A DNA stretch of 64,000 nucleotides, from sequence record LR756511.1; one strand, 5' to 3'. The notes below the pieces were generated by a model. It made no database searches and was not told where the DNA came from. It worked only from the letters and a program-made list of their open reading frames with translations. Shown here piece after piece: positions 1 to 64,000 of the stretch; position 1 is the first letter of the stretch, and each line of letters starts with the position of its first letter. The position numbers and the translations under genes were made by a program.

Positions 1-273
1 AGGTCGCATCGTCTCCTTTATTTTTCTTTCTCTTCTTTTTCCTCTCATGTATTATAGTGTCACATGAACTACATTTGATAGAACTTAAACAATACAAAAG
101 CGGATACGGGACGCCTTTTTTGCTTTTTTTAAAACATTCTTCACATTGAGTATAGACTTTTCTCTCAGTTTCGGGTACACTTTCATCATCCCAATAAACA
201 AAGCAGTAATTAATTTTTTTCATATTATCTTCATTAAGGGAATTAGATTGGAAAAATTTTGACTAGATATTAC

Positions 274-1035
274 ATGCGAAAACTTCTATTTAGCTTGCTT
301 TTTTTTTGCGCCTCTCTGAATTCTAGTTTTGCTGGTGACGTTGATAAAAAATTACATCAACAGTGCCTTTACCCAACAATATACATCGGAAAAGCTGACC
401 AAACCTCTTATGGAAGTGGTGTTATTGTCCGCTCCGATAAAGTCAATGACACAACCTATAAGAACGTATTTTTGAGTTGTGCGCATCTCGTAGACGATAC
501 GAGTATCGACTATGAAGTAAAGCAATTTATATATGAAGAATGGTCGCAAGTTAAGGAAGTAAAAACGTATCCCGCCTTGTTTAATTCAATTCACCGAGCG
601 CAGGATTTAGCAATTGGGGTATTCTTCTCGTCAGAACCAATGCCAGTTGCCGAACTTGATTTTACTCCCAAACTTTACATCGGAAATGAAGTTTTTCGTA
701 TCGGGTGTGGATTGGGAGATGGTCCAAGACTTGATTATGGCAAACTTACCTATTACAAGAAGAAGCCACTTCCCACATTTAGAACATCAGTCATGACGGT
801 CCCAGGCGATTCAGGCTCACCATTATTCCATAACTATAAAGTAATTGGCATAATGGTTTCTATCCGCAGCTACAAGAACCTACCAGTATTCAATATATCC
901 TATAGCGTTCCATTAGAGCGTTTCCGCAACTGGAGTAATGAAAACGATCATGCCTTCGATTATGCATGGAGCGACAAAGAATTACCTAAAATGCCGTTTC
1001 ATTTCCTTGAATTTAATAACTATACAATGAAATAA
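274..1035 (+). CDS. Trypsin-like (S1) serine protease with probable Sec signal peptide
   Basis: Catalytic motifs LSCAH (His), DLAI (Asp) and PGDSGSP (Ser). N-terminus MRKLLFSLLFFCASLNSSFA looks like a signal peptide. Start moved to ATG 274. Confidence 0.85.
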   Translation: MRKLLFSLLFFCASLNSSFAGDVDKKLHQQCLYPTIYIGKADQTSYGSGVIVRSDKVNDTTYKNVFLSCAHLVDDTSIDYEVKQFIYEEWSQVKEVKTYPALFNSIHRAQDLAIGVFFSSEPMPVAELDFTPKLYIGNEVFRIGCGLGDGPRLDYGKLTYYKKKPLPTFRTSVMTVPGDSGSPLFHNYKVIGIMVSIRSYKNLPVFNISYSVPLERFRNWSNENDHAFDYAWSDKELPKMPFHFLEFNNYTMK

Positions 1036-1039
1036 AAAA

Positions 1040-1060
1040 GGGGGAGCTTAAAGCTCCCCC
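1040..1060 (-). terminator. Intrinsic terminator between convergent genes
   Basis: GGGGGAGCTT-A-AAGCTCCCCC inverted repeat. The A-run at 1034-1039 gives a U-tract on the minus strand. Confidence 0.75.
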
Positions 1061-1081
1061 TAGTGGTTTAAAGGTAGACTA

Positions 1082-1936
1082 TTACACCTTTAAATTTACA
1101 GCATTGTAGTTGCTGAATGGCGATACGGTGCCAACGGTTGTCGAACCGACATGCACATTCAAACTCTGCGGCGCATTCATTAAGTGGTTAACGCTTAGGT
1201 CAACGTTGCCAACCACGCCAACGTTAGGCAAAGCACCGCTGTCCTCTTTAGTAAAGTCAGCAAGACAAGCAGAATCCGCACTATAAACATTTGATGATGC
1301 TACCAATCCTTCTGTGCGGCACTTGTAGTAACCATCTAGGCACTTACGGTTTCTCTGCATACCGCGAGTTGCCATTTCCGACGAAGCGTTAGACCACAAG
1401 GCCATGTTTGCAATCGGAATGTTGGTTTCCGCAGCAACCTTCTCGATTTCCTTCTTGTCGCAACCCATGTAAGTGAACGTCCACTTACCTGTGTCCTGAC
1501 ATTCTTTAATCAAACCGTTAATACGGTTCTTGTAGTGCTTGGAAGCGTTTTCCGCACCATCGGAAACAATCACCATCAAATAAGCGGTGTTTTCGTCTGC
1601 TTCCGTTGTCTTCTTTAGCTTGGAAATCGCATACCCAATCGCATCATGCATTGCGGTTGAGCCTTCGGTCAAATAATCCTCAGCAGACGCTTCATTAAGC
1701 TCGTCGGCTGGAACACACCATTGGTGTTCAAATACATCACCATTGAAGGTGATTAAAGAACAGAAAATATCCTGTTCCTTGGAATTAATCTTCATTTGCT
1801 GCACTTGTTCATTATAGCCTTGTACAGCTTCGGCTTTTGTGCCAAACATTGATCCAGATTGATCGAGAATCAGTGTTACGTAGGTCTTTGGCTTGCTCAT
1901 CTTATTATCCTTCTTCTTGAGTTTCTTTGCTTTCAT
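1082..1936 (-). CDS. vWA domain protein
   Basis: MIDAS motif LILDQSGSM, T in GSTAMHDAIG, D in IVSDGAEN. Start is 1936 or 1900. Confidence 0.85.
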   Translation of the reverse strand: MKAKKLKKKDNKMSKPKTYVTLILDQSGSMFGTKAEAVQGYNEQVQQMKINSKEQDIFCSLITFNGDVFEHQWCVPADELNEASAEDYLTEGSTAMHDAIGYAISKLKKTTEADENTAYLMVIVSDGAENASKHYKNRINGLIKECQDTGKWTFTYMGCDKKEIEKVAAETNIPIANMALWSNASSEMATRGMQRNRKCLDGYYKCRTEGLVASSNVYSADSACLADFTKEDSGALPNVGVVGNVDLSVNHLMNAPQSLNVHVGSTTVGTVSPFSNYNAVNLKV

Positions 1937-1955
1937 GTTTTTCACCTTAAAAAAG

Positions 1956-1985
1956 AAGGGCGCTAGGCACACACCTAGCGCCCTT
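1956..1985 (-). terminator. Intrinsic terminator
   Basis: 12-bp perfect stem AAGGGCGCTAGG/CCTAGCGCCCTT with a 6-nt loop and a minus-strand U-tract. It argues against the ORF-track start at 1972. Confidence 0.8.
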
Positions 1986-1991
1986 GGTTAA

Positions 1992-3047
1992 TTATTTTGG
2001 TCCCTTGTTTTCGTCATCACGCCAATTCTTATAAAAAGCAGTATAAGAATCAGCATCATTGAAGTTTACGGGCTTGTGCGCACGAAGAAATGCTTTCTTC
2101 TTCAAGGCATTTAGAATTTCTGCCTCAGAAGGCGGGGCTACCCACTCTACCTTCTTCGCATTTTCAAAAGGGCGGTTGGACCTGCCAGCCCCCTTATCCG
2201 CTTTGAGAACTAACTTCAATGTCGGTAGCTTGCCGACACCTTCTAGCTTCTTAAATTCAACGGCTGCGGCATGATACCGCCTGGAGAATTTTTCGAAGGC
2301 ATCGCCTGCCACGACCATATCCATAATATCGTGGACTTTTTCGATGGATACATCCTTGAGCGCACCAATATCCATTGCAACACGAATTAACTGGCGCACG
2401 CGAATCGAGACACCATTCCACGAACGATTGGTTTGGTCACAGGTTCCATCTGGACGGAGTGGGCGGTTTCGATACAGTGGATTTTCGTCCACGAAATTAT
2501 CTGGCACCGCTCCAACAGGATGCACTTCCTTGATTTCCCCGCCAACATCAATGCTATCACGCTCTGGATAGCCCTTCTTTACTTCATCAAGAAGTTTGAA
2601 GGTAGTATCAACGTCAACGGTTCGTCCCGCAACGAATACGATGAACTTCTGACCACCAGAAATTTCCTTGAGGCGTTTGCCGACAGGATTGGTAGCCTCT
2701 TCGGGATCGTAGTGTTCTACGAGTTCCCTTAGACTCATCTTGTCAGCTTTCTTGGATGTGACTGGCCGACCTTCGTGAGATACCGCCGAATCTTCCTTCC
2801 CACGGAAAATCTTGGCAATATCCTTGGCTAGAAAGATAGGCTTAACCTTACCTTCTACGGCCATAAAGGATAGAATATCCTCATAAGATAGGCTCTTTAG
2901 CCTCTCTACCGTAGTTCCGCCTGCGGCCTTAATCGTCTCTGCGAATTGCTTTACGTCGTTGACGTAACCAGATTTGCCTTCACCGACCACGGAATTGTGT
3001 TCCGTGATTGCTGCGAGCGCAGCATCGAACATTTCTTGAACTGTCAT
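1992..3047 (-). CDS. Hypothetical early protein
   Basis: Long ORF. AAGGAAG RBS before ATG 3047, downstream of a consensus sigma70-type promoter. Confidence 0.8.
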   Translation of the reverse strand: MTVQEMFDAALAAITEHNSVVGEGKSGYVNDVKQFAETIKAAGGTTVERLKSLSYEDILSFMAVEGKVKPIFLAKDIAKIFRGKEDSAVSHEGRPVTSKKADKMSLRELVEHYDPEEATNPVGKRLKEISGGQKFIVFVAGRTVDVDTTFKLLDEVKKGYPERDSIDVGGEIKEVHPVGAVPDNFVDENPLYRNRPLRPDGTCDQTNRSWNGVSIRVRQLIRVAMDIGALKDVSIEKVHDIMDMVVAGDAFEKFSRRYHAAAVEFKKLEGVGKLPTLKLVLKADKGAGRSNRPFENAKKVEWVAPPSEAEILNALKKKAFLRAHKPVNFNDADSYTAFYKNWRDDENKGPK

Positions 3048-3121
3048 CTTACACTTCCTTTCTTTCGCAGCCGATTGCTGCAACTTCTACTTCGCGGCCC
3101 TTTGCCGCAAGTGACATATCT

Positions 3122-3149
3122 ATCATAGTTGCGTTTGAGTTTTTGTCAA
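3122..3149 (-). promoter_or_regulatory. Sigma70-type early promoter
   Basis: Minus strand TTGACA-N16-TATGAT with AT-rich upstream sequence. Confidence 0.8.
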
Positions 3150-3167
3150 GAAAAATTTTTGCTCAGA

Positions 3168-3425
3168 CTATTTTTTCTTCATCTTCTTCATGCGAAGGGG
3201 ACCGATATTGGCGAGGGCATTGCCTGTGCCTGAAGCGGCACCTGGAGGCATTGACCCTGCGTTACCACAATGTTTGGAGTAGTATGGATCGCAATTGTGC
3301 GGATGTAGCATATTGGGATTCACCCTGGAATTACCTTCATATGGCACCCCTGGATTACCCATAAGTCCTCCACCCTCACGGACTTGCAAAAATTCACGAA
3401 ATGTTTTCACATAGTTATGTATCAC
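3168..3425 (-). CDS. Small basic protein with capsid-targeting-like motif (putative internal head protein)
   Basis: VKTFREFLQVRE near the N-terminus and an MKKMKKK tail. Confidence 0.6.
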   Translation of the reverse strand: MIHNYVKTFREFLQVREGGGLMGNPGVPYEGNSRVNPNMLHPHNCDPYYSKHCGNAGSMPPGAASGTGNALANIGPLRMKKMKKK

Positions 3426-3463
3426 TGTGAGACTAAGCTTTCAGAAATTTTTCAGGAAACGAC

Positions 3464-3491
3464 TTGACAATAGAACAAACGCGCGTAAAGT
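3464..3491 (+). promoter_or_regulatory. Sigma70-type early promoter
   Basis: TTGACA-N16-TAAAGT upstream of the 3547 gene. Confidence 0.7.
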
Positions 3492-3546
3492 TAGTATATC
3501 GGTGTTAGTTGTTAGTTCCATCACAACTCTACAAGAGGTTTGGGAA

Positions 3547-4029
3547 ATGGAAAGCACATCGGCGTCGGAAGTCAAGGTTGGACAAGAGTTTGCGCAACCA
3601 AAGCCTGAAGAGATTAAGGCTGGGTCCGAGCAGAATCTGTTCGGCAATCTCGAAAGCGCGGTGAATGATGCAACGAGTCAGATTCGTCATTGCGACGAAC
3701 AGATCGCGTTGTGGAACCAGCGCAAACAATCGTATCAGACGAAAATGAACGAAATGCTCGACGGATTGCGCAAGCAATTCGGCAACGGGACGGCTCCAAA
3801 GCAAGCTTCCACTCCAAAAACTCGCGCCAAGAAGGGTAGCGGCGGCACGGTTCCAGAGCTTATCCGTGGTTTCCTTGAAGGCCACGGACCCGCTCGCACC
3901 CGTGACATTCGCAAGCATCTCTTGTCCAAGGGCAAGAAGACGAATCCAGGCGTTGCTCTCAGCCGCATGGTCAAGCAAGGTGAACTCAAGAACACCGAGC
4001 GCGGCACCTACCAAATCGCCAGCAAGTAA
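3547..4029 (+). CDS. Coiled-coil plus C-terminal winged-helix DNA-binding protein
   Basis: Heptad-like middle region. C-terminus IRGFLEGHGPARTRDIRKHL...VALSRMVKQGELKNTERGTYQI fits a wHTH with wing. GAGG RBS before ATG 3547. Confidence 0.7.
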   Translation: MESTSASEVKVGQEFAQPKPEEIKAGSEQNLFGNLESAVNDATSQIRHCDEQIALWNQRKQSYQTKMNEMLDGLRKQFGNGTAPKQASTPKTRAKKGSGGTVPELIRGFLEGHGPARTRDIRKHLLSKGKKTNPGVALSRMVKQGELKNTERGTYQIASK

Positions 4030-4036
4030 CATCAGC

Positions 4037-4079
4037 AATAAAAAGGAGCGGTGGCAAAATACCACCGCTCCTTTTTATT
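4037..4079. terminator. Bidirectional intrinsic terminator
   Basis: 18-bp perfect inverted repeat AATAAAAAGGAGCGGTGG/CCACCGCTCCTTTTTATT between convergent genes. Confidence 0.9.
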
Positions 4080-4434
4080 CATTCCAATCAAAAGCATACT
4101 GCCAGCCATTTCCGATCACTTCTGCGGCGCGCACACTTGTTGTAGTGTAGGTTTTCTTAATGGATGGTATGTGAAACTCCATGTGCAATCCATAACCAAT
4201 CCAGCCTACCTTTAACATTGACCCGCCAAACGTCGATCCCGCAAAATTAACCTCTGTAGGCTCTGGAAAGTATCTCCCACCTTGAATTGTAACGTCATAT
4301 TTGTCTTTAAATCCTTTAATGATTTTATAGCGACTGTTTAGTGTGTAAGCTATTACAATCATTCCAGGCTTTAATTTATGGACATTTACGCCGTCACTAA
4401 AATTGCATTTGTCTAAATCAATAGCTAAGTTCAT
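4075..4434 (-). CDS. Hypothetical protein
   Basis: 119-aa ORF overlapping the upstream gene's stop codon (coupled). Confidence 0.7.
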   Translation of the reverse strand: MNLAIDLDKCNFSDGVNVHKLKPGMIVIAYTLNSRYKIIKGFKDKYDVTIQGGRYFPEPTEVNFAGSTFGGSMLKVGWIGYGLHMEFHIPSIKKTYTTTSVRAAEVIGNGWQYAFDWNE

Positions 4435-5006
4435 TTCGGTAGTAATTGGTTATGCATAAACTCTGGCAAACGGTTTGCGACAATCAATAAGAATTTCTCA
4501 GACGCTTTTGGAGTAAAAGTCAATCTGATGTATTTGCGTTCTTTTGTCAATATCGTTTCACCGATTTGAGCTTCCTTGAAATAATCCGAAATGATTTTCG
4601 TGCCTTCCTCACCAAACTTGTTTGTATTAAGAATGACCTTATCCTTCTTTAATTTGCCACAATCAGCATACCAAATCGCTAGCCCGATATCACGAAGCGT
4701 ATCTAAAATTGACATCTTCACGACTTTTTTGCCATTCTCATAGAACATTTCATAGTAATCCCTGAAGACAGGATAGCAATTTGAATGCCATCGTAGAGTA
4801 TTGCCTTCCTGTGTAAACGGACGCTGAGAGGCCAAAGAAATAAGCTCTCCAGCCTTATAGTTAAGCCAGTTCTTATCTGCTGATCTCATAAAGAGATAGC
4901 AATTTCTTCCTTGTTTCGGTTTAACCAGAGAAGAACCGCCTAATACTGTGCCAACAATAATTTGCCTGTGCCAATCCGCAATTTCAGGGTTATCAAAATA
5001 CGTCAT
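4431..5006 (-). CDS. Free-standing LAGLIDADG homing-endonuclease-like protein (degenerate motifs)
   Basis: IIVGTVLGGSS and LAIWYADCG occupy the two LAGLIDADG helix positions. Start moved to ATG 5006. Confidence 0.7.
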   Translation of the reverse strand: MTYFDNPEIADWHRQIIVGTVLGGSSLVKPKQGRNCYLFMRSADKNWLNYKAGELISLASQRPFTQEGNTLRWHSNCYPVFRDYYEMFYENGKKVVKMSILDTLRDIGLAIWYADCGKLKKDKVILNTNKFGEEGTKIISDYFKEAQIGETILTKERKYIRLTFTPKASEKFLLIVANRLPEFMHNQLLPK

Positions 5007-5104
5007 GTAGTTATATATTAACATTGGTAAATTTTAACCAATTTACCTTGAAATATTTTTGGAAGAAAATAGATATGGTTGAAATCTTTATTGGAGGATA
5101 TAAG

Positions 5105-5488
5105 ATGGGTGCAACAAGTGTAACAGGTATTTATAACAATGGCGCAGGCGCAGCCGACGCATACGGTGCTGGTAATAAAGGCTCCGAGCGTATGTCTCTT
5201 GGTGTTCATCGTTTGATTGGTCCAAGAGTTGTTGGTTGCGGTGACATCACTTTGGATGCGAATGGTAATGGTTTGGTAGTGTTCCCAGCCCTTCCAGGCG
5301 GACCTAACCTATATTGCCCATTCCTTTCGACTGAAAGTGCAACCGCTCCTTATTGGGGCAATTTCACGGTAACTAGCTTCACCGTAACTGGTGGCGTTAC
5401 CGCTGATATCTGTTGGCAGATCGTAAAGAAGGGTCTTTGGGGTTCTTTGGAGAACGATGGACCATCTTCTGTAATAGCAAATACGTAA
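5105..5488 (+). CDS. Putative virion structural (beta-rich) protein
   Basis: Strong GGAGG RBS, Gly/Thr/Val-rich composition and its own strong terminator. Confidence 0.55.
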   Translation: MGATSVTGIYNNGAGAADAYGAGNKGSERMSLGVHRLIGPRVVGCGDITLDANGNGLVVFPALPGGPNLYCPFLSTESATAPYWGNFTVTSFTVTGGVTADICWQIVKKGLWGSLENDGPSSVIANT

Positions 5489-5510
5489 GCAAAGAAATAG
5501 CCTTTCTAAT

Positions 5511-5555
5511 TAACAAAATGCTTGACGCATCGGATGTGCGTCAAGCATTTTGTTA
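5511..5555. terminator. Long hairpin/terminator between convergent genes
   Basis: 19-bp perfect inverted repeat TAACAAAATGCTTGACGCA/TGCGTCAAGCATTTTGTTA with a 7-nt loop. Confidence 0.8.
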
Positions 5556-5624
5556 TGTACGTAGAAAATGCCAGCAAAAGCTGGCATTTGGCGACCGCCA
5601 ATTATTCTATTAGCATCATTTCAT

Positions 5625-5783
5625 TCATTTTTTGTCTTTGGTCTTACCAAAGACTTTTTCTTTATGTTCCTCAGACTCGCCCTCTTCATCGTCGTCGTCT
5701 AAGTCCTTATGAAGTTTTTCTTCTTTTTCCTCTATATCGGCTTTTTCGCCTTTGCCCTCAAGAAAATCTTTCCAACTTTTCAT
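5625..5783 (-). CDS. Small highly charged protein with capsid-targeting-like N-terminus
   Basis: AAGGAGG RBS. Starts MKSWKDFLE, and the rest is K/E/D-rich. Confidence 0.65.
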   Translation of the reverse strand: MKSWKDFLEGKGEKADIEEKEEKLHKDLDDDDEEGESEEHKEKVFGKTKDKK

Positions 5784-5796
5784 AATAACCTCCTTA

Positions 5797-6045
5797 TTAT
5801 GTATGCTCATGTTCACACTTTCCAACATCTAAGCAGTCATGTGTAATGAAATCTTTTAAAATGTAACTAGTGAATAGTGAAGCTAACCCCAGGAAAAAGT
5901 CAGTTGTGGGTGCTGCCATAATTCGCCAGTCCCATGAATTAGTATCGTAAATACCCCAAAAGGAAATTACGGATACAACAAGGTGAATTATACCTTCGGC
6001 AAAATTTACCAAAGTTAGAAATCTAATAATGAATTGTTTTAACAT
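5797..6045 (-). CDS. Small membrane protein (2 hydrophobic segments)
   Basis: FAEGIIHLVVSVISFWGI and FFLGLASLFTSYIL. Start moved to 6045. Confidence 0.55.
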   Translation of the reverse strand: MLKQFIIRFLTLVNFAEGIIHLVVSVISFWGIYDTNSWDWRIMAAPTTDFFLGLASLFTSYILKDFITHDCLDVGKCEHEHT

Positions 6046-6071
6046 ATATATTTCAAATAGAGGAGTAAGAT

Positions 6072-6611
6072 ATGGCAACTTTCAATGAATATCATTCAAT
6101 AAGAGAAGAATATGATACTCAAACCGAAATTTTGATGTTCGAACAAGAGCTTTTCGAGTGGAAGAAAACGCATCCAGGCAAAGACATATCCAAGAAAAAG
6201 AAGTCTGATCTGGTAAAACGTGCCCGCAGAGGCGAAGACGTTTTTGGTGGCGGCAAGAATTTCGAGAAAATCGAAAAGAGTGCTTCGAAACGTTATGGTT
6301 CTGAAGAAGCTGGCAAGCGCGTAGCTGGCGCAATCATGTGGAAAAAAGCCAAAGGCAAGCACATGACCAAGGAAGATGTTGACGATGTTATCTGGATCGT
6401 TGAAGATGACATGGAAGTAATTCTCGACCACGCTATTGAGGAACAACAACTCTTTACAGAAAAGAAGAAAAACTGGATTAAGGGTGCAATTAAACACCCT
6501 GGACGTTGTACTCCTATGTCCAAGCCAGGGTGTAAAGGTGCAGCTAGAGCTTTAGCAATTAGATTCAAACGCGGAGATATACACCAGGACAATTTAGAAA
6601 AAGATGAATAA
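6072..6611 (+). CDS. Basic putative internal head protein
   Basis: GAGGAG RBS. Starts MATFNEYHSIREE, has Lys/Arg-rich blocks and a WIKGAIKHPG motif. Confidence 0.65.
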   Translation: MATFNEYHSIREEYDTQTEILMFEQELFEWKKTHPGKDISKKKKSDLVKRARRGEDVFGGGKNFEKIEKSASKRYGSEEAGKRVAGAIMWKKAKGKHMTKEDVDDVIWIVEDDMEVILDHAIEEQQLFTEKKKNWIKGAIKHPGRCTPMSKPGCKGAARALAIRFKRGDIHQDNLEKDE

Positions 6612-6846
6612 GCTTGATTTTAAACTTTGGATCGAACACAGTAGGACAGGGGCGGGTAAACTAGCTTTATATCCGCCTCTGTATACTCAATACATGAATT
6701 ACCCACCACAAGATGTTGTGACGTGGAGTGCCGACGCCATTACTTACATGGACCCCGCCGACGTACAATTCAAAGCAATTGAAGGCAAATTTCAACCTTA
6801 TTTCTGGTATGATAAGGTCAATCGTTTCTTAAAGAATGCTCCCTAA
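6604..6846 (+). CDS. Hypothetical protein with capsid-targeting-like N-terminus
   Basis: Starts MNKLDFKLWIE and is coupled to the upstream gene. Confidence 0.6.
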   Translation: MNKLDFKLWIEHSRTGAGKLALYPPLYTQYMNYPPQDVVTWSADAITYMDPADVQFKAIEGKFQPYFWYDKVNRFLKNAP

Positions 6847-7884
6847 CTCCAAAAATGCATCAACCCAAAGCTTTCTTGCGGGACATTGCCAAGAATACTC
6901 ATTCCTAATTTGATCCCTGGCCGTATCATTGATTTTTTGCCTAAGTTCTTTGTTTTCTACAAGTTCCGTTAAAATCTCTTCCCATGCATTACTATCGCCT
7001 GCATTGATCTTGAATCCTGTCTCTTTATCTTTTATCATGGAATATGGCGCTAGATCGGTTGCCACGCACGCGGCCCCAGCCATTGACATTTCGAGATATT
7101 TTAATCCGCTTTTTGAAGTATTGAATTCACAGTCGTCCAAAGGCATAATTGCAATATCTGGCTTTAGGTTTCTCAGTTTTGGGAAATACTCTCTAAGAGA
7201 AAACCATTCGCCTAAAAATAGGTTGTTGTATTTTGGCACAACGGTCGCGTGTGGTAGTCCTGGTTGACGTTCAAATTTTGCCAAAGACGTAGGTAAATAG
7301 CCCCAAAATATAACGGCGAGTTTATCACCGTATTTCTCAAGGATGTGGATTAGCGGTTCTACAGCATCATCAAGGTCTTTTTCATGACTTGCGGACCCTG
7401 CCCATACAATCTTAATTGGACCGTCTTCCCTAACAATTGAATCATTAAACTTATTTACATCAACCAAATTAGGCAAGATTCTTACCTTATCAGGCGATCC
7501 GATAAACTCTCCAAGGGGAGGCGTGCTAGCCCACAGTTTTTCACATTTGCTAATGTAAAAATTAGTTGCAGCGAAATCTTCGTCCTTAATCATTGGATTG
7601 ACAGGATTCCAGTCGGGAATTCGCCAAAGATTATCGTCGCCTTGCCAAACAAACTTTTTGCCCACTTGTAGCAACGGCTCCATGAACCTTAAATACAAAT
7701 CTGGTCTGACAATCCTGTTAAACACATACACATCAAACTCTTCATACTTTAATGGCCTAAATTCTGCTGTTATCTCAATTCCGTTTAAACTTAATTCATG
7801 TTGGCAATGGAAGAAAGGCAATGTATTTCTGTAATACGTGCAAGCTTTATCATCAGGCAAGTGCAAAAAAATTCTTGTAGGCAT
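6829..7884 (-). CDS. GT-B fold glycosyltransferase (GT4-like)
   Basis: IVWAGSASH, DIAIMPL..FNTSKSGLKYLEMSMAGAACVATD and PYS are typical of GT4-like enzymes. Confidence 0.8.
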   Translation of the reverse strand: MPTRIFLHLPDDKACTYYRNTLPFFHCQHELSLNGIEITAEFRPLKYEEFDVYVFNRIVRPDLYLRFMEPLLQVGKKFVWQGDDNLWRIPDWNPVNPMIKDEDFAATNFYISKCEKLWASTPPLGEFIGSPDKVRILPNLVDVNKFNDSIVREDGPIKIVWAGSASHEKDLDDAVEPLIHILEKYGDKLAVIFWGYLPTSLAKFERQPGLPHATVVPKYNNLFLGEWFSLREYFPKLRNLKPDIAIMPLDDCEFNTSKSGLKYLEMSMAGAACVATDLAPYSMIKDKETGFKINAGDSNAWEEILTELVENKELRQKINDTARDQIRNEYSWQCPARKLWVDAFLELGSIL

Positions 7885-7915
7885 TTAAATTCAAATAGTT
7901 AGACTCTAATAATAT

Positions 7916-8182
7916 ATGGATCAAAAGGATAAGAAAAAATTCGAAATAAAGTTTCAGAAAGTAAATGGCAAAGTCGCTAAGGCCGTTTTTATTGATGATG
8001 TAATGCTGGATTATTCGGTAGATGTGGAAGCTCTTAGGAAAGTTTCTGAGTTAGGTGTTGAATACAAAAAAGCTGCCCTGCTAGATATTGAAAATCATTT
8101 CACTGAATGTGTAAGTGAAGTGGTTGGTCGTAAAGTTACTAAAGAAGAAATACATAAGGCTTTTCTAACTGGCTGGATTTAA
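7916..8182 (+). CDS. Hypothetical protein
   Basis: 88-aa ORF ending 1 nt before lat. Confidence 0.65.
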   Translation: MDQKDKKKFEIKFQKVNGKVAKAVFIDDVMLDYSVDVEALRKVSELGVEYKKAALLDIENHFTECVSEVVGRKVTKEEIHKAFLTGWI

Positions 8183-8183
8183 A

Positions 8184-9446
8184 ATGGCAAAAGACATTCA
8201 CAACAGACTCAGTAAGCACATCCTAGTTGATGGATTTTCACACGTTGCTGACTTACAGGCTAGCGAAGGGTCATGGTTCGTAGATGCCCGTACTGGCAAA
8301 CGTTACCTAGACTGCTATTCCCTCCATGCCTCACAACCCCTTGGCTGGAATTATCCTAAGTTAGAGCCTTATAAGGAGTTATTGACGGAAGTTGCATTTC
8401 ATAATTTAAGCAACTCTGATCTCTATTCTGCTCAGTACGTTGAGTTTGTTGAGAAGTTTGCCGAGATTACACCAGACTTTTCGCATTATTTCTTTGTTTC
8501 AGGTGGCACATTGGCTGTAGAGAATGCGTTAAAGGCGGCATTCGATTGGAAAGCTCAACGTTTAGGTTGGAATGACTATTCTGAGTATGAAGAAGATGCT
8601 GTTCAATTTGATGTTATTCATTTGACTGAAGCGTTTCACGGTAGAAGCGGTTACACGCTATCTTTAACAAATACAGGTATTACGAAAACAAAGTGGTTCC
8701 CTAAGTTCAAGTGGACTAGGATTCTGAATCCTAAGATTACAGCCGATCCAATGTCTACTAACTTGTATGAGGCTATTAGTCTTGAACAAGCGACAGACGC
8801 ACTTAGAAGGAACAACGTTGCGGCTATCATTCTTGAGTCTATACAAGGTGAAGGGGGTGATAACCATTTTAATCCTGGTTATTTCCAGGGACTCAAAATG
8901 TTAGCCGATCAATTTGATGCGATGCTCATTCTAGATGAGGTTCAAACTGGCGTAGGCATGACTGGCAAAATGTGGGCCTACGAACATATGGGCATTGTGC
9001 CTGATATGATTTGCTTTGGGAAGAAAACTCAAGTGTGCGGTTTCTGTAGCACTGGCAGAATTGATAATGTGCCAAATAATGTCTTTAAAACTTCTGGACG
9101 TATCAACTCTACGTGGGGTGGCAACTTGGTTGATATGGTCCGTGCTACAATCTATTTCAAGATCATTCAGGAAGATAAGTTAGTAGAGAATGCCAAAGAA
9201 GTTGGAGAATACTTCTTGGGCATGTTAAGTGATCTGCCACTAAGGAATGTGAGAGGGCGAGGGCTAATGATAGCCTTCGACCTCTCCACTTCCGAAGAAC
9301 GAGATACGTTCTTACACAAGCTTAACGAAAAGATTTTCTGCTTAAAATGCGGCGATAAATCTATTCGATTTAGACCACACCTTACGTTTACCAAGGAAGA
9401 TGCTGATTTTGCAGTAGAGACAATTAAAGAATTGCTTCCTCAATAA
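8184..9446 (+). CDS. lat: L-lysine 6-transaminase (class III PLP aminotransferase)
   Basis: SGGTLAVENALKAAFDWK, AFHGRSGYTLSLTNT, ESIQGEGGDNHF, DEVQTG, FGKKTQVCG (PLP Lys) and INSTWGGNLVDM are characteristic of Lat. Confidence 0.9.
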   Translation: MAKDIHNRLSKHILVDGFSHVADLQASEGSWFVDARTGKRYLDCYSLHASQPLGWNYPKLEPYKELLTEVAFHNLSNSDLYSAQYVEFVEKFAEITPDFSHYFFVSGGTLAVENALKAAFDWKAQRLGWNDYSEYEEDAVQFDVIHLTEAFHGRSGYTLSLTNTGITKTKWFPKFKWTRILNPKITADPMSTNLYEAISLEQATDALRRNNVAAIILESIQGEGGDNHFNPGYFQGLKMLADQFDAMLILDEVQTGVGMTGKMWAYEHMGIVPDMICFGKKTQVCGFCSTGRIDNVPNNVFKTSGRINSTWGGNLVDMVRATIYFKIIQEDKLVENAKEVGEYFLGMLSDLPLRNVRGRGLMIAFDLSTSEERDTFLHKLNEKIFCLKCGDKSIRFRPHLTFTKEDADFAVETIKELLPQ

Positions 9447-9708
9447 TTTCTTTCCAAGTATTGTCGTATTCGCAACTTGTCCAAGCTCCATTTGTTAGAT
9501 CACGGAGCTTGTTACGGATTTGCATTCCCTCGCGGAAATGAACAACATGAGGAATGCCGCCTTCATCCCAAATGGCGTCAATCCGACCATGTTCAGCTTT
9601 AATGCTCTTAAAATGTTTAGTGCCAGCTTCTCCCAGCCATTTCTTTAAAGCTGGAATAAGTGGCAACCATTCCTCACGCGAACGTTTCGCATTTGGGTCT
9701 TCACTCAT
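9424..9708 (-). CDS. Hypothetical protein
   Basis: Part of a tightly coupled minus-strand gene string. Confidence 0.6.
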   Translation of the reverse strand: MSEDPNAKRSREEWLPLIPALKKWLGEAGTKHFKSIKAEHGRIDAIWDEGGIPHVVHFREGMQIRNKLRDLTNGAWTSCEYDNTWKEIIEEAIL

Positions 9709-9902
9709 TTGACATCAATTCTCTTTCTAATGTTTTCGATTAATTTGTCGATAGATTTATAAGTATCTGCCAATAATTGCCGTTCTTCATCCGTAGCAAG
9801 CAATGATGGAGTCAATTGCATTAATGCGGCATTGGCGCAACGTAATGCAGCAAGATGCGCAACATTAATGTAATCTTTCTCTTTCATTGAGCAAAAACAC
9901 AA
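9705..9902 (-). CDS. Hypothetical protein
   Basis: Coupled ORF. The true start may be slightly downstream (MKEKDY). Confidence 0.55.
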   Translation of the reverse strand: MCFCSMKEKDYINVAHLAALRCANAALMQLTPSLLATDEERQLLADTYKSIDKLIENIRKRIDVK

Positions 9903-9920
9903 ATCAATAGAAACAATATG

Positions 9921-10097
9921 TTAACCTTCATGACATCCCTCTACTTCTGCGTTCGGTACAGCCCACCAGGGAAACCGTGACCAATCTACTAAATTTCTAT
10001 AATGAGCTTGATAAAGAATTCTTAAATCTTTGTGGAACGTTCCATTTTGACAGGCTTCTAAGACTCGATCATGAACAGACTGAATTTCACTTGGCAT
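9921..10097 (-). CDS. Hypothetical 58-aa protein (not in ORF track)
   Basis: GGAGG RBS. Translated by hand: MPSEIQSVHDRVLEACQNGTFHKDLRILYQAHYRNLVDWSRFPWWAVPNAEVEGCHEG. Confidence 0.65.
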   Translation of the reverse strand: MPSEIQSVHDRVLEACQNGTFHKDLRILYQAHYRNLVDWSRFPWWAVPNAEVEGCHEG

Positions 10098-10121
10098 GAT
10101 TCCTCCTTCACGACTTCTTCA

Positions 10122-10403
10122 TTATGTATTCTGTTCTGGTATTTTTTCTACAGGAACATACAACTTGTTAGTTTTCCTACAATCATAATAACGGGAACAG
10201 TTATACATCATAAGTTCTTTACTCTCAGGCAGTTGCGGCTCGCACTTAATCTTTTCTGGCAGTACACTATAAAGATATTCGTAATCATCCAGCCAGCAAT
10301 TATCGTCGCCTTTTTGGTCACGGTGACGCCGAATTGCATTACGCAATTTCATTATTTCTTCTCGGCATTGTCCGAGAGACATATTTCTCAGGTCGTCATC
10401 CAA
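10122..10403 (-). CDS. Hypothetical protein
   Basis: 93-aa ORF in the string (HRDQKGDDNCWLDD motif). Confidence 0.65.
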   Translation of the reverse strand: MDDDLRNMSLGQCREEIMKLRNAIRRHRDQKGDDNCWLDDYEYLYSVLPEKIKCEPQLPESKELMMYNCSRYYDCRKTNKLYVPVEKIPEQNT

Positions 10404-10708
10404 TTTTTCACCTTGACTTTCATAGACTTCATGTTGCAGACTAAATACATTACATCAGCCGACATCATTGTATCTACATAAATTTCAAAGTGGAAAACAT
10501 TATACCATCCATAAAAGTAAAACTCTTGTGGTATGCCTTCCATGTTAAGCTTTACATTATACATTAATCCAGCAAGGTTGGGCGGTATAATTAGGGCAAT
10601 AACACATCCGCCCATCCTGTCACGTTCAGAATAGATAAAATCGTGTATATCTTTTGGTTGATTCTGCGAATCTGTTAAATCTAATTCACGGATCATAAGT
10701 ATTCCCAA
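10388..10708 (-). CDS. Hypothetical protein
   Basis: 106-aa ORF in the string. Start uncertain. Confidence 0.55.
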   Translation of the reverse strand: MGILMIRELDLTDSQNQPKDIHDFIYSERDRMGGCVIALIIPPNLAGLMYNVKLNMEGIPQEFYFYGWYNVFHFEIYVDTMMSADVMYLVCNMKSMKVKVKNWMTT

Positions 10709-11052
10709 GAACCACGTTTACGTGTCGTCTTCTTGAATGTTAGAATGAACGTTACTTCCTTCTGAAGAATCTCGGCAATAGACTGACTTGCTTCTCTCTG
10801 AATTCTATCTTTAAGAATGCGAGCCTGATTATGCCATTTCTTACCCGCATTAGGGCAAGAAAAACAATCGTGCAAATGCCCTTTGCTACTTCCAGCATGA
10901 ACCGACATTGCTTCGGCCCAGCCTGTCGGTCCCATAACGTTTCTTTTTACATTCATTTCCGTGTTGCATACACGGCAGAACATTTTCTCATACTCGCCTG
11001 GATCGGGACTAAAATAATCCCATCCAGCATGATAATTCTTTGTTTTTTTCAT
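10693..11052 (-). CDS. Putative zinc-binding protein
   Basis: CRVC ... HDCFSC motifs. Confidence 0.6.
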   Translation of the reverse strand: MKKTKNYHAGWDYFSPDPGEYEKMFCRVCNTEMNVKRNVMGPTGWAEAMSVHAGSSKGHLHDCFSCPNAGKKWHNQARILKDRIQREASQSIAEILQKEVTFILTFKKTTRKRGSWEYL

Positions 11053-11306
11053 TTTACACTTTCCGTAGTCGGATCAAATTTAAAACCAGCCAACAATAGC
11101 TCCAAGTCAGCCTTTAGTAAGGCAAAACCTGGAGGTAACGCATTAATGTAAGCGCGTAAAGCCTGTGGTGCGTAAGGATCGTGACAAAGATCGAGAACAA
11201 AGTATTGGCAGTTCTCACGTCCTGGCTTCCCATCAATTCGCTTTACTTCAAACTTATTATATAAGCCTCTAGTCGATTCTGGCATTACCAATACTCCTCT
11301 AACCAA
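11049..11306 (-). CDS. Hypothetical protein
   Basis: YFVLDLCHDPYAPQALRAY motif. The start is probably near 11285. Confidence 0.6.
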   Translation of the reverse strand: MVRGVLVMPESTRGLYNKFEVKRIDGKPGRENCQYFVLDLCHDPYAPQALRAYINALPPGFALLKADLELLLAGFKFDPTTESVK

Positions 11307-12178
11307 CTCGCCGTCTTCTCCAATGGATACTCTTCCCCGATTGACGCAATCGAGCTTATTTCCTCAAAATTGTCCATTGGCCCATTAATTACAGGTTCTA
11401 TGCGATGATAACGTTCACCCAGGAAGTTATTTCCCAAGTAATTAACCACAAGTGTATCACGCTCTGTAAAGATATTCAATATTGATTTAATCCAATTTAA
11501 ATATCCCCACTCCACATTCCTTTGCTCAATATAAACATCCCTGATTGTTCCCAACGATAAAACACATATATCGTCTAACTTTGGGTTTTCTCCCTGATTA
11601 CGCTTATCCTGTGTTTGCGCAATAGCACAGAACGCAGGATTATTCGCAACTAAGGCACCATCAATATACTTTCCATAACTAGGAAAAAATACAGGCACCG
11701 CTGATGTAGCCATTGCTACATCCACAACCTTCGCATCGCCATCCGAGTCCACGCCATCAAAGTTGTGGAAGATTTTTGCTCGCCAGCGTCGATGAATGCT
11801 TGCCTCATCATCGACGCAAAAAGAAGGCACCACTACCTTCTTAGCTAAATCTTTGAGTGTTAAATGCCCAAACACTCCACGCAGGAACGCTTTGAATTTT
11901 CTGTTGTCATACTTAGCGGTAAGTCCAGCATAGAAGGCCATCGTTCTTACTGGATTTGTAAAGAAAGCGAGCGGGAACCCCTTCAAGAAGTTCTCCCCAA
12001 TTTTATCCACGCAATGACCTGATGCAATTCCCAGGCCAATGATACCCCCGATAGAGGTTCCCGCTATTAAATCCGCTTTCTCAATTAAATGTGGACATCT
12101 CTTCATCAATCTGTCTAAGAGAACCACATCCGCAAAACCATGCATTCCGCCGCCGTCAATCGAAATGATTCTGTACAT
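11285..12178 (-). CDS. Patatin-like phospholipase
   Basis: IDGGG oxyanion loop, GTSIGG nucleophile elbow, SAVP and DGAL catalytic Asp. Confidence 0.9.
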   Translation of the reverse strand: MYRIISIDGGGMHGFADVVLLDRLMKRCPHLIEKADLIAGTSIGGIIGLGIASGHCVDKIGENFLKGFPLAFFTNPVRTMAFYAGLTAKYDNRKFKAFLRGVFGHLTLKDLAKKVVVPSFCVDDEASIHRRWRAKIFHNFDGVDSDGDAKVVDVAMATSAVPVFFPSYGKYIDGALVANNPAFCAIAQTQDKRNQGENPKLDDICVLSLGTIRDVYIEQRNVEWGYLNWIKSILNIFTERDTLVVNYLGNNFLGERYHRIEPVINGPMDNFEEISSIASIGEEYPLEKTASWLEEYW

Positions 12179-12510
12179 TATTCAGTCCATTCAATAATCG
12201 GACAGACCTTATCCTTTTTAGCCTTCAACCACTTACCAATCAATGTATTTGGATTATCAGGGTCTGCTTTTTTAAGCTGTCTTGCCATCCTCCACTCATC
12301 GCGTTTGTCAGCGATCCAACAAAGCAGGAAGAATGGGGATACCAGAATGGTTAAAAATAGGACCATTGGCAATCCAATGATTATTAGCACAAGCAAGTGC
12401 CAGAAGTAACTACAAAAATCCTTGTATGGCAATTCCCCGTCTACAAGTTGTGCATTAGGCGTGCAATATTTAATCAGCCTATAATGCCAACTATTTCGAC
12501 TTAGTTTCAT
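12178..12510 (-). CDS. Membrane protein
   Basis: Long hydrophobic stretch FWHLLVLIIIGLPMVLFLTILVSPFFLLCWI. Confidence 0.7.
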   Translation of the reverse strand: MKLSRNSWHYRLIKYCTPNAQLVDGELPYKDFCSYFWHLLVLIIIGLPMVLFLTILVSPFFLLCWIADKRDEWRMARQLKKADPDNPNTLIGKWLKAKKDKVCPIIEWTE

Positions 12511-13258
12511 CTTTCACTTCCTCAATCGTGTCATATTTTACAGCTTCCGCCTCCAATGCAGCGTTCACCACTTCCATTGCTGGCGATACTGGACCTGCGG
12601 AACACAAGCGAGCTTTGTAATCGTCAAATCCCTTCGACCCACTAGAAGCAAATGCATACGAAGTAATTACCTGTGCCGCCTCGTTAAAGTCGTCCAACTT
12701 AACAAGTGGAGTATTCATTATTGTGCCAATCTCTTCCCAAAAAGCATTGGGACCAGAGCGATGCGGAGAGTAAAGGCATTGAAGCGCGTAAACGTTAATA
12801 CCCAACTCTTTAAGATCGGCAAGCTCCTTACGCCAATCAAGTCTGTCCTTGTTCTGTGGGTCCGATGGCGGATGTGGTTCATCATCGCCAATCATAACAA
12901 GAACCTTGCCGCCCTTAGCATCAGACCAGCCAAGCTTCTTGGCAAGGTTTAAAGCTAGTTCATAGCATTCAGGGGAGTCGCCACCACCAGTATTAGGAGC
13001 ATTACGAATGAACTTAAATACTGCGGCTTTATCTTGCGTAAGTTCTTGGAGCGTATAGCACTTATCTCCGTCGCAATAATCGCCGTGAGCAATAAATCCT
13101 ACTTGAAGATTAGGGATGTTCTTAAACATTTCCTCGCAAGTTTGCTCAATGTGTCTTCTCACATTGGCGATACAAGGGTTCATAGAGCCAGTTGTATCAA
13201 AGCAGAAAACAACTTCTGTAGCCTTCGGAAGATTCGTAGCAATGTCTTTCTTACTCAT
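12491..13258 (-). CDS. vWA domain protein
   Basis: MIDAS FDTTGSM, GGGDSPECY and VMIGDDEPH. AAGGAG RBS before ATG 13258. Confidence 0.9.
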   Translation of the reverse strand: MSKKDIATNLPKATEVVFCFDTTGSMNPCIANVRRHIEQTCEEMFKNIPNLQVGFIAHGDYCDGDKCYTLQELTQDKAAVFKFIRNAPNTGGGDSPECYELALNLAKKLGWSDAKGGKVLVMIGDDEPHPPSDPQNKDRLDWRKELADLKELGINVYALQCLYSPHRSGPNAFWEEIGTIMNTPLVKLDDFNEAAQVITSYAFASSGSKGFDDYKARLCSAGPVSPAMEVVNAALEAEAVKYDTIEEVKDETKSK

Positions 13259-13271
13259 GTCATTCTCCTTT

Positions 13272-13496
13272 TCAATCATGGTATCCGTTTGTTGTGTGAA
13301 AAGCAACACGATCTGCTGATCGCCGCACATAAGATAAATCGTAATATTGCGGCACATGGTTAACGAAAACCCAAGAATAATCTATTTTCTGGCAGTCGCA
13401 AACTGGCTCTGGATCGGATGTTACGAATGTGTGGTTACAGCGACAGCAGTACCAACACCACTCATCGCTTGTTTGCCAAAAAAGTATTTTTAACAT
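13272..13496 (-). CDS. Small Cys-rich (zinc-ribbon-like) protein
   Basis: WYCCRCNHTF...VCDCQ. Confidence 0.5.
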   Translation of the reverse strand: MLKILFWQTSDEWCWYCCRCNHTFVTSDPEPVCDCQKIDYSWVFVNHVPQYYDLSYVRRSADRVAFHTTNGYHD

Positions 13497-13689
13497 ATAG
13501 AGCTTTAATTACTGCCGTCTGAATCTCCATAATGGGGAGACTTTCCATTACTTCCAGATATTTATATCTGTTCTCTAGTGGTAGTGCGCTGCAAGTGTTG
13601 TTCAACAATTGATAGTTGCGCGCATAATAACCACCAGTATCACTTTCGAATTCTTCGTCGTTTGGCACCGAACTGGCACACGTTAGCAA
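13462..13689 (-). CDS. Hypothetical protein
   Basis: 75-aa ORF in the string. Confidence 0.45.
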   Translation of the reverse strand: MLTCASSVPNDEEFESDTGGYYARNYQLLNNTCSALPLENRYKYLEVMESLPIMEIQTAVIKALYVKNTFLANKR

Positions 13690-13695
13690 AAGCAG

Positions 13696-13836
13696 TCAGG
13701 AAAATACACGTCCAGAGGACTTGTATAGCCCAGGATTGAAGATGCCAACGTTCTCTTTGATATGCTTACGGAGATTCTGCTTATTCTCTTCAGGAAGGCT
13801 TCTGATGAATTGAATAAGCCAGCCTTTCGGATTCAT
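13696..13836 (-). CDS. Hypothetical 46-aa protein (not in ORF track)
   Basis: AGGA RBS. MNPKGWLIQFIRSLPEENKQNLRKHIKENVGIFNPGLYKSSGRVFS fills the gap between neighbours. Confidence 0.55.
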   Translation of the reverse strand: MNPKGWLIQFIRSLPEENKQNLRKHIKENVGIFNPGLYKSSGRVFS

Positions 13837-13844
13837 GAAAATTC

Positions 13845-14096
13845 CTAATACATACAGATAAGAGCAGATTCAATTGACTCTCCCTCATTATACAACTTTT
13901 CGTATTGGGTCTTCAAGGCTACATTGTTCCGAAATCGTTCGACATCTTCAAGTTTTGGGATGTAGTAATCATATTTTGCATCTGGATCGAAGCCGATGAT
14001 CGGGGCATTATAGCATCCCAAACTATACTTCTCGACTACCAAATCCCACCAACCCTGAAAATTGATTTCTTTGTTTGTTGATTCAAACTTCGACAT
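13845..14096 (-). CDS. Hypothetical protein
   Basis: 83-aa ORF with AGGAG RBS. Confidence 0.65.
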   Translation of the reverse strand: MSKFESTNKEINFQGWWDLVVEKYSLGCYNAPIIGFDPDAKYDYYIPKLEDVERFRNNVALKTQYEKLYNEGESIESALICMY

Positions 14097-14098
14097 TT

Positions 14099-14506
14099 TT
14101 ATTTCTCCTGAAGAACCTTATATTTGCATCCATCGTGCGATAATACTAATTTAATTGTTTTCGCATTGTCATCTATACCACATTGGATAACTTTTACGTC
14201 ATAAAGTTCAAATTCTTCAACAGAACTAGTTAAACGAGCATATCCAGGTTTTCGCTGGAGAACTTCTCCATCTATCGACCGAACCATGCAACTCGCTTTC
14301 TCTGCCTTGTAATACTCTACAATCTTGTTTTTCACCGCTTCAAAATCTTCTACAAACTCATCAAACGTGATGTTTTGCCAATTACAAAACCAAGGATGAT
14401 ATTCACCATCAAAGAAAATTTCGCAAATATCAAGATTTGGCCTTACCAAATTCGGAATTTCCAATTCCAGGGAATCATTTTTGCATGAATACAATTCTAG
14501 TTTCAT
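14099..14506 (-). CDS. Hypothetical protein
   Basis: AGGTGG RBS before ATG 14506. Confidence 0.65.
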   Translation of the reverse strand: MKLELYSCKNDSLELEIPNLVRPNLDICEIFFDGEYHPWFCNWQNITFDEFVEDFEAVKNKIVEYYKAEKASCMVRSIDGEVLQRKPGYARLTSSVEEFELYDVKVIQCGIDDNAKTIKLVLSHDGCKYKVLQEK

Positions 14507-14592
14507 ATCGCCACCTGTTCTAATGTTCACAAATAAAATAGTATTACAGTCAGTGGACTTACGGATAATTTAGAAAAAATGGGTCGATTCGC

Positions 14593-14620
14593 TTGAAAAG
14601 GCCAAATTCAATGCTATAAC
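14593..14620 (+). promoter_or_regulatory. Sigma70-type early promoter with extended -10
   Basis: TTGAAA-N16-TATAAC with TG at the extended -10 position. A 5' leader hairpin follows (14627-14663). Confidence 0.7.
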
Positions 14621-14693
14621 ACTTGTGAGTCAACGACGACTCGCCTTTTCCCCGTCGTGACTCTAAGTTTTACAATTCTTGGGAGGACTTGCA

Positions 14694-14915
14694 ATGTTGC
14701 TTCGCACCGTAAGCAAGGATGATTTCTTTGAGGCGCGTTTGGAAGACAAACCTGCGCCGAAAGAAAAGGAAGTTGTGCCGCTAGGGAATCTCATGTCAGC
14801 AATCGACACTGTATCAGAAGAGATTTCCGTCTGCGATAACGAAATCCAGAAGTGGCAATCAAGGAAAACGGTGATTCGGAACGCTTTCCAAAGAATCTTG
14901 AAAGCAATCCAATAG
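14694..14915 (+). CDS. Early coiled-coil protein, paralog of the N-terminal half of 3547-4029
   Basis: GGGAGG RBS. Shares GNLxSA...IxxCDxxIxxWxxRK with the 3547 protein. Confidence 0.7.
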   Translation: MLLRTVSKDDFFEARLEDKPAPKEKEVVPLGNLMSAIDTVSEEISVCDNEIQKWQSRKTVIRNAFQRILKAIQ

Positions 14916-14938
14916 AACAGGCAAGAGTAGCTGGTGTA

Positions 14939-15121
14939 CTAACGTACACGCAGTTTTTCACCTCTGCTCGCCTTTGTCGGCAAGTTAATCTTTTCGATCT
15001 TAATTGTCGGCTCACGCTTGCCGTCTTCAGCCTTCAATAAAGCATGAATTGTAAAAGCATAATCAGGGTGCTTTACCTTGATTGTTTTGCCAATTTTTAA
15101 TTCTTCAAGCAGGCTTTTCAT
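14939..15121 (-). CDS. Hypothetical protein
   Basis: 60-aa basic ORF. Confidence 0.55.
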   Translation of the reverse strand: MKSLLEELKIGKTIKVKHPDYAFTIHALLKAEDGKREPTIKIEKINLPTKASRGEKLRVR

Positions 15122-15142
15122 TGGTTCACCACTAAATAGGTT

Positions 15143-15475
15143 GTGAAATCATTCAAGGTTTGGATGGAAGAACTAGCTGGTCATATCGCAAATGATATCA
15201 TAGGAATATTGCGCAAAGCAAGCGATAAAATTGGACAATACGGAGGTGTAGATCGAAATGCCGCCGATGAAGCGGACTCACTGCTTCGCCAAGCTAGAGG
15301 CTACTACAACCTTGCCGCCAACGAAGGCGCGGATCGAAACATCGTATTTCAACTTGCTCGTCTTGCCAATGAATGCAAGGCTATACGCCATTTAGACCCT
15401 GAAAAGAACACTAAAATACAGCAAATTCAAGCTGATATTGAAGCAGTAATTAAGATTTTAAATCATCGTCTTTAG
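15143..15475 (+). CDS. Helical protein with capsid-targeting-like N-terminus
   Basis: Starts MKSFKVWMEE. CTAAATA lies 4 nt before the GTG. Confidence 0.65.
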   Translation: MKSFKVWMEELAGHIANDIIGILRKASDKIGQYGGVDRNAADEADSLLRQARGYYNLAANEGADRNIVFQLARLANECKAIRHLDPEKNTKIQQIQADIEAVIKILNHRL

Positions 15476-15818
15476 TTAATTCTTTAAACTGCTCCAGGGT
15501 CATATGATCCACCTGAACGGTCACTATCATTACTTCTGGCTCTTTCTTTGTCTTATCATAGTTGCCAAGAATACGCCCGCCCACAAACAACCTAAGCGTA
15601 TGCAGCAACTTTCCTAGCGGCTTTTTAGAGAATAAATATCCTGGTCGATGGTTGTTTCGCCTTATTACACAGGTAAACACGTCAGGATGATTAGGTTCTG
15701 CGAACCTATTAAAAAGCTCCCTCTCCTCTTTGGGAGTCATAGGCGCAGGCTCATCCGTAGGCATACCGCTGTGGATTAGACCCGTCGCAAACAGTTTTTT
15801 CAAGTCGTGATCGTCCAT
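15450..15818 (-). CDS. Hypothetical protein
   Basis: 122-aa ORF. Confidence 0.6.
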   Translation of the reverse strand: MDDHDLKKLFATGLIHSGMPTDEPAPMTPKEERELFNRFAEPNHPDVFTCVIRRNNHRPGYLFSKKPLGKLLHTLRLFVGGRILGNYDKTKKEPEVMIVTVQVDHMTLEQFKELTKDDDLKS

Positions 15819-15867
15819 ACCTTCAACTTACTACAAATTTTCCCGTTGTCCAATACTCTGTTAAAGT

Positions 15868-16251
15868 ATGGACAAAACAACCCGTTGCACCGATTGTTAT
15901 GCAGAGTTTACGGACGACGATTTAGTAGGCAAAATATCGTGCCCAAGTTGCGGCACATCATCCTTGCCATGCGACATCAAGGAAGACGTAACCATTAAAA
16001 TAAACTGGCACGAATTGCGAATCCTAACGATTTGGGCGTCTAATTGGGCGGGCCACGCTTGCAACATTGAATCCCGCAATACGCTTAACTCTATAATTAA
16101 ACGATTAGAGTCGCAACGACCCGAAGGGTTTGCGGCCTTAACACTTTTACAAGAGCTTAAAGAACTACCCGAAGCTCTTAAAAAAGAGGGAATTGAGATT
16201 GGGTCAGTTGAATGTTATAACGGGACTAAGAAGATATATCCAGAGGATTAA
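15868..16251 (+). CDS. Zinc-ribbon protein
   Basis: CTDC...CPSCG at the N-terminus. Confidence 0.65.
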   Translation: MDKTTRCTDCYAEFTDDDLVGKISCPSCGTSSLPCDIKEDVTIKINWHELRILTIWASNWAGHACNIESRNTLNSIIKRLESQRPEGFAALTLLQELKELPEALKKEGIEIGSVECYNGTKKIYPED

Positions 16252-16628
16252 GGTTTATTTCTGCACTCATCGCACAAAGTCTGAATCCAGCTTCCCTCTG
16301 TGGTTACATTTCCCTTCGTCCCACAATGCTCGCAAGTATGAAGCGACTCTTTTTCAGCTTCTCCCACAATTTTATTTGTCGCAGCATTACCGTATAAAGT
16401 ATACAACCTCAACTCGCCAAACTTCTCTTTAATCTGCGCAAATTTAAAGTTGTCAGGAGCGACTTTGGCTAATTCCTTACAAGCATTTTCTAATATGCTA
16501 TACCATCCGTCGCCGTGCGCACATCCCCACGCCATGCACGTACTCATGGGATCGCCATACATATCCTCAAAAAACTTAGGATATGCGTCCATCAACTTTT
16601 TTTCTAGTTCCTTGTTCATATAAATCAA
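16248..16628 (-). CDS. Hypothetical protein with C-terminal CxxC pairs
   Basis: GDGW..., QIKEKFGELRLY, CEHCG...LCDEC. Confidence 0.7.
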   Translation of the reverse strand: MIYMNKELEKKLMDAYPKFFEDMYGDPMSTCMAWGCAHGDGWYSILENACKELAKVAPDNFKFAQIKEKFGELRLYTLYGNAATNKIVGEAEKESLHTCEHCGTKGNVTTEGSWIQTLCDECRNKP

Positions 16629-17121
16629 ACCAATCCTTATCCTCGTTCACATTGGTATCATGCAGACATAATTCCATGATGAAACCATCTGGCGGTGTAA
16701 AGCCGAATATTCCACTGTGCCTCTGCCACAAAGAATCGTATTTAACTCTATCATACTCTCGATCTGTGCATAGATGATAGTCTTTTCCCTTATTTCGACT
16801 TAATGGGTAACGACTATCCCTAGCCTTGTAATGAACTTCAAAATAGATACTGCGATCTTTGTATTGTTGTAGATATGGACATTCAATTTTTACACGCTTG
16901 ATATCGACACCACTCTCTTTGAGTTTGTCAACGATGCCATCGACATACTTCTTACACTCTTCATAATTAGGGGCATGGTGGGCCTGACTAGTCATATACT
17001 CCGTGCGATAATACGACCAATCAGGCTTCACCAAATCAAGAGTTATGGTCCTTAAACCTAAATCTTGTGCCGCATCTAATATCTTTTCATCACCTGTTAT
17101 GTGAATCTCAAAGACTTCCAT
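16576..17121 (-). CDS. Hypothetical enzyme-like protein
   Basis: Enzyme-like motifs EIHIT, RVKIE, YFEVH, SRN and ELCLHDTN..D..W. Confidence 0.65.
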   Translation of the reverse strand: MEVFEIHITGDEKILDAAQDLGLRTITLDLVKPDWSYYRTEYMTSQAHHAPNYEECKKYVDGIVDKLKESGVDIKRVKIECPYLQQYKDRSIYFEVHYKARDSRYPLSRNKGKDYHLCTDREYDRVKYDSLWQRHSGIFGFTPPDGFIMELCLHDTNVNEDKDWFDLYEQGTRKKVDGRIS

Positions 17122-17402
17122 TATTTGCCCAACTCCAATCCTGTAGCCAACATAATGCCGCCGAACTTTTCCTTATAAGCATTAGCAAGATCATCGTCTA
17201 TTTCTGTCTCAAACACCACATTCACTTTTGTCACAGTGATTGTGTGACCCTTCATAAATGGACAGAAGGGAATCATCGCCAAACCTTCTTTTGCCAACGC
17301 TATCTTAATCGGATTCTTAACCGATAGGTCAACGCCAGTTTCAGTAATGTCACCAATAATCTCTTCACCAGTCACTAACTTCAATAACTTAACCATCATC
17401 AT
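17121..17402 (-). CDS. Sm-like fold protein of T4-like phages
   Basis: VKLLKLVTGEEIIG...KNP...PFCPF pattern. Confidence 0.65.
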   Translation of the reverse strand: MMMVKLLKLVTGEEIIGDITETGVDLSVKNPIKIALAKEGLAMIPFCPFMKGHTITVTKVNVVFETEIDDDLANAYKEKFGGIMLATGLELGK

Positions 17403-17406
17403 CTCC

Positions 17407-17604
17407 TTAAAAATAAAATAAAAACCATATTGCCGCAGATAAAAGCCATACTAATGCCGCATTCATTGCCATTCCAAGAAAAGAATAGAGAACAAATGGG
17501 ATCATTAGAAACGGGGCAAACATACCGCCTATTTCCCGTCGATGTAACAATCGTAACAGGATATAATTCCAAGGGAATCCTAGAATACCAATTAAATTAG
17601 CCAT
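17407..17604 (-). CDS. Small membrane protein
   Basis: Mostly hydrophobic 65 aa. Confidence 0.6.
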   Translation of the reverse strand: MANLIGILGFPWNYILLRLLHRREIGGMFAPFLMIPFVLYSFLGMAMNAALVWLLSAAIWFLFYF

Positions 17605-18166
17605 GTTTAATCGCCTGACTCAATCTAGGTTCTGCACAACCAGTGCCATACACCCACACAAAACTTTCAACCTGTCTCAACCCATAGGAGCCAACTTCTA
17701 TACCATTTATTTCTATGTCTAAATTCATAAAAGAATTTGGCATCGGATTATTAACCACTTTCATTTCGTTGGTACGATCCTCGTCATAACCGCTAAAGAA
17801 CCCTTTAGCTTCCTCTATCATTTTATAAACTAAAGAACTGTAAGGGACATCTTTGTAGTCGGGAAGCCAGATAAGCTCATTTTTCAAGAAATACTGTAAA
17901 TGCAAATCGTCCTGAACCTTCTCATCACGGAAGCATGGCGTTACACATTGATATTTCTTTCCCTTTTCCAACTTGTCTCTCATCTCAAGAAAAGATTGCT
18001 CGCCAGAAGCTACTAACTCTCCAGCGAACGTGCTGAAAAGTCTTGCCCCTGGAGGACGAGTAATTAACATCGTATCCAAGGAGATGATCCAAGGAACTTC
18101 GATATATTCATACCCGCAACGCTGATAATATTCAACCGCATCTGCAATCTTTCTGTAATCTATCAT
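17597..18166 (-). CDS. Class II aminoacyl-tRNA-synthetase-like catalytic core (no anticodon domain)
   Basis: Motif-1-like GYEYIEVPW, motif-2-like TPCFRDE...YFLKNEL, IEVGSYG and motif-3-like GTGCAEPRL in only 189 aa. Confidence 0.7.
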   Translation of the reverse strand: MIDYRKIADAVEYYQRCGYEYIEVPWIISLDTMLITRPPGARLFSTFAGELVASGEQSFLEMRDKLEKGKKYQCVTPCFRDEKVQDDLHLQYFLKNELIWLPDYKDVPYSSLVYKMIEEAKGFFSGYDEDRTNEMKVVNNPMPNSFMNLDIEINGIEVGSYGLRQVESFVWVYGTGCAEPRLSQAIKHG

Positions 18167-18507
18167 TTGTCACCAAACTTCGCTTTTAAACGCTCATACT
18201 CCGCACGCTCTTTTTCTTCTTCTCTAGTTTTAATATTATCATCAATTTTCTTGATTATTTCGCCAATTAATTCCTGTGGGTTTAATTCTTTTTCATTCGT
18301 AACCCTCAGAAGCTTTATTACCTTGTATTCTTTAGCCATTCTGATAAGACGGGATTTGGCACTTTCGAAATAGCCATAATCCTCCGCTTCCTTACCCCAT
18401 TTCTCACTTAATTCTTCAATGGCGCCTTCAATCGTGGCAGAAGCCATCCTGCCTAGATGAGCATAATTACCATCTTCCGTTTCCGCTTGGTAGAATAAAT
18501 AAATCAT
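18163..18507 (-). CDS. Hypothetical protein
   Basis: Coupled 114-aa ORF with a charged helical C-terminus. Confidence 0.65.
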   Translation of the reverse strand: MIYLFYQAETEDGNYAHLGRMASATIEGAIEELSEKWGKEAEDYGYFESAKSRLIRMAKEYKVIKLLRVTNEKELNPQELIGEIIKKIDDNIKTREEEKERAEYERLKAKFGDK

Positions 18508-18758
18508 TTCCTTGCTCCTGATTCAAACGCACGTTGGGTTATGTAAGACATATCCATTAAATCTTCCATTGTAATCTGACCAGCATAATGATTCTTCAAA
18601 TATCCTTCAATGGCACCAAGCATGTCTGACATCTCTATCAGACACATTAATCTTGCTCCCTGCTCCATTGCGTCCTTAAGCTCAGCCGCCTCTTCAAGAA
18701 TCTTTGAAATTTCGCCGTACTCACCGCGCGGAATTTCACTCAGATGGTAGCCAGCCAT
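18504..18758 (-). CDS. MazG-like all-alpha NTP pyrophosphohydrolase
   Basis: KILEEAAEL...LIEMSDMLGA gives the EExxE and ExxD metal-binding motifs. Confidence 0.65.
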   Translation of the reverse strand: MAGYHLSEIPRGEYGEISKILEEAAELKDAMEQGARLMCLIEMSDMLGAIEGYLKNHYAGQITMEDLMDMSYITQRAFESGARK

Positions 18759-18979
18759 TATTCATCCACCCGTGCTTTCACATCCGACAATTTATCGGGA
18801 AGAGTGCCATGCTCAGCCAGCCACTCATCGTCCGCGACGATTGTTTCGTATTCAACACCAATAGCGTCTAATATATCATCCCAATCAAGCCTGTGATTTT
18901 CCATCACTAACTTGCCGTTAATGTAAAGCCCTTCCCAATCATTGTCGTCACTAACAAAAGTTATCTTCTTCTTTTTCAT
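18758..18979 (-). CDS. Hypothetical acidic protein
   Basis: Coupled 73-aa ORF (DDWEGLYINGKLV). Confidence 0.6.
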   Translation of the reverse strand: MKKKKITFVSDDNDWEGLYINGKLVMENHRLDWDDILDAIGVEYETIVADDEWLAEHGTLPDKLSDVKARVDE

Positions 18980-19454
18980 AAGATTCTTCCATTTCTTCTA
19001 CAAAGTCTTCACATCCATCAACCAAAAACTGCATTACGTAGCCATCCTCATCCACGTCTTCGTAATGATTCCTAACAACTCTCACCGCTTTAAATCCTAA
19101 TGATTTAAAAAATAGTTGGGCAGGAAGATTCCCTTCTCTAACCATTCCTTCTATCTTTATTCGTCGGTCAGCTTTAAGACCTTGACACCTGAATACATAC
19201 TCAATTAACTTCCTGCCTATCCCAATTCGGTGATATTTCGTTGCAAGACTCAAAAGCTCGTACCACTTTGGATGGACGTTGTAGACCATATAGCCAACAA
19301 CTTCTTTTCCAGAAATGGCAACAATTCCACGTCCATGTTTAAGAGCAGTTTTAAAATCTCGTTCGGTCCATTCATTGCCTGGAAAATTAGCTTTTTCAAT
19401 CTCATAGACCTGTGGCAAATCCAGGTCTATCATCCAACGGGTACTTACTTCCAT
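18951..19454 (-). CDS. GNAT acetyltransferase (RimI-like)
   Basis: YHRIGIGRKL acetyl-CoA motif and VREGNLPAQLFFKSLGF. Start moved to 19454. Confidence 0.85.
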   Translation of the reverse strand: MEVSTRWMIDLDLPQVYEIEKANFPGNEWTERDFKTALKHGRGIVAISGKEVVGYMVYNVHPKWYELLSLATKYHRIGIGRKLIEYVFRCQGLKADRRIKIEGMVREGNLPAQLFFKSLGFKAVRVVRNHYEDVDEDGYVMQFLVDGCEDFVEEMEESYEKEEDNFC

Positions 19455-19461
19455 ATTACTC

Positions 19462-19671
19462 TCAGATGATTGTAGCAATTCCGTCTTCGACTGTAACATC
19501 ATGACAAAACCCTTGCATTACCAACATTGGCTGTTTGTCTCGCCACTTCGTTTCACATGGAACACGACATTTCACATTTTTGCAAGGTATACATTTGCCT
19601 CGAAAATGTACTGTCATCCCCTTAACAGAACGTCGAAAGTGATAAAAAAAGCGATAAATCTTCATGCCCAA
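19462..19671 (-). CDS. Hypothetical basic protein
   Basis: 69-aa ORF (MTVHFRGKC...QP.LVMQG). Confidence 0.6.
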   Translation of the reverse strand: MGMKIYRFFYHFRRSVKGMTVHFRGKCIPCKNVKCRVPCETKWRDKQPMLVMQGFCHDVTVEDGIATII

Positions 19672-19695
19672 GACCCTAACGCGCCAAAAGAATTA

Positions 19696-19723
19696 TTGCA
19701 ACATTACATTCTCGCGCTATAAT
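19696..19723 (+). promoter_or_regulatory. Sigma70-type promoter of the HNH gene
   Basis: TTGCAA-N16-TATAAT. The ATG is only 8 nt downstream and has no SD. Confidence 0.65.
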
Positions 19724-19731
19724 TACATTTA

Positions 19732-20016
19732 ATGAAACGGTCGAAAAAGAAGACATATAAACTCCTAATGAAGAAGTGTTTTTTCTGTCCCGAAGACAAT
19801 GAAAACCTCTTAGATGCCCACAGGATTATTCCAGGTAAAGATGGCGGCACATACATACCGACCAATATTCTCTGTATTTGTTCCAATTGTCACCGTCGAG
19901 TACACGCGGGCGAAATCGTGGTAGACCGCAAGTATCCCTGCACTTCTGGAAAATTGGTTGTTCATTATTTCGATAAAGGTATTGAATACTGGAAAGAGGA
20001 ATCTAACTTTTCATAA
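19732..20016 (+). CDS. HNH endonuclease (zinc-finger type)
   Basis: CFFC...AHRIIPGKDGG...NILCICSNCHRRVH. Confidence 0.9.
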   Translation: MKRSKKKTYKLLMKKCFFCPEDNENLLDAHRIIPGKDGGTYIPTNILCICSNCHRRVHAGEIVVDRKYPCTSGKLVVHYFDKGIEYWKEESNFS

Positions 20017-20680
20017 ACAGCCGTTCAATTCGTTCGTATTTACCAGCCTTACCAGAAATATCAGTTTTTGTCTTCATTTCTTTGATACATTTGAAATCGT
20101 CAGGAGCTTCATACTCGGAAACAACCACTGTATTGTCAACAGACCATTGCCGCATTACTTCCCAAAACTCGTCGCTATCGAATTTTATGCCGTGAATCTT
20201 TGTGGTGCAACGGTAGGGCGGATCACAATAGATCAACCAATCTTTCGGAATCCACTCTCGATAATCTCTGTAATAAAATTCAATTCCACCCATGCTCTGA
20301 GCCTTCTTTTTAAGGCTATTTTCGGCATTAAGGTAGTATTTCCTATCGCCTGCGCGAGCGAAACCACCAAACCATTTGCCAGAATAGGAACAACCGAACC
20401 CTACGAAAGCGCGTAATGCGCTTGGTTCTTCGTTCCTCAAACGTTGATAATCTTCTTCAGTTACTTCTGATGGATAGGCAAAGGTGCCGTCCTTGACGGC
20501 ATTCAGAAGCATGATTAGATCGGGGTGAGCATCCGAACCAATACGGCGATTCTCCATGCCAATAATTACATTGGCACCACCGACAAATGGTTCGAAATAT
20601 ACCTGATCTGGTTTTCGCAGGTCTTTTAGTATCGGGAGAATGTATTTAACGATTCTTTGTTTTCCGCCGAAGTATTGCAT
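20003..20680 (-). CDS. DNA adenine methyltransferase (Dam/D12 class)
   Basis: YFGGK, EPFVGGANV (motif I) and DPPY (motif IV). Start moved to ATG 20680. Confidence 0.9.
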   Translation of the reverse strand: MQYFGGKQRIVKYILPILKDLRKPDQVYFEPFVGGANVIIGMENRRIGSDAHPDLIMLLNAVKDGTFAYPSEVTEEDYQRLRNEEPSALRAFVGFGCSYSGKWFGGFARAGDRKYYLNAENSLKKKAQSMGGIEFYYRDYREWIPKDWLIYCDPPYRCTTKIHGIKFDSDEFWEVMRQWSVDNTVVVSEYEAPDDFKCIKEMKTKTDISGKAGKYERIERLFMKS

Positions 20681-20721
20681 TCGGACGGTGTAACATTTCA
20701 CGAAAAATTACACAATGTTAT

Positions 20722-20892
20722 TTAAAAAGAATCAGGAGGATTTCCTGACATCCACCATGCCATGTTCGCTCCAACACAAAAGCAGAAAAAGCCAGCCATG
20801 TATTCATGATTGTTCGCAAAGCCATAAACAGCAAAGAAAGCCTGGACAGCAATCAGCGACCACATATAGTACGGATTTTTACGTGTAAACAT
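20722..20892 (-). CDS. 56-aa membrane protein (not in ORF track)
   Basis: MFTRKNPYYMWSLIAVQAFFAVYGFANNHEYMAGFFCFCVGANMAWWMSGNPPDSF, with two hydrophobic segments. Confidence 0.55.
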   Translation of the reverse strand: MFTRKNPYYMWSLIAVQAFFAVYGFANNHEYMAGFFCFCVGANMAWWMSGNPPDSF

Positions 20893-20904
20893 GCCTTATC
20901 ATAG

Positions 20905-23900
20905 TTAATATCTTTCAATCTCGTATCTATTTGGATATTCGGTCTTGCCAGTAATTGCATTCTTGAATGCTTCCTTGTCAGGAATGCGTTCAATCCTTTG
21001 AAGCTGTTTGACGAATTCATCCCAATCAACATTAATAGACTTTCGCCATTCTTTATAACGTTTCTCCAGTCCGCTCAAATTCTTCTCTTTTGTGTACTCT
21101 TGCTCAACTCGCTCGAAAGGAGTGGTAAAGTAAATTTTGTTGTTTTTCAGACGTACCGTAAACTCTTCATTACTAAACGGCCTAATCTGGTTATATAACA
21201 GGTCCATAACCTTTGGCATTATAACTTCACCCAACGCATGTGAAATCGCATCAGATGTTTTCCAACCATGTTCTTTCGCAAGATTCATCATCTCTTCGTC
21301 CGCAAATGGGAATTGACGCTGTAAGTCCTCAAGACCTTGCTTTGCCAATCTTTCAAAATCATACTTTCCTTCACCAATGTTTTTGTGAAGAATATCAAGA
21401 ATTTGCTGTGCGTGAGTGTCCACTCCTGGCAGTCTTACAAACCTACGCTTATTCAATAAGTCTTCAGCGGATATAGTATGATATGTGTCTATTACCACAC
21501 TGTCATTATCCAGCATTTCCATTGACTGCATACCCCTCATATGACTAAGCATTTCAGGGCGATTTCCCTGAGCTAACTTCTTAATCAAACTGATTGGCTC
21601 AAGAAAATCTGGAAACTTATTCAAGACCATCTGTTGATGTTCTGGTAGCATATCTGTAAACTTCCATCCGTAGTCTCTACCACGTATATTAAAATGCTCA
21701 ACGTCATTGTGTATTATAAACTCAGCAGTTGCCAAGCTGTGTTTTGTCTTATCTGCCTTTTCGAACAATTCCATTACATCAGTCCCACCAACCCAATTGC
21801 CGCGAGCTAAATATTTGCCTTCCTTGCGAAGCTGGAATATCAAAACTGGCTTGTATTCATATAGCAATGTAAATTCCCTGTCATCTGAAGAGAGGGATCG
21901 CATTGTCGCGGCCTTATTGTCGTGTCCAAGAACAACGCCATTTACCCAAATGTGCCCATCGGAAGTTTTCATGTTAGTCGGCGGCATAAGGTCTGGACGT
22001 GCTTTAAACAGCTTTTCTCTTTGCTCTGGCGAGAATTCACCTATAGACCATGCGGCACCTCGCAAGCTAACCTCTTTAACAATGTCTGGTTTTTTAATCA
22101 TGAAGTCCAGAATATAATCATTCCATTTAGACGGGGATTCGTACTGTTGTAATGCGGTTTGTCTGATTTCGTCAGCATTAAACTTACCAGCATGGAAAGC
22201 TTTATTAGCCAAATCTTGTAGTGATGGACCGCCAGAATATACCCAAGCACCATTTTCGCCAATATTAAGTTTAACCTTTGTTTTTTGATCTGGTCCCAAT
22301 AGGTAGAATATATGCTCTCCACCCTCTGACGGGCCTGTTACCCATTTAACACCATCGGAATAATTCAAAACAATCGCATGATGCCCTAAGACATTATAAA
22401 GCTTTGAATGCTCTACATCCGCACCCCTCATAATGGCCTGCAAATCCTCGGCGTCAAGTTTATCCTTCAGCTGCATCGCTAGTCTAGGTACTTCGTCATT
22501 AGGGACATGGTTGAGAATCGACACTAGTAAATCGTGTGACAATTCTTTTCCGTATTTCGCTAACAGCCAGTGAGCTAACTTTTCGCTATTTGTATTCTCT
22601 AGAATATACTCATATCTGTATTCATCCATTTCAAAGTTTTGAGCCAAATACACGCCTATGTCGTCCAAATATCTCTGGTCTATGTTGCTTTCGTAATCGT
22701 GCAGCATAAATGCCTTAAGATATTCGAATGGAAGCTCCTCATCATTCTTCTGTAATATCTCCACACCCTTTTTCGCTATACGTAATTTAGCCTCAGTGCC
22801 AGGAGCTTTCTGGATCATTTCCTGTAACATCTCATTAGTCAGATAATCCTTATCTCCAACCTCTACAAGTTTTTCTAACATTCCTGGGTCTGCGGTCGGA
22901 ACGCCCCAATTATACATTTTTTCAAGTATTTGCTTTTGTTGTTCAGGAGTTAACTTTGTAAACGTTTCCACATTTATATTGGATAGCAAGTTCTCAGGAA
23001 TACGCCGATCATAGTCCATGCCAAGCTTCTTGAAGAACTCTTCTGGTTTGTTCTCTAGGAATATTCCAATTTCCGAACCCTTAAGCTTAATTTCGTGATT
23101 GTTTTTAAGCAATTCTTCAATCTTCCTTAGCGTTATTTCCTTATAACGCTTCATCATGCCCTTGTCTTGACTGATAGACTGATACTGTGCATCTGATAAT
23201 CCGACACCAAAACCGACATACTTGTTTTTTAAGTCTTCTGGCAACATCTGGAATTGAGCATCTGTAAGTGGCTTGTCCAAACGAACATAAACATCCAAGT
23301 AACGGCTCTTTTCGTTGTAATCTAATTTGGCGAAGGTTGCATCATCTACACCCTTCGAAAATCGCTTATAATCGGCTTTGTCTTCTGGAGAGAGCGGTTT
23401 TGGCGTTAAAACCTTTTGCAACCCATTTAGTTTTGGCTCAATACGAATTATATCATTCCAACTCATCTGTAGGTCGCCATCGTTTTGTGCGGAAGTTACA
23501 AGGTATTGCTTTTTCTCAGGATCATTTAAATCAGCATTCTTTAAAACTTGAACAACAAAGAAGTGGTACTTGTCTCGCCAATTACCTGAGAATGCCGTCT
23601 TTGTAACATTCCACAAACCAAACTCAGCCTTAGTCTTCTCTATGTCCTTCACAAAGTAGAAAGCTGGCTCATGTTCCTTGAAACGATAGGTATAGAACAT
23701 ATTGCTCGCATCAGATCGAGCAATACACCAACTATAAGGAACGTTACCCTTGTATTGAATGCAAGCTCGCGGACTGTCCGCATAGTATATTTCTAAACCG
23801 TTTTGGTTATAAATTGGCTTGCCATCGAACTTTACGTCGGTGAATTTAGCGCCAACAATATCTCTCTGACCCTTTACATAGTCTACGACAATCTCTAACT

Positions 23901-24135
23901 GGTGAAAGTCTGGATAAGCGTCTATGTTATTTCGTTGTTGGGAGGGAACAGTTGACCCTTGAACTGGAGCAAAAAGTTCTTTGAACTTCTTGTCACGCAT
24001 GTCTTTAAACCATGCGATGTAACGGTCAACAATTTCTGGCTGGATGCCTTGACTAATAAACTTTTGTCTTTGAGTCTTAAAGTCCTCGTTGATTGTGCGA
24101 GTTTCAGCGGAGCGAAACCATTCCCTAAATTCCAT
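20905..24135 (-). CDS. 1076-aa protein with capsid-targeting-like N-terminus (putative virion/ejected protein)
   Basis: Starts MEFREWFRSAE...INE. CTAAATA lies 4 nt before the ATG. Recurring FxxLxxExK-type helical motifs, no family recognised. Confidence 0.75.
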   Translation of the reverse strand: MEFREWFRSAETRTINEDFKTQRQKFISQGIQPEIVDRYIAWFKDMRDKKFKELFAPVQGSTVPSQQRNNIDAYPDFHQLEIVVDYVKGQRDIVGAKFTDVKFDGKPIYNQNGLEIYYADSPRACIQYKGNVPYSWCIARSDASNMFYTYRFKEHEPAFYFVKDIEKTKAEFGLWNVTKTAFSGNWRDKYHFFVVQVLKNADLNDPEKKQYLVTSAQNDGDLQMSWNDIIRIEPKLNGLQKVLTPKPLSPEDKADYKRFSKGVDDATFAKLDYNEKSRYLDVYVRLDKPLTDAQFQMLPEDLKNKYVGFGVGLSDAQYQSISQDKGMMKRYKEITLRKIEELLKNNHEIKLKGSEIGIFLENKPEEFFKKLGMDYDRRIPENLLSNINVETFTKLTPEQQKQILEKMYNWGVPTADPGMLEKLVEVGDKDYLTNEMLQEMIQKAPGTEAKLRIAKKGVEILQKNDEELPFEYLKAFMLHDYESNIDQRYLDDIGVYLAQNFEMDEYRYEYILENTNSEKLAHWLLAKYGKELSHDLLVSILNHVPNDEVPRLAMQLKDKLDAEDLQAIMRGADVEHSKLYNVLGHHAIVLNYSDGVKWVTGPSEGGEHIFYLLGPDQKTKVKLNIGENGAWVYSGGPSLQDLANKAFHAGKFNADEIRQTALQQYESPSKWNDYILDFMIKKPDIVKEVSLRGAAWSIGEFSPEQREKLFKARPDLMPPTNMKTSDGHIWVNGVVLGHDNKAATMRSLSSDDREFTLLYEYKPVLIFQLRKEGKYLARGNWVGGTDVMELFEKADKTKHSLATAEFIIHNDVEHFNIRGRDYGWKFTDMLPEHQQMVLNKFPDFLEPISLIKKLAQGNRPEMLSHMRGMQSMEMLDNDSVVIDTYHTISAEDLLNKRRFVRLPGVDTHAQQILDILHKNIGEGKYDFERLAKQGLEDLQRQFPFADEEMMNLAKEHGWKTSDAISHALGEVIMPKVMDLLYNQIRPFSNEEFTVRLKNNKIYFTTPFERVEQEYTKEKNLSGLEKRYKEWRKSINVDWDEFVKQLQRIERIPDKEAFKNAITGKTEYPNRYEIERY

Positions 24136-24189
24136 ATCTTATTTAGAAGAATTGTACAACAAAAATGCCCCACAAAGGGGCACATTTAT

Positions 24190-24414
24190 CTAATCTGCAA
24201 ATCGAGCTTTATTTAATACTTGTTCAAGCTGTTGTTTGGTGTCAAAATAGCCTGTCCAAACTTCGTGGTCGGAATTGTACATGCTTTCACGCCATTGCCC
24301 ATCAGTATGCAAATACTGACCGTCTGGACCTGAATCCGCTCGTTGATCTAGACTGCATCCGCTCTCCCACAAATCAACGGTATAATGGTCCCATTCTTCC
24401 TTCGAATGGACCAT
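24190..24414 (-). CDS. Hypothetical protein
   Basis: 74-aa ORF overlapped in another frame by a 37-aa ORF at 24374-24487 that has the better RBS. Confidence 0.45.
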   Translation of the reverse strand: MVHSKEEWDHYTVDLWESGCSLDQRADSGPDGQYLHTDGQWRESMYNSDHEVWTGYFDTKQQLEQVLNKARFAD

Positions 24415-24503
24415 TCCAGATAACTTGTTCTACTTTAGGCTTAGTGTACTTTGTGTGCCCCAGCCAGTAATTTTTGACAAAACCCATGTTCCTAATATAG
24501 TAA

Positions 24504-25964
24504 TTAGTGATGGTGTCGCATCAAAATAGGCGAATATAAATCTATTTGTGCTGGACCTTGACGGATAACCATATCATACAGTACTTCAAACGTTCCTCCA
24601 GAATCAACATTATCGTCAATAATCAAGACCCTTTTACCCTTGTAATCGCCCTCTGATCCAAATGGATTAATGTATCTTCTGCTCTCTTTATCCTGAATGT
24701 TCTTGATTTGAAGGGGCTTGTTTTGTGGTTCTCTTCTAAGTAAATAGTTAAGGTACTGTTTCTTACCCTCGAAACCTTGTGGATTTTGCTCATAACGTCG
24801 GCGTAAGTTTTCTACATCTACATTGATTTGAGATGCAGGCACTTTCTTAAATTCTCTTACCTCTTCTGCCCGCAGAATTCCTGCGGCTTTATTGGCAAAA
24901 ATCTTATTGAAAGATTTACTACTTTCTGGATAAGCAATAATGTCGTATTTATATCCGCCTGACATATCTATAAAATGCCTCAAAGCTATATCCATAAACT
25001 GATCTTGTATCTTCCTGCCATACGCGCCTTGCGGGTCTTTAAGTATTTTAACCAATGCTGTACTTAACCAATAGAAATACTTCTCTCCAAGCTCTTTCGA
25101 GTTAATCTTATTCATGGAGTAGCCAATTTTGCCATGCATTTTACCAAGCCTGCCTTCCAATACTTTGTAGCGAGAGTTGAGCTTTCTAATTAAAACTGTC
25201 GCTTGCTGCGCCGCAATTTTTGGATCAGGCGACAAATTATAAGGCTTATGTGTTTCTGGATCGGCGTATACGCTATTTGTAAAGCCGCCCTTATTTTGCG
25301 GTTGGGTTGGCGTGGTTTGAGGTGGAGCAGTGGTGGGATAAGCCAATTCCGAAGCAATTGGCCTCATCATAAAGTTATCTAATTTGCCTGCTGTTAGTTC
25401 ACTTATAAACAACTCTAATTCTTGCATTGTTCGCCATTCAGGGGAACTATATATTCTAGCGTCAATCGAGCCTGATTCTGGATCGGTGCCACTCCATTGA
25501 ACACCCGTTCTTGGCTGGTTGGCAGTTCCAGCAGCATAGTCGCCTTTAGGCAACATGCCTCTAGGCGTCCATTTTGGTGTTTCCCCTGGCTTTAACGGCG
25601 CGTTCCAGGGTTCAGGTGTTGGTTGGATAACATGACTGTCGCCAAAAGCAAAAATGCTTGGGAAGGCAAATCCGTAATATATCTTAGCCGTTTTAAACGA
25701 TTCAAGAGCGTGCTTTTCTGGCTCCCTGTAAAACAAATCTGGCTGCGTATACTTTACTTTCCTTGCATAGTTGATCGGTGCCAACCTAATCAAATCGCTT
25801 GGCTTGTCATTGGGAGAATATCGCAATTTGCCCTGAGTCAGAAACAGAGATATTAAGCCTTTTTTGTCATTGTCTTTTAACGCTGTTGCAATTTCCTCAT
25901 GCGGAATCTTCGACGTATCAATTGTAAAGCCTTCGTTTATAAAGTACCATTCCTTAAAATCCAC
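24504..25964 (-). CDS. Type I phosphoribosyltransferase-domain protein with long N-terminal region
   Basis: PRPP-binding loop RVLIIDDNVDSGGT. True start is GTG 25964 (AGGAGG RBS, TAGTG coupling to NADAR), giving MDFKEWYFINE. Confidence 0.8.
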   Translation of the reverse strand: MDFKEWYFINEGFTIDTSKIPHEEIATALKDNDKKGLISLFLTQGKLRYSPNDKPSDLIRLAPINYARKVKYTQPDLFYREPEKHALESFKTAKIYYGFAFPSIFAFGDSHVIQPTPEPWNAPLKPGETPKWTPRGMLPKGDYAAGTANQPRTGVQWSGTDPESGSIDARIYSSPEWRTMQELELFISELTAGKLDNFMMRPIASELAYPTTAPPQTTPTQPQNKGGFTNSVYADPETHKPYNLSPDPKIAAQQATVLIRKLNSRYKVLEGRLGKMHGKIGYSMNKINSKELGEKYFYWLSTALVKILKDPQGAYGRKIQDQFMDIALRHFIDMSGGYKYDIIAYPESSKSFNKIFANKAAGILRAEEVREFKKVPASQINVDVENLRRRYEQNPQGFEGKKQYLNYLLRREPQNKPLQIKNIQDKESRRYINPFGSEGDYKGKRVLIIDDNVDSGGTFEVLYDMVIRQGPAQIDLYSPILMRHHH

Positions 25965-26461
25965 TATACCTCCTGCCTTAATTTCATCCAAAGCCTGCCA
26001 AGCACATTCTGACCTACCCACTTCCCGTTCTGTAAAGCAGCACCCCAAAATACACCAGACCCTTGCGGTCGTTTTGTAACATCCTCTATGATTTCGGACT
26101 TTCCTGTATTCTTTAGCTCTTGCTTTAGTTCAGGATGTTGGTCCAGCTTTAACCTTAAGACAAGCTCCATATTAGCAACGTCTTCCTGGCTCATTGGCTG
26201 AACGGTACGCTTGTGCGCAAAACTCTTCGACAACATTTTTGCAGCCATAGGAGAAGTCTGCGCACGGATGGTATTTTGAATAGACGTTTCTGAGTATCTT
26301 AGTGCCTGAAACAACGATTCAGCGGTCGGCCAAACCTTGTTCTCGTATGTGATAGGATAACGGGACATATTGCCCATCCATCCGTACGGTAGATTAACTT
26401 TAGTAAAAGCGATGACCTGTGGCATTTGTCTAGCCTCCAAAAACTCGGTCCAAGTGAGCAT
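25964..26461 (-). CDS. NADAR (YbiA-like) N-glycosidase
   Basis: GWMGNM, WPTAESLFQA, KLDQHPEL, IIED, FWG and GQNVLGRLWMKLR. Starts MLTWTEFLEAR. Confidence 0.9.
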   Translation of the reverse strand: MLTWTEFLEARQMPQVIAFTKVNLPYGWMGNMSRYPITYENKVWPTAESLFQALRYSETSIQNTIRAQTSPMAAKMLSKSFAHKRTVQPMSQEDVANMELVLRLKLDQHPELKQELKNTGKSEIIEDVTKRPQGSGVFWGAALQNGKWVGQNVLGRLWMKLRQEV

Positions 26462-26516
26462 GAAGTATTTACGCCTCTACTTTACTATACTACAAAATTT
26501 CTCAAAGTAAAATCGC

Positions 26517-26753
26517 TTACGGCACAAATGAACCAGATGGAACTTCTGGAAAACCAACATAGCCTAGCTGTCCCACTTGCGGGTTTGGAGTCCCTGGATT
26601 CTGTTGAGGAACATTCGCTGGAAGTCCGAATGGATTATCCGTCGCCCATACCAAGTAAGCGTATGGGTTCAACGTTTTTGGTGGACATGGGGAAGGATAT
26701 GGAATTGGTAGGGTTATTGGTTGGGTTGGATTATACGTGCAATGCCAAGACAT
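26517..26753 (-). CDS. Small Pro-rich protein
   Basis: AAGGAG RBS with a GTATATA motif upstream. Confidence 0.6.
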   Translation of the reverse strand: MSWHCTYNPTQPITLPIPYPSPCPPKTLNPYAYLVWATDNPFGLPANVPQQNPGTPNPQVGQLGYVGFPEVPSGSFVP

Positions 26754-26795
26754 TCTAACACTCCTTTGTTAGAAGTATATACGATTAATAAATAG

Positions 26796-27434
26796 TTATC
26801 TATAGTAATTATAACTATCTACAAAATCCTTTAAATACTTCTCATAGTCTGTAAGCTCGCCAAGTTTGAACCTTGGCGATACTAAGTCGCAGTAATTAGC
26901 TAAGGTTTTGCAGGCATGTTCGTAACTATTAAAGATACCTGGATACTCCGACCTCTCATTAGGACGCTTATCGCGGGCATTACCCAACCATTCATCAGGG
27001 GAAACAAGCATTTTATTCCAAGTCCCATTCCTGTGCATCGACCAACCTGGAGTCTCAACATTCCAATGGAAATAGTCTTCGCCACAGTTATAAAGTATCC
27101 CATCGCCGTTAGCAAGTTGTTGGAGAGCCTCTGCGTCAGATTTCCACTTTCCATATTTCTTTTGCCATACTTCATCACGCCGCTTTTCCCATTCCTTCTC
27201 GTACTTTTCATACAATCTCTTCTCGTCTTCCCAATAGCCTGAGATGAGCCACTGTCCAGGCCACAGGTGTCTTGCGTCTTCTTTAATCCCGACGTGCCAA
27301 ATTTCGTTTGACCACTGTAGATATTTTGTATCATCCCACTTTGGATGACGCTCATACCCATCAGTCTTGCACTTTAAGCTATCATCATCCCATTTGGGAT
27401 CGTATTCAGTTGTGCCAATAGTAATCATAATCAT
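26796..27434 (-). CDS. Hypothetical Trp-rich protein
   Basis: 212-aa ORF directly after the capsid terminator. Confidence 0.7.
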   Translation of the reverse strand: MIMITIGTTEYDPKWDDDSLKCKTDGYERHPKWDDTKYLQWSNEIWHVGIKEDARHLWPGQWLISGYWEDEKRLYEKYEKEWEKRRDEVWQKKYGKWKSDAEALQQLANGDGILYNCGEDYFHWNVETPGWSMHRNGTWNKMLVSPDEWLGNARDKRPNERSEYPGIFNSYEHACKTLANYCDLVSPRFKLGELTDYEKYLKDFVDSYNYYR

Positions 27435-27454
27435 TATTATAGTGTGCGCAATAA

Positions 27455-27484
27455 AAAACGCCAGTCATTTCTGACTGGCGTTTT
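27455..27484 (-). terminator. Terminator of the head operon
   Basis: AAAACGCCAGTCA/TGACTGGCGTTTT stem with a minus-strand U-tract just after the MCP stop. Confidence 0.85.
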
Positions 27485-27505
27485 ATTTTCATCCGTCACC
27501 TGTAA

Positions 27506-28981
27506 TTAGATAACGAAGTTGTGGATTGTCATTCTGGCATAGAATTTTGCGCCTTCGCGTAATAACTTCTTGCCGTACCTTGTTAGTATGCCTTTACGTG
27601 GGCAGAAGCTTTCAGGGTCTAATATAACTGGTGTCTGTGTTAGAGGCACGTACGGGCAGTAAAAGTAACCTGAATCCATATAAGAATCACCCTTATAACC
27701 CATTAAAATCTGATTGGTTCTAAAGAGTGGGTCTTTATATAGGCGCCATCTGTTATTGATGGTTCCAACATACTGAATACCCAACGAGCTAGTGAAAGTT
27801 TCACTTGGGGCTGGTGCGAAACCTGCTGTTGCGGTTTCGAAAATGGATGCAACTTCTGGAGAAGTTACAAGCCAGTTTGCACCACCACGTAGAGTCTTAC
27901 GATGAATAACAGCCGACATTTCGACTATCTTCACATATAGGGACTCATACTTTTCCTTGATGGTATCGCCTAGCGCGGTACCGAAATCCCAAGCTCCTAC
28001 GGTACCAGCATTTAGGAGAAGGTCCGTGAGGACTTCACGATCAATTTCTAGGTTAATTTCCTGCGCGAGAACTGCTGTTAGTTCAGCTTCTGCGTCCAAG
28101 TTATGCTGGGAACGCAAGTCCTGCTGTGCTTCATAAGACCATACAGCCTTTAGCTTACGAGTCTTAGCTGCGATTTCTTCGGACTCAACAACCAAGTTAA
28201 CTTCTGGTAAGTCCTGGTTGCATTCCATGTTATATTCATATGATACAACCAAGTTATTAGCGCCTGGAGCTACGTTCCAAGTTGCTACTAATTCGCCTGT
28301 TACTAGGTTCAAAGTAGCTGCTGTGATGAACGATGCTGGTGCGCCAATTGGCGTGAAGCTAAATACACCTGCACTGGAGACAGTAAATGTCTGGACGGCT
28401 GTTGCACCGACGAAGACATTACCAGTCATAGTTCCAGCTAGGATTGGCGTATGCTCTAGTGGAGCATATGCGGAGACTACTACGGCACCTGGATCAACGT
28501 TCGAAGATTCGTTCTGGACGAACTGCGAGCTATAGAAGATATCCAAGTTTGCCGTGCCGTCTGCCAACTGCTGTATCGAATTAATATCGTCGCCTGGGAA
28601 ACCGCCATTATTATCAGCACCACGGCGAGCGCCCTTGTTGCTGGAATAACGGAATCTCAAATAGTACACCAAGCCTGTTGGACCCAACAAAGGCTGTACG
28701 GAAACTATCTTATTAGCGATAAGCTGAGGATAGATTCTACGAATTAACGGTATCGAAATACGCTTGAACTGTGCGATGTCGCCAGTGTCAGTTGCGATTT
28801 CGTTGAAAAGTCTCTGGTTCTCAAGAAGAACGGCGGTACAAGCCTTGCCGTATGTATCTTCTACGAAAGTTTCCTTGCCACGACGGAATTCGGTGGAGCC
28901 GATACCTTCTAGCAAACCAGTCTGTGCCCAAGTTTCTTCAACTTTGCGGGCTTCGTTCAAAAACTTTGCGTTTGCACTCAT
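27506..28981 (-). CDS. gp23: Major capsid protein, T4 gp23-like
   Basis: LLENQ, LIRRIYPQLIANKIVSVQPLLGPTG, AKTRKLKAVWSYEAQQDLRSQHNLDAEAEL, EINLEIDRE and FYCPYVPL. Confidence 0.97.
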   Translation of the reverse strand: MSANAKFLNEARKVEETWAQTGLLEGIGSTEFRRGKETFVEDTYGKACTAVLLENQRLFNEIATDTGDIAQFKRISIPLIRRIYPQLIANKIVSVQPLLGPTGLVYYLRFRYSSNKGARRGADNNGGFPGDDINSIQQLADGTANLDIFYSSQFVQNESSNVDPGAVVVSAYAPLEHTPILAGTMTGNVFVGATAVQTFTVSSAGVFSFTPIGAPASFITAATLNLVTGELVATWNVAPGANNLVVSYEYNMECNQDLPEVNLVVESEEIAAKTRKLKAVWSYEAQQDLRSQHNLDAEAELTAVLAQEINLEIDREVLTDLLLNAGTVGAWDFGTALGDTIKEKYESLYVKIVEMSAVIHRKTLRGGANWLVTSPEVASIFETATAGFAPAPSETFTSSLGIQYVGTINNRWRLYKDPLFRTNQILMGYKGDSYMDSGYFYCPYVPLTQTPVILDPESFCPRKGILTRYGKKLLREGAKFYARMTIHNFVI

Positions 28982-29017
28982 TGTATTTTTATTTCCTATT
29001 CAAAACTAAAACTATAT

Positions 29018-29950
29018 TTACTTAGCCTTCCTACCTGCGAGAGTCTTCAAAGTGTCTAGATCAACGCCTAGATTCAAGCTCTCAACCAAGTTGGTTGGCT
29101 TATTGGTATCTTTAGTCGAGGCAGATTCCTGGCTATGTTCCGCAATAACCTTGGTTTCCTGCTCTGTTACTACTCGACCTCTCCCCGATACATTCTTCGC
29201 TGTTTCAACTCTTTCTTTCTTTTGAGCCTTAGTAGATTCGGTCACATTTACACGGTTCTGATGGAAAGCTTCGGTCAACTTCTCGTTATCGCGCGCGAGG
29301 CGGATATTTCGAGCTTCCATAACCTTGATCTGTGCCCTCTGTTCTTCTAACTGCTTGTAAGCTTCTTCAAGCTTACTTGAGGTTGCCAATGCAACTTCTT
29401 CACCGCTTAGGTAATTAGCTGCAATCTCAAGGATTTTATCCAATGCAACCTTGTGTTCTGCTGTGCGTGGGTCGCTGAGAATATCTCGGCGTACCTGTTC
29501 GGCAATTTCGCCGCCCTTCTGCTCAAGGAACTTGTGAAGCATTTCAACAAACTGTTCTTTAAGTTCGTTGTACTTCTTCTCGTACTCTTCATATAGGTCC
29601 ACTTCAAGAGTGCTATTCTTAGCACGCTCGGATAGAAGCATCTGATAGGCTTCTTCATAACCTTCCTCAAGCTGCTTCTCAAACTCTTCCTTCTGAATCT
29701 CTAGTCTGTTACGAAGATCAGTAATAATTGCATACGCTTCTTCATAACCCGTTTCTGCTGTCTTCTCAGCGTTCTTCAATTCTGCCGAAAGTTCATTATA
29801 AGCAACTTCAAGTTGCTTATTATATTCGGCGTCCTTCTGCTTCGAAATCTCAGCAACCGCTTCTTTGAACATTTCGTCCAAAATACCAGCGGCGTCTTTG
29901 ACCTGATCTTCAGGAAGAAGATTCTTTAATACCTCAACAAATTTATTCAT
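29018..29950 (-). CDS. Prohead scaffolding protein, gp22-like
   Basis: Glu-rich coiled coil lying between protease and MCP, with LxE-type sites. Confidence 0.85.
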   Translation of the reverse strand: MNKFVEVLKNLLPEDQVKDAAGILDEMFKEAVAEISKQKDAEYNKQLEVAYNELSAELKNAEKTAETGYEEAYAIITDLRNRLEIQKEEFEKQLEEGYEEAYQMLLSERAKNSTLEVDLYEEYEKKYNELKEQFVEMLHKFLEQKGGEIAEQVRRDILSDPRTAEHKVALDKILEIAANYLSGEEVALATSSKLEEAYKQLEEQRAQIKVMEARNIRLARDNEKLTEAFHQNRVNVTESTKAQKKERVETAKNVSGRGRVVTEQETKVIAEHSQESASTKDTNKPTNLVESLNLGVDLDTLKTLAGRKAK

Positions 29951-29952
29951 TA

Positions 29953-30621
29953 CTACCTCGCTAAGTACTTGTTAGTTGATTCCTTAATTAAACCACTGAG
30001 AGCGGCTATTACCACTTCTTTGTTATTGGTATATACGCGACTACTTGTATTTTTCTCAAAACTATTGTAATTATTTTGAGGAATATAACTTTCACGCTTA
30101 CCACTCACTATTCTCTCTTGGAACGCAGCAGGCGTCGATGGATCAGCAACAGCATCAAACGTTATTAGTCTGTAACCTTCACCAATAACTAATATGCCGT
30201 TCTCATTCGTCTTACCATTGCCTACACCACGACTACTCATTCCAACTCTGATGCCGCCCTGTAATAACGCATTCAACTGGCGACCCATTGCTGTTCCTAA
30301 AATCTCTCCTTCACCCATAAGAATATGACCTTCCCACCATAGCTTAGTAATGATGTGAGAAGCATCTTTAAAGTGAATGATACTATCCTGTGGATGGTCT
30401 AATTCACCAAGCAATCCACGGGCTTTAACAACTTCCTGCAAGCGCTGGACATTCTCATCCAACACCGCGTATGGATACATTCTCTTATTTTTGTTAACAA
30501 TCTCTGCTTCCTGAAGCTTACCACGGAATTTGAGAAGACCCTTTTCAAGATTAGATTCTTTAAGGTCTATCTCAAATCCGAAGCAATCAAATTCATTCAG
30601 CAGCATTACGCCTTCTCTCAT
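29953..30621 (-). CDS. gp21: Prohead maturation protease, T4 gp21-like
   Basis: NKNKRMYP, LGELDHP, GMSSRGVG and ITFDAVADPS. Confidence 0.95.
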   Translation of the reverse strand: MREGVMLLNEFDCFGFEIDLKESNLEKGLLKFRGKLQEAEIVNKNKRMYPYAVLDENVQRLQEVVKARGLLGELDHPQDSIIHFKDASHIITKLWWEGHILMGEGEILGTAMGRQLNALLQGGIRVGMSSRGVGNGKTNENGILVIGEGYRLITFDAVADPSTPAAFQERIVSGKRESYIPQNNYNSFEKNTSSRVYTNNKEVVIAALSGLIKESTNKYLAR

Positions 30622-30638
30622 TATGCTCCTTAAAAGAA

Positions 30639-32489
30639 TTACTTATCGACAACCAAATCGTCTTCTTTACCATGATTCATCTTGTACGAATCTGGCGTTT
30701 CAGCCTTCGGAACATATGGGTTCTGTAGGTTTGGCCAAGTATCCTTGCCCTGCCAACGGCTCCAATCATCGTCGCCGTCCTTATCGGCACCCTTCTCACC
30801 CTTCATAGTCCATGTCGCGTCCGCGCCCTTAGAGTAAGGATTGCGTAATGCTGGCCATGTATCGTCATTGCCCCAATTGCCCCATGCGTCATTGCGCATT
30901 TCTTTATCAAGGCCCGACTTGTAGCTCTTGCCGTCACTTACTGGCAATTCGCTACCCCAATCACCACTGAAGTCACTTGCTGGGGCATATGGCTGCTTTG
31001 CCTTCTTAGCCATGTCTGGATGGTCGCCACTTACGGTCATATAAGGCGTGTTCGAAACCTTCCAATCTTCCGACTCAAGGTTCGTTTCAACCAAATTGCT
31101 TAGCCATGCTGCAACGTCTGCCGCAAGCTCTAAGGTTGGTTCTTCTGTCTGATCGACAACACCCTTAAGTTCCTTCAAGAACGAATTTGTTTCGCCCATC
31201 AAGAACTCATTACCTTCTTCGTGAGCCATCTTATAAACTTCTACTAAAGCATTATAAAGATCAACGAATACCTGCATTTCAAGCTTCGTGTTCTCATCAA
31301 CAAACTTGTAGAACTTGCCTACAACATTCTGGAACTCTATATACTTGTCTTCGGTATTTTCGCTCTTAACACCAGCAAGATTCATAACTCTCTCAACTCG
31401 TTCGTCATAAGTCTCTACTGCTGTTCTTAGAATTGCCTCAGCCATGAAAACGCATGTCTGATCTTCGTAATTCGTTTCGCCAACGGTGTCCAAAGCGGTT
31501 GCAATAGCTTCAGATAGTTCGCCCTGTGTTAAATAGATGACGTTTGGCCATCTTACAACAACAGCGTCTAGAACTTCTTGTAACTTCTTATTGTCAGATA
31601 GTGCGTTGCACTTACGTAAATCAGCCATTGCCTTGCAGAAATTAACGTCCTCTGCTAGATTCTTCATCTTAGCACGCAAGATCATAAGATCGGTATTTAG
31701 AGTCTTCCAATTGAATGCAAGAATCTTACCTTCGTTACGAGTCTTTGTGTCTGGAATGCGAACTGCAACAACGTTGCCACTATCATCTTTCTTAATTTCC
31801 GAATCGCGTGCGGTTGGACCAAATTCCTGAAAATCCACGTAATTAAATACGTTTTCAGCAATGTTATACCACTCGCGCATCTTACGCTTGCCCTGTGGCT
31901 TCATTCTAATGTGAACATGAGTACCAGGACCAAACCTCTTCTTCAAGTTCTCGCGTTCCAGCTTGGCGCGCTGCTTTTCTGAAGAAGAAAGACTTGCTTG
32001 ACTCTTCTGCTTGCCTAAAACGCGAGCGCGAATCTGGCCTGGAGTCTGTGGGCCGCGTTTCTTATGAGGCTTGTTCTTTTTATCGACATATGCCTTATTT
32101 TCTGTCCAGCTACGGCGAACGTGTGGAAGCGCCACATATTCCTTAAATGCAGCATCTGCGCCTGTGCTGTTTTCCTTTAGAACTTCGTTAAACATCTTGC
32201 GAAGAACTTCACGGGATTTTTCATTTTCCGTGGATTCGTCAATTACTAACTGCTCAATATTCTCAAATGTGACGTTCTTGTTTTTGATTTGATAACCTGC
32301 GTTGATGTAAGTTCCATCAATTGTTTGGTAAGTCACACTGTTCTCATTGAAGCAATGAAGAGTCAAAAGTTCCTCGCCCAAAGCCTTCGCCAAAACATCC
32401 GCTGCTTCTACCAATTCTTTTTCTGCTGTCGTCAGCGATGTTTCACTAATCTTCTGGAAAACATCATAATTGATTAGTTTTCTTTTCAT
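30639..32489 (-). CDS. Putative prohead core protein
   Basis: 616 aa at the gp67/gp68 position before the protease, with several (L/I)xE sites and a basic internal block. Confidence 0.6.
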   Translation of the reverse strand: MKRKLINYDVFQKISETSLTTAEKELVEAADVLAKALGEELLTLHCFNENSVTYQTIDGTYINAGYQIKNKNVTFENIEQLVIDESTENEKSREVLRKMFNEVLKENSTGADAAFKEYVALPHVRRSWTENKAYVDKKNKPHKKRGPQTPGQIRARVLGKQKSQASLSSSEKQRAKLERENLKKRFGPGTHVHIRMKPQGKRKMREWYNIAENVFNYVDFQEFGPTARDSEIKKDDSGNVVAVRIPDTKTRNEGKILAFNWKTLNTDLMILRAKMKNLAEDVNFCKAMADLRKCNALSDNKKLQEVLDAVVVRWPNVIYLTQGELSEAIATALDTVGETNYEDQTCVFMAEAILRTAVETYDERVERVMNLAGVKSENTEDKYIEFQNVVGKFYKFVDENTKLEMQVFVDLYNALVEVYKMAHEEGNEFLMGETNSFLKELKGVVDQTEEPTLELAADVAAWLSNLVETNLESEDWKVSNTPYMTVSGDHPDMAKKAKQPYAPASDFSGDWGSELPVSDGKSYKSGLDKEMRNDAWGNWGNDDTWPALRNPYSKGADATWTMKGEKGADKDGDDDWSRWQGKDTWPNLQNPYVPKAETPDSYKMNHGKEDDLVVDK

Positions 32490-32597
32490 ATCAATCTCCT
32501 AATGGGATATATACCTCACGCGACTATTGTTTTTATATAGTGGCTAATAGTCATTTTTCCATTACTATTAACTTTATATACACAATAGGTATGCAAA

Positions 32598-32945
32598 ATG
32601 ACTCAAAAAGTGGCGGACAAAATGAAAAGATTTTTGGACTATTACCGATTTAGAGAAGACGAGAACCAGGACCATGAACCAGAGAAGGGCTTAGGCGATA
32701 TAAACGCCATGCCTAATGACGATGAAATTCTTATTAAATTGGCAAAAATGGCGGTAAGTCGTCACCAAGAACGCATGATAGAGTTCTTCAGTGCGCTTAG
32801 CCGACATGATGATGATATTAAACGACTTCTAGACAAGTACAAGGATAACCGCAGAGGCTATCCTATTAACGACACCCGCCCTAAAGGAAGTGATGATAAA
32901 GATGTGATTGCGCCAAACCAAGCTGATATGAGCGATCCAATTTAG
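32598..32945 (+). CDS. Hypothetical protein with capsid-targeting-like motif
   Basis: MKRFLDYYRFRE near the N-terminus, TATATA upstream. Confidence 0.6.
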   Translation: MTQKVADKMKRFLDYYRFREDENQDHEPEKGLGDINAMPNDDEILIKLAKMAVSRHQERMIEFFSALSRHDDDIKRLLDKYKDNRRGYPINDTRPKGSDDKDVIAPNQADMSDPI

Positions 32946-34186
32946 TCAAGGATTTGAGAATAAATACTCAAGTATCTATCAGCGGTAACATCCCAATCGT
33001 TTTTATCAACATAATCACTCATACGAGCGATAATACCGTTTCGGTAAAGGTCATTGCTAAATACCTTGTCAATCTCTTCCGCAAGTTCCCTGTAATCACC
33101 TGGACGTGGTACTACCCCTTCCAAATCATCAAATTGGTGACAATCACTTGCTACCACTGGAGTTCCGCACGCCATAGCCACCCGAATTGCTCCTGAAGCT
33201 CCATAAACCATATTTTTCGGATCACCCACATACGGAAATACCGCCAGTTTAGCCGTTCGTAAATAATTTTTAATTATTTGTTCTGTCTGGAATTTACGAA
33301 TAATAGCCACGTTGTCGTGCAGATTAAGCTTCTCTATCTTCTCTATCAAGAAATCATAATATTGTGAATGAACCATGTTTGTATGATGGTTCTCACTACA
33401 CAAGTAACAATAGAATATGTCCTTAAACTTAGGATCGGTCTTTTTAAGATGGTGAATAGCGTCTAATACCTTGTCTACACCCTTATAAAAGAACCCAAAA
33501 CCAAATTGTATTATCGTATACGGATTCTGAAATATATTCCATAATTCCGCCTTATCGTCAAATCGCACACAACCATGCGGAATTACAAATATTTTATTCG
33601 TGTTGCCTAATTTCCTAAGAACTCCCATCCCCTCTTCTGTGTGAACCACCATGTTCCTAATCGCGGCAGTGCAAATTGTCTTGTCTAAATGCTCATAAAC
33701 TGAATGCACCGTAACAACATAAGGTATGTTTTCAATACCATGCAACAATTGCAGAAAATAAGTAGCTTTTGGAAAGATGCCAAACTCATGCTGAATTATG
33801 ATAAAATCAGGTTCCCAGGCAAGGAGCGAATCTATTAAACTTTTTAAACTTGTGCCACGCTTCCAACATCTTGTCACAAATTCAGGATCGTCTGATTTTA
33901 CGACGCCTTCTTCAGAGAAAACGCGAAGCTCTTTGACCTTTGGAATTAAGGCGTCTACTAAAAATTGACTATACGTACTGATGCCACAAGGATCATTCCA
34001 GTTACAGATAAAAGCTACCTTTAACTCTTTGATTTCTTTTTCCTTAGTTAGTTTTTTACCTATAAACTTGAACCACTCTTCTTTCGGCCCTTGAACCTCA
34101 AGCTCACTTACAATGTGTCCAGACATTGTAAACGGATGCTCGGAGATTCCAACGATCACATTTTTCTTGTTCAAAGCTATCCACAT
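32942..34186 (-). CDS. GT4-like glycosyltransferase
   Basis: CGISTYSQ, QHEFGIF, FGFGFFYKGVD, ASGAIRVAMACGTPVVASD. Start moved to 34186. Confidence 0.88.
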   Translation of the reverse strand: MWIALNKKNVIVGISEHPFTMSGHIVSELEVQGPKEEWFKFIGKKLTKEKEIKELKVAFICNWNDPCGISTYSQFLVDALIPKVKELRVFSEEGVVKSDDPEFVTRCWKRGTSLKSLIDSLLAWEPDFIIIQHEFGIFPKATYFLQLLHGIENIPYVVTVHSVYEHLDKTICTAAIRNMVVHTEEGMGVLRKLGNTNKIFVIPHGCVRFDDKAELWNIFQNPYTIIQFGFGFFYKGVDKVLDAIHHLKKTDPKFKDIFYCYLCSENHHTNMVHSQYYDFLIEKIEKLNLHDNVAIIRKFQTEQIIKNYLRTAKLAVFPYVGDPKNMVYGASGAIRVAMACGTPVVASDCHQFDDLEGVVPRPGDYRELAEEIDKVFSNDLYRNGIIARMSDYVDKNDWDVTADRYLSIYSQILD

Positions 34187-34197
34187 ATGCTGCCATT

Positions 34198-34473
34198 CTA
34201 GTATTCCACCAACCAATAAACCGTCGCAGTATTGCTCTTTATATTAGTGTATAATATAAACGTATGGTCATCTAACTTTACTGCACCGACCATATCCACG
34301 TCAGCACCACAGACAGGTGGACTCTCCGCTTCAATAGAAGCGTATATTTTAAAAATAACAATGGAACGATCTACCTTTATTTCTGTTTCGAATGATCCAC
34401 ACGCAACAGTGATAGAGCCTTTAATCACATTGTTAGGCGCCAAATGTCGATTATGTAAAAAATATGCTGCCAT
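34198..34473 (-). CDS. Small beta-rich protein (paralog of 34473-34781)
   Basis: VCGADVDMVG...FILYTNIKSNTATVYW.VEY. Confidence 0.65.
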   Translation of the reverse strand: MAAYFLHNRHLAPNNVIKGSITVACGSFETEIKVDRSIVIFKIYASIEAESPPVCGADVDMVGAVKLDDHTFILYTNIKSNTATVYWLVEY

Positions 34474-34781
34474 TACTTATACTCGCATTTCCACTCTACT
34501 GAACAAGTGTTTGTTTTAATATCAGCGTATATAATGAATCCTTTCGGGCCAACCGTGATGCCAATTTTGTTAACATCATTATGACATACGCAACAACCGT
34601 TTTCAGGGTCTTTGACAGTAAAATAAACTCTGCATGGCATACCATCCACGTCAACTTCAACTTCGTGAACGCCATAACCTAACAGAATCTCACCAGAAGT
34701 GGATTTGCAACAACAAAATAATGACAAGAACTTTTGCCAAAGTTTAGCTATCATGTGATTAGCTATACTTATTAAAACCAA
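34473..34781 (-). CDS. Small beta-rich protein (paralog of 34198-34473)
   Basis: VCHNDVNKIG...FIIYADIKTNTCSVEW.CEY. Confidence 0.65.
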   Translation of the reverse strand: MVLISIANHMIAKLWQKFLSLFCCCKSTSGEILLGYGVHEVEVDVDGMPCRVYFTVKDPENGCCVCHNDVNKIGITVGPKGFIIYADIKTNTCSVEWKCEYK

Positions 34782-35014
34782 TATTTATTTACTTTAGACA
34801 AAAAGATTGGGTCTTTCTCGCTTTCTTCATTAATCGCCAGAACAGCGTCAACAGAACAGTGTGGACATAGCGCAGTGTCATTGTCTCTATCCGTCCACTC
34901 TTTAATCTCTGAGACATTAAAAATCCGTAAGCAATGGTAACAGGCGCACTCTGTTACCATTTTCAAACGATCTTTATTATGTATGGCAAGCATTGGTGCC
35001 ATTCGAATTTCCAT
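34772..35014 (-). CDS. Small zinc-binding protein
   Basis: CACYHC ... ALCPHCSVDAV. Confidence 0.7.
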   Translation of the reverse strand: MEIRMAPMLAIHNKDRLKMVTECACYHCLRIFNVSEIKEWTDRDNDTALCPHCSVDAVLAINEESEKDPIFLSKVNKYWF

Positions 35015-37587
35015 TAATCCCCCAAACTAGAATGGTCTATATCTTCAACATCCTGTTCACTTTCGTAGTCCTGAATTTCCATATCATATTTGATAATGTC
35101 TGCTTCCGTTGCCTTTGGAACTGGCTTCGCCTGTCCCGCTGGTGGTAACATATCAGGCGCCGCTTGCTGAGGCGGTGGAGGCATTGGTGGTGGACCCCCT
35201 GGCCCTCCCACTGGCGCTGGTCCCATCGGCGGACCCCCTGGCGGTGGCCCACCTGGAGCCGCCCCTGGAGGCATTCCCTCTGGACCGAGATTTGGATTTG
35301 GTCCCCCTGGTTGCCCACCAATCTCCTGCTCGCCCTGTCCTGGCAAACCAATACCTAATATCGTTGGGTTCTGAGCAATGATTTGTAACTTCAAATCCTC
35401 TAGCTTTTGAACCTTCACCCTCGCCATCATTTCCTTGGCTTCATCCTCATTATACTTCATCCACTTTGTCAAAATGTCAAAGTCAGACAGTAATTGAGAA
35501 CCCTTCAAACTATTCGCGTTATTAATTCTATTTGTTACAATTTCCGCACGACTTAACTCACGCCAATCGCTCGGCGGCGTCATCTTTATGCTCAAATCTT
35601 CATAAGCTTCAGGAGGGAATCCTCTAAGCTTCAAATGCTTGTCGGCCACCTGATACAAAGCTTCCTCTAAATGAGCCTGTAAACGCTCAATCATACGAGC
35701 AAACTTAACGTCCTGAGCAGACAAAGTAATTCTTGTCGCATTTGGGTCTTCCAAGGAAAAGTAGTTCTTTGGGAAATTCAAAGCTGTATATAACTTGTTT
35801 CTAAAATATACAGCATCATCAATTTCGCCCAAATTCTGTGCGCCTGGAAGTGTATCAATCCTCGTATTTGACTGCGGACGAATTGGTATCCAAATATCCT
35901 CGTCCTGTGCTGGCGCGTGCCAACGTTCTTCCACCACAGATGGTCCGCCCTGAGCAAACTGATTCCTTGGAACCTTCTTCTTTCGGAATTGTTCCTTAAT
36001 ACGATCCATGAACGCTTCCGCCTTATATGGCGGCAATTGTCCCACATCAACGTAAAAACAACGGCGCTCAGGTGCGCGCGTGAGTCGGTAAATAACCATT
36101 GCGTCTTCCATCATACGCAACTGATGGGCTGGACCACGGGCAGCTTCAATTAAGCTAACACCATATGGATAGAAAGTCTTTCTGTAATCTCCAATCTTTA
36201 GGTGAATAACCTGCTCTGGTGAGAAACGAATTGCCGTAGATTGCTGCAATTCCGCTTCCGTTGCCGATGAAATTGGAGCTTTTACAATCGACTGATAATC
36301 AGGCGCATCCTTCGATTGCTGATACTCTAGAACCTTACCTTTTACCGTTTCAATACGAAACATCGTTTCTGGCGGAAGGTCATTAATCTTGTATACACCT
36401 TCCTTTGGATTATCAGGATTAATGATGATTTCCCAAAACTCATCGCCCTTAATGAAAAGTCGCTTCGCTTTGTCCCACATCGTTCTCTGATCGAGATTCA
36501 ACATATCACGATGGAAGAACAAGAAATTTAACTCATCCTGAATTTCCTTATCCGCACAATGAATCTTAAATACCTTACCTTCCTCATCCTTCTGACAATT
36601 ATGCATAACACAAGATGTTGTGCAGAAGTTCTTATGTTTCTCTACCGATAGGTCATAAACAGCCATTTTCTTATGAGGAAGAACACCAATAATACGTCTA
36701 CGATCTGGCTTCTTGGCAAGATACTTTAATTCTTGATAAGAGAAACCGTGTTTCTTCAACCAAAGAGAGATATTCAGCCATGTCATACCAATCTGGCGAG
36801 AGATTTGTTTAGTGGTCAAACCATTCCCAATTAGGCGGGCAACATGATTCACTCGTTCATATTGCTCCTGTCTTTCACCCAAACGCCACTCGTCAAGGAA
36901 TTGACGTTCGTGCAACCAACCTTGATTAAATGTGAAGATTCGTGGGAATTGATTCGTTTTAATCTTTGTTTGATGCTGATTGGCGTTTACACGGTAGAAT
37001 GGCATCAACTCGTCGCCAAACTTCAAATCTCCCGCAAAACACCATTCTCCATCACGCTTTAAAATGCGATGGTCTGGAGTAATTGTCTCCACTACCCCGT
37101 TATCAAGAACGATTTGCACGGTTTCATCGAATTTAACGAAACGTGGAGAATATGCCCAACCAATCGTATAATCCTCTGTTTCAAAGTCATAACAATAAAC
37201 AGGGAACTTCTCTCCCGCTTTATTGTTCGCTAACCATTCAATTGTTTTTGGGCCATGATAAACGGTAGAAATAAGGGTGTCGCCTGCCACGCAAGCTTCA
37301 TCCGCAAAAACCGTCATCGCCATCTCAATTTCAGGAATACTCAGAACTAGTCTGTCATACTCCTTATATCGGTTTGTTCTGTTTGTCGAGCTAGTCGTAT
37401 CGACCAGTTCGTTTTGGACTCTAATGAAAGCTCCACCTTGAGACATTGACTCAAGGTTTCGCAAGTCCATGATTGAGTCGGGACTTGTAACGCCCGCACT
37501 CGGAAAATCACGCACGTCCGACTTTTTACTCAAAGGGTCTTGCGTGAAAGCATACGTAAAAATCTTAAATAAATCGTACCAAGCCAT
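35014..37587 (-). CDS. gp20: Portal protein, T4 gp20-like, intein-containing, with Pro/Gly-rich C-tail
   Basis: LRMMEDAMVIYRLTRAPERRCFYVDVGQLP, EDIWIP, IDTLPGAQNLGEIDD and YFRNKLYTALNFP. Confidence 0.95.
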   Translation of the reverse strand: MAWYDLFKIFTYAFTQDPLSKKSDVRDFPSAGVTSPDSIMDLRNLESMSQGGAFIRVQNELVDTTSSTNRTNRYKEYDRLVLSIPEIEMAMTVFADEACVAGDTLISTVYHGPKTIEWLANNKAGEKFPVYCYDFETEDYTIGWAYSPRFVKFDETVQIVLDNGVVETITPDHRILKRDGEWCFAGDLKFGDELMPFYRVNANQHQTKIKTNQFPRIFTFNQGWLHERQFLDEWRLGERQEQYERVNHVARLIGNGLTTKQISRQIGMTWLNISLWLKKHGFSYQELKYLAKKPDRRRIIGVLPHKKMAVYDLSVEKHKNFCTTSCVMHNCQKDEEGKVFKIHCADKEIQDELNFLFFHRDMLNLDQRTMWDKAKRLFIKGDEFWEIIINPDNPKEGVYKINDLPPETMFRIETVKGKVLEYQQSKDAPDYQSIVKAPISSATEAELQQSTAIRFSPEQVIHLKIGDYRKTFYPYGVSLIEAARGPAHQLRMMEDAMVIYRLTRAPERRCFYVDVGQLPPYKAEAFMDRIKEQFRKKKVPRNQFAQGGPSVVEERWHAPAQDEDIWIPIRPQSNTRIDTLPGAQNLGEIDDAVYFRNKLYTALNFPKNYFSLEDPNATRITLSAQDVKFARMIERLQAHLEEALYQVADKHLKLRGFPPEAYEDLSIKMTPPSDWRELSRAEIVTNRINNANSLKGSQLLSDFDILTKWMKYNEDEAKEMMARVKVQKLEDLKLQIIAQNPTILGIGLPGQGEQEIGGQPGGPNPNLGPEGMPPGAAPGGPPPGGPPMGPAPVGGPGGPPPMPPPPQQAAPDMLPPAGQAKPVPKATEADIIKYDMEIQDYESEQDVEDIDHSSLGD
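36598..37293 (-). mobile_element. Intein (232 aa) in the portal gene, no intact homing endonuclease
   Basis: Block A CVAGDTLI, block B TPDHRIL, block F VYDLSVEKHKNF, terminal HN followed by +1 Cys. Confidence 0.92.
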
Positions 37588-37666
37588 AATCCTTTACCTT
37601 TCTAATTACTTATAGTTATTAAGATATGGCATAATTTTTTCCAAGTTAAAGCTAGTCTATTATAAA

Positions 37667-38227
37667 ATGAATCAATTATTTTTAGTCGTTAGTCATTTGG
37701 GAGCAAGCAGTAACAGCTTGTGCAAGGCTATCGCCTGCACAGAAACGATTCATTGGATGCGCGAAGGTTTTGTTTACAAGCATCCCACTGACATAACCGC
37801 CTATCTTTCTGCCATTCGTCATAAGGGCGTTTTTTTAAATGAAATCCTTTACAATTATCAAATCGCTCATAAAGGAGTTTATCAAGCCGCTAATTTCATT
37901 TATTTAATCCGTGACCCCGCCAGCGCTATTCAAATCAACAAAGCCAAAGATGCTGCTTTAGCCGTTAATTACTATGTTTTTCGGCTGAGAAGGATTTATG
38001 AAATGGCTAAAGAAACCAAGAACGCAATCTTTTTGAGTTGGTACGACCTGACTGATCGAGATGGATTTGCGTTGATTAACACAAGATTACAGATTTACGG
38101 ACGATTTGAGCCAATTGTAGAAAAGAAGTTGCTTGGTCTGCCTTCGAATTATCTCAGGGAAGCAAACCAAGCATATAATCTGTGTCTCAGCAGAATGAGG
38201 AAGATCAAACACCTTGTTCAGCTTTAA
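37667..38227 (+). CDS. Sulfotransferase-like P-loop protein
   Basis: FLVVSHLGASSNSL (degenerate 5'-PSB loop) and IYLIRDP (3'-PB motif). Confidence 0.5.
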   Translation: MNQLFLVVSHLGASSNSLCKAIACTETIHWMREGFVYKHPTDITAYLSAIRHKGVFLNEILYNYQIAHKGVYQAANFIYLIRDPASAIQINKAKDAALAVNYYVFRLRRIYEMAKETKNAIFLSWYDLTDRDGFALINTRLQIYGRFEPIVEKKLLGLPSNYLREANQAYNLCLSRMRKIKHLVQL

Positions 38228-38777
38228 GGCGAATTGGTGTTTTACCACCCATTTTAGAAGAGAAAACCAAACTATTCGTCTTCCAGCTTATTCCCTTAAA
38301 CGCATTTGAACCAACCAATTCTCTACCAACACCCTTCTTCACATAAGCAATCGTTACATGAGGCTTATAGCTAGGGAACACTTGACTATTATGAACATTT
38401 TCCTTGAGAGTCCTGTTCAAATGAAAAAGATACGACCCCATTACATCTATCTTAATTACGTCAAAATCAGCATTTATGGTAAAAATGCTCACAGTGCCAA
38501 GACTGACCACAAAAGGAATCGCTCCCTTTAGAAGCGATTCAACTCTTGTGGGAGATGACGCATGAATTCCGTATAACACTGTAATATGGATTTCATCTTC
38601 GCGGCCACGATCTTGAGCCATGTATAACTCCTGATCGCCTATTTTATCTTGTCCCCAGCCTATAATCTCTTCCGCAATTACTTGCGGAACATTTACTTGC
38701 ACAGAAGAATACTCACGTACAGACCCCTTATCCGTGAATGGTCTGTAAGTCGTCGTCGTCATCATCCGTTGGTTCAC
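38205..38777 (-). CDS. 2H phosphoesterase (LigT / T4 57B-Acb1-like)
   Basis: Two HxT motifs: HITVLYG and YKPHVTIAY. Confidence 0.88.
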   Translation of the reverse strand: MNQRMMTTTTYRPFTDKGSVREYSSVQVNVPQVIAEEIIGWGQDKIGDQELYMAQDRGREDEIHITVLYGIHASSPTRVESLLKGAIPFVVSLGTVSIFTINADFDVIKIDVMGSYLFHLNRTLKENVHNSQVFPSYKPHVTIAYVKKGVGRELVGSNAFKGISWKTNSLVFSSKMGGKTPIRLKAEQGV

Positions 38778-39108
38778 TTGGTTTTATTACTCCTTGATCC
38801 TTTTTCCGATTATGAATGTCCTCAAGCTTTTTATACTCCTCAGCAATCATTTTGTCTATCATATCAAGAGTTGCCTTAACATTATATTGCTCCTGATAAA
38901 TTGGCGGCATCCAAGGACTGACCTTTTTCTTTTCCTCTTCCTTGATCTGACGCTCCTGTTCCTGCGCTGCCCTTATCCCTTCTCGCTTTTCAATATCTTG
39001 AAGCTTCTTTAAAGCCTGATAAACATGAAACCTTACCTCTCGATACGAAAACTTATTCGGTATCGAGCCAAAGGTTTCAGCTAATAAATCCTTAGTAGAT
39101 TTTCTCAT
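38728..39108 (-). CDS. Hypothetical charged helical protein
   Basis: 126-aa ORF coupled in the terminase operon. Confidence 0.7.
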   Translation of the reverse strand: MRKSTKDLLAETFGSIPNKFSYREVRFHVYQALKKLQDIEKREGIRAAQEQERQIKEEEKKKVSPWMPPIYQEQYNVKATLDMIDKMIAEEYKKLEDIHNRKKDQGVIKPSEPTDDDDDDLQTIHG

Positions 39109-39233
39109 TTTTTTGTAGCCTTTCTGTATTTTGAACTATATTTCCTTAAACGAGCCATAACTTCCGTTTCTTCCCAATATCGTTTCGCTTCTTCCATTCT
39201 TTCTTTTCTGCGATTTAACCAGTAATTCTTCAT
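39105..39233 (-). CDS. 42-aa basic protein (not in ORF track)
   Basis: MKNYWLNRRKERMEEAKRYWEETEVMARLRKYSSKYRKATKK. Abuts the upstream stop (TAAATG) and overlaps the downstream start (ATGA). Confidence 0.6.
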   Translation of the reverse strand: MKNYWLNRRKERMEEAKRYWEETEVMARLRKYSSKYRKATKK

Positions 39234-39407
39234 TTACCACCCAAATTCTTTAAGTAATTGGTCATGAGAAATTGATCTGTACGGTGGCCAGTTCTTTTCC
39301 TGCATCGCAAGCTGCATCGCCCCCTCTAATTCAAATAACGCCGCCTCTACTTGCGGTGGGTCTTGCTTTAGCAATGCTTCTATTGTTTGTAATTTCTGAA
39401 TTACCAT
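39234..39407 (-). CDS. 57-aa protein ending in the terminase C-terminal motif (not in ORF track)
   Basis: GGAG RBS, ATG overlapping the terminase's last codons. MVIQKLQTIEALLKQDPPQVEAALFELEGAMQLAMQEKNWPPYRSISHDQLLKEFGW. Confidence 0.65.
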   Translation of the reverse strand: MVIQKLQTIEALLKQDPPQVEAALFELEGAMQLAMQEKNWPPYRSISHDQLLKEFGW

Positions 39408-41242
39408 CCGAACTCCTTAAGCAGATTATCTAGCCTTCTTCTAAAGTCAAACGCCACCCCAGCCATTACTTCTTCATCTACAGTATGAAGCGGATTCAAT
39501 ATTCGTTCATTGTCTTCGAAAAAGCTCCTTGGTGCGCCCTCAATAATCTCTCTCTTAATTTCCTCATAGCTAGCCGACTTAAGTGGCTCTGATAGCTCCC
39601 TTGGCATACCAGCACCCATCGGCATCTCCCTCAAAATGCTATCTCGGACGAACAAAGCAATAGCCGTCGCCATTACCGCATCATCATGCTCACCCTTGAC
39701 AGCACCAATCTTACCCGTTTGTGGATTGTGAACGAAAGTGTTAATTTCATTAACAAGTCTCTTACTGTTGATCTTAATGGCACCATTGATGCAATGCTGC
39801 TGTAAAGCTTCTAAAATCGTTAATCTGTTAGCAACTGTAACCTTGATGCCAGCCTTCGGTGTCTTGGAAGTCGCCTTTTCAAAATAAATATTGTCATAAA
39901 ACAAGTGATGCTGGAGATTAGTCAAAACCGCACCACCCGAACCGTTACCTTCTACAACCACCAAAGCATGATTGTAGTAAATCGCTATTTCATTAAGAAT
40001 TTGTGCGAACTGATATGGTTGGATTTTATTGCTATAAAATTCGGCAACTTGTTCCATCGTGCCATTATCGAACACCTGGAACACACTGTTGTCACCTTCC
40101 TCACCGACACCTTCCGCTGTATCAACACCGATAGTATATTCGTGACCGTCTACAGGCTCTTTCCATACCCATAGTGCGCCTTCACGCTCCCAACTATCAT
40201 CAAATTCCTGCACTTCGTCTTCATCATCCTCCTCATTCGCAAGAAGCGTGTTTACCCACTTCTTAAACAGCTTACGCTTTGGAGGATTGTTTTGGGTAGA
40301 TTCCACCAATTTAGCCACAATATGAGAAGGAATATACGTTTCACCAGAACCAAGGAAACTTCTTAAAACTTCCTGCAACCAACCCTTTTCACCAAGCTGT
40401 GCTTTTTGGTCAGCGATCCAAGCAGGATCATTATACTCTGGATGGTCTGTATAATCTAAGTCTATGATGTGGAATGGCTTACCGATACGCTTGGACTTAT
40501 GGTACATTTTCTCATACCAGTTACCCAAACCATTAACCGTAGAAACAACGATGCAATTACCACCACCAGACAACGTTGGATAAATAGCTTTCCAGTGGTC
40601 ATCCATGTCTGGAATAAATGCCGCTTCGTCTAAGATTAAATACGTAATAGCAAGACCACGGGCACGCTCTGGAGTACCAAAGGTCATCTTTCCGCCTGTC
40701 TCTGGAAAATGCTTTTGGTGATCGTTCCACTTTCCGTCATTCTTTGGTGGCTGCAACCACTTTGGCAAATTCTTAACAGCCGTGTTAACAATTTCACCAG
40801 CCGTAATAGCTTCCGTGTCCGTCTTCGACAATAAAACTATCTGTTGATCTAATTTAAATAAACAACGCCATAAACACCACAATTCCGCGAGTGTAGTTAA
40901 ACCACCCTGACGGAATTTGGATATGAGGTTGAAACGATATTTTTCAAAATCTTCAATAACACCATGCTGATACTTGTAGCAAATAAAACGAACTAAACCG
41001 CGTCTAGGGTGAAGAATCTTGACATACTTATTGGCAAAATAGAAAAAGTCCAATGCGCATTTCGCATATTCAAGACGACAACGATTAACGTCGTAATTGT
41101 TATAATCATCTACGGTTTCATCTGGATCAATCTCTAATTCGTAATGAGTGATGTTGTAATAAGGCGCTGGATATCTTGCCTTATAGTATTCCTCTAAACT
41201 CTTGTACTTGCCTCTCCATAAAGAATCTTTATAATTAGCCAT
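39401..41242 (-). CDS. gp17: Terminase large subunit, T4 gp17-like
   Basis: YQHGVI, KFRQGGLTT (Walker A variant), LILDEAAFI, VVSTVNG, nuclease IGVDTAEG and HDDAVMA. Confidence 0.95.
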   Translation of the reverse strand: MANYKDSLWRGKYKSLEEYYKARYPAPYYNITHYELEIDPDETVDDYNNYDVNRCRLEYAKCALDFFYFANKYVKILHPRRGLVRFICYKYQHGVIEDFEKYRFNLISKFRQGGLTTLAELWCLWRCLFKLDQQIVLLSKTDTEAITAGEIVNTAVKNLPKWLQPPKNDGKWNDHQKHFPETGGKMTFGTPERARGLAITYLILDEAAFIPDMDDHWKAIYPTLSGGGNCIVVSTVNGLGNWYEKMYHKSKRIGKPFHIIDLDYTDHPEYNDPAWIADQKAQLGEKGWLQEVLRSFLGSGETYIPSHIVAKLVESTQNNPPKRKLFKKWVNTLLANEEDDEDEVQEFDDSWEREGALWVWKEPVDGHEYTIGVDTAEGVGEEGDNSVFQVFDNGTMEQVAEFYSNKIQPYQFAQILNEIAIYYNHALVVVEGNGSGGAVLTNLQHHLFYDNIYFEKATSKTPKAGIKVTVANRLTILEALQQHCINGAIKINSKRLVNEINTFVHNPQTGKIGAVKGEHDDAVMATAIALFVRDSILREMPMGAGMPRELSEPLKSASYEEIKREIIEGAPRSFFEDNERILNPLHTVDEEVMAGVAFDFRRRLDNLLKEFGW

Positions 41243-41274
41243 AATTTTACACCTTCCTAATTATTCTATATATT

Positions 41275-41439
41275 ATGCAAAAGGCTAAAATGTGCTTTGT
41301 GTTATTAAAAGAATGTGTCAATCATGACTTTACCATCAGCCAAGTCCTACAGAAACTCAAAGAAGCAGCAGGCGTTTACTTCATATCTACAATGCTAGGC
41401 AAGTGGTGGGGAAACAAATGCGCACAGTATGGAGAGTAG
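41275..41439 (+). CDS. Possible 54-aa protein (not in ORF track)
   Basis: MQKAKMCFVLLKECVNHDFTISQVLQKLKEAAGVYFISTMLGKWWGNKCAQYGE, CTATATA just upstream, no SD. Confidence 0.4.
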   Translation: MQKAKMCFVLLKECVNHDFTISQVLQKLKEAAGVYFISTMLGKWWGNKCAQYGE

Positions 41440-41477
41440 TATGTGAGTAGTATGTGAGTAGTTTGTGAGTAGTTTGA
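41434..41477. repeat. Four tandem 11-bp direct repeats GAGTAGT(A/T)TG(T/A)
   Basis: gagtagtatgt-gagtagtatgt-gagtagtttgt-gagtagtttga. Confidence 0.9.
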
Positions 41478-41491
41478 CTTACTGATACAAT
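41463..41491 (+). promoter_or_regulatory. Promoter of the CYTH-WYL operon overlapping the repeat array
   Basis: TTGTGA-N17-TACAAT with extended -10 TG. Confidence 0.55.
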
Positions 41492-41524
41492 TTGGTTATT
41501 ATTGTTCTTCCAAGGAGAGATTTG

Positions 41525-42049
41525 ATGCCAACTGAAAACGAGAAGAAGTTTGTTTTGCGGCTAGATACAGAAGATTATTTTCGAAAAAACGCCTTGCGTG
41601 AAGCAATGATTCAGCAAGGCTATTTGTTTTCTAGCAAGGGAACATCGCTCCGATGCAGAAAGGCGAAGAACAAGCACTACCTTACCTTAAAATCAAATGT
41701 GAATGGTCGAGTTGTTGAAATTGAAAATCAAATTGACGAACGAGACTTTAATGACCTATGGACACAATGTATGAATAAGTTGGAGAAAATTCGATATTTT
41801 CTCTCAGATAGCTCCAAGGATGTATGGGAAGTAGACTTTTTTAAAGATCATAAAGGCAAAAATTACTTTTGTTTGGCAGAGTTTGAAATGCCAGAAGGTC
41901 AATTAGCACCTGACCATTTGCCGAAGTTTATAAAAGATAATTTACTTTTTGAAGTTCCATTGACAGATTGTAGGTTCGCCAGTAAACTCTTGGCAGACAT
42001 TCGGTACGCTACCGATTTATACAAAGTCATTAAGGAAACAAAACAATGA
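41525..42049 (+). CDS. CYTH (triphosphate tunnel metalloenzyme) domain protein
   Basis: ENEKKF, LRCRK, YLTLK, EIE, LEKIRY, WEVDFF and LAEFE. AAGGAG RBS before ATG 41525. Confidence 0.9.
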   Translation: MPTENEKKFVLRLDTEDYFRKNALREAMIQQGYLFSSKGTSLRCRKAKNKHYLTLKSNVNGRVVEIENQIDERDFNDLWTQCMNKLEKIRYFLSDSSKDVWEVDFFKDHKGKNYFCLAEFEMPEGQLAPDHLPKFIKDNLLFEVPLTDCRFASKLLADIRYATDLYKVIKETKQ

Positions 42050-42363
42050 AACCTTACAAACTGGTAAACAGCTATCCCGTTGCCCGTTTTTATTACAAAG
42101 GCAACCATTCCCATCCTATTCGTAGGACTGTTCTAGTCACTGAGTCTAATGATAAGTTTATTCGCGGCTATGAAGTGCGTGCTGGCGATGTTGTTCGTCA
42201 ACCAAATGCCGCACCAATCAAGACTTTCCTGAGACGAAAGATAGCGCGAGTGCGCCAGATGCGAGCTTCGTTAAAGCGAAATTGGCTCTCTCTGATTAAA
42301 GGTCCAGAAGTTTCGACACTCAAACGAACTCGTCTGCATGATTATCTGTTTACTGGCCCTTGA
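42046..42363 (+). CDS. Stand-alone WYL-like domain protein
   Basis: ARFYYKG...RRTV...IRGYEVR...IKTFLRRKI follows the WYL pattern. No HTH. Confidence 0.5.
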   Translation: MKPYKLVNSYPVARFYYKGNHSHPIRRTVLVTESNDKFIRGYEVRAGDVVRQPNAAPIKTFLRRKIARVRQMRASLKRNWLSLIKGPEVSTLKRTRLHDYLFTGP

Positions 42364-42405
42364 AAAGAACGTATGCCGTGGCCAAATTTAAAATAGTCAC
42401 AATAG

Positions 42406-42438
42406 CCAAGCTCACGATATAAACTATCGTGAGCTTGG
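42406..42438 (+). terminator. Intrinsic terminator
   Basis: 14-bp stem CCAAGCTCACGATA/TATCGTGAGCTTGG followed by T-rich sequence. Confidence 0.85.
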
Positions 42439-42492
42439 TTTCTTTCGTATCCTTTAGCTTTACAACCAAATCCAAGCTGATTTTCTGTTTAT

Positions 42493-43065
42493 CTAAATCC
42501 CCCATTTCTCCCTCAATCTTTGCAATAGATTAAGCCTTTCAGCCTTCATCTCTGCTTGTAATTCTTCAACTTTCTCATTCCTGTAAGACTTCTGAAGCTT
42601 TATTGCCGATTCGTAAATTTTATTTACCACGTCTTCCCATTCCATTGACGGGAGGAACATTATTAAATCACTGTCTGCTTCAATGTAAACATGATACCCT
42701 TTCCATGTTACTGACAACACTTTTTCCGCTGGCTCATAGATAGTCCTATATTCGTTTTTCTTAACAGGTATTGTACCATGTTTCATATAGCGTATTTCTA
42801 TATGATACCCAAACTTTAACCCGTCAAACATTCTACCGACTTCTCTAATCGGAGCTTCAGGGTCTTCTGTTGGTAATTCGTTTTCATCTAAAAGATCATA
42901 TACGTCCTGCCACTCTGTTACAGAATAGTCGCTGACGCCTTGCGAAACAATTGCCTTTCCTAAGTGTTTTAAAATTGCTCCAAACTTCCCCTCTATGCCA
43001 ACATAGTTTTTCGCCACGGCTTCGCTAAGCCGTTTCTCTTTAATCAATTTTTCCTTGTCGTCCAT
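42493..43065 (-). CDS. Hypothetical protein
   Basis: 190-aa ORF with an RBS-like GGGA. Confidence 0.75.
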   Translation of the reverse strand: MDDKEKLIKEKRLSEAVAKNYVGIEGKFGAILKHLGKAIVSQGVSDYSVTEWQDVYDLLDENELPTEDPEAPIREVGRMFDGLKFGYHIEIRYMKHGTIPVKKNEYRTIYEPAEKVLSVTWKGYHVYIEADSDLIMFLPSMEWEDVVNKIYESAIKLQKSYRNEKVEELQAEMKAERLNLLQRLREKWGI

Positions 43066-43109
43066 GTTATTCCCTGCTATTAAGGTTATATAGTTTTATA
43101 GGAGACAAT

Positions 43110-44705
43110 ATGGCTGATATCACATATGTTTTGAATGACCCTACTACACCTAACTTAGTAATGCCTGTAGACCTTCCTCCAAAACCAAATGTTTTGGATT
43201 TTAAAGTTGACGGTTTCCGTGGTGCTACTCCTACCATGTACACACTTGAGCATCAAGCGGCGATGTGTCACTATGGGATCATTCATGCTATCAATTTAAT
43301 GAATAAATTCCTAAAGACGCCCGTTACCCACTGGTCGTCCGTTCAATCTTTATACGTTGAACCGCGTGCTGGAAAGCAATTAAATGCTTATTACGATAGA
43401 CAAGCATTGCGGTTCTTCTATGCAATGGACCCGATTAAAAAAGTAATGGTTTATGCATCTAATTCCGCAGAAGTTGTTCTGCACGAAACTGGACACGCTT
43501 TGCTAGACGCATTACGTCCAGACTTGTTTAATGTTCAGTCCTATGAAATATGGGGCTTTCATGAGTCATTTGGCGACATTCATGCTATCCTTAACTCGCT
43601 TCAATACGATTTGATGATTGATACAATGTTGGCCCAAACCAAGGGTGATTTAAGACAAAGTAGTGTTGTGACGGAACTTGCCGAAGAAATGGGACAGGCA
43701 ATCTACGACCTAACAGGCGGTAAAGGCGGATATTCTGCTGGTTGCCTACGTAATGCATTCAACAGTTTCACTTATGTAGAGCCAGAAACATTACCAAGAG
43801 ACGGCATGGATAATCAACTTACCAATGAACCTCATAGTTATTCCAGGGTGTTTACAGGCACTTGGTATGATCTTTTGGTTGAGATTTACGAAATGAATCG
43901 TCGTGTCGGTCAAGACCCAAAAACCGCTTTGATTGGTGCAAGAGATGTATTGACATCTTACACTTACAATGCTATCCCTAATGTTCCAGCAACACTTCGC
44001 TTCTACGATGCGTTTGCAAAAGCGATGTTGGTGCAGGATAAGCTAAACGATTACAAATACAACGCTGTAATGAATGATGTGTTTATTAAGAGGAACATTC
44101 TACGTCAACCAGTTAAGCCAATGGCGGCTATGAATTGGACATCCTTTAGAATGATGGCCGACCCAACCGATCAAATTCTAGAAGACCCAAATGTTTCTAT
44201 GGTCCGATCAAAAAATATTGAACTATTGACATTGCCAGATCATATGCTTAACGTTGAAGTTCCAAACGATTCTTATTACGAGTTTGACAAACATGGCGAC
44301 TGTATAGAAACTATTAGCACTTCCGCTTTAGAATTAATCGACCATGCTCGTAGTTGCGTTGAATTCTTAAAGCAAAAGGGCATGATTAGAAGTGACCGTT
44401 CGACTCCGTTTGAAATTACAGAGGACGGCAAGCTTATAAGGAGTCACTTTGCAGGTTGTTTCTTGAACAATGCAACTAATCCTAATGAGCCTGAATTTTT
44501 AAAAGGATGGAAGCCAGAGAATAATGCTGGCTGTAGCTGCGGTGGTAAAAAGAAACCCACTTGCAATAAAAACAGCAAACGAAGCATTGTAACTCAGGCT
44601 AATACCAGAATTAGTGTAAGTGGATGCGGCTTTTCAAAGATATCATCGGGACAAAGTGTTACCTACAATTTCCCAGGCAACACAAAAAGCACGCCGAGTT
44701 GTTAA
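43110..44705 (+). CDS. Zinc metallopeptidase (gluzincin, M4/M36-like)
   Basis: NAYYD, HETGH (HExxH), HESFGD (third ligand) and EPHSYSRVF. Cys-rich C-tail. Confidence 0.85.
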   Translation: MADITYVLNDPTTPNLVMPVDLPPKPNVLDFKVDGFRGATPTMYTLEHQAAMCHYGIIHAINLMNKFLKTPVTHWSSVQSLYVEPRAGKQLNAYYDRQALRFFYAMDPIKKVMVYASNSAEVVLHETGHALLDALRPDLFNVQSYEIWGFHESFGDIHAILNSLQYDLMIDTMLAQTKGDLRQSSVVTELAEEMGQAIYDLTGGKGGYSAGCLRNAFNSFTYVEPETLPRDGMDNQLTNEPHSYSRVFTGTWYDLLVEIYEMNRRVGQDPKTALIGARDVLTSYTYNAIPNVPATLRFYDAFAKAMLVQDKLNDYKYNAVMNDVFIKRNILRQPVKPMAAMNWTSFRMMADPTDQILEDPNVSMVRSKNIELLTLPDHMLNVEVPNDSYYEFDKHGDCIETISTSALELIDHARSCVEFLKQKGMIRSDRSTPFEITEDGKLIRSHFAGCFLNNATNPNEPEFLKGWKPENNAGCSCGGKKKPTCNKNSKRSIVTQANTRISVSGCGFSKISSGQSVTYNFPGNTKSTPSC

Positions 44706-44748
44706 ATTTCGCCCTTAGCTACTACTTATTAGATAAAAGGAGCTTACC

Positions 44749-45069
44749 ATGAGTAGAGAAGAAAATTTTTGGGCACGCACAAGTCCAGTTGGCTGCGTTG
44801 TAGAATTAGCTTGTCGTTACGACGACGAGGACGAAGAAGACGACGATGATGATTACGAGGATGAGGACGATGATCTAGACGACGACGACGATGATTTTGA
44901 TGACGATGAGGACGATGATCTAGACGATGAGGACGATGATGATGATTTTGATGACGATGAGGACGATGATCTAGACGACGACGATGATGATTTTGATGAT
45001 GAGGACGAGGATTATGACGACGATCTAGATGAGGACTATGATCTAGACGACGACGACGATGAAGATTAG
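44749..45069 (+). CDS. Extremely acidic low-complexity protein
   Basis: AAGGAG RBS. After residue 24 almost only Asp/Glu, punctuated by L/F/Y. Confidence 0.75.
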   Translation: MSREENFWARTSPVGCVVELACRYDDEDEEDDDDDYEDEDDDLDDDDDDFDDDEDDDLDDEDDDDDFDDDEDDDLDDDDDDFDDEDEDYDDDLDEDYDLDDDDDED

Positions 45070-45239
45070 TTTTTCTTCTGCTTCTTCATTGGCTTTTTGT
45101 TTCCTGGCAATGGAGTAAGGTCAAGAGTTGCATTACCTGTCCTCTTACGTTCCATGTCGGGGAATTCTGAAGCTGGCTCTGGTTCCATAACCGCTCTGCC
45201 AAATATAGATTCCGCCCATTGTTTGAAATCGAGTCTCAT
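45066..45239 (-). CDS. Small protein with capsid-targeting-like N-terminus and basic tail
   Basis: MRLDFKQWAES...KKPMKKQKKN. TAAATA lies 5 nt before the ATG. Confidence 0.6.
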   Translation of the reverse strand: MRLDFKQWAESIFGRAVMEPEPASEFPDMERKRTGNATLDLTPLPGNKKPMKKQKKN

Positions 45240-45249
45240 TAATATATTT

Positions 45250-45984
45250 ATGAAGATCGACATATTTATCTACAATTACGGAAGGTTTAATGATGCTTTA
45301 AAGCTATTTCAGGCTTTTGAGAAGTTATCATATAACACTTTTCTGCTCAATTGCGAGCATAAAAATGACCCACCTATTACAGCGACAGACAAGATTGTTA
45401 AACTGCCTAACATTTTCTATTCAGGCCAATGGAACGAGTCTTTAAAGCTAGCAACTGGCGATGTCCTCTTTCTCATCAATTCTGACGTAGATATTCCAAA
45501 ACCTAAGCTTGTTATGAAGCGAATGGAACAATTCTACGATCACTATAAAGATAAAGCTGGGCTATATGCCCCTAATCACTACTGGACACCCTGGACCTTT
45601 AATCCAGACCTTCTAGAGACTGTTGCTTTTGGGATGAAAAAGGTTCCAGCAACCGACAGCACTCTTTGGAGCGTTCGAAGGGATATTGCTGAAGAAGTCG
45701 GCCCCGTTGACTTGAAGCTTAACCCTATTGGTTGGAGCATTGAAGTTCTTGCTGCTTATTATTGTAAGCTAAAAGATATGTTGGTTGTGCGGGATTACCA
45801 TGTGAAATGCAATCACCCACATTCTAGTGCCTATCATCGCGGCGAAGCAGACATGCAATGGCGTAACTGGATAGCTACTAAAAATCTTGGCAGAGATTTT
45901 TGGGATTACTATGAGTCTAGAAGTAAGTATGGCTTTGGTTGGCGTGGCAATTATCAACCCGCCCTTGACTGCAAAATGCTATAA
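45250..45984 (+). CDS. GT-A fold (GT2-like) glycosyltransferase
   Basis: MKIDIFIYNY, WNESLKLA..DVLFLINSDV (DxD-like). Start moved to ATG 45250. Confidence 0.65.
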   Translation: MKIDIFIYNYGRFNDALKLFQAFEKLSYNTFLLNCEHKNDPPITATDKIVKLPNIFYSGQWNESLKLATGDVLFLINSDVDIPKPKLVMKRMEQFYDHYKDKAGLYAPNHYWTPWTFNPDLLETVAFGMKKVPATDSTLWSVRRDIAEEVGPVDLKLNPIGWSIEVLAAYYCKLKDMLVVRDYHVKCNHPHSSAYHRGEADMQWRNWIATKNLGRDFWDYYESRSKYGFGWRGNYQPALDCKML

Positions 45985-46398
45985 CGATTCTTCCAAATCT
46001 TCCATTGGTTTGATCTCTACGAAGTGAATCATATTGATGTCTTTACGGTTTTTCTTAATCTTGCCAAACTGACGGAATGCCAACCAAGCCACACCACCAT
46101 CCTTCACATCTAGAAGGCTTTTAATGGATATGCCACCCTTATCGTCTTCAGTCTGAAATGTAGTTTTTGATAAAAACAACTCATAGCCGTCTTTTGTATA
46201 GTTTACGTAAATCTTATCATCAGAAGGAATGAGTTTGTATTTACAGAACACTTCTGTTGCTGGTTCTGATGTTTCCCGCTTGTAATACCATACGGGAACA
46301 CTAACGCCGACGACATCCAGCGTATTTCCTTCACAGAGGCTATAACGCTGTTCTCTGGTTAAGAACACATTATGTGCAATCGTTAGTGTTAGGCTCAT
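45979..46398 (-). CDS. Hypothetical protein
   Basis: ATGA-coupled to the nuclease gene. Confidence 0.65.
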   Translation of the reverse strand: MSLTLTIAHNVFLTREQRYSLCEGNTLDVVGVSVPVWYYKRETSEPATEVFCKYKLIPSDDKIYVNYTKDGYELFLSKTTFQTEDDKGGISIKSLLDVKDGGVAWLAFRQFGKIKKNRKDINMIHFVEIKPMEDLEESL

Positions 46399-47156
46399 GT
46401 TAGAGAATAGAATGGGCATATTTGTCTGTAATCACATCTAGAACAATGACTTCCCACATTTCCTGTCACTCCATTGGGGTTGGTTTTCTCAATATCCATG
46501 TAGTGTTTGAGAAGCTCTTTTTCCACGCTATCTAAGGATTGCTCACTAAAACAAGCCCCTACCAACTCCTCACCTTCTAAATAGTAAAGTGCAGCTTTAA
46601 TATCAGAAGGATTTACATTAAATTCCTTTTGAACAACTCTGGCGTATGTCCTTAGCTGTAAATCGCCGCCAATTTCCTTTGGGCCTTTACGCCATTTGCT
46701 TTTCTTCGTAGTTTTATAGTCAAGAATCCAATATTTTCCGTTCTTTTCTATCAAGCGGTCAATATAGCCCATCACGATTCGTCCGTGTGGTGGGTCCAAA
46801 TCGAAATTAAATTCCCATTCCGTGTGACCCTCAAAACCAAGCTGGTCATTAATCTTTTTAAGTGATCGAATGTGAGAAATTAATTTATTCTTGTATTCAG
46901 TTGTTAATTTAATTACTGGCTTACCATCGTCCAATGGTATCTTGCCGTTCAAAACATCGCTGGCAATCTCAGAAATAACTCTCTGTCCTTTGGATTGGGT
47001 ATACACTTCAGCAATTTTGTGTATAATGGTTCCATAACCAAAGTAGATCGGGTCTTCTTCTAGAGAAGGTAGCTTTTCGTGATACTTGTATTTGTACTGC
47101 TGGTGACAGAGTTGCCAAACCCCGACACGCGAAACGCTTAAATGGTCTATTTTCAT
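46395..47156 (-). CDS. PD-(D/E)XK exonuclease, RecB/Cas4-like with Fe-S cysteines
   Basis: HLSVSR...C, GYIDRL, ILDYKT, QLRTY and C-terminal CSRCDYRQIC. Confidence 0.9.
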   Translation of the reverse strand: MKIDHLSVSRVGVWQLCHQQYKYKYHEKLPSLEEDPIYFGYGTIIHKIAEVYTQSKGQRVISEIASDVLNGKIPLDDGKPVIKLTTEYKNKLISHIRSLKKINDQLGFEGHTEWEFNFDLDPPHGRIVMGYIDRLIEKNGKYWILDYKTTKKSKWRKGPKEIGGDLQLRTYARVVQKEFNVNPSDIKAALYYLEGEELVGACFSEQSLDSVEKELLKHYMDIEKTNPNGVTGNVGSHCSRCDYRQICPFYSLT

Positions 47157-47210
47157 GTACGGTCCTTTGTTAGTATTATCGACACTTTAATAGAAAAAGG
47201 AATATGAAAA

Positions 47211-47825
47211 ATGGGATACGATGAAGAATTTTTTGAAAAATACCGAAATTACTTACAAGAAGAAACCGTAAGAAGAGTCCATGACGGCATGTTTAGAACC
47301 TTCTTTTCATTTTCCCAAGGTCGTTTGCCCAACCTACAGAATATAATCGACGCAAAACCACCTATTGAAGTTATTGATTTGGGATGCGGACTTTGCCAAG
47401 AATTCAAGCTTTATGGATGGTATAATTTTTACTTTGGTGTAGATAAAATGCCAGTTGGGGGTGATTACTTTGAGCAAGCTGATTATCTGACCTATCCTAT
47501 CACTAGGTCCGACAATACCTTTGTCAGTCTGTTCTCTACAGAATGCTGCTTGTCCGCTGAAGACAAATATGCTTTTTACAACAAACTATTCTCCGAAAAT
47601 CCTAACATTCGGTACGGCTTAGTCTCTGGATTTTATTACAAGGATAGGGTAGAAGATAAAAAGGTAGAAGAGGCAGGCGGATTGGTAAGCTACCAAACGA
47701 TTGAGAATCCGCAAAATCACCGATCCAAGTGGTTCGATGAATTTAGAGTTTACGCTGACGTGCCATCCGCATTATTCGGCCCTAACGTTGTAGAAGTTTG
47801 GAAATTCTTTAACCGACGATGGTAG
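47211..47825 (+). CDS. SAM-dependent methyltransferase-like protein
   Basis: VIDLGCG, YFGVD and EQADY motifs. Confidence 0.65.
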   Translation: MGYDEEFFEKYRNYLQEETVRRVHDGMFRTFFSFSQGRLPNLQNIIDAKPPIEVIDLGCGLCQEFKLYGWYNFYFGVDKMPVGGDYFEQADYLTYPITRSDNTFVSLFSTECCLSAEDKYAFYNKLFSENPNIRYGLVSGFYYKDRVEDKKVEEAGGLVSYQTIENPQNHRSKWFDEFRVYADVPSALFGPNVVEVWKFFNRRW

Positions 47826-48832
47826 ATTTTGATAGCTTTGTTGATTGGTGCGAAGATCGTTTTAATGGCGATGTTGTCGTCAAAGGGAAAGAAATCCGCA
47901 TCAATTCAATTTTTGCTCCTGAAGACAATAAACACCACCTTTGGTGCAGTCCATCGGGCGGAAAGCATCACCGCGACTACGGCGTTTACCATTGCTTTAA
48001 GACTGACAAGAAAGGCACTCTTATCAGTCTCATCATGGAAGTCGATAATTGTAGTTACGATGAAGCTAAAGAAATACTGACTGGCGCCACCTCCATTGGC
48101 GATTTAGAGGATTTGATTGACGATTTCTTCAAGAACAAAGAAGAGGAAATTGAAAAGCAGAAGAAAGCCAAATTACAACTTCCTCCTGATTGCGTTCTTA
48201 TTAGTAGCCTTCCGCCAAACAATATTGTTCGAATCAAAACCGAGAGCTACTTAAAAGATCGGAAGCTGCCTATTGACGGACTATATTTCGGTACCGATGA
48301 GGACTATCATGACAGGATTATCATTCCATATTATGATGCCGAAGGCGTGTTAATCTACTTCAATTCTCGCGCATTAAATGATGATGGTTTACGCTATCTA
48401 GGCCCAAAGAAAGAATGCGGCGTTGGCAAGCTGGATGTCCTGTATGTCCCCAAATGGCCCGCCAAAGGCTCAAGAGTCTATCTGACGGAAGGTGAATTTG
48501 ACGCCCTGACACTTTACTTATGTGGATTTAATGCGGCAGCGTGCGGTGGTAAGACATTAGGTGAAAAGCAAATCGAGTATCTTCGCGGTTATAAGATTTG
48601 TTTAGCCTTAGATGAAGATGCGGCTGGGTTTTCTGGAATTATCGAAATGAGTCGTAAACTGATTGCAAATCAGTTTACCGACACTACCTTCGTGCGCCCG
48701 CCCAAGGGATTAAAGGATTGGAATAAGATGCTTAAAAAGTTCAAGCCTGAGATTATTCAGGCTTGGATTCAACAAAACGAAAAACCATTCGATGATTTTA
48801 CTGCTGAGATGTTACTTAACAATTTGGAATGA
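47819..48832 (+). CDS. DNA primase (DnaG/gp61-like, TOPRIM)
   Basis: YLKDR, RIIIPY, LTEGEFDAL, LALDEDAAG and KDWN. Confidence 0.92.
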   Translation: MVDFDSFVDWCEDRFNGDVVVKGKEIRINSIFAPEDNKHHLWCSPSGGKHHRDYGVYHCFKTDKKGTLISLIMEVDNCSYDEAKEILTGATSIGDLEDLIDDFFKNKEEEIEKQKKAKLQLPPDCVLISSLPPNNIVRIKTESYLKDRKLPIDGLYFGTDEDYHDRIIIPYYDAEGVLIYFNSRALNDDGLRYLGPKKECGVGKLDVLYVPKWPAKGSRVYLTEGEFDALTLYLCGFNAAACGGKTLGEKQIEYLRGYKICLALDEDAAGFSGIIEMSRKLIANQFTDTTFVRPPKGLKDWNKMLKKFKPEIIQAWIQQNEKPFDDFTAEMLLNNLE

Positions 48833-49360
48833 TATAGCAATCCTTTTCCCGTCCTGTTGGATATTAGTTCTTTCGCCAATCTTTACCTTGAACATTTGGG
48901 AAGCTAATATCTTATATTTGTTGATTAAATCTTGGTTTACTTCTCTATTCTTGCCAGCATTCCAGCCTTTTCCAAACGTTTGACTAGGGATAAACTTAAT
49001 GGTTATTTGATCGTTCTGAACAATAGCGGTTGGTTGTCTTAAATCCTTACCCAATGATTGTTCCTGATTCTGTTGTGCTACGGCTGCTGGTTGCGCTTGT
49101 GCTGTCGAAGGTTGAGACATACCACCCATTAGACCACCAGCCATAGCTAAAGGTCCAGCCACATATTTACCTAACCAATTCTCGTCTAAATCTTCTTTAT
49201 GATTTTCCTCAAGCCACTCTTTAAAACCTTTAACTTTGTGCTTTTTCTTAGGAAGCTTCTTATAATTGGTTTTGTTGGCCCACTCTTCGCAATCGACCTT
49301 CCCACCGAATCCACCCGTTGCGAAACAGGCAGATGATTGTTTCTTACTTTTAAATGGCAT
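48812..49360 (-). CDS. Putative internal head protein with hydrophobic Gly/Ala segment
   Basis: Basic N-terminus, then VKGFKEWLEE...DLDE followed by NWLGKYVAGPLAMAGGLMGGM. Confidence 0.65.
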   Translation of the reverse strand: MPFKSKKQSSACFATGGFGGKVDCEEWANKTNYKKLPKKKHKVKGFKEWLEENHKEDLDENWLGKYVAGPLAMAGGLMGGMSQPSTAQAQPAAVAQQNQEQSLGKDLRQPTAIVQNDQITIKFIPSQTFGKGWNAGKNREVNQDLINKYKILASQMFKVKIGERTNIQQDGKRIAISFQIVK

Positions 49361-49368
49361 TAGTCTCC

Positions 49369-49707
49369 TTATGGCATATCATTAGGTGGAAATAACTTCT
49401 TTTTCTTCTTCTCCGCTTCCATTAAGTCTCTCTGTGCTACGAAATCAGCAAAGTTGCTTACTTCATTTTTAAACTTCTCTTTCTTGTGCGGAGTTCCAGA
49501 AGTGGTATGAGGCTGTTCCTTATAATGAGGGATATCACCCTCTTCCTTCTTTTTGGTAAAGACAGCATAAGGACACAACTTTCCGCCTTTTTTCGGCTTT
49601 CCTTTATGTTTGCACGCTTCTTTACTGAATTTCTCTGGATGATGGTCTAAGGCCGCTTTAATCGTTCCTCGCCAACCCTTATACGCTTTCTTATCTGGTT
49701 CTGGCAT
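49369..49707 (-). CDS. Lys-rich putative internal head protein
   Basis: CTAAATA 7 nt before the ATG. Highly basic, with NFADFVAQRDLME near the C-terminus. Confidence 0.65.
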   Translation of the reverse strand: MPEPDKKAYKGWRGTIKAALDHHPEKFSKEACKHKGKPKKGGKLCPYAVFTKKKEEGDIPHYKEQPHTTSGTPHKKEKFKNEVSNFADFVAQRDLMEAEKKKKKLFPPNDMP

Positions 49708-49738
49708 AGTACTTTATTTAGGCTACTATTATAAAAAT

Positions 49739-50155
49739 ATGGTAGAGTTCCTTAAACATTTCGCTGGCAAAGTTTGCACTATTGTTACTGTTGGCGAGCT
49801 TAATTTTAAATTCAAGTATGAGCAAATGCTCGATTACTTTATGGGTGTTGTTAAAGATATCACTCCACAAGGAGTGTTTATAGAACACATTCAAACCAAG
49901 TGCCTAACTTTCATTGCCTTTCCTTATATCGTTGCAATTACGGAGGAACAGGTGTTACGGGAGGATGATCCAGAGCAAAAGAAGATTATTGAGGAATACA
50001 GAAAAGAAAAGCCGATTACGGCTGCTAAGACAGCAATTCCGCAATCGACTTCGGTAGACCCTGTTGCTATGGCTAAACTTGCTCAAGAAGCTAAAGAACG
50101 TTGGGGACTTAACCCTTCAGCAACGACTTCAAATACTCCACACGTTCGTTCATAG
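49739..50155 (+). CDS. Hypothetical protein, possible Sm-like fold
   Basis: GKVCTIVT...FMGVVKDITPQGVFIE...FIAFPYIVAI. Confidence 0.55.
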   Translation: MVEFLKHFAGKVCTIVTVGELNFKFKYEQMLDYFMGVVKDITPQGVFIEHIQTKCLTFIAFPYIVAITEEQVLREDDPEQKKIIEEYRKEKPITAAKTAIPQSTSVDPVAMAKLAQEAKERWGLNPSATTSNTPHVRS

Positions 50156-51740
50156 GCATTGTTCCTAAGTGATTATGAACGACCAGAGACTTGTATTTTT
50201 CCATAGCAGATTCAGCCTTAAATAGTGATGGATTCTTCTCTACTTGTCTAAGGACTTTGATAAAGTTGACTCGCTTCGGACCTCCAGGTGGCGGCATCTT
50301 CTTAACTGCTTTACCTTGTCCCCAAAACTGAGGAAGACCTTTGCTTTTTACATAGTCCCTCAACTCCTGTGTAGTCATGTCAATCAATTCCAAATCAGTC
50401 TTATCTGCTGCCGCTGGTGGTGACTTTGGTATTTCTGCCGTTTCACCACCCGTGGATGGTGCAGGCGACATCTTCGCTTTTTCTTTTTCTATTTCTTTGC
50501 CTAAATCTTCAATAAGTTCGTTCGCTGTATCCTGATCCCAACTATCAAATTTGCCTTCGCGGTCATGTCTGAGAAAATGAAATCTTTCATTAGTGACAGG
50601 AGAAACACCTTTGTTAAATCCCTGGCTATAATACATTGCTCCCTGCAAAGCTATTAATGTATCCTTATCATTATCAGCCTTAGCCTTATCATATATTTTG
50701 ATAACATCTTCCATGTTGTTTATCTGGAAGTTCTTTTCCCTTTCTGCCTCTTCTGCCGCAGCTTGTGCCTTTGCTTCCGCTTCTTGTCTTGCCTTTAGAA
50801 CTTCTGGATTCTCTGGCTCTGGCGGCTTTGCTTCTGGTGGCTTTACTTCTGGTTGTGGTTGTGGCTGAGGCTGTGGCGATGCCGCATGATCTGCTGGCGC
50901 AACTTCATGTGGTTTCGACGCACCAGCGGGAGCAATCCTGTAAGCTTTAACCTTACCAAGCTCATCTATCATCGAATTTACAAGGCTAATGAAATTAGGA
51001 TTAATGTCAAAGCCCCTGGCAAGGACTTTCAATTTCTTCAACGACTCCATCGCCTTTTCTTTAGTTGTTTCAAAATTGGTCTGGTTTTGTCTCCATTGCC
51101 AAATATGTTTCAAAAGACTCTTGCCGCCACCATATATTCCACCAGCGGCACCACCTACCAATGCGCCTAAACCAGCACCAGCAAAAGTTCCAGCACCACC
51201 TGTAGGAACACCAGCGCCAACACCGCCTGCGGTTGCGCCAAGAGCGGCACCACCTGCGGCATGACGCCATACATCACCCCAAAAATCTCCAAGGGCTTCG
51301 TTGAATTGTTCGTTTGGTAGATGCCAGTTAGACAAATACCAATCAGCGATAGGAGTTAAATCAAACTTGTGATTTTCAATAAGAACGGCAGTAACTTCTA
51401 ACTTAAGGTCTAATTCCTTAGCCTCTAAGAATGAGAAATAAATTCTATTGAATTCTTTTCGGAAGTCGTTAATGATTTCCGCTTCTTCACCCGCCTGCCA
51501 GTAGAAATTCTCTTGCATGTCGCTGATGACTTTTTTAAGCTCGGCATATTCTTGCAAGGAAAGTTTAAAGGCACCATCCTTATGAACTTGTTCCGTAGTC
51601 CAGTTTTCAAGAGGGATAGTCCAACAATTTCGAGGGACTCGATAACTGCCTACGTTTTTGCTAATCTCAACGAATGCGCCGTCAAGAATTTGCAATTGTT
51701 CTCTAAGAATAGTGCCTTTTATTTTCTCCCAAGTATTCAT
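50109..51740 (-). CDS. Glycine-zipper protein with Pro-rich linker and C-terminal helix-extension-helix-like motif
   Basis: GGAALGATAGGVGAG...GAGLGALVGGAAGGIYGGG, PQPQPQP linker and DMTTQELRDYVKSKGL. CTAAATA 5 nt before the ATG. Confidence 0.75.
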   Translation of the reverse strand: MNTWEKIKGTILREQLQILDGAFVEISKNVGSYRVPRNCWTIPLENWTTEQVHKDGAFKLSLQEYAELKKVISDMQENFYWQAGEEAEIINDFRKEFNRIYFSFLEAKELDLKLEVTAVLIENHKFDLTPIADWYLSNWHLPNEQFNEALGDFWGDVWRHAAGGAALGATAGGVGAGVPTGGAGTFAGAGLGALVGGAAGGIYGGGKSLLKHIWQWRQNQTNFETTKEKAMESLKKLKVLARGFDINPNFISLVNSMIDELGKVKAYRIAPAGASKPHEVAPADHAASPQPQPQPQPEVKPPEAKPPEPENPEVLKARQEAEAKAQAAAEEAEREKNFQINNMEDVIKIYDKAKADNDKDTLIALQGAMYYSQGFNKGVSPVTNERFHFLRHDREGKFDSWDQDTANELIEDLGKEIEKEKAKMSPAPSTGGETAEIPKSPPAAADKTDLELIDMTTQELRDYVKSKGLPQFWGQGKAVKKMPPPGGPKRVNFIKVLRQVEKNPSLFKAESAMEKYKSLVVHNHLGTMPMNERVEYLKSLLKG

Positions 51741-51748
51741 GTTGATAT

Positions 51749-51979
51749 TTAGCCAATATCAGACTGGATTTCACTGATTTTCTTTAGCGACATCAAACAT
51801 GAGTCAAACCTGTGGAATTCACTATTTAAATAATCACGATAAAGACGTTCGAACTCCTCTGTATCCTTTTCTTCAATTTCAAAGACTACAGATTTGCCCT
51901 TCTTGCCTATTACCTTATACTTGTGCATCATAATATATGCCGCCGCACCCAAATCATTAATACATTTATTTATTCCCAT
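51749..51979 (-). CDS. Hypothetical protein
   Basis: 76-aa ORF (NDLGAAAYI...VVFEI). Confidence 0.65.
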   Translation of the reverse strand: MGINKCINDLGAAAYIMMHKYKVIGKKGKSVVFEIEEKDTEEFERLYRDYLNSEFHRFDSCLMSLKKISEIQSDIG

Positions 51980-52024
51980 TCTATTCCCTTCTTGTTATTC
52001 ATACTCTTATGCTTATAGCACAAG

Positions 52025-52654
52025 TTAAATGAATAACTCCTTCAGTTTTTTAGAAATAATATCTACCAAAAGTGCTTGTGCCTTAAGGTCTTCCGTAATA
52101 TTCATTAGACCTTGGTAAGCCAGTCCTAACTTCTCCATACTGATCTGTGTAGGACACTTGTTAATGCATAACCGAGGATTCCAAGTAGCTTCTGTCCAAC
52201 TAATCTCTAGCTTAGGAAACTGCTTGCCTAGTTTTAGGACAATGTAATCCATAAGGTCTTTTGTAGACCGAAGAACTTCAGGCTGAAGTTCTTCATCACC
52301 AAGATGAACGTCTGCTAGCTTTCGCCATTCAGCGAAAACATCAACATCCTTCCTAAAACCATGACCTCTTGCACCCGATAAATCAGGGGTTTCACAATCA
52401 CGAAGATCGTCTTGATATGTATATCTGATTTGAATTTCTTCTACCTCTTCGTCTAAATCTTCGAAGAGTTTGGCGGTTTCTTCGCGTTTACGTTGCTCGT
52501 CTGCCGCCGCTTTTTTCAATAAATCCTTGACTTCATCGACCGTTTGATCTCCGAGAGCCACGACTTCTGGTTCTTCTTGCGGGCGCACCACTTTATTGTC
52601 TTCTTTACAATAATGCCACCCGAACCCTTTCTGTTCCCAATCTCCAATTTTCAT
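52025..52654 (-). CDS. Hypothetical protein
   Basis: AAAGG RBS before ATG 52654. Confidence 0.65.
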   Translation of the reverse strand: MKIGDWEQKGFGWHYCKEDNKVVRPQEEPEVVALGDQTVDEVKDLLKKAAADEQRKREETAKLFEDLDEEVEEIQIRYTYQDDLRDCETPDLSGARGHGFRKDVDVFAEWRKLADVHLGDEELQPEVLRSTKDLMDYIVLKLGKQFPKLEISWTEATWNPRLCINKCPTQISMEKLGLAYQGLMNITEDLKAQALLVDIISKKLKELFI

Positions 52655-52779
52655 TTTTGCCTTTCTAATTAACAAAATGCTTCTATTTCTAGCGACGAGG
52701 AATACGAGTCCATTCAATTCCTAATCAATAGGAGCTATTTTTATCTATACAGATGGAAAAATTTTTACTTTAATTTTTC

Positions 52780-53799
52780 TTATTGAGCAGAATTTTCTGC
52801 GGCAATAAGGCAACCACGGGCTACGCTGTATAATGGATCATTTGGGCGAACAATATCGCCAACCTGAACCGTTAAATCTGCCGCCTTGATAACATCGCGG
52901 AAAAGAAGGTCAAACCCTTGTGGCATCGAAGTACCACCAGCAATAACCACGTTAATTGGCTTGTCTGAGCGAGCTTTTTTCCCAGCATCAGACAACCCCT
53001 TCTTAATGCCGTTAACCGTTTTTTCTATCATAATGCGGTACTGAGTTTGAATTGCTCGTTCAACCAAGTTCGTAGGAGCGGTATTCAAAGCAACCTTTGT
53101 CTTTTCCTGGTTGATATAAGTCGGATTTTCACCCGTAGCCTTTGCCGCCATCTTATCAATCCAGTCACCACTATTAACGATAGCAAACGTAAAGACTGGA
53201 ACGCCGAACATTGCATAACACAAATTAACCATACCAGCACCGAAAGAAATACCAATGCCAGTATAATTCTCAGTCTTCAATTCTGCATAAACCAATGCCA
53301 AACCTTCATTAATCGGCATTGCCTTTACTTTCAACTTGTCCTGATCGGATTCGTAACCTGTGAACACTGATTTCAGCACATCGGAGTGGTAATCGGCATC
53401 TGTCTCTTCGTTAATTGCATTGGCTGGAATGCTGTAATACAGGATTTCATTAGACTTCTTTACATTACCCTCAAGCAAGCTGTGAACCATAATGTTCAGG
53501 ACTTCGTATGCGTCCTTTTCCTTTGGATTTACGCATCCGTCCTTCATAGGTCGCTTGAGTTCTAATTGTGATAGCGTATAAGCCATGCGAACGGCTCGTT
53601 CGCCCAATCCATAAGCCTTATTGGAACGTTCGATTAAAGGCACTGGATCATCGCATGTTTTCATCATCTGGAACACCATGCGATCCTCTAATGGGATTTC
53701 AAGAAATGCATTTACTTCTCTATCATATACGAAATTGCCACTAGCATCTCTAGTGCAGCAAACCAAGTTGTAAGTTCCGCAATCAAAACCTATAGCCAT
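52780..53799 (-). CDS. Actin-like ATPase (MreB/MamK/ParM superfamily)
   Basis: Phosphate-1 IGFDCGTYN, connect-1 PINEGLA, phosphate-2 GISFGAGMVN, adenosine VIAGGTS and connect-2 SVARG. Confidence 0.85.
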   Translation of the reverse strand: MAIGFDCGTYNLVCCTRDASGNFVYDREVNAFLEIPLEDRMVFQMMKTCDDPVPLIERSNKAYGLGERAVRMAYTLSQLELKRPMKDGCVNPKEKDAYEVLNIMVHSLLEGNVKKSNEILYYSIPANAINEETDADYHSDVLKSVFTGYESDQDKLKVKAMPINEGLALVYAELKTENYTGIGISFGAGMVNLCYAMFGVPVFTFAIVNSGDWIDKMAAKATGENPTYINQEKTKVALNTAPTNLVERAIQTQYRIMIEKTVNGIKKGLSDAGKKARSDKPINVVIAGGTSMPQGFDLLFRDVIKAADLTVQVGDIVRPNDPLYSVARGCLIAAENSAQ

Positions 53800-53807
53800 A
53801 ATTACTC

Positions 53808-54038
53808 CTATGCTTTCTTTCCAAACTTAACTTTCTCACCAGACTTAAATTCAGGAATGGCCCAAACCGTCTTTTCTTCCTCATTTTCCTCAATAGTTTT
53901 CGGAGATTCCCTACGTGGACCAACTTCTAAACCGCCAGTCTGGTTAAGGTTTATATTTATATCAAGAGTAATGTGAAGTGTACATTCTCCATCTTTTGTA
54001 ACAATGCTCACATTTGATGGACTAATATAATCTGGCAT
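53808..54038 (-). CDS. Hypothetical protein
   Basis: GTATATA 4 nt before the ATG. Confidence 0.6.
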   Translation of the reverse strand: MPDYISPSNVSIVTKDGECTLHITLDININLNQTGGLEVGPRRESPKTIEENEEEKTVWAIPEFKSGEKVKFGKKA

Positions 54039-54041
54039 ACG

Positions 54042-55046
54042 CTATATACGCCACTTTTTCAACATTTTAGTCACACCATCCTCTATTTCTTCCTTCGTAA
54101 GATGACTCTGGCATGGCCTTCCGCCTATTGGATCACGCGGATTCTTACAATCCTCATGCGTGCAGTAAATGTAATTATAACAAGGACCACATGGCCAATC
54201 TCCGTTATCCCTATGCTTCTGCACAAGAACAAAATCGTAGAATTTGCCTCGTAACTTACCATCTACATGCGTAAAAATACCTGTCAATGGCTTCTTAATT
54301 GCGCCCGCATAATGAAAGTTCGACGTGTCTACCGTCACCACGTAATCCGCCGCATGAATGTAACTGAACCAGTCTTCGTAGCTTCTGCTAATCATTGCTG
54401 GGATATTGAATCTCTTGTAAAGTTCCACAGGCTGTTGGTGAGTTGCATAAACAAACAGCCCCTTATCTCGCAAAATATCCACAGCCCATTTCGTCTGCTC
54501 CAAAGTTAAACTTCGGAGTAAATCAAAGGCCAAAGGAGAGAAGAGAACACTTGGACCATCTTTGTTAAATTCAGACGTAGCCATCATCCTTAATTGCTTT
54601 ACCGCCAAATGTCCTTCTATCATTTTCTCTTTAGAAATTAATGGAAGATGCATGTCATGGTCAGTTAGTGGTACACCACAATGGTCAGCCCATATTTCGG
54701 CTCGATGTAGCTTGTTATTGCCCATTTCTTTTGATTCGTGGATGATGCAACACTTGCTGATGTCGTAGGAGACACCATATTGGTTTACATCTACAGTCTT
54801 TACATCTACCGCTTCGTCCAAGAAAGGATGGTTATTCAGAAGTGGTAAATATTGCTTATAACATGCAAATGTGACGTGTGCATTAGGCATTGCTTTTTTG
54901 ACATTGGCAAAAAGCATTCTGGCACAAAGGATATCGCCAATACCTCTGGCGTCTCTGGTAATGAGGACTTTATTCCTTCGACTGTGAAACTCTCGTAACG
55001 AAAGTTCATCAGGAGACTTGATCTTTTTCTTGATTCCTAGAAGCAT
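54042..55046 (-). CDS. GT9-like (heptosyltransferase-family) glycosyltransferase
   Basis: RGIGDIL, PFLDEAV, ADYVVTVDTSNFHYAGAIKKP and a C-terminal CGPCY...C...C cluster. Confidence 0.8.
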   Translation of the reverse strand: MLLGIKKKIKSPDELSLREFHSRRNKVLITRDARGIGDILCARMLFANVKKAMPNAHVTFACYKQYLPLLNNHPFLDEAVDVKTVDVNQYGVSYDISKCCIIHESKEMGNNKLHRAEIWADHCGVPLTDHDMHLPLISKEKMIEGHLAVKQLRMMATSEFNKDGPSVLFSPLAFDLLRSLTLEQTKWAVDILRDKGLFVYATHQQPVELYKRFNIPAMISRSYEDWFSYIHAADYVVTVDTSNFHYAGAIKKPLTGIFTHVDGKLRGKFYDFVLVQKHRDNGDWPCGPCYNYIYCTHEDCKNPRDPIGGRPCQSHLTKEEIEDGVTKMLKKWRI

Positions 55047-55073
55047 GTATTAACATAGTACAAAAACAAAAAA

Positions 55074-55092
55074 GGCGAGTCTGAAACTCGCC
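55074..55092 (-). terminator. Intrinsic terminator
   Basis: GGCGAGT/ACTCGCC stem flanked by A- and T-tracts. Confidence 0.7.
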
Positions 55093-55120
55093 CCTTTTGT
55101 TTTAAATTGGTTAACTTGCT

Positions 55121-55705
55121 TTAGCTGTTGCACTGAACAGATAGCGATGCGATAACCTGTAGGGTTGTTCCAGCAGCGCTCTGGAATCCTAGCTTGGTTA
55201 CACTTAAATCTCCAGCGTTGAAGATTTGAGTTGCGTTAGATGTCAATGTCATAATCGCGCTAACATCACCATTCAACTCGATTGTTGCCGCGTTACCGCC
55301 CGTAGGGTTCGTAATCTGAACGAACTGAGCAGGACCGCCATAAGTGCCAACAAAGTCGATGAAGTTGGTTGCATAGGTATCGGTATTGAGTACCGTAACC
55401 GCGAATACCTTCGGGAAGGTGTTTTCGCCTGGAACGTCCGAGAATACGCTTCCGTCGTCAACTAAGACTTCAATGAAGCCCGTGTCTGGATGGACTGCGA
55501 TATCAAACCTCTTCCAATAGTTACAATCTGTGAATACCTGACCGTCGAACAATTCACGGTAGATTCTGTTTGGACCTGCACAGAACATAGTTCTCTGCTT
55601 CGATGGCTGCATCTGATTTCCTAAGAAACCTGGGCTTGCCGTTGCTGGGTTGTAGTCCAAATAACCCTGCTGATTTGTGTTTACATGTACCTTAAATACA
55701 CTCAT
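55121..55705 (-). CDS. Putative virion structural protein
   Basis: Beta-rich Thr/Gly/Asn composition, own terminator, GGAG RBS. Confidence 0.55.
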   Translation of the reverse strand: MSVFKVHVNTNQQGYLDYNPATASPGFLGNQMQPSKQRTMFCAGPNRIYRELFDGQVFTDCNYWKRFDIAVHPDTGFIEVLVDDGSVFSDVPGENTFPKVFAVTVLNTDTYATNFIDFVGTYGGPAQFVQITNPTGGNAATIELNGDVSAIMTLTSNATQIFNAGDLSVTKLGFQSAAGTTLQVIASLSVQCNS

Positions 55706-55753
55706 TTTAACTTAACTCCATGTTAAAAGTTCTTCGGTCTGTCTAGAGTGTAT

Positions 55754-56062
55754 CTATTCATCTACTTTAATTTTTGCTTCCTCAAGCAATGATTTTAAGT
55801 CCTGTTTTTCTTCCAAATTACGTGAGCAAGCCATTTTCCCGCTAAAATCAGCCAATTTTGACTTAAGAATAATGTTCCTGCGCCCATACACAATCTTCTT
55901 CATCGTGGTATCACAGGCAATAAATACCTTTAAACCTTTAAGTTCTTGCTCGATAGTGTCTCTGGCTTTAAGGATGTCGTTTAAAAAATCAACATCGTTG
56001 CCGAAATAAGATAAACAATAGTTGTCTTTGACTTCTACATATTTTGATAAAGGAATTGCCAT
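55754..56062 (-). CDS. Hypothetical protein
   Basis: 102-aa ORF. Confidence 0.65.
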   Translation of the reverse strand: MAIPLSKYVEVKDNYCLSYFGNDVDFLNDILKARDTIEQELKGLKVFIACDTTMKKIVYGRRNIILKSKLADFSGKMACSRNLEEKQDLKSLLEEAKIKVDE

Positions 56063-56213
56063 GTCTGACTCTCAAGAAAAAACCAAATTAGCCTATGAAT
56101 CGTTCGACGCTTTTGTAAAGCAGTTCGAACCACTTGACTATCATAGTAAAATGGTTATCGAGATTTTCTTTAAGGTCTTGCTTGAAAGAGCAAAGACTAC
56201 TCAAAGGCGTTAA
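56061..56213 (+). CDS. Possible 50-aa protein
   Basis: AAAGGA RBS. The start codon overlaps the opposite-strand start in CATG. Confidence 0.4.
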   Translation: MSDSQEKTKLAYESFDAFVKQFEPLDYHSKMVIEIFFKVLLERAKTTQRR

Positions 56214-56496
56214 GAATAGTCACAAAGAACTTTGGGATGCGGAAGGTGCCAGAATGGACTTCAATCAAAAGGATATTGTCCCCGTCGCACTCTAAAATTG
56301 TTCCACCACGGCGCTTGAAATCTTTTGCCATTTCGTAAAGATCGCCCTGATCTACGTCCATTTTTGTGACAAGCCTTTTAAGGCTAAGCTTAGACTCTAC
56401 GACTGCACCGCGATATCTTGGCTTTCTCGATGATTCAAACTTCTGTTTGCTCATCCACTTTCTAAAATCATTTAGTGAAAAACTAGGTTCACTCAT
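56197..56496 (-). CDS. Hypothetical protein
   Basis: MSEPSFSLNDFRKWM, coupled to the upstream gene. Confidence 0.65.
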   Translation of the reverse strand: MSEPSFSLNDFRKWMSKQKFESSRKPRYRGAVVESKLSLKRLVTKMDVDQGDLYEMAKDFKRRGGTILECDGDNILLIEVHSGTFRIPKFFVTILNAFE

Positions 56497-57319
56497 TAAA
56501 ATAACCCTTTATATCTTTCTCAGATATATATGTAGCAAACTCGTAATCTGGCTCCCCGTCCGTGTAAGACACATTAATTTTTGCCATTTTAAGCCAATAC
56601 AAGTTAGCGTCAATCAACGACAGAGCCATTTTCTGCGGCGGATATATCCACAACCCCTCTTTTAAAACTTCGCTCCCAGGACGCTCTGTTTCATACATCT
56701 CTAAAATAGACATAAGCATAATTTTTTTAGCCTTAAATCTATAAGCGATATTCAAAGCCGCACAAACAGGATTTCGGTAATCGTCAATAAAATCATCTAC
56801 GTCCTCCGTGTCGCCATTATAAATATGGTTAATTGCTGGATTATAAACATATAATGAACCCTTATACAAATCCAAAAAATCAGGATTTGTACGCTTGGAC
56901 GCGATACATTTTGGCCAGGACTTAATGAGTTGAGGATAAAAGAATAGACATTCTTGATAGGGATTATTCACTATGTAGTAGTTCAGCCTTCTTGAAGAGT
57001 TCCATTTTGCAAATGCGCCATTTACTCCCACGACTACTACATCAGGTGGTAAGCTCTCAATAATTTTCAAATTCTTGTCGAAATTATAACCATCACCAAC
57101 AATCACAATCTTCTCATGTTTAAAATCCTCTACTTCAAACTTGGAGAATGGTTTTGTTGTATTTTTAAGCTCATTATTCAGGGCCAGCTTAATATCTTCA
57201 AGTGGCAATAAATCGTTTATGTCTACTGCTTTTATATTTCGCTTCGTAAAATTCCTAACCCAATGTCCATCTCTAGACAGAATATATTCGTTCTTATCTT
57301 TATGCTTTTTGATTATCAT
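56489..57319 (-). CDS. DUF115/Maf-like (sialyltransferase-like Rossmann) protein
   Basis: KIVIVGDGYN...VVVGVNGA...YYIVNNP and NPVCAALNIAYRFKAKKIML. Confidence 0.55.
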   Translation of the reverse strand: MIIKKHKDKNEYILSRDGHWVRNFTKRNIKAVDINDLLPLEDIKLALNNELKNTTKPFSKFEVEDFKHEKIVIVGDGYNFDKNLKIIESLPPDVVVVGVNGAFAKWNSSRRLNYYIVNNPYQECLFFYPQLIKSWPKCIASKRTNPDFLDLYKGSLYVYNPAINHIYNGDTEDVDDFIDDYRNPVCAALNIAYRFKAKKIMLMSILEMYETERPGSEVLKEGLWIYPPQKMALSLIDANLYWLKMAKINVSYTDGEPDYEFATYISEKDIKGYFNE

Positions 57320-57322
57320 AAC

Positions 57323-59347
57323 TTATCTCGGTGGCACAACTAAGTTAGTCAAAAGTCTTTCCAAATCTGGACTAGGCTTTAATTCCACTGGGAGACCAAC
57401 ATAACTCATCAAGACTACTGGATTCTCTGGCATCAATAATTGAATAGTACGAGGAATATCTTCCTCAATTTTTATAGACTGAGGAATACCAGTGACTTGT
57501 AATGTCTGCGGCATACCCGTAACTTCCAATCGTAACACACTTGGGAAGTTTGGCGCAGGCTCCACAAGAATAGAGCGTGGAATGCTCGATCCGTCCACGA
57601 AGATTTTGTCAGGGAAATTATGCTTTACCTCAATACTACGAGGAATATCGCCCTTAATCGTAATCTCTGTTGGAATCGGCTGCGATGGTCCTAGAATCTT
57701 AATCTCTTCTGGTATTCTTGGAACAATAAGCCTGATCTCATCAGGAATTCCAATATCGGCTGCGGTCACTGGAATCGTGTCCTGTTCTTGTGTTTCTGCC
57801 ATTGGACCAAATCCAAACGGCGCCATTGCCACAGGAGGCGTTGGTGTCGTAGAAGCTGGACATATAATCTGAACCGATACAATCGGAGGATGTCCCCAAT
57901 CCACCGAAATCACTGGCGGTGTAGTAAAACTAATCGGTAGAAATTGTGGCGGCGTACAAAAGCTTATACAATCAAACGATGGTGGATGACAGAAGCTTAT
58001 GCAATCAAATGTCGGTGGATGGCAAAAGCTTATGCAATCAAACGTCGGTGGATGACAGAAGCTCACACAATCAAAGGATGGTGGCTGGCAAAAGCTTATG
58101 CAATCAAACGATGGCGGATGGCAGAAACTAATGCAGTCAAACGATGGTGGTTGACAAAAGCTTATGCAATCAAACGAGGGCAACTGACAGAAGCTTATGC
58201 AATCAAAGCTGATGAAGCTTGGAATGCAACATCCTGCCAATGTTATAACCGATGGAATACTAAACCCTTCCAACAGCACCGTAATGCTAGGTTGGCACGG
58301 CGATATAACGCTGATTATTGACGGACCACAAGAAATCTCCACAATCGAGACAATAACACTTGGGCACTGGAACGAAGGAATCACACTGGTTGAAGCTGCA
58401 CAATTACCTTCAGGGAAGATAATTGGCGGAAAGTTCATCAACGGACCAGGGCATATCTGCTTCGGTTGCACAAATGAAGGAAATTCTGGAAGCTCAGGTA
58501 TTGTAATGTAGAACGGCACTGATGGCGTTGGCACATTAGGTCCGTCTGTGCAAAATTCATTTGGTGGTGTCGGACTTTGAACAATACAGCAATTGTTTCC
58601 ATTGACTGTTACTGTTGGGTTAAATGGGCCGCTGGACGTATATTGATGAACACCTTGAAGCTGATTCGTCTCTGTAATACCATCGCCAAAATCTACTTCG
58701 AAAGAATTGTAATTGCCAAAGATACGGATACAGAATTCAGCTATATTTTGGTCGTTTACGTTGAAATCAAACTCAACGTCTGGACAATCCTCATTGCTAA
58801 CAGCACTGCAACTCAAAATGTTAGTGATAGACTGATGTAGCGAACTAGTAAAGGCCATATCTACATCCGCCAACAAAGTCTGCGGTTTGGTAAATGATAA
58901 GTTTTTTCTAATTCTTTGTTGAGACTTTAGTTGCGGACCAACTTTGAGCATGTCTCCAATGTCGCCAATGGCATCTTCAATAGCTATAACTACGTCCACA
59001 AGTTGATTGTGCGTTTGAGCAATAACATTTGATGAAATTACCGTGCCTTCACGATAAGCGGCTGGCGTGCCTTCCACACCACGGATACAGTCTTTAAACT
59101 CATTGACCTTACCATTTACGTCTCTACCCACAGAGTCATAGTAAATTAGTTCGTCCTTGATGGTGATAAAACCATTGTCAGGCCATAGTTCAGCGGCATT
59201 TGCGCTTTGTGGCGAAATATGAATGGAGTCGTCACTTTCACTAACGTCTTTCGTAAGGGAAGACTGACTACTATTTCTAGACGCAAATAGTGTATAATCC
59301 GAGTCTAATGCAAGTGGATATACTGGTTTTGGTATCGCTTTAGGCAC
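57323..59347 (-). CDS. Fibre-like structural protein: shared N-domain, PKD domain, Cys-rich repeats
   Basis: YPLALD...WPDNGFITI..ELIYY, DFGDG PKD motif, 8x FDCISFCxPP. Confidence 0.75.
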   Translation of the reverse strand: MPKAIPKPVYPLALDSDYTLFASRNSSQSSLTKDVSESDDSIHISPQSANAAELWPDNGFITIKDELIYYDSVGRDVNGKVNEFKDCIRGVEGTPAAYREGTVISSNVIAQTHNQLVDVVIAIEDAIGDIGDMLKVGPQLKSQQRIRKNLSFTKPQTLLADVDMAFTSSLHQSITNILSCSAVSNEDCPDVEFDFNVNDQNIAEFCIRIFGNYNSFEVDFGDGITETNQLQGVHQYTSSGPFNPTVTVNGNNCCIVQSPTPPNEFCTDGPNVPTPSVPFYITIPELPEFPSFVQPKQICPGPLMNFPPIIFPEGNCAASTSVIPSFQCPSVIVSIVEISCGPSIISVISPCQPSITVLLEGFSIPSVITLAGCCIPSFISFDCISFCQLPSFDCISFCQPPSFDCISFCHPPSFDCISFCQPPSFDCVSFCHPPTFDCISFCHPPTFDCISFCHPPSFDCISFCTPPQFLPISFTTPPVISVDWGHPPIVSVQIICPASTTPTPPVAMAPFGFGPMAETQEQDTIPVTAADIGIPDEIRLIVPRIPEEIKILGPSQPIPTEITIKGDIPRSIEVKHNFPDKIFVDGSSIPRSILVEPAPNFPSVLRLEVTGMPQTLQVTGIPQSIKIEEDIPRTIQLLMPENPVVLMSYVGLPVELKPSPDLERLLTNLVVPPR
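57914..58210 (-). repeat. In-frame 33-nt tandem repeat (8 copies plus a degenerate ninth) encoding (S/T)FDC(I/V)SFCxxP
   Basis: Core AAGCTTATGCAATCAAA recurs every 33 nt on the + strand. Confidence 0.92.
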
Positions 59348-59356
59348 TTAACTCCT

Positions 59357-61300
59357 TTAATATATTGTCATTAACCATTGCCCATTAAAAGGACTGTGGT
59401 TGAAATTAACATATGACATATCTATTTCATTAAACTTGAAAAAGGCTGTGTTCTCAATGCTAATTATCGCTGAGGATTCCCCATCGGAAGCTGCGAGCAA
59501 ACTATTTAGTTCATTGCGAGCTATTTTATTGTGAGGATTTACCAGTTCCCACACCCCGCTCTTGTCATTGAAACAGTATGTAGCCCCAGCATTATTAAAG
59601 AAGTATATGCCGTGCGTCATTGCTACCAATGAGCCTTCCTTATTGTAATCTCCTGGCATATCTGGTAGCTTAATTAAGTTTTTAAACGGGCGTCCTAATG
59701 TTCCCTCTGTCTTGTAAAAACTATGGAATGAATAGTATTCACCAATTTCTTGTTTAAGGATATATCCCACACTATCCTTCCATGCCGTTCGATAGTAACC
59801 ATAACCAGACAATAGATCGTGTGCCCCACCCTTCATGTTTTTGTAATCTAAAGTCTCTGTAGTGGCTGTCCCCGTTACTGAATCATACTGCGTTTTTTCC
59901 TTATTGCCTAAAACAAAATAGATATCCCTTCCTGATGTCAAAGCAGCCCAATTCCAAGGTTTTTGAAGGCTTGGTCGCGTTTCGTAAATATCTGTAAAAC
60001 CGTTATAATTGAACAAATTGATGGTTTCTGCACTTTCCTCATCGTGTGGACTTCGACCACTAGCCCAAAAGACGGTGCATATGCCGCCATTACCTGAACT
60101 TACATCCGATTGCTTCGAACTACCATTACTCCTCCAAAACTCCAGTTGTTTCTTAGGTGCCGTCGCCTCGATGAATTTGTCATTCGCATTTAACGTGTAT
60201 GTATTGTTGGAAGTCTTTAGCACTTCACACTTTAGGCCAAATTCGTAGGAGCGGATTATATTATTGGTTCGTTGCCAAATCCAAGCATTAATCGGGTCTA
60301 CCACATCAACGCATTCAGCGTGGGTTGAGACTCTATAAGAGCCTAAGTCTGTGTCCGACCTAACGTTAACGTCGAACTTTCCACCTGTGGAGTACAAAGC
60401 TTTTGTTTTTAATGAATTTGAATGAGGTAAATCATCACCAAGATTCCATGTGTAGCTTGTCACCAAATCTTTCTCTGATTTAATTAGTTCTACGGATACT
60501 GGCTGGTTTACAGGAGTTCTAAGTTTATTATCCACTAGCATTTGTGATTCATTTGGAACGAATTTAATAGCTAATGGTTCTGGCGCATGATCTTTAACTT
60601 TAACTGCATTGACAAACGTTACTGTATCCTCGCCATAATGATTGCGCATAGTAAGGGAGATGGTGTAGTTTCCAGGTGATAGGAATGTTCTTTCGATTAC
60701 TGGCTGTGTGGTCGTGTATTCCTCATCATTGAACTTCCACGTATAACTTATATCTCCTACTGGACCTGTATTACCAGTGCCAGAAAATACAAATCTGGTT
60801 GTAAATGGTGCTACGCCTGTTGTGTTTTCAATTTCAAACCAAGCTTTCGGAGAGAACACCACCTTCCTCAGAAAGTTAATGCGACCGAAGATCGTATCGC
60901 CTTTTGGCAAGTCGTCTACCTGATGTTTTGTTCCAAGGTATTTTTCGATGGAGAAAATAGCATCCTTGAGTGCCTCACGATGGTCAGCCATGACTTGCAT
61001 TGTGATAGTTGTTATCTTCTTAGGCTTAAAACAATTGACAGAATCGGGCAACAATTCCAGGTCTAGGAATTCTCGCTTTGTTCTACTGCCATAGCGAAGA
61101 GATATAGCTCTTTCTTTTGGAGTGCTGCACTGATCGACAAGGGTAATGATTCCAGAAGGAGGGAATTTGTTGCTTATGTCTCCGTCCGCAACAATAGCAT
61201 CATGACCAGGATAATAGTCGAAACCTAGTGGCACCTGCAATTTGTCACCAACGAGATAAAGATTGTCGTCTCCATCAAAGTTTTCTGGATATCTGCTCAT
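59357..61300 (-). CDS. PKD-domain structural (baseplate/fibre-like) protein
   Basis: Same N-domain as its neighbours, two PKD-like repeats (SYTWKF..., SYTWNLGD) and a beta-rich C-terminus. Confidence 0.75.
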   Translation of the reverse strand: MSRYPENFDGDDNLYLVGDKLQVPLGFDYYPGHDAIVADGDISNKFPPSGIITLVDQCSTPKERAISLRYGSRTKREFLDLELLPDSVNCFKPKKITTITMQVMADHREALKDAIFSIEKYLGTKHQVDDLPKGDTIFGRINFLRKVVFSPKAWFEIENTTGVAPFTTRFVFSGTGNTGPVGDISYTWKFNDEEYTTTQPVIERTFLSPGNYTISLTMRNHYGEDTVTFVNAVKVKDHAPEPLAIKFVPNESQMLVDNKLRTPVNQPVSVELIKSEKDLVTSYTWNLGDDLPHSNSLKTKALYSTGGKFDVNVRSDTDLGSYRVSTHAECVDVVDPINAWIWQRTNNIIRSYEFGLKCEVLKTSNNTYTLNANDKFIEATAPKKQLEFWRSNGSSKQSDVSSGNGGICTVFWASGRSPHDEESAETINLFNYNGFTDIYETRPSLQKPWNWAALTSGRDIYFVLGNKEKTQYDSVTGTATTETLDYKNMKGGAHDLLSGYGYYRTAWKDSVGYILKQEIGEYYSFHSFYKTEGTLGRPFKNLIKLPDMPGDYNKEGSLVAMTHGIYFFNNAGATYCFNDKSGVWELVNPHNKIARNELNSLLAASDGESSAIISIENTAFFKFNEIDMSYVNFNHSPFNGQWLMTIY

Positions 61301-62292
61301 ACCACCTCTATTTCTTCTGGTAAAAATACCTTTTTGATTCTGTTGTCCTTAAACCTTATCATCAGCGAAGGAACATACTGTCCTGGCTTGTCATACTTAT
61401 GTGTAACAGTATGAATATTCGGGTTACTGACTGTTAGATCGACTCCATCTCCAAAGAACCAGTGTCTTTCGGCTATACTTCCAGTGCTTTGATCTACAAA
61501 GGTGAATTCGTCTGTTGTTTGTCCTTGCGCGGGAGTTACATAAAAGAACGCTGGGGTTTCTTCATTGTTTACTTCAATGTAATCTGTTTTCTCAGTTAAA
61601 GCATGGGCGCCATCCGCTGCGATCATGGTTAAACGCACCGTGAATTTACCTTCGTTGTTATAAGTGTGAGTTGGATGTTGTTTGCTACTTGTTTCTCCGT
61701 CTCCAAAATCCCATAAGAATTTACTGCCAAAACCCATTGAAAAATTGTGGAACGTCACAATTAATGGGCCTGGACCCATTCGTGGGTATGCTTTAAAGAC
61801 TGGTTTTGGCGATAGCCACTTGTTTTCCAAATGAGTTAGAATACCATTTATCGAATCAGATGTTGGCTTATCCTTTGTTCCAATCTTCTTCTCGATCATC
61901 ATGATAGCATCTTTAATTGCATTATGATGTTCAGCCATCAAGGGGCATGTAACCTTACTACCAGCAGGCCATGTCATCGCATTGGTTTTCTGATATCCTC
62001 GCTGAAGTAGATGTAATTGATCGCCTATTTTTCTGCCGTAAAAAATCACCTCACTAATACCTAACAGATCGTCAGAGTTAGGTGCGGTAATTTTAATTAG
62101 ACCGCTATCAGGAAAACGGCTAGCGTCATTTAGCAACATAAACTTACCATTTACCAAAAGCGTTTGCCGAAGCGTGGATACAGCCTTATTATTTACGTGA
62201 TGTAAATTGAAAGTGGTGTCCTTCGCTTTTGGAAAGACAGAGAGACTTCCAGGTGTAGATAATTTATTTACGGGTAATTTGTTTTGATTCAT
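61297..62292 (-). CDS. PKD-domain structural protein
   Basis: Shared N-domain, WDFGDG...PTHTY and WFFGDG...THKY PKD repeats. Confidence 0.85.
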   Translation of the reverse strand: MNQNKLPVNKLSTPGSLSVFPKAKDTTFNLHHVNNKAVSTLRQTLLVNGKFMLLNDASRFPDSGLIKITAPNSDDLLGISEVIFYGRKIGDQLHLLQRGYQKTNAMTWPAGSKVTCPLMAEHHNAIKDAIMMIEKKIGTKDKPTSDSINGILTHLENKWLSPKPVFKAYPRMGPGPLIVTFHNFSMGFGSKFLWDFGDGETSSKQHPTHTYNNEGKFTVRLTMIAADGAHALTEKTDYIEVNNEETPAFFYVTPAQGQTTDEFTFVDQSTGSIAERHWFFGDGVDLTVSNPNIHTVTHKYDKPGQYVPSLMIRFKDNRIKKVFLPEEIEVV

Positions 62293-62938
62293 CCTTCTCC
62301 TTGTTAGGAATCTCCACTTGTAACTTGCTGAAATTCTCCAACAACTTTGTCAGTTGTTGTTTTGTTGGAGAACCTTCGTGAAGGTTCAATGCGGTTTTCA
62401 CTGTATCCACTGGCAGTGGTTGCCTGAGAATTAATCTTAAGTTAAGGTCTTCCGCAATCGTTGCTTCCCAATATTCCTTTTGCGCATCGAAATCATCAAA
62501 GTCCTTTAACGGCTCTTTCTTCTCTAATGCTTCAAATGCTTGAATATAAAATCTAGCTTCTTGCACTTCAAATTCCAACTTCTTGTCTAGCTTATTTACA
62601 TGGTCGATAAGGGATTTTATTTTCCTTTCGATCTTTCTTAGCTGAATTGCTAATTTCCGCTGGTCGGCGTTCTTGATTGTTGGACAGACTTGTATCTGCA
62701 ACTCCTCTTTTTCTATGTTTAAAAGCTCAATATCGTCTTTAGTATCTTCTATTTGAAACGCAATCGCGTCGATTGTTTCCTTTTTTCCTTGCAATTGTGT
62801 CAAACATTGCCATAATTGTGCCTGTGTGGTTGGTTCTTTTCCAAGAATGAAGTATTTTAGCTGGAAATAGCTGTGTCTATTTTCTGGTGCTTTCGCTGAT
62901 AGTTCATTTATTTTCTCAAAAATATCTTCTCTTGGCAT
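62264..62938 (-). CDS. Coiled-coil hypothetical protein
   Basis: AGGAG RBS with TAAATA upstream, heptad-rich middle. Confidence 0.7.
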   Translation of the reverse strand: MPREDIFEKINELSAKAPENRHSYFQLKYFILGKEPTTQAQLWQCLTQLQGKKETIDAIAFQIEDTKDDIELLNIEKEELQIQVCPTIKNADQRKLAIQLRKIERKIKSLIDHVNKLDKKLEFEVQEARFYIQAFEALEKKEPLKDFDDFDAQKEYWEATIAEDLNLRLILRQPLPVDTVKTALNLHEGSPTKQQLTKLLENFSKLQVEIPNKEKDESKQITRK

Positions 62939-62980
62939 TTTAAAATCTCCTGGTTATTTATTATAGTTTGAGGCTTTACA

Positions 62981-63550
62981 ATGGTTAAAATTAAAAAGAA
63001 AACAGTTAAGAAACCACTGATTCGGGTTCGGCAACTTGAATATCTTAAAGGCAAGCGATGTTACCTTTCTGGACCTATTGAGAACGACCTTTCCAAGCAT
63101 AACTGGCGAGATGACCCAAAGCGAATGCTGACAAAGAACTATGGCATTGAGCTTTTTGATCCATTTGCTGATCCCAAGCAAGTGTTTGCCGACGAGTTAT
63201 ATAGCGCCAGAAACAATAAGGATTATGATACCATTGTCCGTATAGCCAAGGGTTTCGTCCGCAAAGACCTGTCTATGGTAGACAGGTCTGACTTCCTGAT
63301 TGCATATCTTCCTTATAAAGTGCCAACATGCGGCACGCACCACGAAATCATCAATAGCAACAATGCGAAAAAACCAACCCTGCTAGTATGCCCGCAGGGT
63401 AAAGAGTTTATCCCTCTCTGGTACTATGGATTCATACCGCCAGAGTTTATGTTTGATTCTTGGGGTGATATTTATGACTATTTGGACGAAGTGACTTTGG
63501 GACAACACAAAGAGAATAATCGTTGGCATTTCATCTATGGCATGGTCTAG
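62981..63550 (+). CDS. Nucleoside 2-deoxyribosyltransferase/hydrolase-like protein
   Basis: CYLSGPI, DLSMVDRSDFLIAYL and GTHHEI. Confidence 0.8.
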   Translation: MVKIKKKTVKKPLIRVRQLEYLKGKRCYLSGPIENDLSKHNWRDDPKRMLTKNYGIELFDPFADPKQVFADELYSARNNKDYDTIVRIAKGFVRKDLSMVDRSDFLIAYLPYKVPTCGTHHEIINSNNAKKPTLLVCPQGKEFIPLWYYGFIPPEFMFDSWGDIYDYLDEVTLGQHKENNRWHFIYGMV

Positions 63551-64000
63551 AACGCTTTGCCGCCAACGACACCTTTAAACCTATAGCCTTTTTCTAAAGC
63601 TTTACCAGTCCACATTAACTTACTTGTTTCAAACAAGTTAGCGATAGGAAACTGTCCTATATCTTTAAATGATTTTTTATGGATAAGTATAAGGTGTAAT
63701 TCAGACTCAAAGAAGTTTAGTTTTCGGCCTATTATTGGGAAGAGAATGTCTTTTTGTGATTCTATAAAATATGAATACTTTATATCTAATCTGGATCGCA
63801 GCCAACCTTTTGCCAAGATTATAAAGTTCCATTCGGAACAAGCGTTTGACATACCTGTGTTTATCATCGCCGCTAGATTATTGTTGCTTGTGTAAGTCGT
63901 TGCAAGTTTTGAAGATTCATTTATGGCGTCCTTCTTACAATCATTAGGCATGATAATTACGGCATTAGTCTCTTTGTAATATGAGCCTATAGAATTTATC
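63547..64000 (-). CDS. Partial gene (5' end beyond the window), possibly GT2-like
   Basis: The frame stays open from 63951 to the window edge (INSIGSYYKETNAVIIM...). NTGMSNACSEWNFII and LIHKKSFKDIGQF. Confidence 0.5.
   Translation of the reverse strand, partial: INSIGSYYKETNAVIIMPNDCKKDAINESSKLATTYTSNNNLAAMINTGMSNACSEWNFIILAKGWLRSRLDIKYSYFIESQKDILFPIIGRKLNFFESELHLILIHKKSFKDIGQFPIANLFETSKLMWTGKALEKGYRFKGVVGGKAF

What the first reader, a model, noticed from the sequence alone, without database searches (positions are those of the whole stretch)
39234..39430. Small ORF after the terminase ends with a copy of the terminase's own C-terminal motif
Seen: the terminase ends ...RLDNLLKEFGW-stop. The next ORF, whose ATG overlaps those codons and whose RBS lies within them, ends ...SHDQLLKEFGW-stop, so 8 of 9 residues are identical. 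The codons differ at synonymous positions (GAG TTC GGA versus GAA TTT GGG), which points to selection on the peptide rather than a fresh DNA duplication. Established: C-terminal tails of large terminases commonly dock on the portal. Inference: a 57-aa terminase-tail mimic that competes for or caps the portal (packaging timing or termination), or a decoy for a host sensor of terminase. The ORF is missing from the supplied track.
Basis: partly seen in the sequence, partly recalled or inferred. Interest (0 to 1): 0.72.

Follow-up and report, generated by a model that had tools for sequence, protein, structure and literature searches.

The report
Small protein carrying terminase's tail
Right after the DNA-packaging motor gene of an uncultured 595-kb phage sits a real, conserved 57-residue gene whose product ends in the same seven-residue tail as the motor, so it probably binds wherever the motor's tail binds, though this has not been tested.

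Summary
On the minus strand, the T4-type large terminase TerL (39401..41242) ends ...DNLLKEFGW. A 57-aa ORF (39234..39407) starts 7 nt inside the TerL end and ends ...DQLLKEFGW.

The ORF is a real gene family. I found ten members (57-78 aa), all in relatives of this phage. Nine end in the identical heptapeptide, written with nine different 21-nt strings, and synonymous sites are saturated. The tail is therefore kept by selection on the peptide.

The predicted layout is a helical hairpin resembling one TPR unit, then a variable flexible linker, then a copy of about 19 residues of the TerL end.

LLKEFGW is the near-invariant end of a large uncultured TerL clade. In the whole 595-kb genome only these two proteins carry it.

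The TerL stop codon is an insertion hotspot: relatives have homing endonucleases there and fresh duplications of the tail. The copy probably arose that way and was then retained.

The gene is accessory, since at least nine related lineages lack it.

What it does is inferred only. It most likely occupies the receptor of the TerL tail, perhaps the portal, as a competitor or adaptor. I found no prior description.

The parts
39401..41242 (-). Large terminase TerL, T4 gp17 type, 613 aa. ATPase and nuclease domains run to about residue 538. An 85-residue C-terminal extension follows.
   Evidence: Pfam Terminase_6N and Terminase_6C, both above cutoff. Matches T4 gp17 structures 3ezk and 3cpe at E 1.5e-26, with the alignment ending at residue 528. 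AF2 model mean pLDDT 83.7.
39404..39460 (-). TerL C-terminal docking-type tail, residues 595-613 (GVAFDFRRRLDNLLKEFGW). A disordered linker leads into a short helix at 605-610.
   Evidence: In 110 homologs the shares identical to the window are R602 0.99, L608 0.91, E610 0.97, F611 1.00, G612 0.89 and W613 0.98; 95 of the 110 end exactly at this motif. pLDDT is below 50 for residues 578-601, then helix 605-610. Pattern scans found 47 and 69 stretches of DNA encoding this tail, nearly all of them TerL ends.
39413..39418 (-). Shine-Dalgarno-like AAGGAG for the small ORF, formed by the TerL K609-E610 codons, 5 nt before the ATG.
   Evidence: Read directly from the sequence. SD-like motifs precede 47% of long ORFs in the window against 12% of random positions. 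The K codon is AAG in all nine K-bearing TerL tails of loci that hold the small ORF.
39234..39407 (-). Small ORF, 57 aa: the TerL-tail-bearing accessory protein. Its start overlaps the TerL stop by 7 nt (ATGGTAA).
   Evidence: Ten family members of 57-78 aa. All lie downstream of TerL, eight of ten with the same 7-nt overlap; L143 stands 1.1 kb away and the overlap in L148 was not checked. N-terminal 37 codons give pN/pS 0.34 with synonymous sites saturated. No minus-strand terminator-like site lies between the TerL stop and the small ORF.
39297..39407 (-). N-terminal helical hairpin of the small protein (residues 1-37: helices 2-14 and 20-36 around a PP turn). It resembles a single TPR-like unit.
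   Evidence: AF2 with a 7-sequence alignment gives pLDDT 90-95 over residues 1-30. The family profile hits many-repeat TPR proteins. No similarity to TerL (hhalign E 0.3). No Pfam, PHROG or PDB fold match.
39267..39296 (-). Flexible linker, residues 38-47. This is the shortest version in the family; relatives have up to about 30 residues.
   Evidence: Indel-rich, poorly conserved columns. pLDDT 60-75.
39237..39263 (-). Tail copy DQLLKEFGW, residues 49-57. The TerL-homologous stretch extends back to about residue 39 (window 39293).
   Evidence: hhalign of the family against the TerL C-terminus gives 96.4% probability and E 1.3e-9 over the last 19 columns. Nine members carry an identical heptapeptide written as nine different 21-nt strings, mean 4.4 nt differences.
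39105..39233 (-). Next small ORF, 42 aa, basic, starting MKNYWL. Its ATG directly follows the TAA of the small ORF. It is a variable accessory gene of the same hotspot.
   Evidence: Where the small ORF is absent (L001), this gene abuts the TerL tail directly.
38728..39108 (-). Conserved 126-aa coiled-coil protein with an acidic C-end. It marks the far border of the variable region. It may be a packaging partner, but this is unproven.
   Evidence: Found downstream of TerL in every tail-bearing TerL locus whose downstream ORFs I listed. No family hit.

Best explanation
The 57-aa ORF is a genuine, accessory phage gene.

**Architecture (predicted).** Its product is a small two-part protein. A helical hairpin resembling one TPR unit is joined by a flexible linker to a copy of the last ~19 residues of TerL. 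That copy ends in the same short helix and aromatic end, D-x-LLKEFGW.

**Origin (inferred from relatives).** The TerL stop codon is a hotspot where genes are inserted and the tail-coding end is duplicated. One such duplication fused a TerL tail onto the hairpin ORF.

**Maintenance (shown).** The tail has since been kept by purifying selection on the peptide. It evolves independently of the TerL copy, over a time long enough to saturate synonymous sites.

**Expression (inferred).** The ORF is made from the TerL mRNA. Initiation is at an ATG or GTG embedded in the TerL stop region, using the K-E codons of the TerL tail as its ribosome-binding site. Its output should therefore be tied to TerL output.

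**Mechanism (inferred).** The tail occupies the same receptor site as the TerL tail. By analogy with P22, T3 and lambda, that site is most likely on the portal or procapsid vertex. The small protein would then do one of two things. It could compete with TerL for docking, tuning when the motor binds or leaves. Or it could fill the portal sites that a five-subunit motor leaves free on a twelve-subunit ring, bringing its hairpin there. Because many close relatives lack it, it modulates packaging and is not a core part of it.
For: **A real, conserved gene**
- Ten members were found by word-indexed and exhaustive searches.
- All lie downstream of TerL. In eight of the ten loci the start overlaps the TerL stop by the same 7 nt; in L148 this was not checked.
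- In L143 it stands alone, 1.1 kb away behind a homing endonuclease.
- The N-terminal domain gives pN/pS 0.34.

**Tail selected as a peptide**
- Nine of ten members end in the identical LLKEFGW, coded by nine different 21-nt strings. Every degenerate codon position uses at least two codons.
- Tails within one genome differ as much as tails across genomes (3.9 against 4.1 nt).
- The residue before LL differs consistently: S, N, T or R in TerL, E, A or Q in the small ORF.
- L143 keeps K where its own TerL has R.
- The window's two tails show no significant DNA-level repeat.

**Tail is a functional motif in TerL**
- It is nearly invariant in 110 homologs of 51-82% identity and in more than 100 pattern hits.
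- It sits after a low-confidence disordered linker.

**Exclusive to two proteins:** in the whole genome only TerL and this ORF carry it.

**Origin by junction duplication**
- L022/L118 carry a clear 32-of-36-nt direct repeat that fuses the tail to a DUF6980 ORF. That ORF's three homologs lack the tail.
- L037 carries a partial duplicate.
- L144 and L146 have homing endonucleases inserted exactly after the EFGW codons.

**Ancient in the clade:** the basal window lineage has it and nested lineages lack it.

**Literature:** deleting the C-terminal tail of P22 TerL abolishes portal binding, as reported earlier for T3 and lambda (PMC5290284). Adaptor proteins insert C-terminal tails into portal clefts (PMC5290284, PMC12407722).
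Against: - No expression data exist and no binding partner has been tested. The receptor of the TerL tail is unknown in this clade.
- For T4-type motors it is disputed which TerL domain faces the portal (PMC9958956 against PMC10893049). From memory, C-terminally truncated T4 gp17 still packages DNA in vitro. The tail may therefore serve another partner, such as a small terminase or TerL itself.
- The gene is absent from at least nine related lineages (L001, L076, L144-L147, L005-L007).
- One member (P0142) has lost the GW end while its TerL keeps it.
- The L022 case shows that tail fusions can arise by accident.
- Only ten sequences support the selection argument.
- The TPR-like reading of the hairpin rests on repeat-protein hits. 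Pfam gives no direct TPR match for the ORF itself.
Confidence: 0.5

Rival explanations
1. Neutral by-product. The tail is only debris from duplication at an insertion hotspot. The hairpin ORF happens to read through a duplicated TerL end to reach a stop codon, and the tail has no function of its own.
For: - Such accidents occur. The L022/L118 DUF6980 ORF is fused to a fresh 36-nt duplicate, and its three homologs lack the tail.
- L037 carries a 12-nt partial duplicate.
- P0142 has a degraded tail.
- The gene is dispensable.
Against: - Nine of ten members keep all seven residues while synonymous sites are saturated and the adjacent linker is full of substitutions and indels.
- DNA-level similarity to the TerL tail has decayed to chance level. 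The event is therefore old, and a neutral tail should have decayed with it.
Confidence: 0.12
2. Constraint at the nucleotide level. The tail-coding DNA is conserved because it serves as ribosome-binding site and start for the next gene, or as a recombination or homing-endonuclease target. The peptide itself would not matter.
For: - The tail codons do double as SD and start. AAGGAG plus ATG or GTG lies inside GG(A/G)TGGTAA.
- Downstream genes start within 0-14 nt of the small ORF's stop.
- Homing endonucleases are inserted exactly at this junction in L144 and L146.
Against: - Every synonymous position in the small ORF's tail varies: AAA/AAG, GAA/GAG, TTT/TTC, GGG/GGA, and four Leu codons. No replacement change occurs.
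- The spacing to the next start varies.
- About 80% identity over 21 nt is a poor substrate for homologous recombination.
Confidence: 0.08
3. The peptide is selected, but for a partner other than the portal. Candidates are the conserved 126-aa coiled-coil protein next door, an unidentified small terminase, or TerL itself (subunit contacts or autoinhibition). The small protein would then regulate terminase assembly or activity and not docking.
For: - The tail-bearing TerL clade always has the ~120-aa coiled-coil gene just downstream.
- The nearest cultured relative has a different TerL end and runs straight into the portal gene.
- The T4 small terminase regulates TerL activities (PMC9958956).
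- The portal-facing side of T4-type TerL is debated (PMC9958956, PMC10893049).
Against: - There is no evidence of contact with any of these candidates.
- AF2 does not place the tail confidently against TerL's own domains (pLDDT 53-65).
- Documented roles of TerL C-terminal tails are in portal or procapsid binding (PMC5290284).
Confidence: 0.22
4. Long TerL isoform. A -1 frameshift near the TerL end reads into the small ORF and gives a longer terminase that again ends in the tail.
For: - The small ORF lies in the -1 frame of TerL.
- A fusion would explain why the same end is needed twice.
Against: - In the window only three codons are open upstream of the ATG in that frame.
- No X XXY YYZ slippery site is present.
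- A start codon plus SD is conserved in all members.
- In L143 the gene is 1.1 kb away from TerL.
Confidence: 0.02
5. Decoy for a host immune sensor that recognises terminase.
For: Avs-type sensors do detect large terminases (PMC12642450).
Against: - From memory of the Avs literature, those sensors recognise the folded terminase domains. A 9-residue tail on an unrelated hairpin offers none of that surface.
- No defence-related context was seen.
- The tail is a conserved functional motif of TerL itself.
Confidence: 0.03

Closest known systems
C-terminal portal-binding tails of large terminases (P22 gp2 residues 483-499; T3 gp19; lambda gpA), PMC5290284
   Same: A short, conserved peptide at the very end of TerL, on a flexible segment after the nuclease domain. 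In those phages, removing it abolishes procapsid or portal binding.
   Different: The sequence differs: the P22 tail is basic and proline-rich, this one is an amphipathic helix with an aromatic end. Binding has not been tested here. In none of those phages is a second protein with the same tail described, as far as I found.
Adaptor or head-completion proteins that insert a C-terminal tail into clefts of the portal clip (P22 gp4, P74-26 adaptor), PMC5290284 and PMC12407722
   Same: A second protein uses a flexible C-terminal tail on the portal surface that the motor also uses. This fits a hand-over or competition between motor and later factors.
   Different: Adaptors are larger, essential, form 12-mer rings and do not share the terminase tail sequence. 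The small ORF is 57 aa and dispensable. No adaptor-like fold was found.
SaPI1 CpmB against the phage 80alpha scaffolding protein: competition through a shared C-terminal helix (from memory, not checked here)
   Same: A small helical protein carries a copy of another assembly protein's C-terminal docking helix and competes for the same site.
   Different: That is a parasite redirecting its helper's capsid size. Here both proteins belong to the same phage and the same operon, and the target is the packaging motor's site.
N-terminally shortened products of T4 gene 17 made from internal starts (from memory, not checked here)
   Same: Extra polypeptides that share the terminase C-terminus are made from the same transcript.
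   Different: Those are truncated terminases. Here only about 19 residues are shared, and the rest is an unrelated hairpin encoded by a separate gene.
Mobile-element insertions that duplicate or replace the 3' end of their target gene (free-standing homing endonucleases; islands integrated in tRNA gene ends): general knowledge
   Same: Insertion occurs exactly at the end of a conserved gene, with a direct repeat of the target's end. This is seen in L022, L037, L144 and L146.
   Different: In those cases the duplicate is a by-product. In this family it became the selected end of a different protein.

Membership tests
T4-type large terminase (the upstream gene) | N-terminal ATPase domain (Terminase_6N) | tested here: met
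   Pfam 23.4 bits against a cutoff of 22. Aligns with the T4 gp17 ATPase over residues 58-244.
T4-type large terminase (the upstream gene) | C-terminal RNase H-like nuclease domain | tested here: met
   Terminase_6C 33 bits against a cutoff of 22.6. Aligns with gp17 over residues 357-528.
Small terminase (TerS) as identity of the 57-aa ORF | DNA-binding N-terminal domain, central oligomerisation coiled coil and TerL-binding C-domain, about 100-180 aa; or a hit to a TerS family or structure | tested here: not met
   57 aa. No Pfam, PHROG or PDB fold hit. Absent from many relatives, whereas from memory the T4 small terminase is essential in vivo.
TPR repeat proteins (N-terminal hairpin) | Helix-turn-helix unit of about 34 residues matching a TPR profile | tested here: inconclusive
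   The family profile hits multi-repeat TPR proteins and a repeat protein with near-identical units. Pfam gives no TPR match for the ORF itself.
TPR repeat proteins (N-terminal hairpin) | Several tandem units forming a superhelix | tested here: not met
   Only one hairpin, helices 2-14 and 20-36.
Eroded 3' remnant of a terminase allele | Similarity to TerL beyond the tail, at the DNA or protein level | tested here: not met
   Only the last 19 columns align. N-terminal part E 0.3. DNA similarity is at chance level.
Eroded 3' remnant of a terminase allele | ORF broken or unconserved in relatives | tested here: not met
   Ten intact members with a conserved start and N-domain; pN/pS 0.34.
Homing endonuclease or its remnant | GIY-YIG, HNH, LAGLIDADG, NUMOD or PD-(D/E)xK motifs | tested here: not met
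   No Pfam or PHROG hit. True endonuclease genes of 252-311 aa occur in or beside the TerL junction in L143, L144, L146 and L147.
Portal adaptor or head-completion protein | Adaptor fold, dodecameric ring, essential and universally present | tested here: not met
   No fold match. Patchy distribution. Oligomeric state is not testable here.
Functional mimic of the TerL docking tail (the claim made here) | Same terminal motif, kept by selection on the peptide | tested here: met
Functional mimic of the TerL docking tail (the claim made here) | Binds the same receptor site as the TerL tail | not testable with these tools
   Needs complex prediction or a solved complex. Only single chains could be modelled.

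The most novel reading that the evidence does not exclude
A phage-encoded mimic of the packaging motor's own docking peptide, translated in step with the motor. It would occupy the tail-binding sites on the twelve-fold portal that a five-subunit terminase cannot fill, or displace the motor when packaging ends. That would be a natural regulator of the 12:5 symmetry-mismatch interface, born from a duplication at a homing-endonuclease hotspot.
Probability: 0.3. Interest if true: 0.8.

Novelty: new variant of a known kind. Interest (0 to 1): 0.55.

Why it matters
- **It points to a docking motif.** How the large terminase holds on to the portal vertex, and how it lets go, is still argued, especially for T4-type motors. 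This locus singles out a seven-residue, nearly invariant TerL end. It also shows that evolution has copied just that peptide onto an unrelated small protein and kept it. That is strong indirect evidence that the tail is a self-sufficient docking motif.
- **It supplies a natural reagent.** The small protein is, in effect, a competitor peptide with a handle. It could be used to find the tail's receptor by structural means.
- **It documents a route for gene birth.** Insertion hotspots at the stop codon of a conserved gene can hand that gene's terminal motif to a neighbouring ORF.
- **Limits.** The family is small, confined to uncultured huge phages and dispensable. No function has been shown.

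Tried and rejected
- **Whole-ORF duplication of the TerL end.** By eye, the start of the hairpin resembles the TerL helix at 559-571, in collinear order. hhalign gives E 0.3, so I dropped it.
- **-1 frameshift fusion with TerL.** Rejected: three open codons upstream, no slippery site, its own SD and start, and a stand-alone copy in L143.
- **Tail as a motif shared by many proteins of the phage** (hub binding, as with clamp-binding tails). Rejected: no other open frame in 595 kb carries it.
- **Gene conversion between the two tails.** Rejected.
- **Paralogs of the hairpin elsewhere.** None in the genome. A look-alike ORF after the L143 copy did not reach E 1.
- **Family and fold searches on the small ORF.** Pfam, PHROG, PDB sequence and fold searches found nothing usable. 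Rfam found nothing in the region.
- **Cultured relatives.** The nearest is Flavobacterium phage immuto (31.5% identity). Its TerL, like that of LR756508, ends differently, so no laboratory phage with this tail was found.
- **Chance hits to the tail pattern.** These were an out-of-frame site in an uncharacterised ORF of a phage contig, an archaeal RNase P protein and a repeated 40-aa frame. I set them aside.
- **Literature.** Searches for the motif and for the accession returned nothing.
Full report
**1. What is there**

The window matches the unannotated public record LR756511.1 at 100% over the 2.6 kb queried; the record is an uncultured phage of 595,163 bp. The window contains no N.

The genes in question lie on the minus strand:
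- An ORF of 613 aa (39401..41242) is a T4-type large terminase, TerL. Pfam Terminase_6N and Terminase_6C are both above cutoff. It matches the T4 gp17 structures at E 1.5e-26.
- That structural alignment stops at residue 528. An 85-residue extension follows and ends ...FDFRRRLDNLLKEFGW.
- A 57-aa ORF (39234..39407) starts at an ATG inside GGATGGTAA, overlapping TerL by 7 nt. AAGGAG lies 5 nt upstream. It ends ...SHDQLLKEFGW.
- The TAA of the small ORF is followed at once by the ATG of a 42-aa ORF.

SD-like motifs precede 47% of long ORFs in the window against 12% of random positions, so the proposed ribosome-binding site is credible. No minus-strand terminator-like site lies between the TerL stop and the small ORF. 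No Rfam family matches the region.

**2. Is it more than chance?**

I read the rest of the genome in separate pieces and scanned each one. Of 6,388 open frames of at least 40 aa, only TerL and this ORF have an end resembling LLKEFGW. At the DNA level the two tails match at 17 of 21 nt, which shuffled sequence reaches as well. The resemblance is therefore in the peptide.

**3. The ORF is a conserved gene**

A profile search of 5.8 billion proteins and an exhaustive HMM search of 1.84 billion representatives gave ten distinct members of 57-78 aa.

Every one is encoded downstream of a TerL that is 59-81% identical to the window's. In eight of the ten loci the start has the same 7-nt overlap; in L148 this was not checked. 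In L143 a homing endonuclease gene lies in between and the small gene stands alone, 1.1 kb from TerL.

The family has three parts:
- a well-conserved N-terminal 37 residues;
- a linker that varies in length and sequence, of which the window has the shortest;
- an invariant end.

AlphaFold2 predicts helices 2-14 and 20-36 with pLDDT above 90, then a low-confidence linker, then a short helix at 48-54.

The family profile also hits long TPR proteins through many repeats. The hairpin thus resembles a single TPR-like unit, but Pfam itself gives no TPR match for the ORF. No fold match was found in the PDB. No paralog exists in the genome.

**4. Selection**

Among seven genomes, synonymous sites are saturated (pS 0.76 or more). 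The N-terminal domain has pN/pS 0.34.

Nine of the ten members end in the identical heptapeptide, written with nine different 21-nt strings. The mean difference is 4.4 nt, and every degenerate codon position uses at least two codons.

The two tails of one genome are no more alike than tails of different genomes (3.9 against 4.1 nt). The residue before the leucines is S, N, T or R in TerL but E, A or Q in the small protein. L143 keeps K where its own TerL has R. The tail is therefore maintained independently, as a peptide.

One member (P0142 in L142) has a degraded end while its TerL keeps the motif.

**5. How much is terminase-derived?**

Profile-profile comparison of the family with 39 TerL C-termini aligns only the last 19 columns, at 96.4% probability and E 1.3e-9. 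Longer family members also keep the aromatic-acidic and arginine positions upstream of the tail. The hairpin shows no significant likeness to TerL (E 0.3).

**6. The tail in terminases**

A degenerate DNA pattern for LLKEFGW-stop found 47 stretches in viral contigs and 69 in metagenome contigs. Nearly all are the ends of 540-680-aa T4-type terminases of many lineages.

In 110 homologs of 51-82% identity:
- the last residues are almost invariant (F611 1.00, W613 0.98, E610 0.97, R602 0.99);
- the ~35 residues before them are poorly conserved;
- 95 of the 110 end exactly at the motif.

AlphaFold2 with this alignment gives a confident two-domain body, a helix at 557-567, a disordered stretch (pLDDT below 50 at 578-601) and a short terminal helix at 605-610. 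This is the layout of a tethered docking peptide.

The nearest cultured phage (Flavobacterium phage immuto, 31.5% identity) and another huge phage end differently. No laboratory model carries this tail.

**7. Origin**

The stretch between TerL and a conserved ~125-aa coiled-coil gene is a variable cassette region. The TerL stop codon itself is an insertion point:
- In L144 and L146, a 285-300-aa endonuclease gene (NUMOD3 plus a nuclease core) sits directly after the EFGW codons. TerL then reads on for 13-15 hydrophobic residues, followed by a degenerate copy of the tail end.
- L147 has a LAGLIDADG gene abutting the TerL start.
- In L037 a 12-nt piece of the tail is duplicated.
- In L022/L118 a DUF6980 ORF is flanked by a clear 32-of-36-nt direct repeat of the tail plus junction, and so ends in ...RLLKEFGW. 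Its three homologs are 72-78 aa and lack the tail.

That last case is a fresh accident and shows how the fusion arises. In the window's family the same kind of event is old and its product was kept.

A tree of TerL ends puts the window at the base of the carrying clade, with lineages L001 and L076 nested inside it lacking the gene. Together with L143 (60% TerL identity), this indicates an early gain and repeated loss. L001's single tail has the GGG codon typical of the small ORF's copy. This fits loss by recombination between the two tails, which is an inference.

**8. Mechanism**

What is shown:
- a conserved accessory gene;
- co-located with TerL and probably co-translated with it;
- ending in a selected copy of the TerL terminal motif on a flexible linker.

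What is inferred: the copy binds what the TerL tail binds.

The literature supports portal binding by TerL C-terminal tails in P22, T3 and lambda. It also supports C-terminal tails of adaptor proteins inserting in portal clefts (PMC5290284, PMC12407722). For T4 it is disputed which TerL domain faces the portal (PMC9958956, PMC10893049). From memory, truncated gp17 still packages DNA in vitro. The portal is therefore the leading candidate, not an established one.

Two modes of action fit the anatomy:
- a competitor that tunes motor docking or release;
- a filler or adaptor at portal sites that the pentameric motor leaves empty.

The gene's patchy distribution means it modulates packaging and is not required for it.

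**9. Comparison and novelty**

The principle of copying a partner's docking helix to compete for its site is known in phage assembly. An example, from memory, is SaPI1 CpmB against the helper phage's scaffold. A separate protein carrying the terminase's own tail was not found in the searchable literature. The family has no Pfam or PHROG entry. I rate it a new variant of a known kind.

Noticed in passing
window 35014..37587 (-): The portal protein (Portal_T4/gp20, E 2.6e-73) carries an inserted intein-like segment at about residues 151-330. Intein_splicing scores 33.8 bits, just under the 35.8 cutoff, and the insert is flanked by Cys...HN-Cys. The portal gene of relative L143 is annotated with the same two families.
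   Followed up: partly
window 38205..38777 (-): A 190-aa 2H-phosphoesterase-like protein with sub-threshold hits to 2_5_RNA_ligase2 and anti-CBASS Acb1. It lies downstream of the ~125-aa coiled-coil gene in most relatives whose downstream region I examined, so it may be a cyclic-nucleotide-degrading counter-defence enzyme.
   Followed up: no
window 38728..39108 (-): A 126-aa coiled-coil protein with an acidic end (...DDDDDDLQTIHG). It is conserved just downstream of TerL in every tail-bearing TerL locus whose downstream ORFs I listed, but the nearest cultured relative has no such gene between TerL and the portal. It is a candidate packaging partner or small terminase. No family hit.
   Followed up: partly
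window 39105..39233 (-); L145:4959-5340: A family of small basic ORFs starting MKNYWL. The N-terminus is conserved and the rest is variable. It is sometimes present in two tandem copies and always lies in the cassette region after TerL.
   Followed up: no
L144:4378-5280, L146:4447-5304, L143:1855-2613, L147:1569-2504: Homing endonuclease genes sit in or beside the TerL junction of close relatives. Three carry NUMOD3-type repeats (Pfam match in L144 and L146; read by eye in L143) plus a PD-(D/E)xK-like core read by eye; one is LAGLIDADG. In L144 and L146 the insertion removes the TerL stop and adds 13-15 hydrophobic residues after EFGW.
   Followed up: partly
L022:4930-5274 (-) and L118: In an unrelated phage lineage, a DUF6980 zinc-ribbon-like ORF is fused to a freshly duplicated TerL tail through a 32-of-36-nt direct repeat. 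Its homologs elsewhere stop about 43 residues earlier, without the tail.
   Followed up: yes
L142:933-1121: One member of the small-ORF family ends ...EAIKEFRE in place of ...LLKEFGW, although the TerL beside it keeps the motif. This is either a decaying copy or a shifted specificity.
   Followed up: partly
L097, L111, L115 (TerL of 536-549 aa): A shorter, deeply divergent T4-type terminase lineage also ends in LLKEFGW. It is preceded by an acidic run where the others have the usual basic R-R-K patch.
   Followed up: no
window 37667..38227 (+): A 186-aa ORF on the opposite strand interrupts the minus-strand packaging operon between the phosphoesterase gene and the portal gene. No Pfam hit.
   Followed up: no
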